The notes under the pieces: generated by a model | What the model was told of the DNA's origin: nothing | Database searches by the model: none | The model's input: only the letters and a program-made list of their open reading frames with translations | Source: Actinomycetales bacterium | GTDB taxonomy: Bacteria; Actinomycetota; Actinomycetes; Actinomycetales; CAWJMD01 | Assembly (NCBI GenBank): GCA_038213835.1 | Contig: JBBQSN010000003.1 | Location: 1 to 42,977 of the forward strand | Length of the DNA stretch: 42,977 nucleotides | Reading direction: 5' to 3' | Position numbers and translations under genes: made by a program | Shown here: positions 1 through 42,977 of the stretch, piece by piece | How positions within the stretch are numbered: the first letter of the stretch is position 1 | How the letters are laid out: each line of letters opens with the position of its first letter

Positions 1-2
1 TG

Positions 3-173
3 GCGCTGGTCGGCACCCCCGAGCTCGTGGTCGAGCCCGACGAGCACCTCGAGGAGAACCTCGTCGACGTCACCGACGGCGCGCTCGAGTCCCGCGACGC
101 GCTCGTGCGCACGGTGGACCGGCGGGTCCCGGCGCTGAGGACGATGTCGCTCGAGAACTTCCCGACGTCGTGA
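3..173 (+). CDS. 3' end of a CDS entering from the left edge; possibly a polysaccharide pyruvyl transferase (WcaK-like) C-terminus
   Basis: Open frame with G/C-ending codons, ALVGTPELVVEPD...RVPALRTMSLENFPTS, stop TGA at 171-173. The product guess rests only on the helical C-terminal pattern and the EPS context. Confidence 0.5.
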   Translation, partial: ALVGTPELVVEPDEHLEENLVDVTDGALESRDALVRTVDRRVPALRTMSLENFPTS

Positions 174-190
174 CCGGCCCCACGACCCCG

Positions 191-1477
191 TCAGTCGTCG
201 TCGGTGCCGACCTCGGTGTCCTTGAGGTCGGGGACGTCCTCGCCGCCGATCGTCCAGCCGCTCGTCTCGTACGTGGTGGACGCCGAGCTGCTGACCATCG
301 GTCGCTCCGGCCCGCCCTCCTCGAGCGAGATGTCCTCGAGCACCACGTCGGTGATGCCGTCCTCGCGGTCGGTGACCAGGCCGACCTCGCGGCTGGCCGA
401 GGCCCGCGTCCCCGTCACCTCGATGCCGCGGACCACGACGTCGTCGACGGTCTCGTCGTCGGTGCCGTTGAACACCAGGATCGCGCCGTGGTCGATGTCC
501 TCGCCGGTGTTGGCGCCGTCGACCGTGCCGCCGTCGACGAGCACGCCACTGACCCCGGTGGTGTCGAAGCTGCCCTCTGCGGCCACGTAGACGCCGGCCG
601 CGTAGGTGTTCCGGACGTCGATGTCGCTGAAGGTGACGTCCTGGCCACCGACGACGGAGACCCCGCGTCCGCCGCTGCTGCCGTCCACGGTCGGCGAGAC
701 CACCTCGATCCGCGCGCACGGCGCGCCGTCCGGGGCGTACGACACGACCGCCACGCCGTCGTCGCCGACGTCGCGCACGACCGGCTGCAGGACCCGGCCG
801 TCGTGGGCGCCCTGGGTGATGTGGATGCCGTCGGCCTCGGTGCCGCTGACCTGCACGCGGTCGAGCAGGAAGTCCGCCGTCCCGCCGCCGACGTAGACGC
901 CCGCCGCGGCCGACCCCTCGACCCGCACGTCGCTGAGCACGATGCCCGTGTGCCCGTCGAGCCGGAGCCGCTGCTGCTCGTAGGCGTCGAAGCGTCGGGA
1001 GGTCTCCTCGATCGTCAGGGTGAGGTCCTCGATCGCAACCCGGTCGGCCGCCAGCACCAGCGAGGACCGCTCCTCGTCCGTCGCGAGCAGCGTCCCGCCG
1101 CCCGAGAGCACGACGTCCGGCGACCCCAGCGTCAGGACGTCGTCGTGGGCGAAGACCATGCCCTCGGGGAGGACCAGCCGGGTACCGGGCTCGGCGCCGT
1201 CGAAGGCCTCCTGCAGCGCCTCGGTGTCGTCGGTGCGGCCGTCGCCCACCGCGCCGAGGTCGCGCACGTCCACGTCGCGGTCGGTGTCGGGCACCTCGGC
1301 GGCACCACCGCGGTCCCCACCGGCCAGCAGCACCGCCAGGACCACGCCCAGGAGCGCGACCGCCGCCACCGCGACAGCGACGAGCAGGGCAGGCCGCCTG
1401 CGGTCAGCGGCGGACCCGGTCGGTGGATCTGTCGGTGGGACGTCGTCGGTGGGCAGGTGCGGAAAAGTGGTGCTCAT
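191..1477 (-). CDS. Membrane-anchored right-handed parallel beta-helix protein (pectate lyase 3 / GH28-like N-terminal motif)
   Basis: ATG 1477 (MSTTFPHLP). One TM segment (ALLVAVAVAAVALLGVVLAVLLA), the motif VDVRDLGAVGDGRTDDTEALQEAFD and repeated beta-helix rungs (ADGIHIT, GDDGVAVVSY, GRGVSVVGG). Confidence 0.85.
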   Translation of the reverse strand: MSTTFPHLPTDDVPPTDPPTGSAADRRRPALLVAVAVAAVALLGVVLAVLLAGGDRGGAAEVPDTDRDVDVRDLGAVGDGRTDDTEALQEAFDGAEPGTRLVLPEGMVFAHDDVLTLGSPDVVLSGGGTLLATDEERSSLVLAADRVAIEDLTLTIEETSRRFDAYEQQRLRLDGHTGIVLSDVRVEGSAAAGVYVGGGTADFLLDRVQVSGTEADGIHITQGAHDGRVLQPVVRDVGDDGVAVVSYAPDGAPCARIEVVSPTVDGSSGGRGVSVVGGQDVTFSDIDVRNTYAAGVYVAAEGSFDTTGVSGVLVDGGTVDGANTGEDIDHGAILVFNGTDDETVDDVVVRGIEVTGTRASASREVGLVTDREDGITDVVLEDISLEEGGPERPMVSSSASTTYETSGWTIGGEDVPDLKDTEVGTDDD

Positions 1478-1540
1478 GGGGTCCTGTCGCCGTCGGGGGC
1501 GCTCCACCCGCGAGTGGGAGCGGGGAGGCCTCGTGCTCCT

Positions 1541-1546
1541 TACGAT
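1541..1546 (+). promoter_or_regulatory. Putative housekeeping-sigma -10 element for the EPS operon
   Basis: TACGAT fits TANNNT and lies in the divergent intergenic gap about 115 nt upstream of ATG 1663. Confidence 0.4.
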
Positions 1547-1662
1547 GAGCGAGAACACCCCGCGTGGCAAACCGGACGACCGAACCCAGGACGAGTCCCG
1601 GGACCGTCGAGCACGCCGACCACCCAGCCCAGCCCGCACCCCAGCACGGAGGAAGTCCCACG

Positions 1663-3267
1663 ATGACCTGGACCCAGGACGACGCGCTCGCGCGCGAGCA
1701 CGCACCGGTCAGCCGGGGTGCCCGCACCGCCCGGTGGCGACGCTCCGCCGTCGCCGCGCTGGTGGGGGCCGTCGTGCTCGGAGCGCTCGGTGCAGGCGTC
1801 GCCGCGCTCGGCGAGACCCGGGCCAGCGCCTCCGCCCTCGTGCTCAGCTCGCCCGACCCCGCCGCCGTGGAGAACCCGGCCGACCCCGGTTCCGCGCTGG
1901 GCGACCAGGCGGCCCGCAACGCCACCTACCTGGAGACCGAGCTGGTCTACCTCGACGGCAACGACCTCGCGGGCCAGGTCGCCGCGGCCAGCGGCGGCGA
2001 GCAGCCGGAGTTGGGCGCCGCCCGCGTCGGCAGCTCCAACGTGGTGGAGATCACGGCCACCGCAGCGACGGCCGGCGCGGCGCGCACGCAGGCGCAGTCG
2101 GCCGCAGACCTCTACGTGCAGGGGCGCCGCGACCGGCTCGCCACGCGCATCGCCGAGCAGATCGCGGTGGTCGACCAGCAGATCGAGGCCACCAGCACCC
2201 AGGTCGCCGAGCTCGACGCCGTCGTGGTGCAGACCGCCGCGCAGGAGCAGCAGGCCGACACCCTGCGCCAGCAGTACGCCGACCAGCTCCGCGTCAAGGA
2301 CACCCTCACCCGGGCCGCCGGCGACGTGAACCGGATCGCCACGCAGGTGCAGGGCGCCGTGGTGCGCCCCGCGGGCGCGCTGAGCCCGCTGCTCACCGGC
2401 GCCCTCCTCGGTGCCCTCGTCGGGCTCCTGCTCGGCGCCCTGGTCCCGGTGCTGCGCGACGCCACCTCGTCGCGGGTGCGCGACGTCGACGACCTCGCCG
2501 ACCTCGACGTGCCCGTGCTCACCCCCGCCCTGCCAGGCCCGCGGAAGTCGGGTAGCACCGGCGCCGAGCTGCGCCGCGCGGTCCAGCTGCAGGCCCTGCA
2601 GCTCACCGCCGGTGCCGCGGGCGGCGGCAGCCTCGCTGTCGTGGCCGGATCTGCTGGTGCGGGGACGTCCTTCGTCGCCCAGGCGCACGCTCGGCACGCT
2701 GCCCGGCGCGGTCCGACCCTGCTCGTGCGGGCTGCCGGCCCCGGCGCCGGCGACATCACGCTCGGGGTCGTCCCCGACCACGAGGGCCTGACCGAGCTCG
2801 ACCTGCACAGCCGGCCCGAGCTCACCGGCGACGACCTCGTCCGGGCCGCCCAGCGCACCTCCGAGCCCGACCTGCGGGTGCTGTGCCCCGGGCGCGCCAG
2901 CGCGTACCAGGACGTCGACGCCGACACCCTCGCCGCCGTCGTGGCGACCGCCCGCGAGCTCGGCTGGGCCGTCGTCGTCGACGCCCCGGCTCTGGACGTC
3001 TCGGACCTCGGGGTGCGGCTGTCGCGGGTCTGCGACCAGACCGTGCTCGTCGTCGCCGCGCACCGCACGGCCGTCGACGACGTCGCCGTCACCGTGCAGG
3101 TCCTGCAGGCCGACCGGGGCCGGCTGTCCGGGGTGCTGCTCAACCAGCCCCCGCGCCGCTCCCGCAAGGACGCCTCGGCGCCGAGGGGCGACGAGCGCGA
3201 CGAGACCCAGCCGCACGAGGGCGACGACACCGACCTGCTGCCCCAGCCGTCCCGGTCCCGTGCCTGA
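1663..3267 (+). CDS. Polysaccharide co-polymerase / Wzc-like chain-length regulator with degenerate kinase domain
   Basis: ATG 1663 follows GGAGGAAG. Two TM helices flank a coiled-coil loop (SSNVVEITATA). After RVRDVDDL-DVPVL come a Walker A-like GSAGAGTS, Walker B VVVDAP and LSGVLLN. Confidence 0.8.
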   Translation: MTWTQDDALAREHAPVSRGARTARWRRSAVAALVGAVVLGALGAGVAALGETRASASALVLSSPDPAAVENPADPGSALGDQAARNATYLETELVYLDGNDLAGQVAAASGGEQPELGAARVGSSNVVEITATAATAGAARTQAQSAADLYVQGRRDRLATRIAEQIAVVDQQIEATSTQVAELDAVVVQTAAQEQQADTLRQQYADQLRVKDTLTRAAGDVNRIATQVQGAVVRPAGALSPLLTGALLGALVGLLLGALVPVLRDATSSRVRDVDDLADLDVPVLTPALPGPRKSGSTGAELRRAVQLQALQLTAGAAGGGSLAVVAGSAGAGTSFVAQAHARHAARRGPTLLVRAAGPGAGDITLGVVPDHEGLTELDLHSRPELTGDDLVRAAQRTSEPDLRVLCPGRASAYQDVDADTLAAVVATARELGWAVVVDAPALDVSDLGVRLSRVCDQTVLVVAAHRTAVDDVAVTVQVLQADRGRLSGVLLNQPPRRSRKDASAPRGDERDETQPHEGDDTDLLPQPSRSRA

Positions 3268-4141
3268 CCGAGCACCCGAGCTCTCGCTCGTCGTCAGCAC
3301 CATCGGTCGACCCGAGGACCTGCGGCGGCTGCTGCGCTCGCTCGAGACCTCGACCGCCGCCGACCGGCTCGAGCTGGTGCTGTGCGACCAGGCCGCGGAC
3401 CGGGCCAGCACCCGGGTGCTCGAGGAGAGCGGCACCGCGATCGTGTGGTCGGCCACCACGTCGGGTCGCGGCGCCTCCCGCGGGCGCAACGCCGGCCTGC
3501 GGATCGCGCGCGCCCCGATCGTCGGCTTCCCCGACGACAACTGCTGGTTCCCGGTCACGACGGCCGAGGACGTCCTCGCGGCGTTCGCGGCCTACCCCGG
3601 CCTGGCCGGTCTCAGCGGGCAGCAGCAGACCCTCGACGGCCGCGGGTCGATGCTGCGCTGGGCACCCACCGCGCGCCCGGTCACCCGGACGAACTTCCTG
3701 CACACCTCGATCATGAGCACGATGTTCTTGCGCCGCGCCGTCATGGACGAGGTGGGCTGGTTCGACGAGGGCGTGGGCGTCGGCGCCGAGGGCTGGTACG
3801 GGGCGGGCGAGGAGTCCGACCTGCTGCTGCGGGTGCTGGACGCCGGTGGCCGGGTCGACTACGTGCCCGACGTGGTCGTGCTCCAGGACGAACCGCGGGA
3901 CGACCGCGACCCGGCGTTCGTCGACAAGATGCTGCGCTACGGCTGCGGCAACGGCCACCTGTGGCGCGTGCACCGGCTGTCCAGGGCCCAGCTCGCCTAC
4001 TACAGCGCACGCAAGGTCGCGGGCCTGGCCGTCCGCACCGCCCGAGGCCGTCCCGACCTGGCCAGGGCCGACCTCGCGTTCCTGCGCGGCACCTGGGCCG
4101 GCCTCACCGACCGGCGCCCGCGCGGGCTCCGGGCCCCGTGA
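3260..4141 (+). CDS. Glycosyltransferase family 2
   Basis: LSLVVSTIGR, GASRGRNAGL, FPDDNC, FDEGVGVG and GEESDL motifs. Overlaps the upstream stop. Confidence 0.9.
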   Translation: MPDRAPELSLVVSTIGRPEDLRRLLRSLETSTAADRLELVLCDQAADRASTRVLEESGTAIVWSATTSGRGASRGRNAGLRIARAPIVGFPDDNCWFPVTTAEDVLAAFAAYPGLAGLSGQQQTLDGRGSMLRWAPTARPVTRTNFLHTSIMSTMFLRRAVMDEVGWFDEGVGVGAEGWYGAGEESDLLLRVLDAGGRVDYVPDVVVLQDEPRDDRDPAFVDKMLRYGCGNGHLWRVHRLSRAQLAYYSARKVAGLAVRTARGRPDLARADLAFLRGTWAGLTDRRPRGLRAP

Positions 4142-5490
4142 CCCCCGCCCCGACCCGGTCGCGGCCCAGCCTGTGGTGGCTGTCGCCCGCCGGGGCGCTC
4201 CTGCTCCTGGTGCCGCCGACCCTGCTGCTGACCGCCTACCTCGACGACGCCGACTTCCGGCTCTTCTACCGCACGGGCAAGGCCGTCACGACGGAGAACC
4301 TGCTGCTCGTGGCCCTCGCGGTGCTGCTGCTCGGCTCGATCGCCACCGTCGTGGCGGCGGTGCCGCAGCGCTCCAGCGGTCCTGGACCCGCCACGGTGCT
4401 GCCGCCCGGTGGTGGGGTCACCACGACGTTGCGCCGGGCGTGCGACGTGCTGTTCGCGCTGACCCTGGTCGGCTACGCGGCGTTCGCCGCCGCCGGGGCG
4501 TCCCGGGGGGTCACCCTGGGCCAGGTGGTCCAGCTGCTGGTCAGCCAGGACAACTACGCGGGGAACCTGAAGGACGAGTTCGCCGGCATCGCCGGCGTGA
4601 CCACCCTGACCCAGGTGGGCATCGCGTTCGTCGTGGTGGCCACCTACGCCCTGCTGCGCCAGCGTGACCGTCGGCTCGTGGTCCAGGTCGTCGTGGTCGT
4701 GCTGCTCTCCCTGGTGCGCTCGTTCGTGAACAGCGAGCGGCTGGCACTGGTCGAGATCGCGGTCCCGGCCGTGGCGATCGTCGCGATGGCGGCACGGCAC
4801 GGCCGGCGACCGCTCGGACGCCTGGCCGCGCGGGCGGCACCGGTGGTGCTCGCCCCGATGCTCTTCGTGCTCTTCGCCGCGTTCGAGTACTCGCGCAGCT
4901 GGACCTTCTTCTCGACCCGGACCGACCAGCCGTTCCCGGTGTTCGCCGCACTGCGGCTGGCCGGCTACTACGCCACCTCCTACAACAACGGCTACCTGCA
5001 GCTGGAGCACGGCACCTACCCCGGGCGGCTGCCGCGCGAGTCGGTGCAGGCGATCTGGGAGGCGCCCGGCATCTCCCAGCTCGGTCTCTACGACCGGCTC
5101 TCGGCGCCTCCCCCGGCTGCGGCGACGGACATCCTGCAGCGCTTCGCGAACCCCGAGTTCAACAACATGGGCGGCATCACCGCGCCCATGGTCGACTTCG
5201 GCGTCGTCGGCGGACTGGTCTACCTCGCCCTGGCCGGCGCCCTGCTCGGCCTGCTGTACCGCGGGTTCCGCAACGGTCACGTGGTCGGCGCGCTGCTCTA
5301 CCCGATCGCCCTCACCGGGCTGCTCGACCTGCCCCGCTACCTCTACTGGGCCCAGGGCCGGGTCGTGCCCGCCGTCGTCTGCCTGCTCGTGGTGGCCGCG
5401 GTGCTCTCGCGCAGCCGGCGCCCGGCACGCCGGGTCGTCAGGACGACGGTGCCGGCTCGTGCGGCCGTGGTCGCCGGGGCCGGCACGTGA
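4138..5490 (+). CDS. Oligosaccharide repeat-unit polymerase (Wzy-like polytopic membrane protein)
   Basis: GTGA overlap with the GT2 stop. About 10 hydrophobic helices, an SER motif, and a late extracellular loop ending NPEFNN...DFGVVGG. Confidence 0.75.
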   Translation: MTPAPTRSRPSLWWLSPAGALLLLVPPTLLLTAYLDDADFRLFYRTGKAVTTENLLLVALAVLLLGSIATVVAAVPQRSSGPGPATVLPPGGGVTTTLRRACDVLFALTLVGYAAFAAAGASRGVTLGQVVQLLVSQDNYAGNLKDEFAGIAGVTTLTQVGIAFVVVATYALLRQRDRRLVVQVVVVVLLSLVRSFVNSERLALVEIAVPAVAIVAMAARHGRRPLGRLAARAAPVVLAPMLFVLFAAFEYSRSWTFFSTRTDQPFPVFAALRLAGYYATSYNNGYLQLEHGTYPGRLPRESVQAIWEAPGISQLGLYDRLSAPPPAAATDILQRFANPEFNNMGGITAPMVDFGVVGGLVYLALAGALLGLLYRGFRNGHVVGALLYPIALTGLLDLPRYLYWAQGRVVPAVVCLLVVAAVLSRSRRPARRVVRTTVPARAAVVAGAGT

Positions 5491-6578
5491 GCGGGCCCCG
5501 GCCGCAGTGGCTGCTGATGGCCGGCCACGTCCCGGCCGACGGCACCGGCGGCGGCATCGTCCGGTACACCCTCGAGCTCGCCCGGGGGCTGGTGCGTGGC
5601 GGCGAGGTCGACCTGCACCTGCTCACCGACGCGTCGGCCACCCGGACGCTGCCGGACCTGGTCGGGGGCGGCCGGTCCGTGCCGATGCCGCGCGTGCCCG
5701 GACCCCTGGCCGCGGCCGCCGAGAGGGGCCTGCTCACGCGGGTCCTCGGTGACCGCTACGACGTGGTCCAGGGTGCCAAGCACCTGCTGCCGCGCGGGGT
5801 GCGGGCCCGAGGCGTGCTCACCATCCACGACATGCTCGTGCTCGACCGGCCGCAGGACTTCGGGCGGCTCAAGCGCACCCTGCTGGCCCGCCCCTACCTG
5901 GCCTCCCTGCGGCAGGCGGACACGCTGCTGTGCGTGAGCCAGGCGACCCGAGAGCGACTGTCGCAGTGGGCTCCTCGCGCAGCACAGGATGCCGCTGTGG
6001 TCCCGCTCGCCACGAGCCCGTCGCTGCTCGCCGGCGCGGCGACGCCCGTCCCGCAGCTGGACGGCCGACCGTTCGCCCTGGTCGTCGGGGACGCCTCGGC
6101 GCGCAAGAACCTGCCCGTGGTGCTGGAGGCCTTCACCGACGTGGTGCGCACCCGTCCCGACGCCCGGCTCGCCCAGGTCGGGCCGCCGGCGTGGGGCGTC
6201 AGCAGCTACGGCCCGCACCACGCGGAGCTGCTCGCGAGCGGCCACCTGGTCCAGCTCGAGCGGGTCGAGGACGCCACCCTGCGCTGGTGCTACGAGAACG
6301 CGGCGGTGTCGCTGTCGCCGAGCCTGGTCGAAGGGTTCGGGCTGCCGGCCGCCGAGGCGCTGGACCTCGGCAGCCCGCTCGTCACTTCGCTCGACCCGGC
6401 CCTGGTGGAGGTGAGCGGCGACCGCGCCGAGCACCTGCCCGCCGACGACCCGGCCGCGTGGGCCGCGGCCGTGCTGCGGCACCTCGAGGCGCCCCCGCGC
6501 GAACGCCGGAGGCCAGCGGTCTCACGGACGTGGGACGACGTCGCCGCCGAGACCGTGCAGGCCGTGCTGGGTCGCTGA
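5487..6578 (+). CDS. Glycosyltransferase family 4 (GT-B)
   Basis: GGIVRYT, VLTIHD, RKNL and PSLVEGFGLPAAEA motifs. GTGA-coupled. Confidence 0.92.
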   Translation: MSGPRPQWLLMAGHVPADGTGGGIVRYTLELARGLVRGGEVDLHLLTDASATRTLPDLVGGGRSVPMPRVPGPLAAAAERGLLTRVLGDRYDVVQGAKHLLPRGVRARGVLTIHDMLVLDRPQDFGRLKRTLLARPYLASLRQADTLLCVSQATRERLSQWAPRAAQDAAVVPLATSPSLLAGAATPVPQLDGRPFALVVGDASARKNLPVVLEAFTDVVRTRPDARLAQVGPPAWGVSSYGPHHAELLASGHLVQLERVEDATLRWCYENAAVSLSPSLVEGFGLPAAEALDLGSPLVTSLDPALVEVSGDRAEHLPADDPAAWAAAVLRHLEAPPRERRRPAVSRTWDDVAAETVQAVLGR

Positions 6579-6582
6579 CCGG

Positions 6583-7695
6583 TCAGGAACGGCCGAGGAC
6601 GGACCCGACCACGTCGGTCATCTTCTCGCGGAACGCGTGGCGGGAGAACGTCTCTGCGTGCCGGCGCACGACCCGCGGGTCGTACTCGTCGGCGTCGAAC
6701 CGGGACAGCGCGTCGCTCCAGGCTTCCAGCTCGGCCTCACCGGACGGCGGCACGAGGTGACCGGTGACACCGGGCAGGACCGAGTCCCTGGCCCCGCCCT
6801 CCCCGATGGCGACCACGGGGGCGCCGCAGGCCTGGGCCTCGACCGGGACGATGCCGAAGTCCTCGACTCCCGGCATCAGCAGCGCGCGGCAGCGCCGGTA
6901 CAGGTCGCGCAGGTCGTCGTCGCTCACGCGTCCGACGAACCGGGTGTGCGGGCCCGCCAGGGCCTCGACCTGGGCCCGCGAGCGGCCGTCGCCCGCCACG
7001 ACCAGGGGCACCCCGGCGCGGGCTGCGGCGCGGACCGCGAGGTCCGGACGCTTGTACGGCACCATCCGGCCGGCGAGCAGGAAGAAGCCCTCGCGCTCGG
7101 GGGACGGCGCCGGGGTGTAGTACTCGGTGTCGACCGGCGGGTGCACCACCTGGGCGTCACGGCCCCACCAGCGGTGGATCCGGTCGGCGACCTCGGAGGA
7201 GTTGGCCACCAGGGTGTGCACCCCGGCCGCTGCCACGCGGTCGTGCCGACGGAACGCCGCGGCGAACCCGGCCAGGCCGAGCTGGCCCAGCCGGCCACCG
7301 GCCTCGCCCTGGCGCATCTGCGGGTCCCAGACCCAGCGCGCCGGCGAGTGCACGTACGCCACCACGGGGGCGGAGGTGGCGTGCACGACCTGGGTCGCGA
7401 ACGCGTGGTGGCTGGCGATGACGACGTCGGCTGAGGCGGGCACGCGCAGCCGCCGGACGGCGACGGGCAGCGCGGGGAGCAGGTGCGCGTAGGTCGAGCC
7501 GCGCAGCAGCCGACTGAGCGCCGTGGCGCGGACGCGGTGCTCGAGGTCGGCCGGCATCACCCCCGGACGCGCGACCGGGGCGAGCAGGGGGGCGTCCGGC
7601 CAGGTGCGGGCCAGCTGCTCGACGACCGCCTCGGAGCCCGCGAACTCGGTGAAGCGCTCGTGGACGACGACGGCCCTGGGCGTGCTGCCGCTCAC
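6583..7695 (-). CDS. Glycosyltransferase family 4 (GT-B)
   Basis: Start GTG 7695 overlaps the upstream TGA. Motifs VVHERF..GSEAV, YVHSPARWVW, GRMVPYKRPD and EDFGIVPVEAQACG. Confidence 0.92.
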   Translation of the reverse strand: MSGSTPRAVVVHERFTEFAGSEAVVEQLARTWPDAPLLAPVARPGVMPADLEHRVRATALSRLLRGSTYAHLLPALPVAVRRLRVPASADVVIASHHAFATQVVHATSAPVVAYVHSPARWVWDPQMRQGEAGGRLGQLGLAGFAAAFRRHDRVAAAGVHTLVANSSEVADRIHRWWGRDAQVVHPPVDTEYYTPAPSPEREGFFLLAGRMVPYKRPDLAVRAAARAGVPLVVAGDGRSRAQVEALAGPHTRFVGRVSDDDLRDLYRRCRALLMPGVEDFGIVPVEAQACGAPVVAIGEGGARDSVLPGVTGHLVPPSGEAELEAWSDALSRFDADEYDPRVVRRHAETFSRHAFREKMTDVVGSVLGRS

Positions 7696-9218
7696 GAGCC
7701 CGTCCGGCGGAACACCGCGGCGACCGTCCGCAGGACGATCTTCGCGTCCAGCCAGAGCGACCAGTTCTCGATGTAGTAGTTGTCGATCCGCGCCCGGTCG
7801 GAGATCGAGGTGTCGCCGCGCAGTCCGTAGACGGCGGCCAGGCCGGTCAGGCCGGCTGGCACGCGGTGCCGGCCGGTGTAGCGCGGGATGGTGCTGGAGA
7901 ACTCGTCCACGAAGTGCGGTCGCTCGGGACGCGGACCCACCAGGCTCATGTCGCCGCGCACCACGTTGACCAGCTGCGGGAGCTCGTCCAACGAGGTGGC
8001 CCGGATGACCTTGCCGACCGGACCCATCCGGTCGTCGTTCGAGACGTTCCACAGCGTCGCCGACTCGGACTCGTCGGCCGGGCGCAGGGAGCGGAACTTC
8101 ATCATCGTGAACGACCGGCCGTCCAGGCCCACCCGCTTCTGCCGGAACAGCACGCCCGGGCCGCCCTCCCAGCGCACGGCGGCGGCGACCGCCGCCAGGA
8201 CCGGGAAGATAAACAGCAGGGCGACCGAGGCGATGGCGACGTCCAGGAAGCGCTTGATCCGCCACGACGGGGTGCGGAAGGCGGCCCGGTTCACCCGCAG
8301 CAGGGGCAGGCCCCAGGCCTCGTCCATGTCGGCGTGCACGCTCTGCACCTCGAACAGGCGGGGGACGAAGAAGAACTCGACGTCGAGGCGGTCGCAGGTG
8401 CGCAGCACCTCGACCAGCTCGGACTCGCGCTGCCGGCTGAAGGCCACGACGACGACGTCGACGTCGTTGTCGAGCACGGTGCGGGCCAGCCGGTCCACGC
8501 CGCCCAGCCACGGCACGCTGAGGGCGTCGGGGTCAGCGGGGGCGTCGGTGTCGAGCACGCCGACCGGGTCCAGGCCGAGGTCGGGGTGCTGCTGGAAGCG
8601 CGCGACCAGGTCGCGGCCGACCTCGCCGCCGCCGATCACCAGGGTGCGGTGCACGACCAGGCCACGACGACGCATCACCTTGATCGCCTCGACCGCCACG
8701 GACCGCAGGGCCAGGACGCCCAGGCCGAGCACGGCCGTGCGCAGCACCGGGGCACCGAGCGAGGAGCCGGGCGCGGTCACGAGCACGGCGACGGTGTGCG
8801 CCAGCCCCGCAGCGGCGGCGGCGACCACGGCCACCGGCACCTGGTCCAGACCGGACAGCGTCAGCCGGGCCCGGTAGCCGTGCCGCGCCAGGGACGCGAC
8901 GAGCAGGCCCACGAGCATGATCGCGGCGGGGACGGGGCCGCTCGGCAGCAGCAGGACGGTGAGCACCCAGGCGCCGAGGTCGGCCAGGAGCAGGGCCACG
9001 GGCGTGGTGGTCACACCGGCGAGCCAGCCCCGGCGACGCTCGACCGGCTCGAGGTCGGCCCCGTGCAGCAGGGACGCGTCCGCGGCGTCGCTGCGCACCG
9101 AGACCAGAGGCCGGGCGGCCGTGATCGTGGAGCCGCGGGAGTGGTCGGACGCCGCGCGGTCGCGCAGGTCGATGACGTCGGTCGTGCTGGAGCTGAGGTG
9201 GGACGGGGCGTGCGGCAC
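7692..9218 (-). CDS. Priming polyprenyl-phosphate hexose-1-phosphate transferase (WcaJ/CpsE-like sugar transferase)
   Basis: N-terminal TMs and a Rossmann-like LVIGGGEVG, then KRFLD, FRQKRVG, KFRSL, SLDELPQL..V.RGDMSLVGPRPE and YIENWSLWLD. AAGGA RBS before GTG. Confidence 0.95.
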   Translation of the reverse strand: MPHAPSHLSSSTTDVIDLRDRAASDHSRGSTITAARPLVSVRSDAADASLLHGADLEPVERRRGWLAGVTTTPVALLLADLGAWVLTVLLLPSGPVPAAIMLVGLLVASLARHGYRARLTLSGLDQVPVAVVAAAAAGLAHTVAVLVTAPGSSLGAPVLRTAVLGLGVLALRSVAVEAIKVMRRRGLVVHRTLVIGGGEVGRDLVARFQQHPDLGLDPVGVLDTDAPADPDALSVPWLGGVDRLARTVLDNDVDVVVVAFSRQRESELVEVLRTCDRLDVEFFFVPRLFEVQSVHADMDEAWGLPLLRVNRAAFRTPSWRIKRFLDVAIASVALLFIFPVLAAVAAAVRWEGGPGVLFRQKRVGLDGRSFTMMKFRSLRPADESESATLWNVSNDDRMGPVGKVIRATSLDELPQLVNVVRGDMSLVGPRPERPHFVDEFSSTIPRYTGRHRVPAGLTGLAAVYGLRGDTSISDRARIDNYYIENWSLWLDAKIVLRTVAAVFRRTGS

Positions 9219-9273
9219 GGAGCGTCCTTCCGGGGAGGGTCGTCGTCGGCGGCCGCGTGGTCTGGACGGCTCT

Positions 9274-9301
9274 GACGGTGGTGGAGACTCTCCACACCGT
9301 C
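9274..9301. repeat. Inverted repeat / hairpin in the 5' leader of the priming transferase
   Basis: GACGGTG-G-TGGAG-ACT-CTCCA-CACCGTC: 12-bp stem with one bulge. Confidence 0.65.
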
Positions 9302-9331
9302 GTGGTCGGTCGTTCGATCGGTCATGAGGGC

Positions 9332-9357
9332 TTCGGTGCCCGGTTGGTCAGGGATTG
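9332..9357 (-). promoter_or_regulatory. SigK/ECF19-like promoter upstream of the priming transferase
   Basis: CAATCC-N15-CCGAA on the minus strand, compared with the mycobacterial SigK consensus CCATCC-N15-CCGAA as I recall it. Confidence 0.6.
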
Positions 9358-9373
9358 CCCCGACCCTCGCCCG

Positions 9374-10066
9374 TCACACGACGGCAGCGGCGAACACGAC
9401 GACGTTGTCGCGGTAGTGGCCGGTGGAGGTGTCGAACTCGCCACCGCACGTGATGAGGCGCAGCGCAGGTCCAGGGACCGGTCCGTACACCGCCGCCGAG
9501 GGGAACTGGTCCTTCGGCACCTGCTCGAGGCGCTCGACCCGGAACGCGACCGTGCTGCCGTCGGCGCGATCGACCTCGATCAGGTCGCCGGCGACCAGGG
9601 TGTCGACCTCGGCGAAGACGGCTGGGCCGGAACGCGAGTCGACGTGCCCGAGGATCACGGCAGGACCGCGCCCACCGGGCGCCGGGCCCTGGGTGAACCA
9701 CCCGGCGAGGTCGTAGTCGGCCGGCACCTCGATCGTGCCGTCCGCGGCGACGCCGAGGTCGGTGAGGGCGGACTCGACGCCGATGCTGGGGATCCGCACC
9801 GTCGTCGGTGCCGCGACCGCCGCGTCCTGCCTCGTCTGCGGTGCCTGCGTCAACGGGGCCGCGGTCCCGAACGCCTCGACCGCCGACCCCGGTGCAGGGG
9901 TCGCTGGAGGTGCAGGGGTCGCTGTCGGTGCCGGTGCGGACTCCTGCACGACCGAGGCGGCCGCGGTGTCGGAGGGCTCCGCGCAGCCCGTCAGGAGCAC
10001 GCCGGCGGCGAGCGCCGACAGACCTGCTCTCCCGACGTGGCGGGACGCGCGGGTTCCCCGGGTCAC
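9374..10066 (-). CDS. Class F sortase, predicted lipoprotein
   Basis: GTGA-coupled start, lipobox VLLTGC and Pro/Thr linker. Catalytic motifs VRIPSIGV, AVILGHVDS and LRLITCGGEFD...HYRDN. Confidence 0.93.
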   Translation of the reverse strand: MTRGTRASRHVGRAGLSALAAGVLLTGCAEPSDTAAASVVQESAPAPTATPAPPATPAPGSAVEAFGTAAPLTQAPQTRQDAAVAAPTTVRIPSIGVESALTDLGVAADGTIEVPADYDLAGWFTQGPAPGGRGPAVILGHVDSRSGPAVFAEVDTLVAGDLIEVDRADGSTVAFRVERLEQVPKDQFPSAAVYGPVPGPALRLITCGGEFDTSTGHYRDNVVVFAAAVV

Positions 10067-11010
10067 CGCACCGGCGCCGCGGGGGTGCGACGCGTGCGCT
10101 GCAGGAGGAGCCACCCGGCGACCAGCAGGGCGCCGCCCCCGGCGAGCGCGAGGGACGACCCGGTGGACCCCGTGGCCGCAGCCAGCCCCCCGCCGCCGGT
10201 CTGCGCGCCGCCGACCGGCATCGCGCCGGAGCCGGAGGCGTCGACGACGGGCGCGATGGTCAGGCCGGCGCTGGAGTCCAGGACGAGCAGGGTGTAGACG
10301 GCGCCGCCGGCCAGGTCGAGGTCGGTGCCGGCGACGGTGCCGCCCATCGAGCTGGCCTGCAGGGTCCAGGAGCCGGACGGGACCGTCGCGTACTCGGTGA
10401 CGCGGCCGAAGGCGGCCGCGGTGGCCACGACGGGTCCGTCCACGGCCTGGACGTCGACGGTGGGGGCGGAGGACGCGGCTGGCAGCACCCGGATCCGGGC
10501 GGCACCGCCCACGGGCGGCGTGAGGTCGTCGCGCAGCGTGGTGACGGTCGGCTCCTGCTTGGTGCCGAGGCCCGCGACGGTGTAGGCCGAGCCCTCGATG
10601 GCGTCCAGCGTGCCGGTCAGGATCGGGGCGGCGCCCTGCGCGCTCCCGGCCGGCCACACGCCGACGGCGTAGCGCCCGGGCTCCACCGTCAGGTAGTCAC
10701 CGACGTCGCCGTAGGACGCGGTGGGGGCCAGCACGATCGCGTCACCGAGGTCGGCCGTCCCCGCGCCGGACACCGGCGACAGCGCCAGCGTCATCGTCCC
10801 GAGGCCCGGTACCAGGTGCGCTCCACGCACCCACGCTCCCGCGGAGGCGCCCGAGGATCCCGGGGACGCAGCCGCAGCCGGACCGACCAGCAGCGTCGGG
10901 GTCCCCAGGGCGAGCAGGGCGGCGGTCAGCAGGCCGGCGAGCCGGCGACCGGTCTGACGGGTCTGACGGGTCTGACGGATCACGGTGCGATCGGGATGTG
11001 CGGCAGGCAC
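10063..11010 (-). CDS. DUF4397-domain surface protein with class F sortase-type sorting signal
   Basis: Signal peptide, then two DUF4397-like repeats (WVRGAHLVPG...YGDVGDYL and ARIRVL...APTVDV...FGRVTEY). C-terminus is MPVGGAQTGGGG + TM + RTRR tail. Start uncertain (GTG 11010 after GGAGAG). Confidence 0.85.
   Translation of the reverse strand: MPAAHPDRTVIRQTRQTRQTGRRLAGLLTAALLALGTPTLLVGPAAAASPGSSGASAGAWVRGAHLVPGLGTMTLALSPVSGAGTADLGDAIVLAPTASYGDVGDYLTVEPGRYAVGVWPAGSAQGAAPILTGTLDAIEGSAYTVAGLGTKQEPTVTTLRDDLTPPVGGAARIRVLPAASSAPTVDVQAVDGPVVATAAAFGRVTEYATVPSGSWTLQASSMGGTVAGTDLDLAGGAVYTLLVLDSSAGLTIAPVVDASGSGAMPVGGAQTGGGGLAAATGSTGSSLALAGGGALLVAGWLLLQRTRRTPAAPVR
10951..10977. repeat. Perfect 9-bp tandem repeat x3 (GGTCTGACG)
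   Basis: Read directly; encodes RQT-RQT-RQT in the signal-peptide n-region. Confidence 0.9.
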
Positions 11011-11191
11011 GGCTCTCCAGAGGATCGACAGTCGGGGACGGCTCCGGTCACGTTGCGGGACCGGCGCCGACGAGGCGCTCGGTCGCGACGGTGCGACCTG
11101 GTGCTCGACGCGTCCACCCGACGTCGTCGAGAACCATCGGAACACCTCGACGCCCGGGGTGCCAGCCAGGTGGCGACGCTCGGTAGAGGTT

Positions 11192-11207
11192 GCACCCGAT
11201 CGGACCA
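11192..11207 (-). promoter_or_regulatory. BldM/WhiI-like operator
   Basis: TGGTCCGATCGGGTGC versus the recalled Streptomyces consensus TGnnCCGnnCGGGTGA; one mismatch. Confidence 0.35.
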
Positions 11208-11263
11208 GCACCGTCCCACGGTTCGAGAACGAGGGTCGTCGGCCGTTGGTGTCCACGCTCACG

Positions 11264-11290
11264 ATTCGTGGCGGTCACCGCCACGGATGG
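11264..11290 (-). promoter_or_regulatory. SigK/ECF19-like promoter with palindromic spacer, upstream of the DUF4397-sortase operon
   Basis: CCATCC-N15-ACGAAT. The spacer lies within the inverted repeat CGTGGCGGT-C-ACCGCCACG (11267-11285). Confidence 0.55.
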
Positions 11291-11298
11291 GTCTGGTC

Positions 11299-12240
11299 TC
11301 AGCCGGCGGCCGGTTCCGACTTCTGCGTGGCGGGGTCGCGCAGGTCCGGCTCGAGGTAGATCACCCTGGCGATGGGCACCGCCACGCGGACCCGACGCTC
11401 GGCGGCGTCGATGGCGTCGGCGACCTGGGAGCCGGTCGAGTCGGCGTGCACCGCGATCTTGGCGGCCACGAGCAGCTCCTCCGGACCCAGGTGCAGCGTC
11501 TTCATGTGGATGATGCCCTCGACGCCCTCGCCCGGCAGGGCCGCCTCGATCGCCCGGACGTTCTCGACCGTGGCGCTCTCGCCCAGCAGCAGCGACTTCA
11601 TCTCGATCGCCAGGACGGCGGCGATGACGATGAGCAGCAGGCCGATCGAGGCGGTGCCGGCCGCGTCCCACAGCCCGTTTCCGGTGATCAGGGTCATGCC
11701 CACGCCGACCAGCGCCAGGACCAGGCCCACCAGGGCACCCAGGTCCTCCAGCAGGATGACGGGGAGCTCGGGCTCCTTGGCGGTGCGGACGAAGGCCTTC
11801 CACGACTGGCCCCCGCGGACGTGGTTCGACTCGACGATCGCGGTGCGGAACGAGAACGACTCCATCACGATCGCGGCGACCAGCACCACGACCGGCACCC
11901 ACTGCCAGGCGTCGATCGGGTGCGGGTCCTGGAACTTGTGCCAGGCCTCGTAGAGGGCGAACAGGCCACCGACGCTGAACAGCACGATCGCGACGATGAA
12001 CGCGTAGACGTAGCGCTCGCGGCCGTAGCCGAACGGGTGCTCCGGGGTCGCGGCGCGGCGGGCACGCTTGCCGCCCACGAGCAGCAGCACCTGGTTGCCC
12101 GAGTCGGCCACCGAGTGGATCGCCTCGGCCAGCATCGACGAGGACCCCGTCAACGCCCACGCGATGAATTTGGTCACCGCGATCCCGATATTGGCCACCA
12201 GGGCCGCCACGATCGCCTTGGTCCCACCACTGCTCGCCAT
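11299..12240 (-). CDS. Cation diffusion facilitator (CDF) family transporter
   Basis: AEAIHSVAD, HPFGYGRERY, EDLGALVG and IYLEPD motifs. A -10 TAGGGT lies 7 nt before the ATG (leaderless). Confidence 0.95.
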   Translation of the reverse strand: MASSGGTKAIVAALVANIGIAVTKFIAWALTGSSSMLAEAIHSVADSGNQVLLLVGGKRARRAATPEHPFGYGRERYVYAFIVAIVLFSVGGLFALYEAWHKFQDPHPIDAWQWVPVVVLVAAIVMESFSFRTAIVESNHVRGGQSWKAFVRTAKEPELPVILLEDLGALVGLVLALVGVGMTLITGNGLWDAAGTASIGLLLIVIAAVLAIEMKSLLLGESATVENVRAIEAALPGEGVEGIIHMKTLHLGPEELLVAAKIAVHADSTGSQVADAIDAAERRVRVAVPIARVIYLEPDLRDPATQKSEPAAG

Positions 12241-12270
12241 GACCACGACCCTAGGGGAGCGGGGGCCGGC

Positions 12271-13455
12271 TCAGCGCAACGAGTCGCGCAGCTCCGCCAC
12301 GTGCGGCGAGGTCGCCGGGTCCAGACCGGTGGCCAGGGCGAGGTAGGTGGCGGCGAAGTCGACCCGGGCCACGACCCGCGCGAACCGCTGCATCGGCGTC
12401 TCGGCCGGTCCGCGGACCCCGCTCTCGAGGTCGTCGCCCAGCTCGGTGTGGGCCCGGACCTGGCTCACCCTCACCCCGGAGCGCTCGGCCAGGTCGCGCA
12501 CCGCTCCGAACCCGATGCCGTCCCCGACGTCGAGCAGCAGCAGCCGCAGCCGGGTCGCGGCCGGGCCGTCCAGGAACGGGTCGCTGAACACCTCGTCGGA
12601 GGCGTCGGACGCGAACGGGCCGCCGAAGGTGGCCACCACGTCCCCGGCGTCGTCCGGGAGCATCCCGTGCACCGCGGGGACCCGGGCGGTGCGGGCCAGC
12701 ACCGAGGCGGCGCGGCGACCGGCGACGCCGGCCAGCGGGCTGTCACCGAGGATGACGGGCACCGAGCCGTCGACCTCGGTCGCGAGCGCCTTGGCCGGGT
12801 TCACGAACGACTCCGACGACGGACGGCAGGCCTCCGCCTCGGCGTCGAGGGCGTCGGCGACCGCCGCGAGGTCGTGCTCTCCCCCGGACGCGTCGGCGGG
12901 CAGCAGCCCGAGCCGGTCGCACGCGAGCAGCGGGCCGGTGAGCAGGGACCACAGTGCCGTGCGGGAGGTCGGGGTGGTGGCCGCGGACCGGTCGACCGGC
13001 AGCGGCACGTGCGCCCCCCGGAACCGCTGGCTGACGTGCTCCAGCGGCGAACCGGTCGCCCCGACGGTGAGCAGCTGCGACCCTCGGCGACCCGCCTCCG
13101 TGGCGACCGCGACGGCGCCCTCGGCACGGCCGGACAGCGAGATCGCGACCACGACGTCCATCGACCCCACCCAGGACGGCAGCCGCGAGCCGGACAGCGC
13201 GATGACCGGGACCGGCCCGGCCCCCCCGACCACGGCGGCGAGGGCGTCGCCGACCACCGCCGCTCCCCCGCGGGCGGCGACGACGACGGCCCGAGGACGT
13301 CCGCCGTCGGCCCACGACGAGGGCAGCGCCTCCTGGGTGAGCGCGAGCGCCTGGCGCACCTGCGCCCCCGCACCGGCGAGCGAGCGCAGCACCGACCGCG
13401 GGTCGGCCGCCTCGAGGGCGAAGGGGTCGTCCAGCAGCTGCTCGTCCAGGGCCAT
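12271..13455 (-). CDS. SIS-domain protein, bifunctional phosphoglucose/phosphomannose isomerase-like (TobH/Rv3256c family)
   Basis: RSLAGAGAQVR, RPRAVVV, SLSG, SRTALW, NPAKALA and DFAATYLAL motifs; conserved position downstream of manB. Confidence 0.85.
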   Translation of the reverse strand: MALDEQLLDDPFALEAADPRSVLRSLAGAGAQVRQALALTQEALPSSWADGGRPRAVVVAARGGAAVVGDALAAVVGGAGPVPVIALSGSRLPSWVGSMDVVVAISLSGRAEGAVAVATEAGRRGSQLLTVGATGSPLEHVSQRFRGAHVPLPVDRSAATTPTSRTALWSLLTGPLLACDRLGLLPADASGGEHDLAAVADALDAEAEACRPSSESFVNPAKALATEVDGSVPVILGDSPLAGVAGRRAASVLARTARVPAVHGMLPDDAGDVVATFGGPFASDASDEVFSDPFLDGPAATRLRLLLLDVGDGIGFGAVRDLAERSGVRVSQVRAHTELGDDLESGVRGPAETPMQRFARVVARVDFAATYLALATGLDPATSPHVAELRDSLR

Positions 13456-13457
13456 GA

Positions 13458-13673
13458 TCAGTCCTGCGGCCGGCGGGCCTCGTCGACGACGTCCCCACGG
13501 GCCTCGTCGACCAGGAGCACCGGGACGCCGTCGTCGACGCGGTACGCCAGGCCGCACGCCGGGCCGGTGCAGACCAGCTCGGGGCCACCCGTCGGACCCG
13601 TGCCGTCGTCGAGGTCGCAGCGGCACCGCGGGCAGCGCAGGATCTCGCGCAGCCAGGGCTCGATCGTCGTCAT
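13458..13673 (-). CDS. Trm112 family protein
   Basis: LREILRCPRC...ELVC...YRVDDGVPVLLVDEA; ATGA overlap with the manB stop. Confidence 0.9.
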   Translation of the reverse strand: MTTIEPWLREILRCPRCRCDLDDGTGPTGGPELVCTGPACGLAYRVDDGVPVLLVDEARGDVVDEARRPQD

Positions 13674-15100
13674 CGCGCGTCCTTCCTCACCAGCGCGAGC
13701 ACCTCGTCGCGCACCGCCGTCATCGTGGCACGGTCGGCAGCCTCGACGTTGAGCCGCAGCAGCGGCTCGGTGTTGGAGCCTCGCAGGTTGAACCACCACA
13801 TCGGGCCGGGTGGGGAGGTGTGCACGGGAGTGCCCGTGACGGTGACGCCGTCCAGCTCGTCGAAGGCCCCGCGGTCGGCGAACGCGACCCGCACCCGCGC
13901 GACGGCCGCGGGGACGTCCTCGACCCTGGAGTTGATCTCACCGCTGCTGACGTAGCGCTCGTACCGCTCCATGATCTGCGAGAACGGCACGGACGACTCC
14001 TGCAGGGCGGCGAGCACGTGCAACGCGGCGAGCATGCCGGTGTCGGCGCCCCAGAACTCGCGGAAGTAGTAGTGCGCCGAGTGCTCGCCACCAAACACGG
14101 CTCCGCTGGTGGCCATCTCGCCCTTGATGTAGCTGTGGCCGACCCGGGTGCGCAGCGCCGTGGCCCCGGCCTCCTCGATCAGCTCGGGCACCGCCAGCGA
14201 GGTGATGAGGTTGTGGATGACGACCGGCTCGCGGCCCGCCGCCTGCTCCTTGGCGATCTCCCGGACGGCCACCAGCGCCGTGACGGCGCTGGGGCTGACC
14301 GGCTCGCCGCGCTCGTCGACGACGAAGCAGCGGTCCGCGTCGCCGTCGAAGGCCAGCCCGATGTCGGCACCGTGCTCGAGCACGGCAGCCTGCAGGTCGC
14401 GCAGGTTCTCCGGCTCCAGCGGGTTCGCCTCGTGGTTCGGGAAGGTGCCGTCCAGCTCGAAGTAGAGCGGCACCACGGTCAACGGCAGCGGCTCCAGGCC
14501 CGAGGCCCGCCCGAGGACGGCGGGGACGGTGTGCCCGGCCATCCCGTTGCCGGCGTCGACGACGACCTTGAGCCGGCGGCCGCCGGACAGGTCGACCAGA
14601 CCGCGCAGGTGCTCGGCGTAGCCGCGCAGCACATCGCGGTCCACGCGAGCGCCGGTGCGGGCGGTGGGCGGCACGCCGTCGGCGAGGTAGCGCTCGGCGC
14701 GCTCGCGCACGGCGGTCAGGCCGGTGTCCTGCCCGACGGCACGGGCGCCGGGGCGGCAGAGCTTGATCCCGTTGTAGCGGGCCGGGTTGTGGCTGGCCGT
14801 GAACATCGCGCCGGGGCAGTCCATCGAGCCGCTGGCGTAGTACAGACCGTCGGTGGACGCCAGTCCCACGACCACGACGTCGACGCCGCGGGCGGCCACG
14901 CCGCCGGCGAAGGCGTCGACCAGGGACGGCGAGGAGGGGCGCATGTCGTGCCCGATGACGAACGGCCGGCCCTTGACGCCGAGCTCGTCGGCGCAGGCCG
15001 CACCCAGGGCCGCGGCGTGCTCGGTGCCCCACTCGTCCGGCACGACGCCACGGATGTCGTAGGCCTTGACGACGGTGCTGAGACCTCGGCGATCGCTCAT
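13670..15100 (-). CDS. manB: Phosphomannomutase/phosphoglucomutase
   Basis: KAYDIRG, TASHNP, FDGDADR, GGEHSAH and SNTEPLLRLNVE motifs. A -10 TACGCT lies 6 nt before ATG 15100. Confidence 0.97.
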   Translation of the reverse strand: MSDRRGLSTVVKAYDIRGVVPDEWGTEHAAALGAACADELGVKGRPFVIGHDMRPSSPSLVDAFAGGVAARGVDVVVVGLASTDGLYYASGSMDCPGAMFTASHNPARYNGIKLCRPGARAVGQDTGLTAVRERAERYLADGVPPTARTGARVDRDVLRGYAEHLRGLVDLSGGRRLKVVVDAGNGMAGHTVPAVLGRASGLEPLPLTVVPLYFELDGTFPNHEANPLEPENLRDLQAAVLEHGADIGLAFDGDADRCFVVDERGEPVSPSAVTALVAVREIAKEQAAGREPVVIHNLITSLAVPELIEEAGATALRTRVGHSYIKGEMATSGAVFGGEHSAHYYFREFWGADTGMLAALHVLAALQESSVPFSQIMERYERYVSSGEINSRVEDVPAAVARVRVAFADRGAFDELDGVTVTGTPVHTSPPGPMWWFNLRGSNTEPLLRLNVEAADRATMTAVRDEVLALVRKDAR

Positions 15101-15153
15101 CCCGGCAGCGTAGCCACGGGGCCCTTCGGCCTCGGACGGCGGCTCAGCAGGGG

Positions 15154-15417
15154 TCAGGCGGGCTTGCGGGTGTGGCCGAGGACGTCCTGGACGGACAGGA
15201 CGACGCCGTCGTGCTCCCAGCGACGGGCCTCGCAGCCGCGGCACGAGGTGAAGTCGACCGGGGTGCCGTCGGTCAGGCGCATCGCCAGCCGGGTCACGTG
15301 GGTCGAGCCGCAGGCGTGGCAGCTGCGCGAGCTGCGCACCTGGGTGAGGGAGCCCAGCGGGGCGGCGGGGACGGCGGTGCGGGTCCGGCGACGCGAGGCG
15401 GTGGCGGTGGCGGTCAT
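15154..15417 (-). CDS. Small hypothetical Zn-ribbon protein
   Basis: CHAC-x23-CRGC, G/C-ending codons, AGAGGG RBS-like sequence; fills the gap between manB and DUF3499. Confidence 0.75.
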   Translation of the reverse strand: MTATATASRRRTRTAVPAAPLGSLTQVRSSRSCHACGSTHVTRLAMRLTDGTPVDFTSCRGCEARRWEHDGVVLSVQDVLGHTRKPA

Positions 15418-15487
15418 CTGCGAGACACCCTCTTCGGACGATCACTGCGGCTGGAGCAGGGGACGAAGAAGTCATCGACTCCTCCCG

Positions 15488-15534
15488 CATTCGGCTGAAG
15501 CGTCACCAATTTGCTGTAGGCCATTCGGGTGAAG
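15488..15534. promoter_or_regulatory. 13-bp direct repeat pair CATTCGG(C/G)TGAAG, one copy within a BldM-like box
   Basis: Copies at 15488-15500 and 15522-15534 in an AT-richer intergenic patch; TAGGCCATTCGGGTGA at 15517-15532. Confidence 0.45.
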
Positions 15535-15632
15535 GTTCGGCGTGTCGTACCTCGTCCGGCCCAATACGCCCGGGATCTGGAACCTGGGCCTCACCAACCG
15601 TGACGGGCTCGGACCGCAGCGACCCGGGGACG

Positions 15633-16013
15633 TCAGCCGCGCGGGTCGCGCAGCACCCGCAGGTGGCCGCGGCGTCCGACCTCGACCGCGGTCCCGGCGG
15701 GGACCGGACCGGTCTGCTCGGCGCGCAGCGGGCGGGCCGACTCGCGGACGGCGTCGGCCAGCGCGAGGAGGTCGTCGTCGCTCGGCTGGTACTGCGTCTC
15801 GGACGGCGCCAGCCGCACGACCTCCCACCCGCGCGGGGCGGTGAGCCGCTGCGAGTGTGCTCCGCACAGGTCGTAGCAGTGCGGCTCGGCCACGGTCGCG
15901 AGCGGACCGAGCACCGCGGTGGAGTCGGAGTAGACGTAGGTCAGGGTGGCGACGGCGGGGTGCGGGCAGCCGCTGCGGCTGCAGCGACGGACTCCCGGGC
16001 GCACGGTGCTCAC
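15633..16013 (-). CDS. DUF3499 family protein (Rv3258c-like)
   Basis: RRCSRSGC..PAVATLTYVYSDSTAVLGPLA..EPHCYDLC..H...LTAPRGWEVVRL...DDLLALADAVRE...RRGHLRVL. A -10 TAGCGT lies 7 nt before the GTG. Confidence 0.93.
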   Translation of the reverse strand: MSTVRPGVRRCSRSGCPHPAVATLTYVYSDSTAVLGPLATVAEPHCYDLCGAHSQRLTAPRGWEVVRLAPSETQYQPSDDDLLALADAVRESARPLRAEQTGPVPAGTAVEVGRRGHLRVLRDPRG

Positions 16014-16097
16014 CCTGCGCACGCTAGTACCCGCCGGTCCCGTCCCGCCGCAGCGGCACGCGGGATCACCCGGGTCGCACCCGGATAGCGTGGGGCG

Positions 16098-16523
16098 GTG
16101 CCCGTCCGCCGCTCGCCCGCCCGTCGAGACCGACGCGGGCGTGGGGTGCGCGGCCAGCTGCTGCCCTCGGGCGTACCGGCCGCCCGGACCCGGTCCGAGC
16201 GTTTCGACGACCTGGTCCTGGACGCCGTGGACGCCCTGGCCCCCCGGTGGAACGAGCCGCTGACGCGGGTGGAGGTCGCGGTCGAGGACGTCCCGCCCGC
16301 CGACCCGTCGCCGTGGGAGGCCGGCGAGGTGCCGCTCGGTCGGGTCTTCCCGGCCGACCGCGGCCTCCCTGCCCGCGTGGTGCTGTACCGACGGCCGGTG
16401 GAGGCGCGCGCGCAGGGGTCGGTGGACCTGGCCGACCTGGTGCGCACCGTGGTGGTCGAGCAGCTGGCGCACGTGCTGGGTGTGAGCCCGCGCGAGCTGG
16501 ACCCGGGGTACGAGGGCGACTGA
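16098..16523 (+). CDS. Zincin-like metallopeptidase family protein (Zincin_1 / Rv3259-like)
   Basis: RRDRRGRGVRG, FDDLVLD, VEVAVEDVP, VVLYRRPVE and VVEQLAH motifs. A -10 TAGCGT lies 6 nt before the GTG. Confidence 0.9.
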   Translation: MPVRRSPARRDRRGRGVRGQLLPSGVPAARTRSERFDDLVLDAVDALAPRWNEPLTRVEVAVEDVPPADPSPWEAGEVPLGRVFPADRGLPARVVLYRRPVEARAQGSVDLADLVRTVVVEQLAHVLGVSPRELDPGYEGD

Positions 16524-16537
16524 GGCTGCGGTCGGTG

Positions 16538-18079
16538 TCAGGGGGTTCCGGGGCCGCTCAGGACGTCCGCGGGCAGCGGGGCGACCGTCACGGCGTCCGT
16601 GGTCGGCGGCGGCACCTGCACCGGGACCACCGCGACGAACCGCTCGGCCGGCCCGCCGGGAGCGTCGGCGGTCAGCGGGAGCGCGGCGTGCACGGACCCG
16701 GACACCACCTTCAGCCGCACGGCCGCGACGTCGGTGCCGATCCGCTCGGTCCGGGTCGTGCCCGGTGCCAGCGTCAGGGTCAGCTCGTCCTCGGCGGGTT
16801 CGCCGTCGGCGTCGAGCTGCTGCACCAGCACCTCGGCGGCGTCCGCTGACGCCACGCTGAGGAACGTGCGGACCCCCTCGGTGGTGGCGACCAGGGCCAG
16901 CGCCTCGTCCTGCAGCGCGGGGGCGGACTGCGCCCAGGCCCGCTCCGACCTGCCCGCTCCGTACGGCTGCTGCACCTGCACCGCGCCCACGACGGGCTGG
17001 TCCGAGCCGACCTGGACCGCGACCGGGCCGTCGACGGGCGTTCCGTCCGGGCGGGACAGGTCCAGCGGCAGGTCGACGACCCCGCCGGCGGGCACCGTCA
17101 CGACGGCCTCGCCGACCAGCGGCAGGACGCCGTCGGCGCCGAGCACCTGCCAGCCGACGGCCGCGGCGTCGGCGCCCGGGTTCGCCACCCGGAGCGTCAG
17201 CGTGCGCCCGGCCGCGAGCACGCCGGGGATGGTCAGGGCGGTGGACGCGGTGGTGGCCGCGACGTGCTCGACCCCGTGCGGCAGGACGCCGTCGAGCTGG
17301 GTCTCCACGAGCTGCGCCGCGACCGCCGCCCCGCGGGCGCTCACACCGACGGCGACGGCATCGGTGGGCTCGAGCAGCGACTCCAGCAGCACCTCGCGGC
17401 TGGTGCCGGCCCCGACCGCGAGGTCCTGCGCGGCGGGAGGGGACACCGGGCCGTCCGGGGTGAGGACGGTGAGGTCGACGACCGCGGTGGTGGCGGACGG
17501 GTTGGACAGCAGCACCAGCCCGCTGCGTCCGGTCTCGACGGCACCCCCCACCAGCCAGGAGGTCTCGGCCGGCGCGGTGCACGAGCTCGCGGCCACGCCC
17601 GCGAGGTCGCCGTCCTCGGCCGAGGTGACCTGGAGCCCGGCGAGCAGCTGCGAGGCCGCCGCCTGCACCACGACGGGGTCCTGGCTCCCGGTGCTGGCCG
17701 CGGCCGTCCCCTCGCCCGCCCCGGAGAGGTCCTCGGCGGCCGCGGCGTCCTCGAGCGGGAGCGTGCGGCCGCTGACGGCCGCCTCGCCGGAGGACGCCAG
17801 CGAGCGCACCAGGGTGCTCGAGGTGGTGGTGCCGGCGGCCTGGAAGTCCTCGTCGGTGCCCCCGGCGTCCTCGGCCACCTCGGCCTGGAGCCGCGGGGCC
17901 GGCGGGCACACCAGGGTCGGGGCCAGCCGGCCCAGGGCCACCTCGCTGGCGCCGGGCTGGTCGGCGGCGACGAGCCCCGCGTCGGCGGCGAGCGCCCCGG
18001 GGTCGACCACCCCGGTCGCGAGCACGCCGGTGGCGCCGTCGGCCAGCAGGGCGCACAGGGTGCGGGTGACCAGGCTCAT
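16538..18079 (-). CDS. DUF5719 family exported protein
   Basis: ATGA-coupled to the large GT. LVCPP, SCTAPAETSWLVGG...GRSGLVLLSNP and LRVANPG beta-rich repeats; typical position downstream of the whiB-linked GT. Confidence 0.8.
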   Translation of the reverse strand: MSLVTRTLCALLADGATGVLATGVVDPGALAADAGLVAADQPGASEVALGRLAPTLVCPPAPRLQAEVAEDAGGTDEDFQAAGTTTSSTLVRSLASSGEAAVSGRTLPLEDAAAAEDLSGAGEGTAAASTGSQDPVVVQAAASQLLAGLQVTSAEDGDLAGVAASSCTAPAETSWLVGGAVETGRSGLVLLSNPSATTAVVDLTVLTPDGPVSPPAAQDLAVGAGTSREVLLESLLEPTDAVAVGVSARGAAVAAQLVETQLDGVLPHGVEHVAATTASTALTIPGVLAAGRTLTLRVANPGADAAAVGWQVLGADGVLPLVGEAVVTVPAGGVVDLPLDLSRPDGTPVDGPVAVQVGSDQPVVGAVQVQQPYGAGRSERAWAQSAPALQDEALALVATTEGVRTFLSVASADAAEVLVQQLDADGEPAEDELTLTLAPGTTRTERIGTDVAAVRLKVVSGSVHAALPLTADAPGGPAERFVAVVPVQVPPPTTDAVTVAPLPADVLSGPGTP

Positions 18080-21000
18080 CGGGTGGCTGCCACCGTTCGT
18101 GCCCGTGCGGGGCGCACGGGCACGGCCAGCAGCACGGTGACGAGCAGCACGACCAGCTGCCACCCGAGCAGCACCGGACCGGAGGCGGGGCCGTGCTGGA
18201 CCACGACCTGACCGCCCTCGGCCGGCAGGACGAAGCCCTGCGCCCAGCCGTCGAGCGTGACGGGCTCCAGCGACCGGCCGTCCAGGGTGGCGGTCCAGGC
18301 CGGGTGCGCCCGCTCGGCGAGCGCGACGACCCGGCCGGCGGCCCCGGCGGGCACGCTCGCGCCCACCCCCCGGGGGGTCGACGCCAGCGCCTGCCAGGCC
18401 GGTGCCGCGGGGTCGACGTCGGCGTCAGGGGCAGGCAGCAGCCGCACTGCGGCCGGTCGGTCCGCGGCGGCGGCGCCGGCGTCCGAGGCCGGCTGCACCC
18501 GCCAGGCCCGCGCGGTCGCTGTCTCGCCCGCCGGTGTGAGTCCCTCCACCGCGTCGAGGCGGGCGGCCAGGGCGTCGGCGGCGGGGTCCTCGGGGTCCGG
18601 CGGGAGCAGCAGCACGACGGCACCGACGCCGAACGGGGCCAACGCAGCCCGGGCGTCGCCGCGGCCGGTGACCAGGTTGCCGACGGCGAGGTCGAGGGCG
18701 GCACCGGCGGGGTCCTGCGCCGCGGGCCGGTACGCCTGGCGCACCTGGGCCGCCGCGGCCGAGCGGTCCAGCGCCGGTCCGGTGCCGCGCACGACGGCGA
18801 CCTCGAGGGCCGGCACCTGCGTCCCAGCCGTCCCGGAAGTCCCAGCCGTCGTGGCACCGGGCTCGGCGCGCACGACGAGCGAGCGGACCTGGTCGGGCGA
18901 GTCCGCGGCATCCGCGACGACGGCCGGGACGGTGCTGCCGGCGGTGCGCGCGAGGTCCTGCGCCGACGGGGAGGAGAGCTGGTCGAGCACCCACCCGGTG
19001 GTCGCGGCGACCGGGGCGAGCGCCAGCAGCACGACGGCCCCCGGCACCAGGACCGCCACGGCGGTGCGGCGGCGCGAGCGGTCGGCGTCCGGGGCCGGGG
19101 CCGGGAGGCGACCGAGGCCGCCGAGACCCGCGACCAGCAGCCCGAGCAGGGCCAAGCTCGTGCCCGGTGCCGCCGACCCGGTGACGGGCAGCGCGTCCGG
19201 CCCGATGCCCACGACGGTGCCAGCGGCGAGCCCGGCCAGCGCGGTGCCCAGGGCGGCGGTACCCACCCCGAACCGCACGGCCAGCCCGCGCGGCGAGGCC
19301 GTCCAGGACCAGCCGAGCGCGACCACGGCCAGCAGCGCGGGGACCGCACCGACGGCCAGCAGCAGGAGCGGCGGGAGGTCGGTGACCGCGGTGGAGCCCG
19401 GCGCGAGCGGCCAGCCCAGGAGCACCTGCCAGGCTTCGGGGGCGGTCCCGGCCACGGGGGTGCCTGGGGCGGCCAGGAGCACGGCGGGGAGCCGGACGGC
19501 CTCGCCGAGGGTCGGCAGCAGCAGCACCGCCGACGGCACGGCCACCAGCGCCGGAGCAGGCCTGGCCGACACGACGGCGGCGACCAGGCCCGCCAGCGCG
19601 GCCGGCAGCAGCAGGACGGGTGCGCCGGTCACGACCGGGACGAGCGCGAGCGCGGCCCCCGCCGACCAGGCCCAGCTGAGCCGGCGGTGCGGGGTGGCGG
19701 CGGCGTGCGCGACCAGGCGGGCGGCCACCGGCAGCGCCAGGTGGGCCAGCACCGCCCCGTAGCGGCCGGCCGAGGTGGACAGCAGCAGCACCGGCGCCGC
19801 TGCCCAGGCGAGCGCACCCAGGGCCCGCCACCACGGCGAACGGGTCAGCGCGCCGGCACCCCACCAGGCGGACAGCGCCGCCAGCGGCGGGGCGGCGACG
19901 AGCAGGACGGTCAGGGCCAGGGCGGGCGAGGTGAACGGCAACGACAGGGCCAGCAGCGGCCACAGGGCGGGGTCGGCCGCGCCGGGGGTGCCCAGGCCGG
20001 ACGGCACCCAGTCGGCGGCGACGGCGTCGAGGAGCGACCCCAGCGACGACGGCGCGGGCGGCAGCGCGGCGGCGGTGACGGCCCCGGCGCCCATCAGCCG
20101 CCACAGCGCCAGCGCGGACGCGGCGGCGAGCACCAGCGAGAGCAGCACGGGGACGGCGGACCGTCCCATCGCGCCCCCCGTTGCCACGACCGGCGAGATC
20201 GGCACCGGGTCGACCAGGGCCCGGGGCGTGCGTCGCCGGCCGTCCAGCGAGCCACCCGGACGTGCGCGCTGCCACCGGTCGCGGTGCCAGCGCCAGGTCT
20301 CGCGCTGGTCGGCGAGCAGCGGTCGGAGCTGGGACGTCGGCACCACCCGGGTGCGGCGGGCCGCCCGCCGGGCGCGCCAGACCAGGTCGGGACGCAGCAG
20401 CGCCGCGAGCACCTGACGGGCGGCCCGCAGGCCCGCCCGGGGCTCCTTGGCGGCCAGGCCGAGCAGCACCCTGGCCACGGCGCCGAGCAGCAGCTGGAGG
20501 GCGACGAACGGCACGGCGAGGGCGGGCGCGCCGGTCAGGCGCTGGTGCGCCGTGCTCCGCCGGTCGGTGACCGGACCCGCACCGCCGGCGCGGTCGTCGG
20601 GGCGCACCAGCACCGCGGCCGGCACCACCTCGACCCGGTGCCCGGCCAGCCGGGCCCGCCGGCACAGGTCGACCTCGGCCCCGGTGCGGCCGGGGGCCAG
20701 CAGGGCGGCGTCGGGCCCGCCGAGGCACTGCCAGACGTCGGCCCGTACGAGCATGCCGGTGAGGCCGACCGCCAGGACGTCGGAGGTGGCGTCGCGCTGG
20801 CCCTGGTCGACCTCGCCGGCGTCGACCAGGCTGAGGCGCCGTCCGGCGCGCGTGGTGGTGAACCCGGCGTCGAGCAGCACCGACCCGTCCGGGCCACCGC
20901 GGTGCTTGGTGCCGACCACGCCCACGTTGCCGCTGCGCTGCACCCGGTCCAGCAGCCGCTCGAGGGCCCGCATCGCCGGCCGGTCCCGGTCGTCCAGGAC

Positions 21001-21384
21001 CCAGACCCAGTCGGCGGCGGGCTGGCCCTGCTGCTGCTGCCCCGGACGCAGGTCGGCGACGCCGCGGTGGGCGAGGGCGGCGGTGACTCCGTCGGCCAGC
21101 GTGGCCGCGGGGTCGAGCCGCAGGACGTCGTCGGCGTGGGCGCGCAGGATGTCGCTGACGCGCTCGCCGGCCTCGGAGTCGTCGCCGGCGTCGACCCCGA
21201 CCACGAGGTCGGGACGCCGGGTCTGCGCGGCCAGGGCCGCCAGCACGGCCGGCAGGTGCTCGGGGTCGCGGCCGTGCACCACGGCGACCACGCGGGGACG
21301 CCCGGGGTGGCGCCGGCCCGGGAGTGGTCGACGCGCCGCCGCGGTGGGGACCCGCTCGAGCCGCAGGTCCTGGTCCAGGCTCAC
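18076..21384 (-). CDS. Large integral-membrane glycosyltransferase: N-terminal GT2 domain, polytopic membrane region, extracellular YfhO/AftD-like C-terminus
   Basis: WVWVLDD, GEVDQGQRD, VDLCRRARLAG, then more than 10 TMs, then ALAERAHPAWTATLDGRSL...DGWAQGFVLP and a final TM. Starts 4 nt after the whiB stop. Confidence 0.85.
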   Translation of the reverse strand: MSLDQDLRLERVPTAAARRPLPGRRHPGRPRVVAVVHGRDPEHLPAVLAALAAQTRRPDLVVGVDAGDDSEAGERVSDILRAHADDVLRLDPAATLADGVTAALAHRGVADLRPGQQQQGQPAADWVWVLDDRDRPAMRALERLLDRVQRSGNVGVVGTKHRGGPDGSVLLDAGFTTTRAGRRLSLVDAGEVDQGQRDATSDVLAVGLTGMLVRADVWQCLGGPDAALLAPGRTGAEVDLCRRARLAGHRVEVVPAAVLVRPDDRAGGAGPVTDRRSTAHQRLTGAPALAVPFVALQLLLGAVARVLLGLAAKEPRAGLRAARQVLAALLRPDLVWRARRAARRTRVVPTSQLRPLLADQRETWRWHRDRWQRARPGGSLDGRRRTPRALVDPVPISPVVATGGAMGRSAVPVLLSLVLAAASALALWRLMGAGAVTAAALPPAPSSLGSLLDAVAADWVPSGLGTPGAADPALWPLLALSLPFTSPALALTVLLVAAPPLAALSAWWGAGALTRSPWWRALGALAWAAAPVLLLSTSAGRYGAVLAHLALPVAARLVAHAAATPHRRLSWAWSAGAALALVPVVTGAPVLLLPAALAGLVAAVVSARPAPALVAVPSAVLLLPTLGEAVRLPAVLLAAPGTPVAGTAPEAWQVLLGWPLAPGSTAVTDLPPLLLLAVGAVPALLAVVALGWSWTASPRGLAVRFGVGTAALGTALAGLAAGTVVGIGPDALPVTGSAAPGTSLALLGLLVAGLGGLGRLPAPAPDADRSRRRTAVAVLVPGAVVLLALAPVAATTGWVLDQLSSPSAQDLARTAGSTVPAVVADAADSPDQVRSLVVRAEPGATTAGTSGTAGTQVPALEVAVVRGTGPALDRSAAAAQVRQAYRPAAQDPAGAALDLAVGNLVTGRGDARAALAPFGVGAVVLLLPPDPEDPAADALAARLDAVEGLTPAGETATARAWRVQPASDAGAAAADRPAAVRLLPAPDADVDPAAPAWQALASTPRGVGASVPAGAAGRVVALAERAHPAWTATLDGRSLEPVTLDGWAQGFVLPAEGGQVVVQHGPASGPVLLGWQLVVLLVTVLLAVPVRPARARTVAATR

Positions 21385-21388
21385 AGGA

Positions 21389-21688
21389 TCAGACGGCCCG
21401 CTTCTTCAGGCGTCGGCGCTCGCGCTCGGACAGCCCGCCCCAGATGCCGAAGCGCTCGTCGTTCGACAACGCGTAGTCCAGGCACTTCGAGCGCACCTCG
21501 CACCCGACGCAGACCTTCTTGGCCTCGCGCGTGGAGCCGCCCTTCTCGGGGAAGAACGCCTCCGGATCGGTCTGGGCGCACAGGGCACGCTCCTGCCAGC
21601 CCAGTGCTCCCTCGTCCCCCTCCTCGAGCTCCCAGCCTCGCTGGGACGGGACCAACGACAGTGCCGCGAATTCGTCCATGGCTCCCAC
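21389..21688 (-). CDS. whiB: WhiB/WhiB2 (WhmD) Fe-S transcriptional regulator
   Basis: WQERALCAQTDPEAFFPEKGGSTREAKKVC..CEVRSKCL...ERFGIWGGLSERERR. Start is GTG 21688 or ATG 21679. Confidence 0.98.
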   Translation of the reverse strand: MGAMDEFAALSLVPSQRGWELEEGDEGALGWQERALCAQTDPEAFFPEKGGSTREAKKVCVGCEVRSKCLDYALSNDERFGIWGGLSERERRRLKKRAV

Positions 21689-21760
21689 TTCTCGACCTCT
21701 TCCCGGTAGTTCCCCGGTGCTGTCGCCACCGGCCGCGATGCGGTGGACGACAATGGTGGA

Positions 21761-21790
21761 ATTACACGCGTGTCGTACCGCCTACGTCAA
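21761..21790 (-). promoter_or_regulatory. whiB promoter with GACAC (WhiA-type) motif
   Basis: TTGACG-N18-TGTAAT, with GACAC in the spacer and the perfect palindrome ACACGCGTGT at 21764-21773. Confidence 0.7.
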
Positions 21791-21896
21791 GCCCGTCGGT
21801 GATATCCGTCCGCTCCTCGAGCCGCTCGGTGGGAGAGCCCACCGGCTGTGACCGGGGGGTGCGGGTGCCGTGGCCGGCATGGGCGAGGATGTCGGG

Positions 21897-22922
21897 ATGC
21901 GGATCACGGTCGTGTCGGGCGGCGTGGGCGGTGCCCGGTTCCTGACCGGGCTGCTCCACCACCTCTCCACCCGCGACCCCACCGGCGGACCGGGGAGCGA
22001 CCCGCACGAGGTGGTCGTGATCGGGAACACGGCCGACGACATCACCCTGCACGGGCTGCGGGTCTGCCCCGACCTCGACACGGTGATGTACACCCTCGGC
22101 GGCGGGGTGCACCCCGAGCAGGGCTGGGGCCGGGCGGACGAGACCGGCGGGGTCGCGGCCGAGCTCGCCGCGTACGGCGCCGGACCGGACTGGTTCACCC
22201 TCGGCGACAAGGACCTCGCCACGCACCTGGTGCGGTCCCGGATGCTCGGGCTGGGGTACCCGCTGAGCCAGGTCACCACGGCCCTGTGCGCGCGCTGGGG
22301 CCTGCCCGGGCGCGGGGTGCGCCTGCTGCCGATGACCGACGACCCGGTCGAGACCCACGTGGTCGTCGAGGACGCCGAGGCCGAGGGTGGCCAGCGCGCG
22401 ATGCACTTCCAGGAGTGGTGGGTGCGGCACCACGCCGCGCTGCCCGCCCGGCGGATCGTGGCCGTCGGCGCCGAGCAGGCCACTCCCGGTCCGGGTGTGC
22501 TCGACGCCGTGCGCGACGCCGACGTGGTGCTGCTGCCGCCGAGCAACCCGGTCGTCTCGATCGGCCCGGTGCTCGCGGTGCCCGGCGTCCGCGACGCCCT
22601 GCGCGGTACCCGGGCGCCGGTGGTCGGCCTGTCCCCCATCGTCGGCGGCAAGCCGGTGCGCGGCATGGCCGACGCCTGCCTGCGGGCCGTCGGGGTCGCC
22701 AGCACCGCGCGGGCGGTCGGCGGCCTGTACGCCGACCTGCTCGACGCCTGGATGGTCGACACCTCCGACGCCGAGCTGGACGGCACCCTCGTCCCCGGTG
22801 GACGGGCCCGGGTTCACGCCGTCCCGCTGATGATGCGCGACCTCGAGGCCTCCGCCGAGATGGCCCGCGCCGCAGTCGATCTGGCCCTGTCCAGCCCCCA
22901 CCGGGCGGGGCGCAGCGGGTGA
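21897..22922 (+). CDS. cofD: 2-phospho-L-lactate/phosphoenolpyruvate transferase (F420 biosynthesis, FbiA)
   Basis: MRITVVSGGVGGARFL, NTADD...CPDLDTVMYTL, WFTLGDKDLATH, MHFQEWWV and PSNPVVSIGP motifs. Confidence 0.97.
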   Translation: MRITVVSGGVGGARFLTGLLHHLSTRDPTGGPGSDPHEVVVIGNTADDITLHGLRVCPDLDTVMYTLGGGVHPEQGWGRADETGGVAAELAAYGAGPDWFTLGDKDLATHLVRSRMLGLGYPLSQVTTALCARWGLPGRGVRLLPMTDDPVETHVVVEDAEAEGGQRAMHFQEWWVRHHAALPARRIVAVGAEQATPGPGVLDAVRDADVVLLPPSNPVVSIGPVLAVPGVRDALRGTRAPVVGLSPIVGGKPVRGMADACLRAVGVASTARAVGGLYADLLDAWMVDTSDAELDGTLVPGGRARVHAVPLMMRDLEASAEMARAAVDLALSSPHRAGRSG

Positions 22923-23989
22923 ACCCGCACGAGGTCTGCGCCGTCGTCGTGCCGGGCATCGGCGAGATCGGGGCCGGCGACGACCTCGGTGCCGTGGTGG
23001 CCTCCGCCCTGGTCGCGGCCGGCATCGTCCTGGCCGACCACGACGTCGTCGTGGTCGCCTCCAAGGTCGTCGCCAAGGCCGAGGGCCGCACCGTCCCCGC
23101 CGCGCGCCGCGAGCAGGCGCTGGACGGCGAGGTCGTCGCCGAGGTCGCCGCCCGCGCCCTCCCGGACGGCCGGCGCACCCGGGTGGTGCGCACCCGGGTC
23201 GGTCCCGTCCTCGCGGCCGCCGGCATCGACGCCTCCGACGTCCCCACCGGCACGGTGCTGCTGCTGCCCGCCGACCCGGACGCCTCGGCCCGGGCGCTGC
23301 GAGCCCGCCTGCACGAGCTCACCGGCGTCCGGCCCGCCGTCCTGCTCACCGACACGAGCGGACGTCCGTGGCGTGACGGCGTCACCGACTTCGCCCTGGG
23401 CGCAGCGGGTCTGGCCGTCCTGGACGACGCCCGAGGACGTCTCGACTCCTCCGTCCGCCCGCTGGAAGTGACCGTCCGGGCCGTCGGCGACGAGGTCTCA
23501 GCGCTCGCCGACCTGGTCAAGGGCAAGGTGCAGGGGACGCCGGTGGCGGTGGTCCGCGGGCTCGGCCGGCACGTCACGTCCGAGGACGGCCCCGGCGCCG
23601 CGGTGCTGGTCCGAGGCCCGCGCGGCGACTGGTTCCGGCACGGGCACGTCGAGGCGGTGTGGCGTGCGCTCGGGCACCACCGGGCCGAGTCGCCGGCGAT
23701 CGACCCGGATGCGGAGGACCTGGGGGTCCGCCTCGCCCGCGCCCTGCGGATCGCGCTGGCACCGCTGGACGGCGCGGTCTCGGCCGTCGTCGACCCTGAT
23801 GGCGACGGGACCGGCGGGGTCGCCGTCACCCTGGCCGGCGACCCGTTCCCGCTCGGGCGGGCGGTCGAGCGGCTGGTCGCGGCCGCCTGGGCCGAGGACC
23901 TCGAGGCCGCCCCCGGAACGGGTGCATCCGGCCGTGGAGGACGGGTGGTCGTGCGCGCTCGGGCGGCCGGCCCGCAGCGGGTCACCTAG
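22919..23989 (+). CDS. cofE: Coenzyme F420-0:L-glutamate ligase (FbiB-like) with short C-terminal domain
   Basis: GTGA-coupled. SKVVAKAEGR, AAAGIDASD, LLPADPDASA, TDTSGRPWR and ADLVKGK motifs. Confidence 0.93.
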   Translation: MNPHEVCAVVVPGIGEIGAGDDLGAVVASALVAAGIVLADHDVVVVASKVVAKAEGRTVPAARREQALDGEVVAEVAARALPDGRRTRVVRTRVGPVLAAAGIDASDVPTGTVLLLPADPDASARALRARLHELTGVRPAVLLTDTSGRPWRDGVTDFALGAAGLAVLDDARGRLDSSVRPLEVTVRAVGDEVSALADLVKGKVQGTPVAVVRGLGRHVTSEDGPGAAVLVRGPRGDWFRHGHVEAVWRALGHHRAESPAIDPDAEDLGVRLARALRIALAPLDGAVSAVVDPDGDGTGGVAVTLAGDPFPLGRAVERLVAAAWAEDLEAAPGTGASGRGGRVVVRARAAGPQRVT

Positions 23990-23999
23990 GCTGGACGTC

Positions 24000-24374
24000 A
24001 TGAGCGAGCAGTCGTCCGACGTGTCCGAGCGGGCCGAGGTCATCGTGTCCGAGCGCCCCTGGGGCCGCTTCCACCAGTTCGCGACGAACCAGGAGGTGAC
24101 GGTCAAGACCATCACGGTCGAGCCCGGCAAGCGGCTGAGCCTGCAGCGGCACGAGCACCGCGAGGAGCTGTGGCACGTGCTCGACGGCCGGGCCGACGCC
24201 CACGTCGACGGCGTCGACTCCGTGGTGCCCGCCGGCGAGGAGGTGATGGTGCCCCGTGGCGCGGTGCACCGCCTCGGCAACTCCGGCACCGAGCCCCTGA
24301 GGGTGCTCGAGATCGCCTTCGGCCACTTCGACGAGGACGACATCGAGCGGCTCCAGGACGACTTCGACCGCTGA
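24000..24374 (+). CDS. Stand-alone phosphomannose isomerase type II C-terminal cupin domain
   Basis: ERPWGRF, VKTITVEPGKRLSLQRHEHREELW, HRLGN and EDDIERLQDDFDR motifs. A -10 TAGGCT lies 7 nt before the ATG. Confidence 0.9.
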   Translation: MSEQSSDVSERAEVIVSERPWGRFHQFATNQEVTVKTITVEPGKRLSLQRHEHREELWHVLDGRADAHVDGVDSVVPAGEEVMVPRGAVHRLGNSGTEPLRVLEIAFGHFDEDDIERLQDDFDR

Positions 24375-24385
24375 CTCCCCCCGCG

Positions 24386-25342
24386 TCACCCCCGCCCGCG
24401 CAAGAACCGCGCGGGCGTGTGCGTGGGCAGCGTCATCCGCGGCGCCGTGCGCGGCCGCTGGACGCCGGCGAGCTCCAGCAGCCGCTGCACCCGGTAGCGG
24501 TGCCCGGCGTAGCACCGGACCACCTCGGCGCAGGCGTCGTCGTCCATCACCTCGCCGGTCAGCGCGAACGAGACGTTGCGCGCCACGTGGAAGTCCCCGA
24601 ACGACATCGCGTCAGGGTCGCCGTGGGCCCGCTGCCGTACCTCTGACGACGTCCAGCGCCCAACTCCTGGAAGGGTTCTCAGGACGGCGTCGGCCTGCTG
24701 GTGCGACATGGTCAGGGTCCGCTCGAGACCGTGCGGCGAGCCGGCCCCGGCCAGCAGCGGCGTGCGCCGGTGCTGGTCCACCCCGGCCCGGAGCCACTCC
24801 CAGCTCGGCACCCGTCGCCACGCCGCGGCGGTGGGGGCATTGCGCATGCCGTGAGCCGGACCGCCGGGCAGGGCCGGCGCGCCGGGAGCCGGGTCGCCGT
24901 GGGCCAGCAGCAGCATCCGCCAGCCCTTCATCGCCTCCATCCCGGTGACCCGCTGCGACAGGCAGGCCAGCGCGAAGGTGTCCAGCACGCGCCGGCTGCG
25001 CGGCACCCGCCAGCCCGGGCGGGTGCGCCAGGCACGCACCAGCACCGCGTGCTCGGGCACCGGACGGAAGTCCTCCGGCCGGTCGTCGTGGCCGAGCAGG
25101 TCGGGGACACCGTCCAGCAACCAGCCCGCACCGTCGCCCCACGCCGAGGCCTCGACCGAGCCGAGCGCGGGCCGGGCCCGCAGCCGCAGCAGGCCGGGAC
25201 CCGTCGGGGTCACGGTCGTCCACCAGTGGGTGCCGTCGGGCTCGCGCCGCCAGGAGGGATCGCCGGACCCGGCGCGCAGCGCCGACAGCGTCGCCGCGAG
25301 GTCGAGCTCGTGACTCGGCTGGTACTCACGCTCGCGCTCCAC
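24386..25342 (-). CDS. DNA-3-methyladenine glycosylase (AlkA/HhH-GPD family)
   Basis: LSQRVTG, HhH motif LRTLPGVGRWT, GDPDAMSFGDFHV and YAGHRYRVQRLL. CACCCT -10-like element 6 nt before GTG 25342. Confidence 0.9.
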   Translation of the reverse strand: MEREREYQPSHELDLAATLSALRAGSGDPSWRREPDGTHWWTTVTPTGPGLLRLRARPALGSVEASAWGDGAGWLLDGVPDLLGHDDRPEDFRPVPEHAVLVRAWRTRPGWRVPRSRRVLDTFALACLSQRVTGMEAMKGWRMLLLAHGDPAPGAPALPGGPAHGMRNAPTAAAWRRVPSWEWLRAGVDQHRRTPLLAGAGSPHGLERTLTMSHQQADAVLRTLPGVGRWTSSEVRQRAHGDPDAMSFGDFHVARNVSFALTGEVMDDDACAEVVRCYAGHRYRVQRLLELAGVQRPRTAPRMTLPTHTPARFLRGRG

Positions 25343-25405
25343 CCCCCCAGGGTGCCACCCGAGGGCGTGGCGGTCCGTCCTGCCGCTCTCTCGTAGGATC
25401 GACAG

Positions 25406-26119
25406 GTGGCGAAGAAGAACATCACGGCCGACAGGGCCGCCAAGATCGAGCAGATGAGGGCCGCGCAGGCGGCCACCGAGCGCCGGCGCACCCTGATCGT
25501 GGCCGGTGCGGCCGCCGTCGTCGTGCTCGTCCTGGTGGTGCTGGTGGTGGTCGTCGTGCGCGACTACCGCCGCGACAACCCCGACTCGCTGCCCCTGATC
25601 GGCGTGCCCGCCGGGTCGGCCGACTGCGACGCCGCCAGCGACGACACCGGGGGCGCGGACGACGTCAACAACCACGTCGGCCCGGGCACCCCCACCCCCG
25701 ACCAGATCACGGTCGAGTACGACACCGTGCCGCCGTCGTACGGCCCGCACTACGCCTCGCCCGCGTTCCCGGCGTCCCCGTTCTACACCGCCGAGGACCG
25801 CCCGGCGATGGAGACGCTGGTGCACAACCTCGAGCACGGCTACACCGTGGTCTGGTACGACGCCGACCTCCCGCAGGAGCAGGTCGACCAGCTCGAGCAG
25901 ATCTCCGGCATCGCCCGGGACCAGGACGCCACCGCGGGCAAGTTCATCGTCAGCGCCTGGGACGACGCCTACGGCGAGCTGGAGAAGCCGGTCGCCCTGT
26001 CGCACTGGGGCGCCGAGCAGAGCCACCGCCAGCTGTGCGGGAGCGTCTCCGGCGAGGTCGTCCAGCAGTTCGTCGACGACTACCCGTCGAGCGACTCGCC
26101 CGAGCCGAACGGGGCATGA
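25406..26119 (+). CDS. DUF3105 domain membrane-anchored protein
   Basis: N-terminal TM, then NHV...VEYD..PPSYGPHY, LVHNLEHGY.VVWY and PVALSHWG...SPEPNG. A -10 TAGGAT lies 6 nt before the GTG. Confidence 0.9.
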   Translation: MAKKNITADRAAKIEQMRAAQAATERRRTLIVAGAAAVVVLVLVVLVVVVVRDYRRDNPDSLPLIGVPAGSADCDAASDDTGGADDVNNHVGPGTPTPDQITVEYDTVPPSYGPHYASPAFPASPFYTAEDRPAMETLVHNLEHGYTVVWYDADLPQEQVDQLEQISGIARDQDATAGKFIVSAWDDAYGELEKPVALSHWGAEQSHRQLCGSVSGEVVQQFVDDYPSSDSPEPNGA

Positions 26120-26784
26120 GACCCGCCCGCGACGTCCCGGGGCTGCTGGCGGCGCTGCAGGCGAGCGACCCCGGTCGACCGCGGGTCACCTGGTACGGCC
26201 CGGCGCAGGGGCCGGGAGCCGGCGAGCGGATCGAGCTGTCCGCGCGGGTGCTGGTCAACTGGGTGGCCAAGACCGCCAACCTGCTCGTCGACGAGCTCGA
26301 CGCCGGTCCCGGTACCAGGGTCGCCCTCGACCTGCCGCCGCACTGGAAGCAGGTCGTCTGGGCCCTCGCGGTCTGGTCCGTCGGTGCTGAGGTGGTGGCC
26401 GACCACGACAGGCCGGACGTGCTGGTGTCCTCGCGTGTCGACGGCCGCAGCGGGCCGCTCCTGGTCGCCGTGGCGCTGCCGAGCCTGGCCCGCCGGTACG
26501 AGCCCGAACCGCCCGGAGGGTGGCTGGACTGGGCGGCGGAGGTGGCAGGCTTCGACGACGCCATGCCCGTCTCGCACACCCCCCTCGACCACACGGCGCT
26601 GCTCGCGGCCGCCCGCGGTGCGGACCTCGCGGACGGTGCCCGTCTGCTCGTCGAGGCCGCGCCGCAGGACGACCCGACGGCGGCGGCTCAGCGCGTGCTG
26701 GCTGCCTTCGCGGCCGACGGCTCGGCGGTGCTGGCGGGGCGCCCGCTCACCGACGGCGAGCTGGCGTCCGAGCGGGTCGGCTGA
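26116..26784 (+). CDS. TIGR03089 family protein (Rv3268-like)
   Basis: PRVTWYG...ERIELSARVLVNWVAKTANLL.DEL...LDLPPHW; ATGA overlap. Confidence 0.9.
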   Translation: MRPARDVPGLLAALQASDPGRPRVTWYGPAQGPGAGERIELSARVLVNWVAKTANLLVDELDAGPGTRVALDLPPHWKQVVWALAVWSVGAEVVADHDRPDVLVSSRVDGRSGPLLVAVALPSLARRYEPEPPGGWLDWAAEVAGFDDAMPVSHTPLDHTALLAAARGADLADGARLLVEAAPQDDPTAAAQRVLAAFAADGSAVLAGRPLTDGELASERVG

Positions 26785-26875
26785 CGCAGCGCGAACCGTA
26801 GACTCCGTGCCGCGGCCACCCCCGGCCGCCGGGTCGACGTCCGCGCCAGGGCGTCCGGAGGAGCGGGAGCACCCC

Positions 26876-27685
26876 ATGGACAAGGTGGTCGGCAGCGCGG
26901 CCGAGGCCGTCGCGGACATCCGTGACGGCGCCGGCCTGGCGGTGGGCGGGTTCGGGCTGTGCGGCATCCCGAGCGTGCTGATCGGGGCCGTGCACGAGCG
27001 GGGCACCCGTGACCTGGAGGTGTTCTCGAACAACTGCGGTGTCGACGGCTGGGGGCTCGGGGTGCTGCTGGAGAGCGGCCAGGTGCGCCGGGTGGTGGCG
27101 TCCTACGTCGGCGAGAACAAGGAGTTCGCCCGGCAGTACCTGTCCGGCGAGCTCGAGGTCGAGCTGACGCCGCAGGGCACCCTGGCCGAGCGGCTGCGCG
27201 CCGGCGGCAGCGGGATCCCCGCGTTCTACACCGCCACCGGCGTCGGCACCCAGGTCGCCGAGGGCGGCCTGCCGTGGCGCTACGACGCCGAGGGGAACGT
27301 GGTGCTCGCCTCCCCGCCGAAGCCCACCGCCACCTTCACGGTGCGCGGTCAGGAGCGCACCTTCGTGCTCGAGGAGGCGATCCACGCCGACGTCGCCCTG
27401 GTGCGCGCCTGGAAGGGCGACCGGCACGGCAACCTGGTGTTCCGCTCCGCCGCCCGCAACTTCAACCCGCTGTGCGCGATGGCCGGTGCCGTCACGGTCG
27501 CGGAGGTCGAGCACCTGGTCGAGCCGGGCGAGCTGGACCCCGAGAACGTCCACCTGCCCGGCGTCTACGTCCAGCGCGTGGTCGCGCTGACGCCCGAGCA
27601 GGCCGCGGACAAGCGGATCGAGAAGCGCACCGTGCGCCCCCGCCCCGCCGGCGTCGCGTCCGCCGACAGCACCGAGGAGAGCTGA
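26876..27685 (+). CDS. scoA: Succinyl-CoA:3-oxoacid CoA transferase subunit A
   Basis: [50 protein letters not shown] and ARNFNPL motifs. Confidence 0.95.
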
Positions 27686-27686
27686 G

Positions 27687-28349
27687 ATGGCCCTGACCCG
27701 TGAGCAGATGGCGGCCCGCGCGGCGGCCGAGCTGGCCGACGGTGACTACGTCAACCTCGGGATCGGGCTGCCCACCCTGGTGCCGAACTACGTCCCGGAC
27801 GACGTCGAGATCGTGCTGCAGTCCGAGAACGGGATCCTCGGGTTCGGCCCCTACCCCTACTCCGGCGACGAGGACGCCGACCTCATCAACGCCGGGAAGG
27901 AGACCGTCACGCTGCGCAAGGGGGCGTCGATCTTCGACTCGGCCACCAGCTTCGGCATGATCCGCGGCGGCAAGGTCGACGCCGCGATCCTCGGGGCCAT
28001 GCAGGTCTCGGTCGCGGGCGACATCGCCAACTGGATGATCCCCGGGAAGATGGTCAAGGGCATGGGCGGCGCGATGGACCTCGTCCACGGCGCCAAGAAG
28101 GTGGTCGTGCTGATGGAGCACGTCGCCAAGGACGGCTCGCACAAGATCGTCCAGGAGTGCACCCTGCCCTTCACGGGCAAGGGCGTCGTGCAGCGGATCA
28201 TCACCGACCTCGCCGTCCTCGACGTCACCCCGGACGGCCTCGTGCTGCGCGAGCTCGCCCCGGGCGTGGGGCTCGACGAGGTGCGGGAGAAGACCGGTGC
28301 CACCCTGGCCGTCGACGACGCGGTGCACCCGGTGGGCGCGGACGGGTGA
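27687..28349 (+). CDS. scoB: Succinyl-CoA:3-oxoacid CoA transferase subunit B
   Basis: [16 protein letters not shown] (catalytic Glu), DLINAGKE and GMGGAMDLV motifs. Confidence 0.95.
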
Positions 28350-28376
28350 CCCGCCCGCGCCCCGCCGGGCGACACG

Positions 28377-29183
28377 TCAGCTGGTGCCGAGCCGCACCGC
28401 ACCCACGCTGGTCGCGCCGTCCGGCTCCGGCCACCAGTCGCCCGCCACGGGGTAGTCGCTGGCCCGGCCGAACTTGAACGAGGTGGCCACCGTGCGCGGC
28501 GCGGTGCCGGCGGTGGCGGTGTTGCTGAGGAAGAAGGCGCCGGAGCGGCCGAGGCCCAGGGTCTGTGTCCCGTTGCCGTCCCAGTCGCCGACGAGCGGGA
28601 CGTCACTCGGCAGGCCGAACACCACGTTGGTGGTCGCCCTGGCGACCGAGCCGTTGGTGATCCTGACGTTGCTCAGGTAGTAGCGGTTGGCGCGCACCAC
28701 ACCGACGGTGTCGAAGCCGTCGCCGTCCCAGTCGCCGACGATCGGGTGGTCGTCGGCGCGGCCGAGCGCCTGCTTGGTCGCCGCGGTGCCCGTCGCGTTG
28801 TCCGCCGCGGCGTAGAAGACGCCGCCGCGGTACACGCCCGCGGTGTCGATGCCGTCGTTGTTCCAGTCGCCGCACAGCGGGACGTCGGTGGCGCGGCCGA
28901 ACGCGAACGGGCGGGGTTCGTCCGAGCCGTCGTCGATGAGGAACTCGCCGTCGAGCCACAGGGCCGGGAAGTCGCCCGTCCCGTCACCGTCGCAGACCAG
29001 CGGGTACGTGCTGTCGTCGCCGTAGTCCTCCAGCGCCTGCACCGTGCTGGTGGCCGCGTTGGAGTCCCTCAGGTACCAGTCCAGCTCGCCGGGAGCGGCG
29101 GCGGCAGGGGCGACGAGGACGACGGACGTGGCCGCGGCGGCCAGGACCCCCGCCCCGACGGCACTCCAGGTGCGGTGCGACAT
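28377..29183 (-). CDS. Secreted stand-alone protein of five GDWDG (FG-GAP/VCBS-like) repeats
   Basis: GAGAGG RBS before ATG 29183, signal peptide ending APAAA-A, and repeats FG..DVP..GDW(D/N)GDG.DT.GV.R. Confidence 0.85.
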   Translation of the reverse strand: MSHRTWSAVGAGVLAAAATSVVLVAPAAAAPGELDWYLRDSNAATSTVQALEDYGDDSTYPLVCDGDGTGDFPALWLDGEFLIDDGSDEPRPFAFGRATDVPLCGDWNNDGIDTAGVYRGGVFYAAADNATGTAATKQALGRADDHPIVGDWDGDGFDTVGVVRANRYYLSNVRITNGSVARATTNVVFGLPSDVPLVGDWDGNGTQTLGLGRSGAFFLSNTATAGTAPRTVATSFKFGRASDYPVAGDWWPEPDGATSVGAVRLGTS

Positions 29184-29219
29184 GTGCGTTTCCTCTCGTT
29201 GGTCCATCTGCGGGGGATC

Positions 29220-31136
29220 TCAGCCTGCGAAGGCGGAAGAGAACTGGGCGTCGCCGCCGGTCGGCTGGTTGCGGCCGAGGTACGTGGTGCCTCGGACGAC
29301 GCCGGGTCCGTCGCCGACGCGACCGTCCCAGTTGCCGGCCACGGGCCGGTCGGTGGGCACGCCGAAGGCGAACGACCACCGGGTGGTCAGGTTCGTGGTC
29401 GAGGCGGCCAGGTGCCAGCGGCCATCGCGCAGCAGACCGGGGGCGTCCACTCCGGACCCGGCCCAGTCGCCGACGGTGGGGGCGTCGGTCCTGAGGCCGA
29501 AGGAGAACGAGGTCGTGGCCGGACCGGCCGACGGCGCCGACCGCAGGTACCAGCGGTTGGAACGCTTGACGCCGATGCCCTCCCGCGCGCCGGCGCCCCA
29601 CGTCCCCACGACGGGGACGTCGCCGGGCCGCCCGTAGGCGAAGGAGGACTGCGACGGGCCGCCCGACGCCGTCCGGCGCAGGTGCCACTGGCCGCCGCGG
29701 TAGATGCCCACCCCGTCCCGCCCGGTGTTCGCGAAGTCGCCCACGAGGGGGACGTCGCCCTTGCGACCGTAGGTGAACTCGACCACCTGGCCGGCCGCCG
29801 TCCGGATCGACCACGCGCCGTTGCGGAACCAGCCGACGTCGGCCCTGCCGTCGCCGTCGAGGTCGCCCACGACGGGGACGGCACCGGGGCCACCGATCTG
29901 CAGCGGTGTGGTCGAGGAGGCCGTCCGGGCCGCCACCGACCGGATCGTGCCGAGCGCGGAGTAGAGGTAGCGCCCCGGGCACGCGGTCTGGCCGACGTCG
30001 CGGTGGCCGCTGATGACGTCGACGGTGACCTGCTGCCCTGCCGGGTAGCGCGAGGTGCCCCCTCCGGCCGAGGTCAGGGTCACCGTGCCGGCGACGTCGC
30101 GGGAGTACCGGGCCAGCACCCACCCGGCGGCCTGGCCCATCGAGGTGACCATCGCCGGGGGCGCCGCGACCTCGTCGTAGTTGCCGAGCCCCGAGATGCC
30201 GATGGTGTCGGTGTTGAACCCGCCCGTGTGCGCCCCGGAGATCGGGGCGGTGATGCTGCCGATCCGGCCCTCGTAGATGCGCCCGAACTTGTCGACGAGG
30301 AAGTTGTAGCCGATGTCGGTCCAGCCCAGCGACTGCGTGTGGTAGGCGTAGATGGCCCTCATCTGGGCGGCCGCGTCGATCGAGGTGTAGCTGTTGGTCG
30401 AGGCGGTGTGGTGCACGAACGCCGCGCGCACCGTGGCCATCCGCGAGGGCGTCCCGTTGCGCAGCGACTCGTCGGCGCCCCACTGGGCCCGGGTGATGAT
30501 CGGCGGCCCGTCGGTCGCTGCCGTCGTCGCCGGGGTGGTGGCCGCCGGGGGCGCGTCACCGCCGTCCACCAGGTTGACCACGACGTCGGAGGCGTCGACG
30601 GTGCGAGCGGCCTCGAGCCTCACCTGCAGGCCGTCTGCGCCGTCGCTGACCAGCGGTTCGGTGCCGACGGTCCCGGCGCCGGACGCGCCCTCCTCGCCGT
30701 CGGGGACCCCCGCCTCGACGTCGAGGGCGACCCACTCGCTCCACGTGCCCCGCTCGAGCAACCGCACCGAGACGCCGACGTCGGTGCCGAGGTCGGCGGC
30801 GTCCCAGGTGAGGCCGATCGCGCTGAAGGACCCGGTGGCGGCCGCGAGGGTGGTCACGGTCCCCTGCGCGCCCGCCGTCCGGGAGCCGGCCGGGGCGACC
30901 AGGTCCGACAGCGGCACCTGACGTACGCCACCGGGGCCCTGCACGCCCTCCACGACGGTGGTGGGGGCGGCGGTCCCGGCGAGCTGTGCCTGTTCGGTCG
31001 CGACGGCCGGGGCCGGGGCGCCGGTGGCGGCCGACGGCGCCAGCACGGTCGCGGCGACGCAGCACAGCGTCACCGCGGCGGACCGGGTGAGCGGACGGAG
31101 CCCGGCTCGCGCAGGGCGCAACGACGTGGTCGTCAT
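29220..31136 (-). CDS. Secreted N-acetylmuramoyl-L-alanine amidase (Amidase_2/PGRP) with C-terminal five-repeat GDWDG module
   Basis: AAGGAG RBS and signal peptide. IITRAQWGADE, VHHTA, GWTDIGYNFLVD, YEGR, GAHTGGFN and GHRDVGQTACPG (Zn ligands intact). Confidence 0.95.
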   Translation of the reverse strand: MTTTSLRPARAGLRPLTRSAAVTLCCVAATVLAPSAATGAPAPAVATEQAQLAGTAAPTTVVEGVQGPGGVRQVPLSDLVAPAGSRTAGAQGTVTTLAAATGSFSAIGLTWDAADLGTDVGVSVRLLERGTWSEWVALDVEAGVPDGEEGASGAGTVGTEPLVSDGADGLQVRLEAARTVDASDVVVNLVDGGDAPPAATTPATTAATDGPPIITRAQWGADESLRNGTPSRMATVRAAFVHHTASTNSYTSIDAAAQMRAIYAYHTQSLGWTDIGYNFLVDKFGRIYEGRIGSITAPISGAHTGGFNTDTIGISGLGNYDEVAAPPAMVTSMGQAAGWVLARYSRDVAGTVTLTSAGGGTSRYPAGQQVTVDVISGHRDVGQTACPGRYLYSALGTIRSVAARTASSTTPLQIGGPGAVPVVGDLDGDGRADVGWFRNGAWSIRTAAGQVVEFTYGRKGDVPLVGDFANTGRDGVGIYRGGQWHLRRTASGGPSQSSFAYGRPGDVPVVGTWGAGAREGIGVKRSNRWYLRSAPSAGPATTSFSFGLRTDAPTVGDWAGSGVDAPGLLRDGRWHLAASTTNLTTRWSFAFGVPTDRPVAGNWDGRVGDGPGVVRGTTYLGRNQPTGGDAQFSSAFAG

Positions 31137-31177
31137 GAGGGGGGCTCCTTGCATCTGGCGTGACCGCACCACTGACC

Positions 31178-31203
31178 ATCGGTCGGCCCGTGCCCGACTT
31201 GAG
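31178..31203 (-). promoter_or_regulatory. Sigma28 (FliA/WhiG)-like promoter upstream of the amidase
   Basis: CTCAAG-N14-ACCGAT, about 40 nt upstream of the ATG. Confidence 0.45.
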
Positions 31204-31288
31204 GCGGGAAGCCTCAGCAGGGCACCCCAGGCACACGCGCCCTGTCAACCCCACCCGTCACATTCGCCCCACCAGCACCGTGGGTCAC

Positions 31289-33355
31289 TCAACCGCGGAA
31301 CGTGACGGAGTGCTGCGCCGGACCCCCTGTCGGGGTGTCGCGGCCCAGGAACGTGGCGCCGCGGACGACGCCCGGACCGTCGCGGCCGTCGCCGTCCCAG
31401 TCGCCCGCCACCGGGCGGTCCTGCGCGGTCCCGAAGGCGAACGACCAGCGGGTCCGCAGGTCCTCGACCCCGCCGGCGAGGTGCCAGCGTCCCTGCCGCA
31501 GCAGGCCCGGGAGGTCGTACCCGCCGCCGTCCCAGTCGCCGACCGTCGGGGCGTCGGTCGCGAGCCCGAAGGTGAACGCCCGCCGCGCATCGCCTGCTGA
31601 CGGCGAGTCGCGCAGGTACCAGCGGTTGCCCCGCTTGACCCCGACGCCGTCACGGGCGGCGCCTGGCCAGGTCCCCATCACCGGGACGTCGCCCGCGCGC
31701 CCGTAGGAGAACGCGACCTCCGCCGGGCCCCCGGACGCGGTCCGGCGCAGGAACCACTGGCCGTCGCGGAACACCCCGATGCCGTCCCGGCCGGAGTCCG
31801 CCACGTCACCGGTGACCGGCACGTCCCCCCTGCGTCCGAACGAGAACCGCACCTCGGAGCCGGTCGCGGTGCGGAACGCCCACGCGCCGTCACGGAACCA
31901 ACCGACGTCGCTCCTGCCGTCGCCGTCGACGTCGGCCGTCACGGGGGTGGCCCCGGGGCCGGCGATACCGGGCCGCTCCACGGTGAACCCGGGCGAGGCG
32001 ACCACGGAGCCGAGCACGCCCTGCAGCCGCTGCCGCGAGTCCCACCCGGTGAACGCCCGCGTGGTCGCCACACCGCCGACCACCCCGGTGACGCGCACCC
32101 GGTCGCGGCTCGCCGACCCCTGCGGGGCCACCTGGACGTCGGTCACCCGCTCGAAGCCGAACGCCCGGGCGAGCTGCTCCCAGCTGGCGCCGACGGTCCA
32201 GCTGCGGCGCGGGTTGCCGGACGCGGCGTCCCAGGCGCTGTCGTCGACCGGCCGCAGGTGGGCGACCGGGGACGTGCCGAAGACGTAGGCGTTGGACTCG
32301 CTCCAGCCGCCGTGCGAGGACGTGTACAGCAGGTCGCGCGCCAGCGCGCCGGAGGACGCCAGCATCACCCGGCCGCCGGTGGGGGTCGTGGTGGCGTCGA
32401 CGGCGGCGCGCAGGGCGCCACCGGCCGCGCGGTCGGCCTCCTCCTGGGTCAGCCCGGTCCAGTTCTGGTGCGCGGGGGTGGGCAGGATCAGGTAGCCCTG
32501 CTCGGCCTCGCTGAACCGGCCGGCGAGGTACGTACGCGCTGCGACAGCCTGGGCCTGGTGCGCCGTCGAGCGCCACGACAGGGGCATCTCGGTGAGCCCG
32601 CGCAGGTACTTCTGGACGCCTTGGGCACCGTTGCCGTCCTCCATCACCTCGCGGACGTCGAGCCCGGCGGCATCGGCCGTCACCCGCGTGTAGTCGTAGG
32701 AGGCCCGGCGGTCGAGCAGCGCCGCCCCCGTCGAGCCCCAGGTGCGGACCCGGACCGCCGTGCCGGTGTGCTGGGCCCGTACCCCGCCCCCCGTCCCGAG
32801 CCGGTGCACGACCCTGGCGTCGGCTGCGGTGCCGGCCCGCAGCTCCAGCCCGCCGCCGACCGCCCGCACGACCCAGGTCTGTCCCGTCGCCTGCACCTCG
32901 GTGCGCGGCGTGCCGCTGGTGTTGGTCCAGGAGACCGGGCCCCCCTCGGCGGTGACGGACGCGTAGCCGCGGGTGCCGCCGTTGGTGAGCATGTCGATCA
33001 GCACCCGGTGGTGCAGGTCGGCCTCGCCGACCCGCAGGCCCGGGTAGTAGGTCTGCAGGATCTGCGTGGAGCTGCAGCCGAGGGTCGCCGCGCCCTGGGC
33101 GCCGTACTGGCTCATGCCGAGGCTGTGCCCGAAGCCGTGGCCGTGCAGGACGACGTCGCTGCCGTCGGGCCCGGCCTGGTCGGCCGCCGGGCGCCCGCCG
33201 GGGGCCGGGCAGGCGGCGTGCGCCACCTGGGCCGACAGCGGGACGACCAACGGGGCGACCAGGGCCGCGAGGGCGACCCGCAGCGCCAGGCGCGCGAGGG
33301 ACGGACGGACGCGGGTGCGCGGCAGGCTGGGCGGCTCGTTGGTCATGTCAGTCAT
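31289..33355 (-). CDS. Secreted SpoIID/LytB-domain lytic transglycosylase-like protein with C-terminal five-repeat GDWDG module
   Basis: ATGA overlap with the rfbD stop (alternative ATG 33346) and a signal peptide. GHGFGHSLGMSQYGA, YLRGLTEMPLSW...AQAVAARTY and YTSSHGGWSE motifs. Confidence 0.92.
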   Translation of the reverse strand: MTDMTNEPPSLPRTRVRPSLARLALRVALAALVAPLVVPLSAQVAHAACPAPGGRPAADQAGPDGSDVVLHGHGFGHSLGMSQYGAQGAATLGCSSTQILQTYYPGLRVGEADLHHRVLIDMLTNGGTRGYASVTAEGGPVSWTNTSGTPRTEVQATGQTWVVRAVGGGLELRAGTAADARVVHRLGTGGGVRAQHTGTAVRVRTWGSTGAALLDRRASYDYTRVTADAAGLDVREVMEDGNGAQGVQKYLRGLTEMPLSWRSTAHQAQAVAARTYLAGRFSEAEQGYLILPTPAHQNWTGLTQEEADRAAGGALRAAVDATTTPTGGRVMLASSGALARDLLYTSSHGGWSESNAYVFGTSPVAHLRPVDDSAWDAASGNPRRSWTVGASWEQLARAFGFERVTDVQVAPQGSASRDRVRVTGVVGGVATTRAFTGWDSRQRLQGVLGSVVASPGFTVERPGIAGPGATPVTADVDGDGRSDVGWFRDGAWAFRTATGSEVRFSFGRRGDVPVTGDVADSGRDGIGVFRDGQWFLRRTASGGPAEVAFSYGRAGDVPVMGTWPGAARDGVGVKRGNRWYLRDSPSAGDARRAFTFGLATDAPTVGDWDGGGYDLPGLLRQGRWHLAGGVEDLRTRWSFAFGTAQDRPVAGDWDGDGRDGPGVVRGATFLGRDTPTGGPAQHSVTFRG

Positions 33356-34242
33356 CCTCCTGGGATCGGCGCTGCGAGGACACCGAGGGAGACGGCCTCG
33401 GCCAGGGCCTCGTCCCAGGCTCGCATGGGCGGCAGGCCCGCGTCCGCCCATCGCCGGTGCCCGAGCACCGAGTAGGCGGGACGCGGCGCCGGTCGGGGGA
33501 ACCGGTCGGTGGTCGTGGGGAGCACCCGCGCCGGGTCGGAGCCGGTCAGCTCGAGCAGGTGGCGGACCAGGCCGAACCAGGTGACGTCGCCGGACGCTGT
33601 GCCGTGGTAGGTGCCCGCGGGTGCGCCGCAGGTGACCAGGTCGACCAGGTGCCGGGCCAGGTCGTGGGTCCAGGTGGGCTGGCCGCGCTGGTCGTCGACG
33701 ACCTCGACGGTGTCGCGCTCGCCCAGGAGCCGGAGCATCGTGGCGGGCAGGTTGCCGCCGTGGCGGCCGTAGAGCCAGGCGGTCCGCACCACGTACGAGC
33801 GGTCCGGCGCCTCGGCCCGCACCGCCCACTCGCCGGCCGCCTTGGTGCGGCCGTAGGCGGAGCGCGGCGAGAGCGGGGCGTCCTCGGCGTAGGGGGTGCT
33901 CGCGGTGCCGTCGAAGACGTAGTCGGTGGAGACGTGCACGAGGGCGGCGCCGGACCGGTGGCAGGCGCGGGCCAGGTGCGCCGGCCCCACCGCGTTCGCC
34001 ACGAAGGCCTCGGGCTCCTGCTCCTCGGCGAGGTCGACAGCGGTCCAGCCGGCGCAGTTCAGGACCACCGCGGCCCCGGCGACCGCCCGCTCGACCGAGC
34101 GCTCGTCGGTGATGTCGAGGTCGGCCCGGCCGAGCGCGCGCACCTCGCGCCCCCCGAGCGCCGTGACGACGTCGTGGCCGAGCATCCCGCCCGCGCCGGT
34201 CACCACCCACTGACCGTCCGGCTCCACCCGTGACCGAGACAC
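33352..34242 (-). CDS. rfbD: dTDP-4-dehydrorhamnose reductase
   Basis: VTGAGGMLG, NCAGWTAVD.AE, STDYVFDG, YGRTK, VVDDQRGQPT and PAPRPAYSVL motifs. Confidence 0.97.
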   Translation of the reverse strand: MSRSRVEPDGQWVVTGAGGMLGHDVVTALGGREVRALGRADLDITDERSVERAVAGAAVVLNCAGWTAVDLAEEQEPEAFVANAVGPAHLARACHRSGAALVHVSTDYVFDGTASTPYAEDAPLSPRSAYGRTKAAGEWAVRAEAPDRSYVVRTAWLYGRHGGNLPATMLRLLGERDTVEVVDDQRGQPTWTHDLARHLVDLVTCGAPAGTYHGTASGDVTWFGLVRHLLELTGSDPARVLPTTTDRFPRPAPRPAYSVLGHRRWADAGLPPMRAWDEALAEAVSLGVLAAPIPGG

Positions 34243-34376
34243 CGCTCACTTCCTCGTCCGCCCAGTCGCTCCCGGACCAGGAGGACCCGAGCATCGTAGT
34301 CACGCGTGCCGGCACCGGTCACCGCACCGAGGTGCCGCTACTCTCCTGCGGTGCCCGTCGACGCCCTGGAGTCACC

Positions 34377-35375
34377 ATGCAGCGCCTGCTGACCCGGCGC
34401 CAGGTCGCGGTCCTCGGGGCCGTCCTCGTCGTCGGTGCGGCGCTGGCCCTCGCAGCCGCCCTGAGCGGGGCGTCCTGGGTCCTGGTGGTCCTGCTCCTGC
34501 TGCAGGTGGTGACGCTGGCCGCCCTGGCCGTCACCCGCAGCCAGATCGGCCAGGCCAGGCTGCAGACCTCGCGGCAGCTGATCGAGGCGGTCCGGCCCCT
34601 TGCCACGTCCGTGCAGAACCTGGGCCCGCAGCAGGAGGCCGCTCTGCGCGTCCTGCTGGCGCGGGAGGACGAGACCCGCGACCGCGACCGCCGGGTCGAC
34701 GCGCTCGAGGAGACGTTCCGCCAGGAGGTGCGGCAGAGCTTCCTCCAGGTGGCCACCGACTCCTGGGCCTACCTCAACCTCGCCCGCCTGGTCGAGGTCG
34801 GCGGCGAGTTCCCCGCGGCCGGCGGCTGGGCGGCCACCCCCCAGACCCTGCTCGCCATGGTCGGCGCGGTGCAGGCGCGCGAGGGCGAGGTCCTGGTCGT
34901 CGAGTGCGGCAGCGGAACGTCCACGATCTGGCTCGCGGCGGCGATGCGGCAGCGCGGGTCCGGGCGGGTCGTCGCGGTCGAGCACGAGGCCGAGTTCGCC
35001 GAGGCCACCCGTGAGCACCTGCGCCGCAACCACCTCGAGGACTGGGCCGAGGTGCGGTACGCCCCCCTCGCCCCCGTCACGGTCGGCGAGACCACCTACG
35101 ACTGGTACGACGTCGCCTGCTTCGAGGACCTGCACTCGATCGACGTCCTGTTCGTCGACGGCCCGCCGTGGCGCACCGGCGAGAGCGCCCGGTACCCGGC
35201 GGTCCCCGTCCTGGGCGAGCGGCTGGCCCCCGGTGCGATGGTCGTGCTGGACGACGTCGGCCGTGACCAGGAGAAGGTCATCGCCAAGCGCTGGACCACC
35301 GAGGAGCACGGCACCCGCCGGCTGACCAAGGACCGCCGCCTCGACCGGTCCCAGACCTTCTCGGTGCAGGTCTAG
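34377..35375 (+). CDS. Membrane-anchored class I SAM-dependent methyltransferase (Methyltransf_24-like)
   Basis: Two N-terminal TMs and a helical stalk, then GGWAATP, VVECGSGTST, VAVEHE, IDVLFVDGPP, RYPA and VVLDD. Confidence 0.9.
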   Translation: MQRLLTRRQVAVLGAVLVVGAALALAAALSGASWVLVVLLLLQVVTLAALAVTRSQIGQARLQTSRQLIEAVRPLATSVQNLGPQQEAALRVLLAREDETRDRDRRVDALEETFRQEVRQSFLQVATDSWAYLNLARLVEVGGEFPAAGGWAATPQTLLAMVGAVQAREGEVLVVECGSGTSTIWLAAAMRQRGSGRVVAVEHEAEFAEATREHLRRNHLEDWAEVRYAPLAPVTVGETTYDWYDVACFEDLHSIDVLFVDGPPWRTGESARYPAVPVLGERLAPGAMVVLDDVGRDQEKVIAKRWTTEEHGTRRLTKDRRLDRSQTFSVQV

Positions 35376-35380
35376 ACCCG

Positions 35381-37291
35381 GTGGCCGCTACGTTCCCGGT
35401 CCGTGCCCTCGCCGGTGCCCGCGCACTGGCCCGACGGCTGGCGCGCCGGGGCGTGCGCACGGCACGGCGAGCAGCCAGCCGCGCCGGTGTCGGCACGGCG
35501 AGCGCGGGAGGCACCGGTGCGAGCGGTACGGCGTCCGGGCCCGACCGGCTCCTGGTGCTCGGACCAGCCGCCGACCTCGCCGCGGTGCGCTCGCTGGCCG
35601 GGCTGGCCCGGCACGACCTGCGGTGGACCGTGCGCGGCCCGGGCGAGCTCACCGGGGGCCGCTCGAGCGCACAGCACCCGGCGGTCGTCGTCGGTGCCCG
35701 GTCGGTGGCCGAGCTGCGCGCGATGCTGCCGCTGGCCAACCGGTGGGGCCGCTCCGCTCACCTCGTCGTGGTCGTCCAGGCCACCGACCGTCCCGAGCAG
35801 GTCGTCCTGCCGTCCGGCTCGGCCCACCGGCTGGAGCATGGCCGGCTGGAGGTGCACGACCGCGGCGCCGGCGGCCTCGTGCTCGAGCTGCGGCTTCGGT
35901 CCGCGACCTCCGTCCACCAGCTGCTGCGGGCAGCGGTGTCCGCAGCGCGCCAGGGCGGCGGCAGCCTGCCGGCGGCCGGCCTGCGGCTCGGGGTGCAGCA
36001 GGTCGACGCCGCGCCCTGGGCCGTGGGAGACCCGTGGGCCCGGTGGGTCGACGCCGCCGCCCTCGCCGTGGCACCGGGCGACATCGCCCCCGTCGACCTG
36101 GTGCTCGGCGCCGGTGACCCGCTGCCGCAGCCGGGTCCGTCGGTCGTCGTCACCGACGGCCTGCCCCCCGTCGACACGGCCGTGTTCAGCCCGCGGGGGT
36201 TCGACCCCACGGCGGACGGCGCACCGGTCTACCTCGACCCCGCTGCGGTGCTCCGCGGCCTGGACGAGTGGGACGTCCACGGGCTGCGGCCGCACCGGCA
36301 CGTCCGGGTGCGCACGGCCGGCGCCGACGCCGTCCCGGTGGCCCGCGCGCTCGGGCAGCTCCTGGTCGCTGGCGTGCCGACGCTGACCGGACCCCTGCCC
36401 CCGTCCGTCCGGGCGCTGCTCGGGGACGACCTGGCCGACCGGGCCGAGGCGCTCGACGACGCCACGAGCGGCTCTGCGCTGGACCGCGAGACCTGGTCGG
36501 TCGGTAGCCGGCGCGCGGCCCTGCTGCGGCTCGGCGCCACCTCGCGCTGGCGCGAGACCGCCGGCGAGCACGGCATCAGCACCTCGCCCGCCCCCTCGAT
36601 GAGCGTCATCCTGGCGAGCAGGCGACCCGCCAACCTGCGGTTCGCGCTCGCCCAGCTCGAGCGCCAGACCTGGCCGCAGGTGCAGGTGGTGCTCGCGCTG
36701 CACGGGATCGACCCGGAGCAGGACGAGGTCCGCGCCGCGGTGGCCGCCTACGGCCGCGACCTCGAGGTCGTCGTGGTGGCGGCCGACGTGGTGTTCGGCG
36801 ACGTCCTGAACGCCGCGCTCGACCGGTGCTCCGGCCGGCTGGTCGCCAAGATGGACGACGACGACTGGTACGGCCCCGACCACCTCACCGACCTCGTCCT
36901 CGCGCACGGCTACTCCGGGGCGACGCTGGTCGGCCTGGCAGACCACTTCACCTACCTGGAGTCCAGCGGCCTGACGATCCGCGACCAGGTGCACCGCAGC
37001 GAGCAGCGAGCCGGACGCGTCTCCGGCGGCACCCTCGCGGTGGCCCGCGACGACCTCTTCGCGCTCGGCCGCTGGCGCCCCGTGCACCGCGCGGTCGACC
37101 GCAGCCTGATCCAGGCGGTGACCGCCGCCGGTGGCGAGGTCTACGCCACGCACGACCTCGGCTTCTGCCTCTACCGCGGCGCCGGCGACCACACCTGGTC
37201 GCAGGGCGACGAGGCGTTCCTGGCCCGCGACCCGCAGCGGTGGGACGGACTGGTACTGCCGCCGCACGTCGGCGAGCCCCTACCCAGGTAG
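35381..37291 (+). CDS. Glycosyltransferase with C-terminal GT2 (GT-A) domain
   Basis: SVILASRRP, QTWPQVQVVLALHG, LNAALD, AKMDDDDWYGPDHLTDL and VSGGTL motifs; the N-terminal ~400 aa are unassigned. Confidence 0.85.
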   Translation: MAATFPVRALAGARALARRLARRGVRTARRAASRAGVGTASAGGTGASGTASGPDRLLVLGPAADLAAVRSLAGLARHDLRWTVRGPGELTGGRSSAQHPAVVVGARSVAELRAMLPLANRWGRSAHLVVVVQATDRPEQVVLPSGSAHRLEHGRLEVHDRGAGGLVLELRLRSATSVHQLLRAAVSAARQGGGSLPAAGLRLGVQQVDAAPWAVGDPWARWVDAAALAVAPGDIAPVDLVLGAGDPLPQPGPSVVVTDGLPPVDTAVFSPRGFDPTADGAPVYLDPAAVLRGLDEWDVHGLRPHRHVRVRTAGADAVPVARALGQLLVAGVPTLTGPLPPSVRALLGDDLADRAEALDDATSGSALDRETWSVGSRRAALLRLGATSRWRETAGEHGISTSPAPSMSVILASRRPANLRFALAQLERQTWPQVQVVLALHGIDPEQDEVRAAVAAYGRDLEVVVVAADVVFGDVLNAALDRCSGRLVAKMDDDDWYGPDHLTDLVLAHGYSGATLVGLADHFTYLESSGLTIRDQVHRSEQRAGRVSGGTLAVARDDLFALGRWRPVHRAVDRSLIQAVTAAGGEVYATHDLGFCLYRGAGDHTWSQGDEAFLARDPQRWDGLVLPPHVGEPLPR

Positions 37292-37338
37292 GCCGGTCGG
37301 GCGCAGGGACCTGCTGGCGAACCTCCGTAGCACGGGTC

Positions 37339-37746
37339 TCAGTCCGATGCAGTGCCACGGAGAACGCGATGGCCGAGCCCTGGCGAGACTCGCATCAGGC
37401 GACGCAGGACGCGGGCTCGGCCGACCCACACCTCGTCACGACCTCGACGCAGCGCCCGGACCACCTCGTCCGCAACGGCAGGTGGAGATGCCTTCCTGGT
37501 CCCGCGCCCGCGGGTCATGTCCGTGTCGACCCTCGGCAGCACCACGTCGACGAACCGCACGCAGGCCCCGCTGTCCTGCATCTGGTAGCGCAGGGAGCGG
37601 GTCGCGGAGGGCAGGGCAGCCTTGGTGGCGCAGTAGACCGGCGCCGAGGCCTTCGGCGCGACGCCGAGCCCGCTGCCCACGTTGACCACGGCTGCATCGC
37701 CTCGCTCCTTCTCGGCGGCTGTCGACACGACGCGGGACTCGCTCAC
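37339..37746 (-). pseudogene. N-terminally truncated short-chain dehydrogenase (DltE-like SDR) remnant
   Basis: AAVVNVGSGLG..PKASAPVYCATKAA...SLRYQ...LPRVDTDMT is present, but the TGxxxGxG and NAG motifs are missing. Only about 135 codons. Confidence 0.75.
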
Positions 37747-40700
37747 CCGCAGGCGGGGGCCTGGTGCACGACGGCCGAGGTGTCGGGCGTGGCGTGCTGG
37801 TCGTCCGCGGAGGCCACCTCGTGGCGGTCGCCCAGCTCCGCCGCCAGCTCGACCAGCCGGTGCGCCCTCGCGTCGAAGGTGTGCTCGCGCCGCACCCGCT
37901 CGGAGAGCTCGGCCCGCGCGGCGGCCCGCTCGGGGTCGTCGGCCAGCTGGGTGGCCACCGCCTGCACCAGCTCGTCGGGCGAGTCGTAGGTCAGCACGGT
38001 GCTGCCGAACACGTCCGCCAGACCGGGTACCGGATCGCTCACGACCCGGGCCCCGCACGCGGCGAGGTCGAACAGCCGGTTGGAGATGAAGCCGGCGCGG
38101 CGCATGTCGTCCCAGTGGTCGTTGAGCACCACGCCCGCGCCCGCGTAGGTGCGGGCCAGCCGGTCGTTGGGGACGTAGCGGCCGCGCACGCTGCCGCCGG
38201 GGAGCAGCCGGTCCCAGCCGTTGCCGTAGATGACCAGGTCGAGCCCCGCCGCGAGCCCGTCGCGGACCACCGGCCGCATCACGCCGCGGGAGTTCCCGAC
38301 GAACACCACCTCCTCGGAGTGCTCGTCGCCGGGGTCCGGCGCGAACACCTCCTGGTCCGTGCACTGCAGCAGCGGCTCGACCGGGCGGCCCAGTCGGCGC
38401 GAGAGGTCCTCGGCGAAGCTGATCGAGGCCACCAGGACCCGGTCGTACGCGGCGGCCTCGCGGACGGTCAGCTTGTCGGGGTGGCTGATCGACCAGAGCA
38501 GGTTCACGTGCTGCGGGTTCGGCACGTACGGGGTCTTCCCACGCAGGACCACGACGACGTCGTCCTGGTGCGCCGTCGACCGGTACCAGGCGCCCTGGCA
38601 GTCGACGACCGCCTCGTGCCCCTGCCGCCGCAACGCGTTCCGCAACGCGACGGCGAAGTAGTAGTCGCCCCAGCCGGCGCGGTCGACGACGTCCGGGACA
38701 GCGGTCTTGATCGACCACCGGAGCACCCCGGGGGTCCTGGTCCGGACCGTGACGGGGGTGAAGGACGGCGCGTCGCCCTCGACGCCCTCGTCCTCCTCCA
38801 TCCGGAAGCCGACCACCTCGTGGCCGGCCGCAGCCCACGCCTCCCGGGTCCCCTCCGGGAGGCGGTCGCCCCACGCCTGCACGAGGTAGCGGCGGTTGTC
38901 CAGGACGGTCTGCGCGAGGACGTTGGTGGAGGACCGCGGCTGCCGGCGCACGACGACCGACCGCGGCACCACCCGGACGGTCTGCCCGGACGTGGTCGTC
39001 AGCCGCAGCGACAGGTCGGGCCCGTCCACGGCGTCGACGAGGAACGGGTCGAGGCCGCGGGCACGGACGAGCGCCTGCGCCGTGGTCGCGACGCACAGCC
39101 CCGACAGGGCCGGGACCGCGCGGCTGACGTCGAGGTCCGAGCCGTGCCACGGGCTGCCGGCGAGGACGTGGTGGGGGTGACCGGTGCGGCTGAAGCCTGT
39201 CCCCGCGCTCAGCACGGCGCCCGAGGGTCGCAGCACCAGCGGCGCGGCCGCGACCACGCCCTCGGTGCCCAGCGCCTCCAGCAGCGGTGGGAGCCAGCCC
39301 TGCTCGACCAGGACGTCGTACCCGAGCAGCACCACCGTGCTCCCGCGGGACGCCGCGACGCCGAGGTTGCTCGCCACCTCGTGGTTGAGCTGGTCGGCCA
39401 CCCGCACCACCCGCACCTGCGGGTGCCGCAGGGCCAGCAGCTGCAGCGGCAGGGCGCGGTCCGGCTGCGAGCCGGTGTCGACGACGACGACCTCGAGGTC
39501 GCCCTCCGTCCGCTCGACGAGGCGGTCGACGCAGCGCTCGATGACGGAGACGCCGCCGCGGGCGTGCACGACGACCGAGACCAGGTCGGCGTCGCGGTCC
39601 GGCAGCGCGCGCTCGGCCGCGGGCCAGTCGACCAGTCGCTTGCTCTTGATGACGTAGCGGAAGCCGAACGGCTCGCTGGTGGAGAGCCGGTCGTCGCGCT
39701 CCTCCCACAGGTCGTAGGTGGTGGCGACGAACGGCGCGAGGCCGAACTCGGTCACCCCGGCCATCCGGATCATCAGGTCCCAGTCGACCATCCGGCGCAG
39801 CTTCTCGTCGAAGCCGCCGACCTCATCGAGCAGGGACCGCTCGTGCAGCAGGACGATGCAGTCGATGAAGTTGCGCTCGCGCAGCGCGTCGGCGTCGAAA
39901 GGGGTTGCGCGATACTGCATCTGGCCGTCGCCGATCAGCTCGGACACGGCATAGCCCACCCGCAGGCCGCGGGTGGTCACGAACGCCACCATCACCTCGA
40001 GGAAGTCCGGCTTCCAGGTGTTGTCGGAGTCGAGGTACGCGACGTAGGTGCCCCGCGCCTGAGCCAGGCCGGCGTTGCGCGCGACCGAGACGCCGCCGGC
40101 GACCTCGCGCCGCACGTACTCGACCCTCGGGTCCTGCAGGACGGGTCGCAGCGTCTCGTGGGTCCCGTCGGTGCTGCCGTCGTCGACCACGACCAGCTGC
40201 ACGTTCTGGTAGGTCTGGTCCAGCACGGAGCGGACCGCCGCGAGGACGCCCTGCGCGCGGTCCTTGGTGGGGATGACGACGGTGACGAGCGGGAGCTCGC
40301 CGCCCGCCGCACGCGCCTGCTCCAGGACCTCGGCCGTGAAGCGCTCGGCGCCGGCGTGGTCGAACGTGGGCGACATCCGCATCACGTCGCGGAACCCGCG
40401 GGGTCCCAGCAGCACCCCGGCGGCCGCGCGGGCGGCGTGCTCCAGCAGCGGACCCTCGGCGTCCGGGTGCTCGACCAGGTATCGCTCGGGGTCGACGTCG
40501 GGGTGGAACCGCGGGTGGGCGGTGCGTGCGTGGTCGAGGTAGTGGCCCAGCGGGCCGGCCGGGTGCGAGGCCGCCGCCGGGTGCTGGGCGGCGTACCAGG
40601 CGGCGTCGAAGAAGGGGTGCGGCGAGGCGCCTGCCCGCCGGCCGGCGCCGAGGTAGTGCGCCAGCGGGTCCTGCCCGAGGCTCGCCGACCCCTTGTTCAC

Positions 40701-40946
40701 CGAGCGGTACCAGCTCGGGTCGAACAGCGGGTGCGGCGACAGGCCCTGCCCCGAGCCGGTGGCCAGGTAGTGGCCGAGCGGGTCGCCCTCGGCCACGGAC
40801 GGGTCGCGCAGCTGGTGGCGGTACCAGTCCGGGTCGAACAGGCCGCTCTCGACGACGGTCCGGCGCGCTCGCTGCCGCCGCACGGCCGACACACCCCTGC
40901 GGGCGGTCGCCGATCGCGACAGGACCGATCGGACCTGCTGGCGCAT
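37743..40946 (-). CDS. Multidomain glycosyltransferase: N-terminal FDPxWY/PLxHYL repeats, GT2, GT2-like domain, C-terminal CgeB/Glyco_trans_1_2-like GT-B domain
   Basis: ATG 40946. VTVVIPTKDR, VVDDGSTD, AYLDSDN, DWDL; a second GT-A fold (VSVVVH...VVVVDTGS); then WGDYYF, FVGNSR and VVLNDHWDDMRRAGFISNRLFD. Confidence 0.92.
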   Translation of the reverse strand: MRQQVRSVLSRSATARRGVSAVRRQRARRTVVESGLFDPDWYRHQLRDPSVAEGDPLGHYLATGSGQGLSPHPLFDPSWYRSVNKGSASLGQDPLAHYLGAGRRAGASPHPFFDAAWYAAQHPAAASHPAGPLGHYLDHARTAHPRFHPDVDPERYLVEHPDAEGPLLEHAARAAAGVLLGPRGFRDVMRMSPTFDHAGAERFTAEVLEQARAAGGELPLVTVVIPTKDRAQGVLAAVRSVLDQTYQNVQLVVVDDGSTDGTHETLRPVLQDPRVEYVRREVAGGVSVARNAGLAQARGTYVAYLDSDNTWKPDFLEVMVAFVTTRGLRVGYAVSELIGDGQMQYRATPFDADALRERNFIDCIVLLHERSLLDEVGGFDEKLRRMVDWDLMIRMAGVTEFGLAPFVATTYDLWEERDDRLSTSEPFGFRYVIKSKRLVDWPAAERALPDRDADLVSVVVHARGGVSVIERCVDRLVERTEGDLEVVVVDTGSQPDRALPLQLLALRHPQVRVVRVADQLNHEVASNLGVAASRGSTVVLLGYDVLVEQGWLPPLLEALGTEGVVAAAPLVLRPSGAVLSAGTGFSRTGHPHHVLAGSPWHGSDLDVSRAVPALSGLCVATTAQALVRARGLDPFLVDAVDGPDLSLRLTTTSGQTVRVVPRSVVVRRQPRSSTNVLAQTVLDNRRYLVQAWGDRLPEGTREAWAAAGHEVVGFRMEEDEGVEGDAPSFTPVTVRTRTPGVLRWSIKTAVPDVVDRAGWGDYYFAVALRNALRRQGHEAVVDCQGAWYRSTAHQDDVVVVLRGKTPYVPNPQHVNLLWSISHPDKLTVREAAAYDRVLVASISFAEDLSRRLGRPVEPLLQCTDQEVFAPDPGDEHSEEVVFVGNSRGVMRPVVRDGLAAGLDLVIYGNGWDRLLPGGSVRGRYVPNDRLARTYAGAGVVLNDHWDDMRRAGFISNRLFDLAACGARVVSDPVPGLADVFGSTVLTYDSPDELVQAVATQLADDPERAAARAELSERVRREHTFDARAHRLVELAAELGDRHEVASADDQHATPDTSAVVHQAPACG

Positions 40947-40957
40947 GCCTGCCACTC

Positions 40958-42976
40958 TCACACCTTCGCTGCTCGCTGTACCGGTGGACGTCCTGACCCA
41001 CCCTGACGGTGCCACAAGTCTGCCGCCCGCTCGACGAGCACCCGCGCGCGGGCGTCGAAGGAGTGCTCCTGGACGACCTGCTCGGCGAGCCTGCGGCGGA
41101 CGTCGTCCGGCGCGAACTCGGTGTCGGCGTGCCGCACCAGGTGCACCAGCTCCTCGGGCGTCGACCAGCAGCGGACCAGCCCGGCGAGCACCTCCTCCGC
41201 CCCCTCCACCCGGTCCGAGACCACCCGGGTGCCGGTGGCCGCGGCGTCGAACAGCCGGTTCGACGCGAACCCCGCCACGCGCATCCCCTCCCAGTGGTCG
41301 TTCAGCACCACGCCGGCCCCGGCGTAGCGACCGGGCAGCTCGGCGTTGGGCACGTGGTCCCCGCGCAGCACCCCGGGCGGCAGGAACCCCTCCCAGCGGC
41401 CCCCGTGGACGGCGACGTCGACACCGGCCTCGACGAGGTGGCGCACGACGGGCCGGTACACGCCGCGGGAGTTGCCGACGAAGAGCACGGGGTCGCCCGG
41501 GACGACCGGGACGACGTCCGGCCGGAACCGGGTGGCGTCGGTGGCCTGCAGCAGCGTCGTCGCCGGTCGCCCCGAGCGGCGTGAGGCCTCCTGGGTCCAG
41601 GAGGTGCTGGCCACGAAGACGGCGTCGGCGGCGGCCAGCTCGGCGTCGTCGACCAGCTCGGGGTGGCTGATCACCCACAGCAGGTCGAGCGCACCCGGCT
41701 GCGGCGGCACGCGGTCGCGCCCGCGCAGCACCAGGCTGACGTCGTCGAGGTAGGCCGTGTCCCGGCCGACCGCGGGGCCGTGGTCGACCACGACGTCCTG
41801 ACCGAGCCGCTCCAGCGCCTCGGCCAGCGCCCGGGCGAAGTGCAGGTCGCCCCAGCGGCGAGCCGCCTCGCCGGCGGGTGCGGCGATCTTGACCGACCAG
41901 CGCAGCCGGGGTGGCGCCTGGGCGACCCGGTCCGCAGCGGCCCGGCCGAGCACCGGGACGCCGGGGCGCAGGTCGTGCGTGGCACCCGGCCCGTCCTCGG
42001 CGCGGTATCCCACGACCGTGAGTCCGGCAGGTGCCAGCACGTCCTCGGCCCGCGGACCGACCGCGACGCGGTGACGACGCACCAGCTCGCGACCTCCCGA
42101 GCGCAGGTCGTCCGCCGATCCGGCACGGTGGCCGACCGGCTGCTCGGCCCAGGCCTGCGCCCCCGCGTCGACCACCACGTGCCCGGTCGGGTCCGAGGCG
42201 GCCAGCCGCAGACCGAGATCGACCTCGCCCCACGGGCCGACCAGCGGGTCGGGCCCACCGACCGCGCGCAGGTCCGCGGTCCGGGCCACCAGGACCCCGC
42301 CGTCGGTCGCGGCCACGCGCAGCACGGGGCCCGCGCGCCGGGCGTCCTCGATCGGCAGGCCGACGAGCAGCGGGACCGGGAGGTCGCCGGGCGGGGAGGC
42401 CGCCGTGCCGGCCGACACGATCGTGGCCTCGGGACCGGTCACCACCGGGGCCGCCGCGAGGACCGCCGGGTCGCTCAGGTGCGCGACCAGCAGGTCCATC
42501 GCCTCCGGCGCCAGGATGACCCGCGGGTCGACCAGTGCCACGACCGGCGCCGAGCAGGCGGCCAGCCCCACGGCCCAGCCCACCGATCGGCCCGCGCCCG
42601 GCGCGACCCGCACGCGGCGCACCCGGGGATCCTGCACCGCGAGCGCGGCCAGCATCCGTCCGCTCGACGGCCGGGTCGAGGTGTCCGCCACCACCACCTC
42701 GGTCGCACCGGCCACCGGCGACGGGGCGGCGAGGAGGCGGCGGACGCGGTCGCGGACGGCCACCCAGTCGTCGTCGGCGGCGACCACGACCGAGAGCGCG
42801 GGGGGCTCGGCCCCCACCGCCGCAGCCGCAGGCAGCAGCTGCGGTGCGTGCCGTGCCCGCAGCGCCTCGGTGACCAACCGGTCCGGTACGTCGTCCGGTG
42901 CGCCGTGCGGTGCGTCGTGCGGTGCGTGGAGGGGCACCGGGGAGCCGGTGGCCAGCCGGACGACGGGTCCGGTGCC
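40958..42976 (-). CDS. Paralogous multidomain glycosyltransferase (GT2-like + CgeB-like), 5'-truncated by the window edge
   Basis: Frame stays open to the right edge. LRWSVKIAAP..WGDLHFA, FVGNSRG and VLNDHWEGMRVAGFASNRLFDA motifs. Confidence 0.9.
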   Translation of the reverse strand, partial: GTGPVVRLATGSPVPLHAPHDAPHGAPDDVPDRLVTEALRARHAPQLLPAAAAVGAEPPALSVVVAADDDWVAVRDRVRRLLAAPSPVAGATEVVVADTSTRPSSGRMLAALAVQDPRVRRVRVAPGAGRSVGWAVGLAACSAPVVALVDPRVILAPEAMDLLVAHLSDPAVLAAAPVVTGPEATIVSAGTAASPPGDLPVPLLVGLPIEDARRAGPVLRVAATDGGVLVARTADLRAVGGPDPLVGPWGEVDLGLRLAASDPTGHVVVDAGAQAWAEQPVGHRAGSADDLRSGGRELVRRHRVAVGPRAEDVLAPAGLTVVGYRAEDGPGATHDLRPGVPVLGRAAADRVAQAPPRLRWSVKIAAPAGEAARRWGDLHFARALAEALERLGQDVVVDHGPAVGRDTAYLDDVSLVLRGRDRVPPQPGALDLLWVISHPELVDDAELAAADAVFVASTSWTQEASRRSGRPATTLLQATDATRFRPDVVPVVPGDPVLFVGNSRGVYRPVVRHLVEAGVDVAVHGGRWEGFLPPGVLRGDHVPNAELPGRYAGAGVVLNDHWEGMRVAGFASNRLFDAAATGTRVVSDRVEGAEEVLAGLVRCWSTPEELVHLVRHADTEFAPDDVRRRLAEQVVQEHSFDARARVLVERAADLWHRQGGSGRPPVQRAAKV
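42881..42928. repeat. Degenerate 12-bp tandem repeat x4
   Basis: gtccggtacgtc / gtccggtgcgcc / gtgcggtgcgtc / gtgcggtgcgtg; encodes the HAPH-DAPH-GAPD-DVPD linker. Confidence 0.8.
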
Positions 42977-42977
42977 G

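Follow-up and report, generated by a model that had tools for sequence, protein, structure and literature searches.

Predicted SigK-type promoters precede both a class F sortase–DUF4397 pair and an adjacent polysaccharide priming transferase operon in an actinomycete

Sequence analysis of a soil bacterium of the Actinomycetales indicates that one stress sigma factor, SigK, most likely switches on two functions: a unit encoding a predicted wall-anchored DUF4397 protein together with its own class F sortase, and the enzyme that opens a surface-sugar pathway. The two units are adjacent in the analysed stretch of DNA (42,977 nucleotides, referred to as the window), and each is preceded by a bipartite element, P1 and P2, respectively, which are very probably promoters of SigK (ECF19). 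The features of the locus are as follows:

1663..6578, plus strand: convergent rest of the polysaccharide cluster (chain-length/tyrosine-kinase-like protein, GT2, Wzy-like polymerase, GT4)
6583..7695, minus strand: GT4 glycosyltransferase, overlapping the end of the transferase gene by 4 nt
7692..9218, minus strand: priming polyprenyl glycosylphosphotransferase, Bac_transf and CoA_binding_3 (TIGR03025, 378.5 bits, cut-off 295.55)
9219..9331, minus strand: leader of the transferase operon, predicted transcription start near 9323
9332..9357, minus strand: predicted SigK-type promoter P2 (-35 CAATCC, 15-nt spacer CTGACCAACCGGGCA, -10 CCGAA)
9374..10066, minus strand: class F sortase, 230 aa (NF033748, 191.2 bits, cut-off 166)
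10063..10983, minus strand: DUF4397 surface protein, 306 aa (PF14344, E 1e-27)
10984..11264, minus strand: long 5' leader of the DUF4397 operon, predicted transcription start near 11256
11265..11290, minus strand: predicted SigK-type promoter P1 (-35 CCATCC, 15-nt spacer GTGGCGGTGACCGCC, -10 ACGAA)

An earlier note on this DNA had described a DUF4397 gene, a sortase F gene, a priming transferase gene and a GT4 gene in two co-oriented operons, together with twin bipartite motifs of 15-nt spacing; the gene content proved to be as described, and all four genes and both motifs could be confirmed on the minus strand. The pattern CMATCC-N15-MCGAA, which was derived post hoc from P1 and P2 themselves, matches twice in the window vs 0.02 expected matches, and none of 100 shuffles reached two. 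In the whole genome, nine matches were found with a spacer of 15, of which seven are intergenic (binomial P 2e-6, based on a non-coding share of 9.6% from a crude, purpose-made codon-score gene caller, on which the intergenic calls also depend), whereas only 3 of the 38 matches with spacers of 8-14 and 16-23 are intergenic. All seven intergenic sites with the 15-nt spacer are co-oriented with a gene located 9-282 nt downstream, and the reversed pattern, used as a control, gave no match in the whole genome. As far as the sequence can tell, the motif exceeds its chance frequency. Allowing one mismatch at spacer 15 resulted in 22 co-oriented sites vs 7-16 at control spacers, which is too noisy for enlarging the regulon, and the two intergenic matches of a CMATCC-N14..18-CGTA variant in the source genome were both uninformative.

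The consensus of mycobacterial SigK is CCATCC-N15-CCGAA. ECF sigma factors typically autoregulate. The ECF19 sigma factor anticipated in the earlier note is encoded in the genome as a SigK-family protein (NF007228, 266.4 bits, cut-off 226) together with an RskA partner (RskA_C PF10099, 67 bits), and the same motif is located 139 nt upstream of sigK. Besides sigK-rskA, the genes preceded by the motif encode a fasciclin lipoprotein, a molybdopterin oxidoreductase, an alpha/beta hydrolase, an amine-oxidase/DUF1365 operon and a VanY-like peptidase. In relatives, the motif lies ahead of the sigK-rskA and oxidoreductase orthologues in all four of the genomes G001-G004 and ahead of the hydrolase and amine oxidase genes in G001-G003; the total counts in G001-G005 are 7, 5, 6, 2 and 7 for the motif and 0, 0, 1, 1 and 2 for the reversed pattern. 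G209 and G289 carry it upstream of both sigK and the oxidoreductase gene, and G209 also upstream of its fasciclin gene. Among 26 distant loci in other families across the class, 11 have the strict motif no farther than 400 nt ahead of sigK (18 with a looser form). Judged by these comparisons, the motif is a genuine, conserved and spacing-specific regulatory signal tied to sigK. Since it is intergenic, spacing-specific and located ahead of sigK here as well as in relatives and distant loci, we regard P1 and P2 as very probable SigK promoters, and we infer that SigK is the sigma factor that binds them.

The motif could also be read by another ECF sigma factor instead of SigK, for example by a second RskA-type ECF sigma factor of the source genome, which is encoded on contig C27 within a paralogous sigma/anti-sigma/fasciclin set. 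Inspection by eye revealed a similar element, GCATCC-N15-CCGGA, upstream of the fasciclin neighbour of this paralogue, so that cross-recognition is conceivable. In addition, the loci of family f11 and MAG loci related to them (L011, L013-L015, L105) have a related, distinct CCATCC-N15-GACGTAnnGTCAC ahead of DUF4397. However, the exact motif precedes sigK itself in G000-G004, G209, G289 and the 11 distant loci mentioned above, whereas the sole match at the C27 paralogue is situated within its own coding sequence for region 4, and we consider a regulator other than SigK improbable. An ECF sigma gene beside the corresponding locus of the relative G003 was tried as regulator and rejected, being just 25% identical to SigK; beside the DUF4397-sortase pair, no SigK/RskA homologue was found in 25 order-level loci except for one weak match of 26% identity.

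The positions of the predicted transcription starts were deduced from the molybdopterin oxidoreductase gene. Its start codon follows the CGAA exactly 8 nt downstream in seven of seven genomes, so that its mRNA is probably leaderless, and from this 8-nt gap we predict transcription of the two window units to start about 9 nt after the respective CGAA (11256 and 9323). In G003, the transferase operon keeps both the GTG start and the ribosome-binding site GGAAGGA. The DUF4397 leader has a GC3 of 0.67-0.75 vs 0.93 in the DUF4397 gene, and it has nucleotide blocks in common with G003, but in different reading frames. An N-terminal extension of DUF4397 starting near the promoter was rejected because of the low GC3 and a frame that is not kept in G003. 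A Rfam scan of 6000-12500 with E up to 1 gave no match, and folding of the DUF4397 leader RNAs resulted in z-scores of -1.17 (window) and -2.80 (G003).

According to the earlier note, a motif stands ahead of each operon. This holds for both operons, with the restriction that P1 does not adjoin the DUF4397 gene, whose start is 282 nt downstream, a long leader which could also mean that P1 mainly serves as a terminator hairpin for the cation-efflux gene upstream, with only an accidental likeness to a promoter, leaving P2 as the only promoter. P1 begins 8 nt past the stop codon of the efflux gene, and its spacer, GTGGCGG-TGA-CCGCCAC, forms a perfect hairpin with a 7-bp stem and a 3-nt loop, and because of these two properties P1 could double as a terminator of that gene. 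However, P1 and P2 are both kept in G003 with identical boxes, including the CAATCC variant of P2, and diverged spacers; there, the same boxes and spacing precede DUF4397 with a non-palindromic spacer and no efflux gene upstream. The motif is furthermore present upstream of DUF4397 in three to four further families, and scans of 9000-11600 detected neither a T-tract terminator nor a sigma-70 promoter. We consider it very improbable that P1 is mainly a terminator and retain it as a predicted SigK promoter.

The first unit starts with the DUF4397 protein, for which inspection and a regular expression revealed a signal peptide, a C-terminal PVGGAQTGGGG, a hydrophobic stretch and an R-rich tail, and for which two beta-sandwich domains are found in a predicted model. 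All 26 aligned DUF4397 homologues carry the sorting signal P-x-GGA-x-TG-x-GG, a GGAxTG-type signal in place of an LPXTG substrate motif, and the DUF4397 protein alone carries such a signal in the source genome. The GTG start of the sortase gene overlaps the DUF4397 stop codon (GTGA). Its product has a lipobox (LLTGC), and the His, Cys and Arg catalytic motifs ILGHVD, LITCGG and YRDNVVV were identified by eye. In 24 of 27 further loci, DUF4397 is immediately followed by a sortase gene. By these predicted features, the DUF4397 protein and the class F sortase are a dedicated substrate-enzyme pair with the non-LPXTG signal GGAxTG, and the sortase would anchor the DUF4397 protein. Class F sortases occur widely among actinomycetes, and PMC13251363 describes their physiological roles as unknown and reports that a quadruple knockout in Actinoplanes had no phenotype. 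Our literature search, judged by titles, found no published link between DUF4397 and a sortase, and likewise neither a sortase F-DUF4397 pair nor a polysaccharide priming enzyme in a SigK regulon.

The second unit consists of the priming transferase and the GT4 gene, which we assign to the same operon because its start overlaps the transferase stop. The transferase scored 358.7 bits against the WcaJ model and hence stays under the cut-off of 410.75. The remaining part of the cluster converges on this operon from the plus strand, and no SigK-type motif was found upstream of this half (1663..6578). Its Wzy-like polymerase reaches 30.6 bits vs a cut-off of 40, and the chain-length/tyrosine-kinase models match weakly (E about 2e-4). 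No Wzx flippase was seen in the window, whose contig ends at base 1. The polysaccharide cluster is syntenic in G003.

One search for related loci found only five. G003 is the one relative that keeps the order DUF4397-sortase-transferase-GT4 together with both motifs; in the genomes G001 (91% complete) and G002 (68% complete) of the same genus, the DUF4397 gene and a true transferase orthologue were not found with the queries used. The strict motif is located upstream of DUF4397 in 4 of 27 further loci, which belong to three families, and a one-mismatch form in three more, whereas the strict reverse-complement motif gave no match upstream of DUF4397 in the further loci; overall, the strict motif is absent at 23 of 29 DUF4397 loci. 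The linkage of sortase pair and glycan genes in relatives, which the earlier note had expected to involve wcaJ-like genes, stood in part. A wcaJ-like priming transferase beside the DUF4397-sortase F pair was seen only in the window and G003 and in none of 25 further loci, whereas a glycosyltransferase or transferase homologue of some kind is present at 14 of the 29 DUF4397 loci vs 2.45% of random 10.3-kb windows of the source genome, counts which overstate independence, since the loci are mutually related and comprise about four distinct arrangements. A preliminary reading of no glycan linkage in relatives was dropped, since it rested only on transferase homologues and 2.5 kb of upstream flank, unlike the wider glycosyltransferase survey that gave these numbers. 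The strict motif precedes both the DUF4397 unit and the glycosyltransferase unit at four loci from three families (window, G003, G325 and G289), and the twin motifs of the two other families stand in a different, divergent gene arrangement. Glycosyltransferase operons with the same putative promoter motif do recur beside the DUF4397-sortase pair, and the co-regulation of the sortase pair and the transferase operon, as predicted from these comparisons, is well supported.

Co-regulation could exist without functional coupling, if the two units were independent parts of a general SigK envelope response and if they lay side by side because accessory envelope genes cluster, and not because they share a product. 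Only in one family does the priming transferase occur beside the sortase pair, no glycosyltransferase was detected at 15 of the 29 loci, and the glycan genes next to the pair fall into two or more unrelated types of pathway, namely a Wzy-type cluster containing a priming transferase and a GT2/GT4 cluster containing a large PMT_2-like membrane protein. The regulon also includes unrelated envelope genes, such as those for the VanY-like peptidase, the fasciclin protein and the oxidoreductase. However, the adjacency to glycosyltransferases lies far above its background, and other families have re-created the twin motifs with their genes in another order, which argues for selection on the joint expression of the sortase pair and a glycan unit. 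We regard co-regulation without coupling as quite conceivable, if somewhat short of probable. The stronger proposal, which we consider doubtful, is that the glycosyltransferase operon and the sortase F-DUF4397 pair together make up a single envelope module inducible by SigK. In it, the DUF4397 protein would be covalently fixed to peptidoglycan through its GGAxTG signal and, either glycosylated or holding the polymer, would provide an inducible surface glycan with a wall-bound anchor, scaffold or acceptor.

Regarding the underlying mechanism, SigK would be restrained by the membrane anti-sigma factor RskA until an envelope or redox signal releases it, upon which its own operon and a small regulon would be transcribed. 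The two adjacent units of the window would belong to this regulon and be read from P1 and P2. From the first unit, the secreted DUF4397 protein with its two predicted beta-sandwich domains and the non-canonical GGAxTG signal would be produced, and the translationally coupled, lipoprotein-type sortase F presumably cleaves this signal and links the protein to peptidoglycan. From the second unit, the priming phosphotransferase and the GT4 enzyme would be produced, gating the first committed step of a Wzy-type pathway for a surface polysaccharide. We infer that the DUF4397 protein and the glycan may work together. This full account, in which SigK-RskA transcribes its own operon and a regulon including both window units, with anchoring by the sortase and gating of the glycan, is the best explanation at hand, and we hold it to be probable.

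Dedicated sortase-substrate gene pairs are known for class B sortases with IsdC and for class C sortases with pilins, and the window sortase gene likewise adjoins its single predicted substrate. Like known sortase substrates, the DUF4397 protein combines a signal peptide with a C-terminal motif that is followed by a hydrophobic stretch and a basic tail. Exosortase/PEP-CTERM systems are linked to exopolysaccharide loci in Gram-negative bacteria, and as in those, a sorting enzyme, its cargo and polysaccharide genes lie side by side here, which is an analogy only; several NCBIfam models for PEP-CTERM/XrtA-associated transferases match weakly in the window. Unlike in the exosortase systems, the enzyme is a class F sortase with a sortase fold, the cargo has the GGAxTG signal and no PEP-CTERM, and the link consists of shared predicted promoters, while the glycan pathway linked to the pair varies between lineages. 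The only characterised class F sortase, from Propionibacterium acnes, has LPXTG as its substrate motif according to PMC8225981 and PMC13251363, and the window sortase resembles it in scoring above the NF033748 cut-off. Compared to this enzyme and to the known sortase pairs, the window pair differs in its signal, which is GGAxTG and not LPXTG or LAXTG, in the lipobox of the sortase, which replaces a plain membrane anchor, and in its predicted ECF-sigma-dependent expression. The mycobacterial SigK regulon, as described in PMC7509140 and PMC4105308, consists of the mpt70/83 and sigK loci, with signal and function still open. Similarities to these descriptions are the SigK-family sigma factor with RskA, the motif upstream of sigK, the small regulon, and a fasciclin lipoprotein and an amine-oxidase/DUF1365 cluster among its members, whereas the source genome adds the sortase F-DUF4397 pair and the polysaccharide priming enzyme.

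The predicted SigK regulon is hereby extended beyond the mycobacterial mpt70/83 and sigK loci, and its composition suggests that it remodels the cell surface. For class F sortases, the locus offers three candidates: a natural substrate whose sorting motif is distinct, an inducing regulator in SigK-RskA and a functional partner in the form of an inducible surface glycan. The pairing of the sortase unit with glycan genes, which recurs in related bacteria, hints at a job for this poorly understood class of sortases. If the two units indeed form one envelope module, this would represent an actinobacterial counterpart of the link between exosortase/PEP-CTERM systems and polysaccharides and would be the first proposed physiological role for class F sortases in actinomycetes.

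The window DNA, with a G+C content of about 75%, carries the following features:

11299-12246, minus strand: cation-diffusion-facilitator gene, 315 nt from the DUF4397 gene
11265-11290, minus strand: site 1, CCATCC-N15-ACGAA
10063-10983, minus strand: DUF4397 gene, whose stop codon is overlapped by the GTG start of the sortase gene (GTGA)
9374-10066, minus strand: class F sortase gene (lipobox LLTGC), 155 nt from the transferase gene
9332-9357, minus strand: site 2, CAATCC-N15-CCGAA
7692-9218, minus strand: polyprenyl glycosylphosphotransferase (priming transferase) gene
6583-7695, minus strand: GT4 gene
plus strand, convergent: genes for a second GT4, a Wzy-like polymerase, a GT2 and a chain-length-regulator/tyrosine-kinase-like protein (weak similarity)

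The gene content on both strands thus resembles that of a Wzy-type surface polysaccharide cluster, one end of which holds a sortase-substrate pair. An earlier note had proposed that a single ECF sigma factor drives both the DUF4397-sortase and the transferase unit from twin SigK-like promoters, and inspection of the sequence confirmed both motifs on the minus strand where it had placed them, each with a spacer of 15 nt. The pattern CMATCC-N15-MCGAA (the strict motif) matches the window twice, compared to 0.02 matches expected, and at least two matches were obtained in none of 100 shuffles. Since the two sites had themselves served to define this pattern, it has to be judged by the remainder of the genome.

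We therefore scanned the whole assembly (3.16 Mb, 208 contigs, 84% complete) and obtained nine matches at spacer 15, seven of which are intergenic according to a simple codon-score gene caller made for this analysis; all seven are aimed at a gene starting 9-282 nt downstream. The eighth lies in the final 36 nt of a hydrolase gene, just before an amine-oxidase gene, and the ninth, probably a chance match, within the part of a second ECF sigma gene that encodes region 4. When the identical half-sites were placed at spacers 8-14 and 16-23, only 3 of 38 matches were intergenic, and the reversed pattern gave none in this genome. As 9.6% of the assembly is non-coding, the binomial probability of seven intergenic sites among nine is 2e-6.

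The other genomic sites also point to the sigma factor. They are located upstream of an ECF sigma gene with its RskA gene, a fasciclin lipoprotein, a membrane-bound molybdopterin oxidoreductase, an alpha/beta hydrolase, an amine-oxidase/DUF1365 operon and a secreted VanY-like peptidase gene. The ECF sigma factor encoded there passes the NCBI SigK model with 266 bits (cut-off 226) and is followed by the RskA anti-sigma gene, so that the predicted sigK-rskA pair does exist in this genome. Both the SigK-RskA system and its conserved site have been described before, and the mycobacterial SigK regulon includes the fasciclin proteins MPT70/83 and the amine-oxidase/DUF1365 genes adjoining sigK.

Five relatives of the same family contain 7, 5, 6, 2 and 7 matches, versus 0, 0, 1, 1 and 2 for the reversed pattern. 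The motif precedes the sigK-rskA and oxidoreductase orthologues in all four of G001-G004 and those of the hydrolase and amine oxidase in three; none of the seven matches in the fifth relative, G005, could be tied to the query proteins. Class-wide, 66 of 151 genomes yielded a SigK orthologue, a tally that includes three unpublished genomes otherwise left out of the analysis. Among the 26 sigK loci analyzed after removal of 3 of 29 as unpublished, the strict motif is located up to 400 nt upstream of sigK in 11 and a looser ATCC-N15..17-CGAA in 18. Based on these sequence statistics and comparisons, we consider it quite probable that both units are induced from SigK-type promoters. A paralogous RskA-type sigma factor might, however, cross-recognize the sites: a second fasciclin/ECF sigma/RskA_C set is encoded on contig C27 (16963-18923; locus L003, 3963-5923), and a GCATCC-N15-CCGGA element upstream of its fasciclin gene speaks for this alternative. 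The exact pattern match within the C27 sigma gene is kept in G001-G003 because it is coding. Separately, gene-pointing intergenic (C/G)GATCC-N16-CGAAC sites (C19:6261, C60:317, C66:13418, C104:5125, C114:5174 and C154:405) may belong to the regulon of a further ECF sigma factor.

The start codon of the molybdopterin oxidoreductase gene is located exactly 8 nt past the CGAA in seven of seven genomes from four families (contig C26, 21380-21416, in the window's genome). This gap leaves no space for a ribosome-binding site, which is a signature of leaderless mRNA, and the gene appears to be leaderless. Transcription is then likely to start at the ninth base past the CGAA, which predicts starts near 11256 and 9323 in the window. 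A 104-codon frame (9011-9325, minus strand), opened by an ATG 7 nt past the CGAA of site 2, runs out of frame across the transferase start; this frame is missing from G003, a relative of another genus, and is probably not a gene.

Against SigK control of the DUF4397 gene we count that site 1 is far from this gene, starts 8 nt past the upstream stop codon and has a hairpin as its spacer. This perfect hairpin (GTGGCGG-TGA-CCGCCAC; 11268-11284, minus strand), about 14 nt past the cation-efflux stop codon, might additionally serve as a terminator that lacks a T-tract; it is not kept in G003.

The DUF4397 gene is patchily distributed: this query found it in 3 of 40 relatives, but not in the two genomes of the same genus (91% and 68% complete). 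G003, whose DUF4397 protein is 64% identical to that of the window, retains the DUF4397-sortase-transferase-GT4 order plus the convergent genes, as well as both motifs (CCATCC...CCGAA before DUF4397, CAATCC...CCGAA before the transferase), with identical promoter boxes and diverged spacers. Among the five same-family relatives, a true transferase orthologue (74% identity) was found only in G003; the other four have paralogues (34-51%). The long DUF4397 leader (window 10984-11264; locus L010, 7805-7982) shares nucleotide blocks with G003, e.g. CCGATCGGGTG, ACCTGGCT and CGACGnCGTCGGGTGGACGCGTCG, which fall in different reading frames in the two genomes. It has no Rfam match and fold z-scores of -1.17 (window) and -2.80 (G003); a second regulatory element is possible.

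Within the order, DUF4397 homologues occur in 40 of 401 sampled genomes (16 of 118 genera), with a sortase gene directly 3' in 24 of 27 further loci. P-x-GGA-x-TG-x-GG, a hydrophobic stretch and a basic tail form the C-terminus of each of the 26 aligned homologues; this sorting signal differs from both LPXTG and LAXTG. The window's genome has five sortase genes, and the DUF4397 protein is its sole predicted protein with a GGA-x-TG-type signal; three others carry LAxTG signals. A structure model built from the alignment (mean pLDDT 78.9, core >90) comprises two beta-sandwich domains. Among solved structures, it is closest to the two-domain extracellular region of PepT1/2 transporters (target-normalized TM-score 0.72); AlgF, an alginate acetylation protein, comes 29th with its C-terminal domain. 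Such a generic fold gives little indication of function.

The proposed synteny with a wcaJ-like priming transferase did not extend beyond one family, as no homologue was found in any of 25 order-level loci extended by 2.5 kb upstream and 7 kb downstream. Nor did these 25 loci show the DUF4397-sortase F pair joined to an ECF sigma gene and rskA in one four-gene operon. A pattern search in four genomes with the motif before DUF4397 revealed, in G289 and G325, an additional motif, located on the other strand about 350-450 nt from the DUF4397 motif and upstream of a divergent GT2-GT4 operon. This operon runs into a large cluster that comprises additional GT4 genes, a GH5-like gene and one for a protein of about 1090 aa, whose G226 homologue weakly matches a PMT_2-type transferase. 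The GT2 of the operon is closest to polyprenyl-phosphate sugar synthases, with scores below their cut-offs. When the neighborhood search was repeated with the divergent-cluster proteins as additional queries, 14 of 29 distinct DUF4397 loci had a glycosyltransferase or priming-transferase homologue, compared to 2.45% of random 10.3-kb windows of the window's genome. Since the loci are related, we count about four independent arrangements:

Glycan genes beside DUF4397 loci, by family.
Tandem transferase-GT4: f1
Divergent GT2-GT4: f8, f12, f20
GT2/GT4 downstream of the sortase: one genus of f13
One further case: f6

The strict motif precedes DUF4397 in 6 of the 29 loci (window, G003, G209, G226, G325, G289), the adjacent glycosyltransferase operon likewise in 6 (window, G003, G522, G196, G325, G289) and both units in 4, from three families; G486 has a one-mismatch motif before its GT2-GT4 operon. 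The strict motif is also found upstream of sigK and of the oxidoreductase gene in G209 and G289. The absence of the strict motif from most DUF4397 loci counts against the SigK reading, as does its replacement by CCATCC-N15-GACGTAnnGTCAC in f11 and related MAG loci. There, a conserved GACGTAnnGTCAC element is found upstream of DUF4397 (L011, L013/L087, L014/L090, L015/L094, L105), with CCATCC 15 nt before it in two cases, and a divergent 74-81-aa gene and an OmpA-family gene lie alongside. Between the GT2 and DUF4397 promoters, G226, G325 and G289 (L130, L135, L136) share a small, conserved open frame rich in Cys (CxCGH...HEH...GSDCGxCG).

That twin motifs recur in differing gene arrangements suggests that the DUF4397 protein and the glycan may act together; a direct physical link between them seems unlikely. 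No publication reporting SigK control of sortase F, DUF4397 or a polysaccharide priming enzyme turned up in a title-level literature search; what is new here is the glycan link and the twin-promoter architecture. No SigK-type motif was found at the remaining genes of the polysaccharide pathway. In the proposed mechanism, an envelope signal would release SigK from RskA, or activate it via RskA, and SigK would transcribe the sigK operon together with a few envelope genes. Among the latter would be, in this lineage, both the DUF4397-sortase F pair and the unit of priming transferase plus one GT4. Upon induction, the cell surface would thus gain a two-domain protein bound covalently to the wall, and a polysaccharide pathway would be unlocked at its first committed step.
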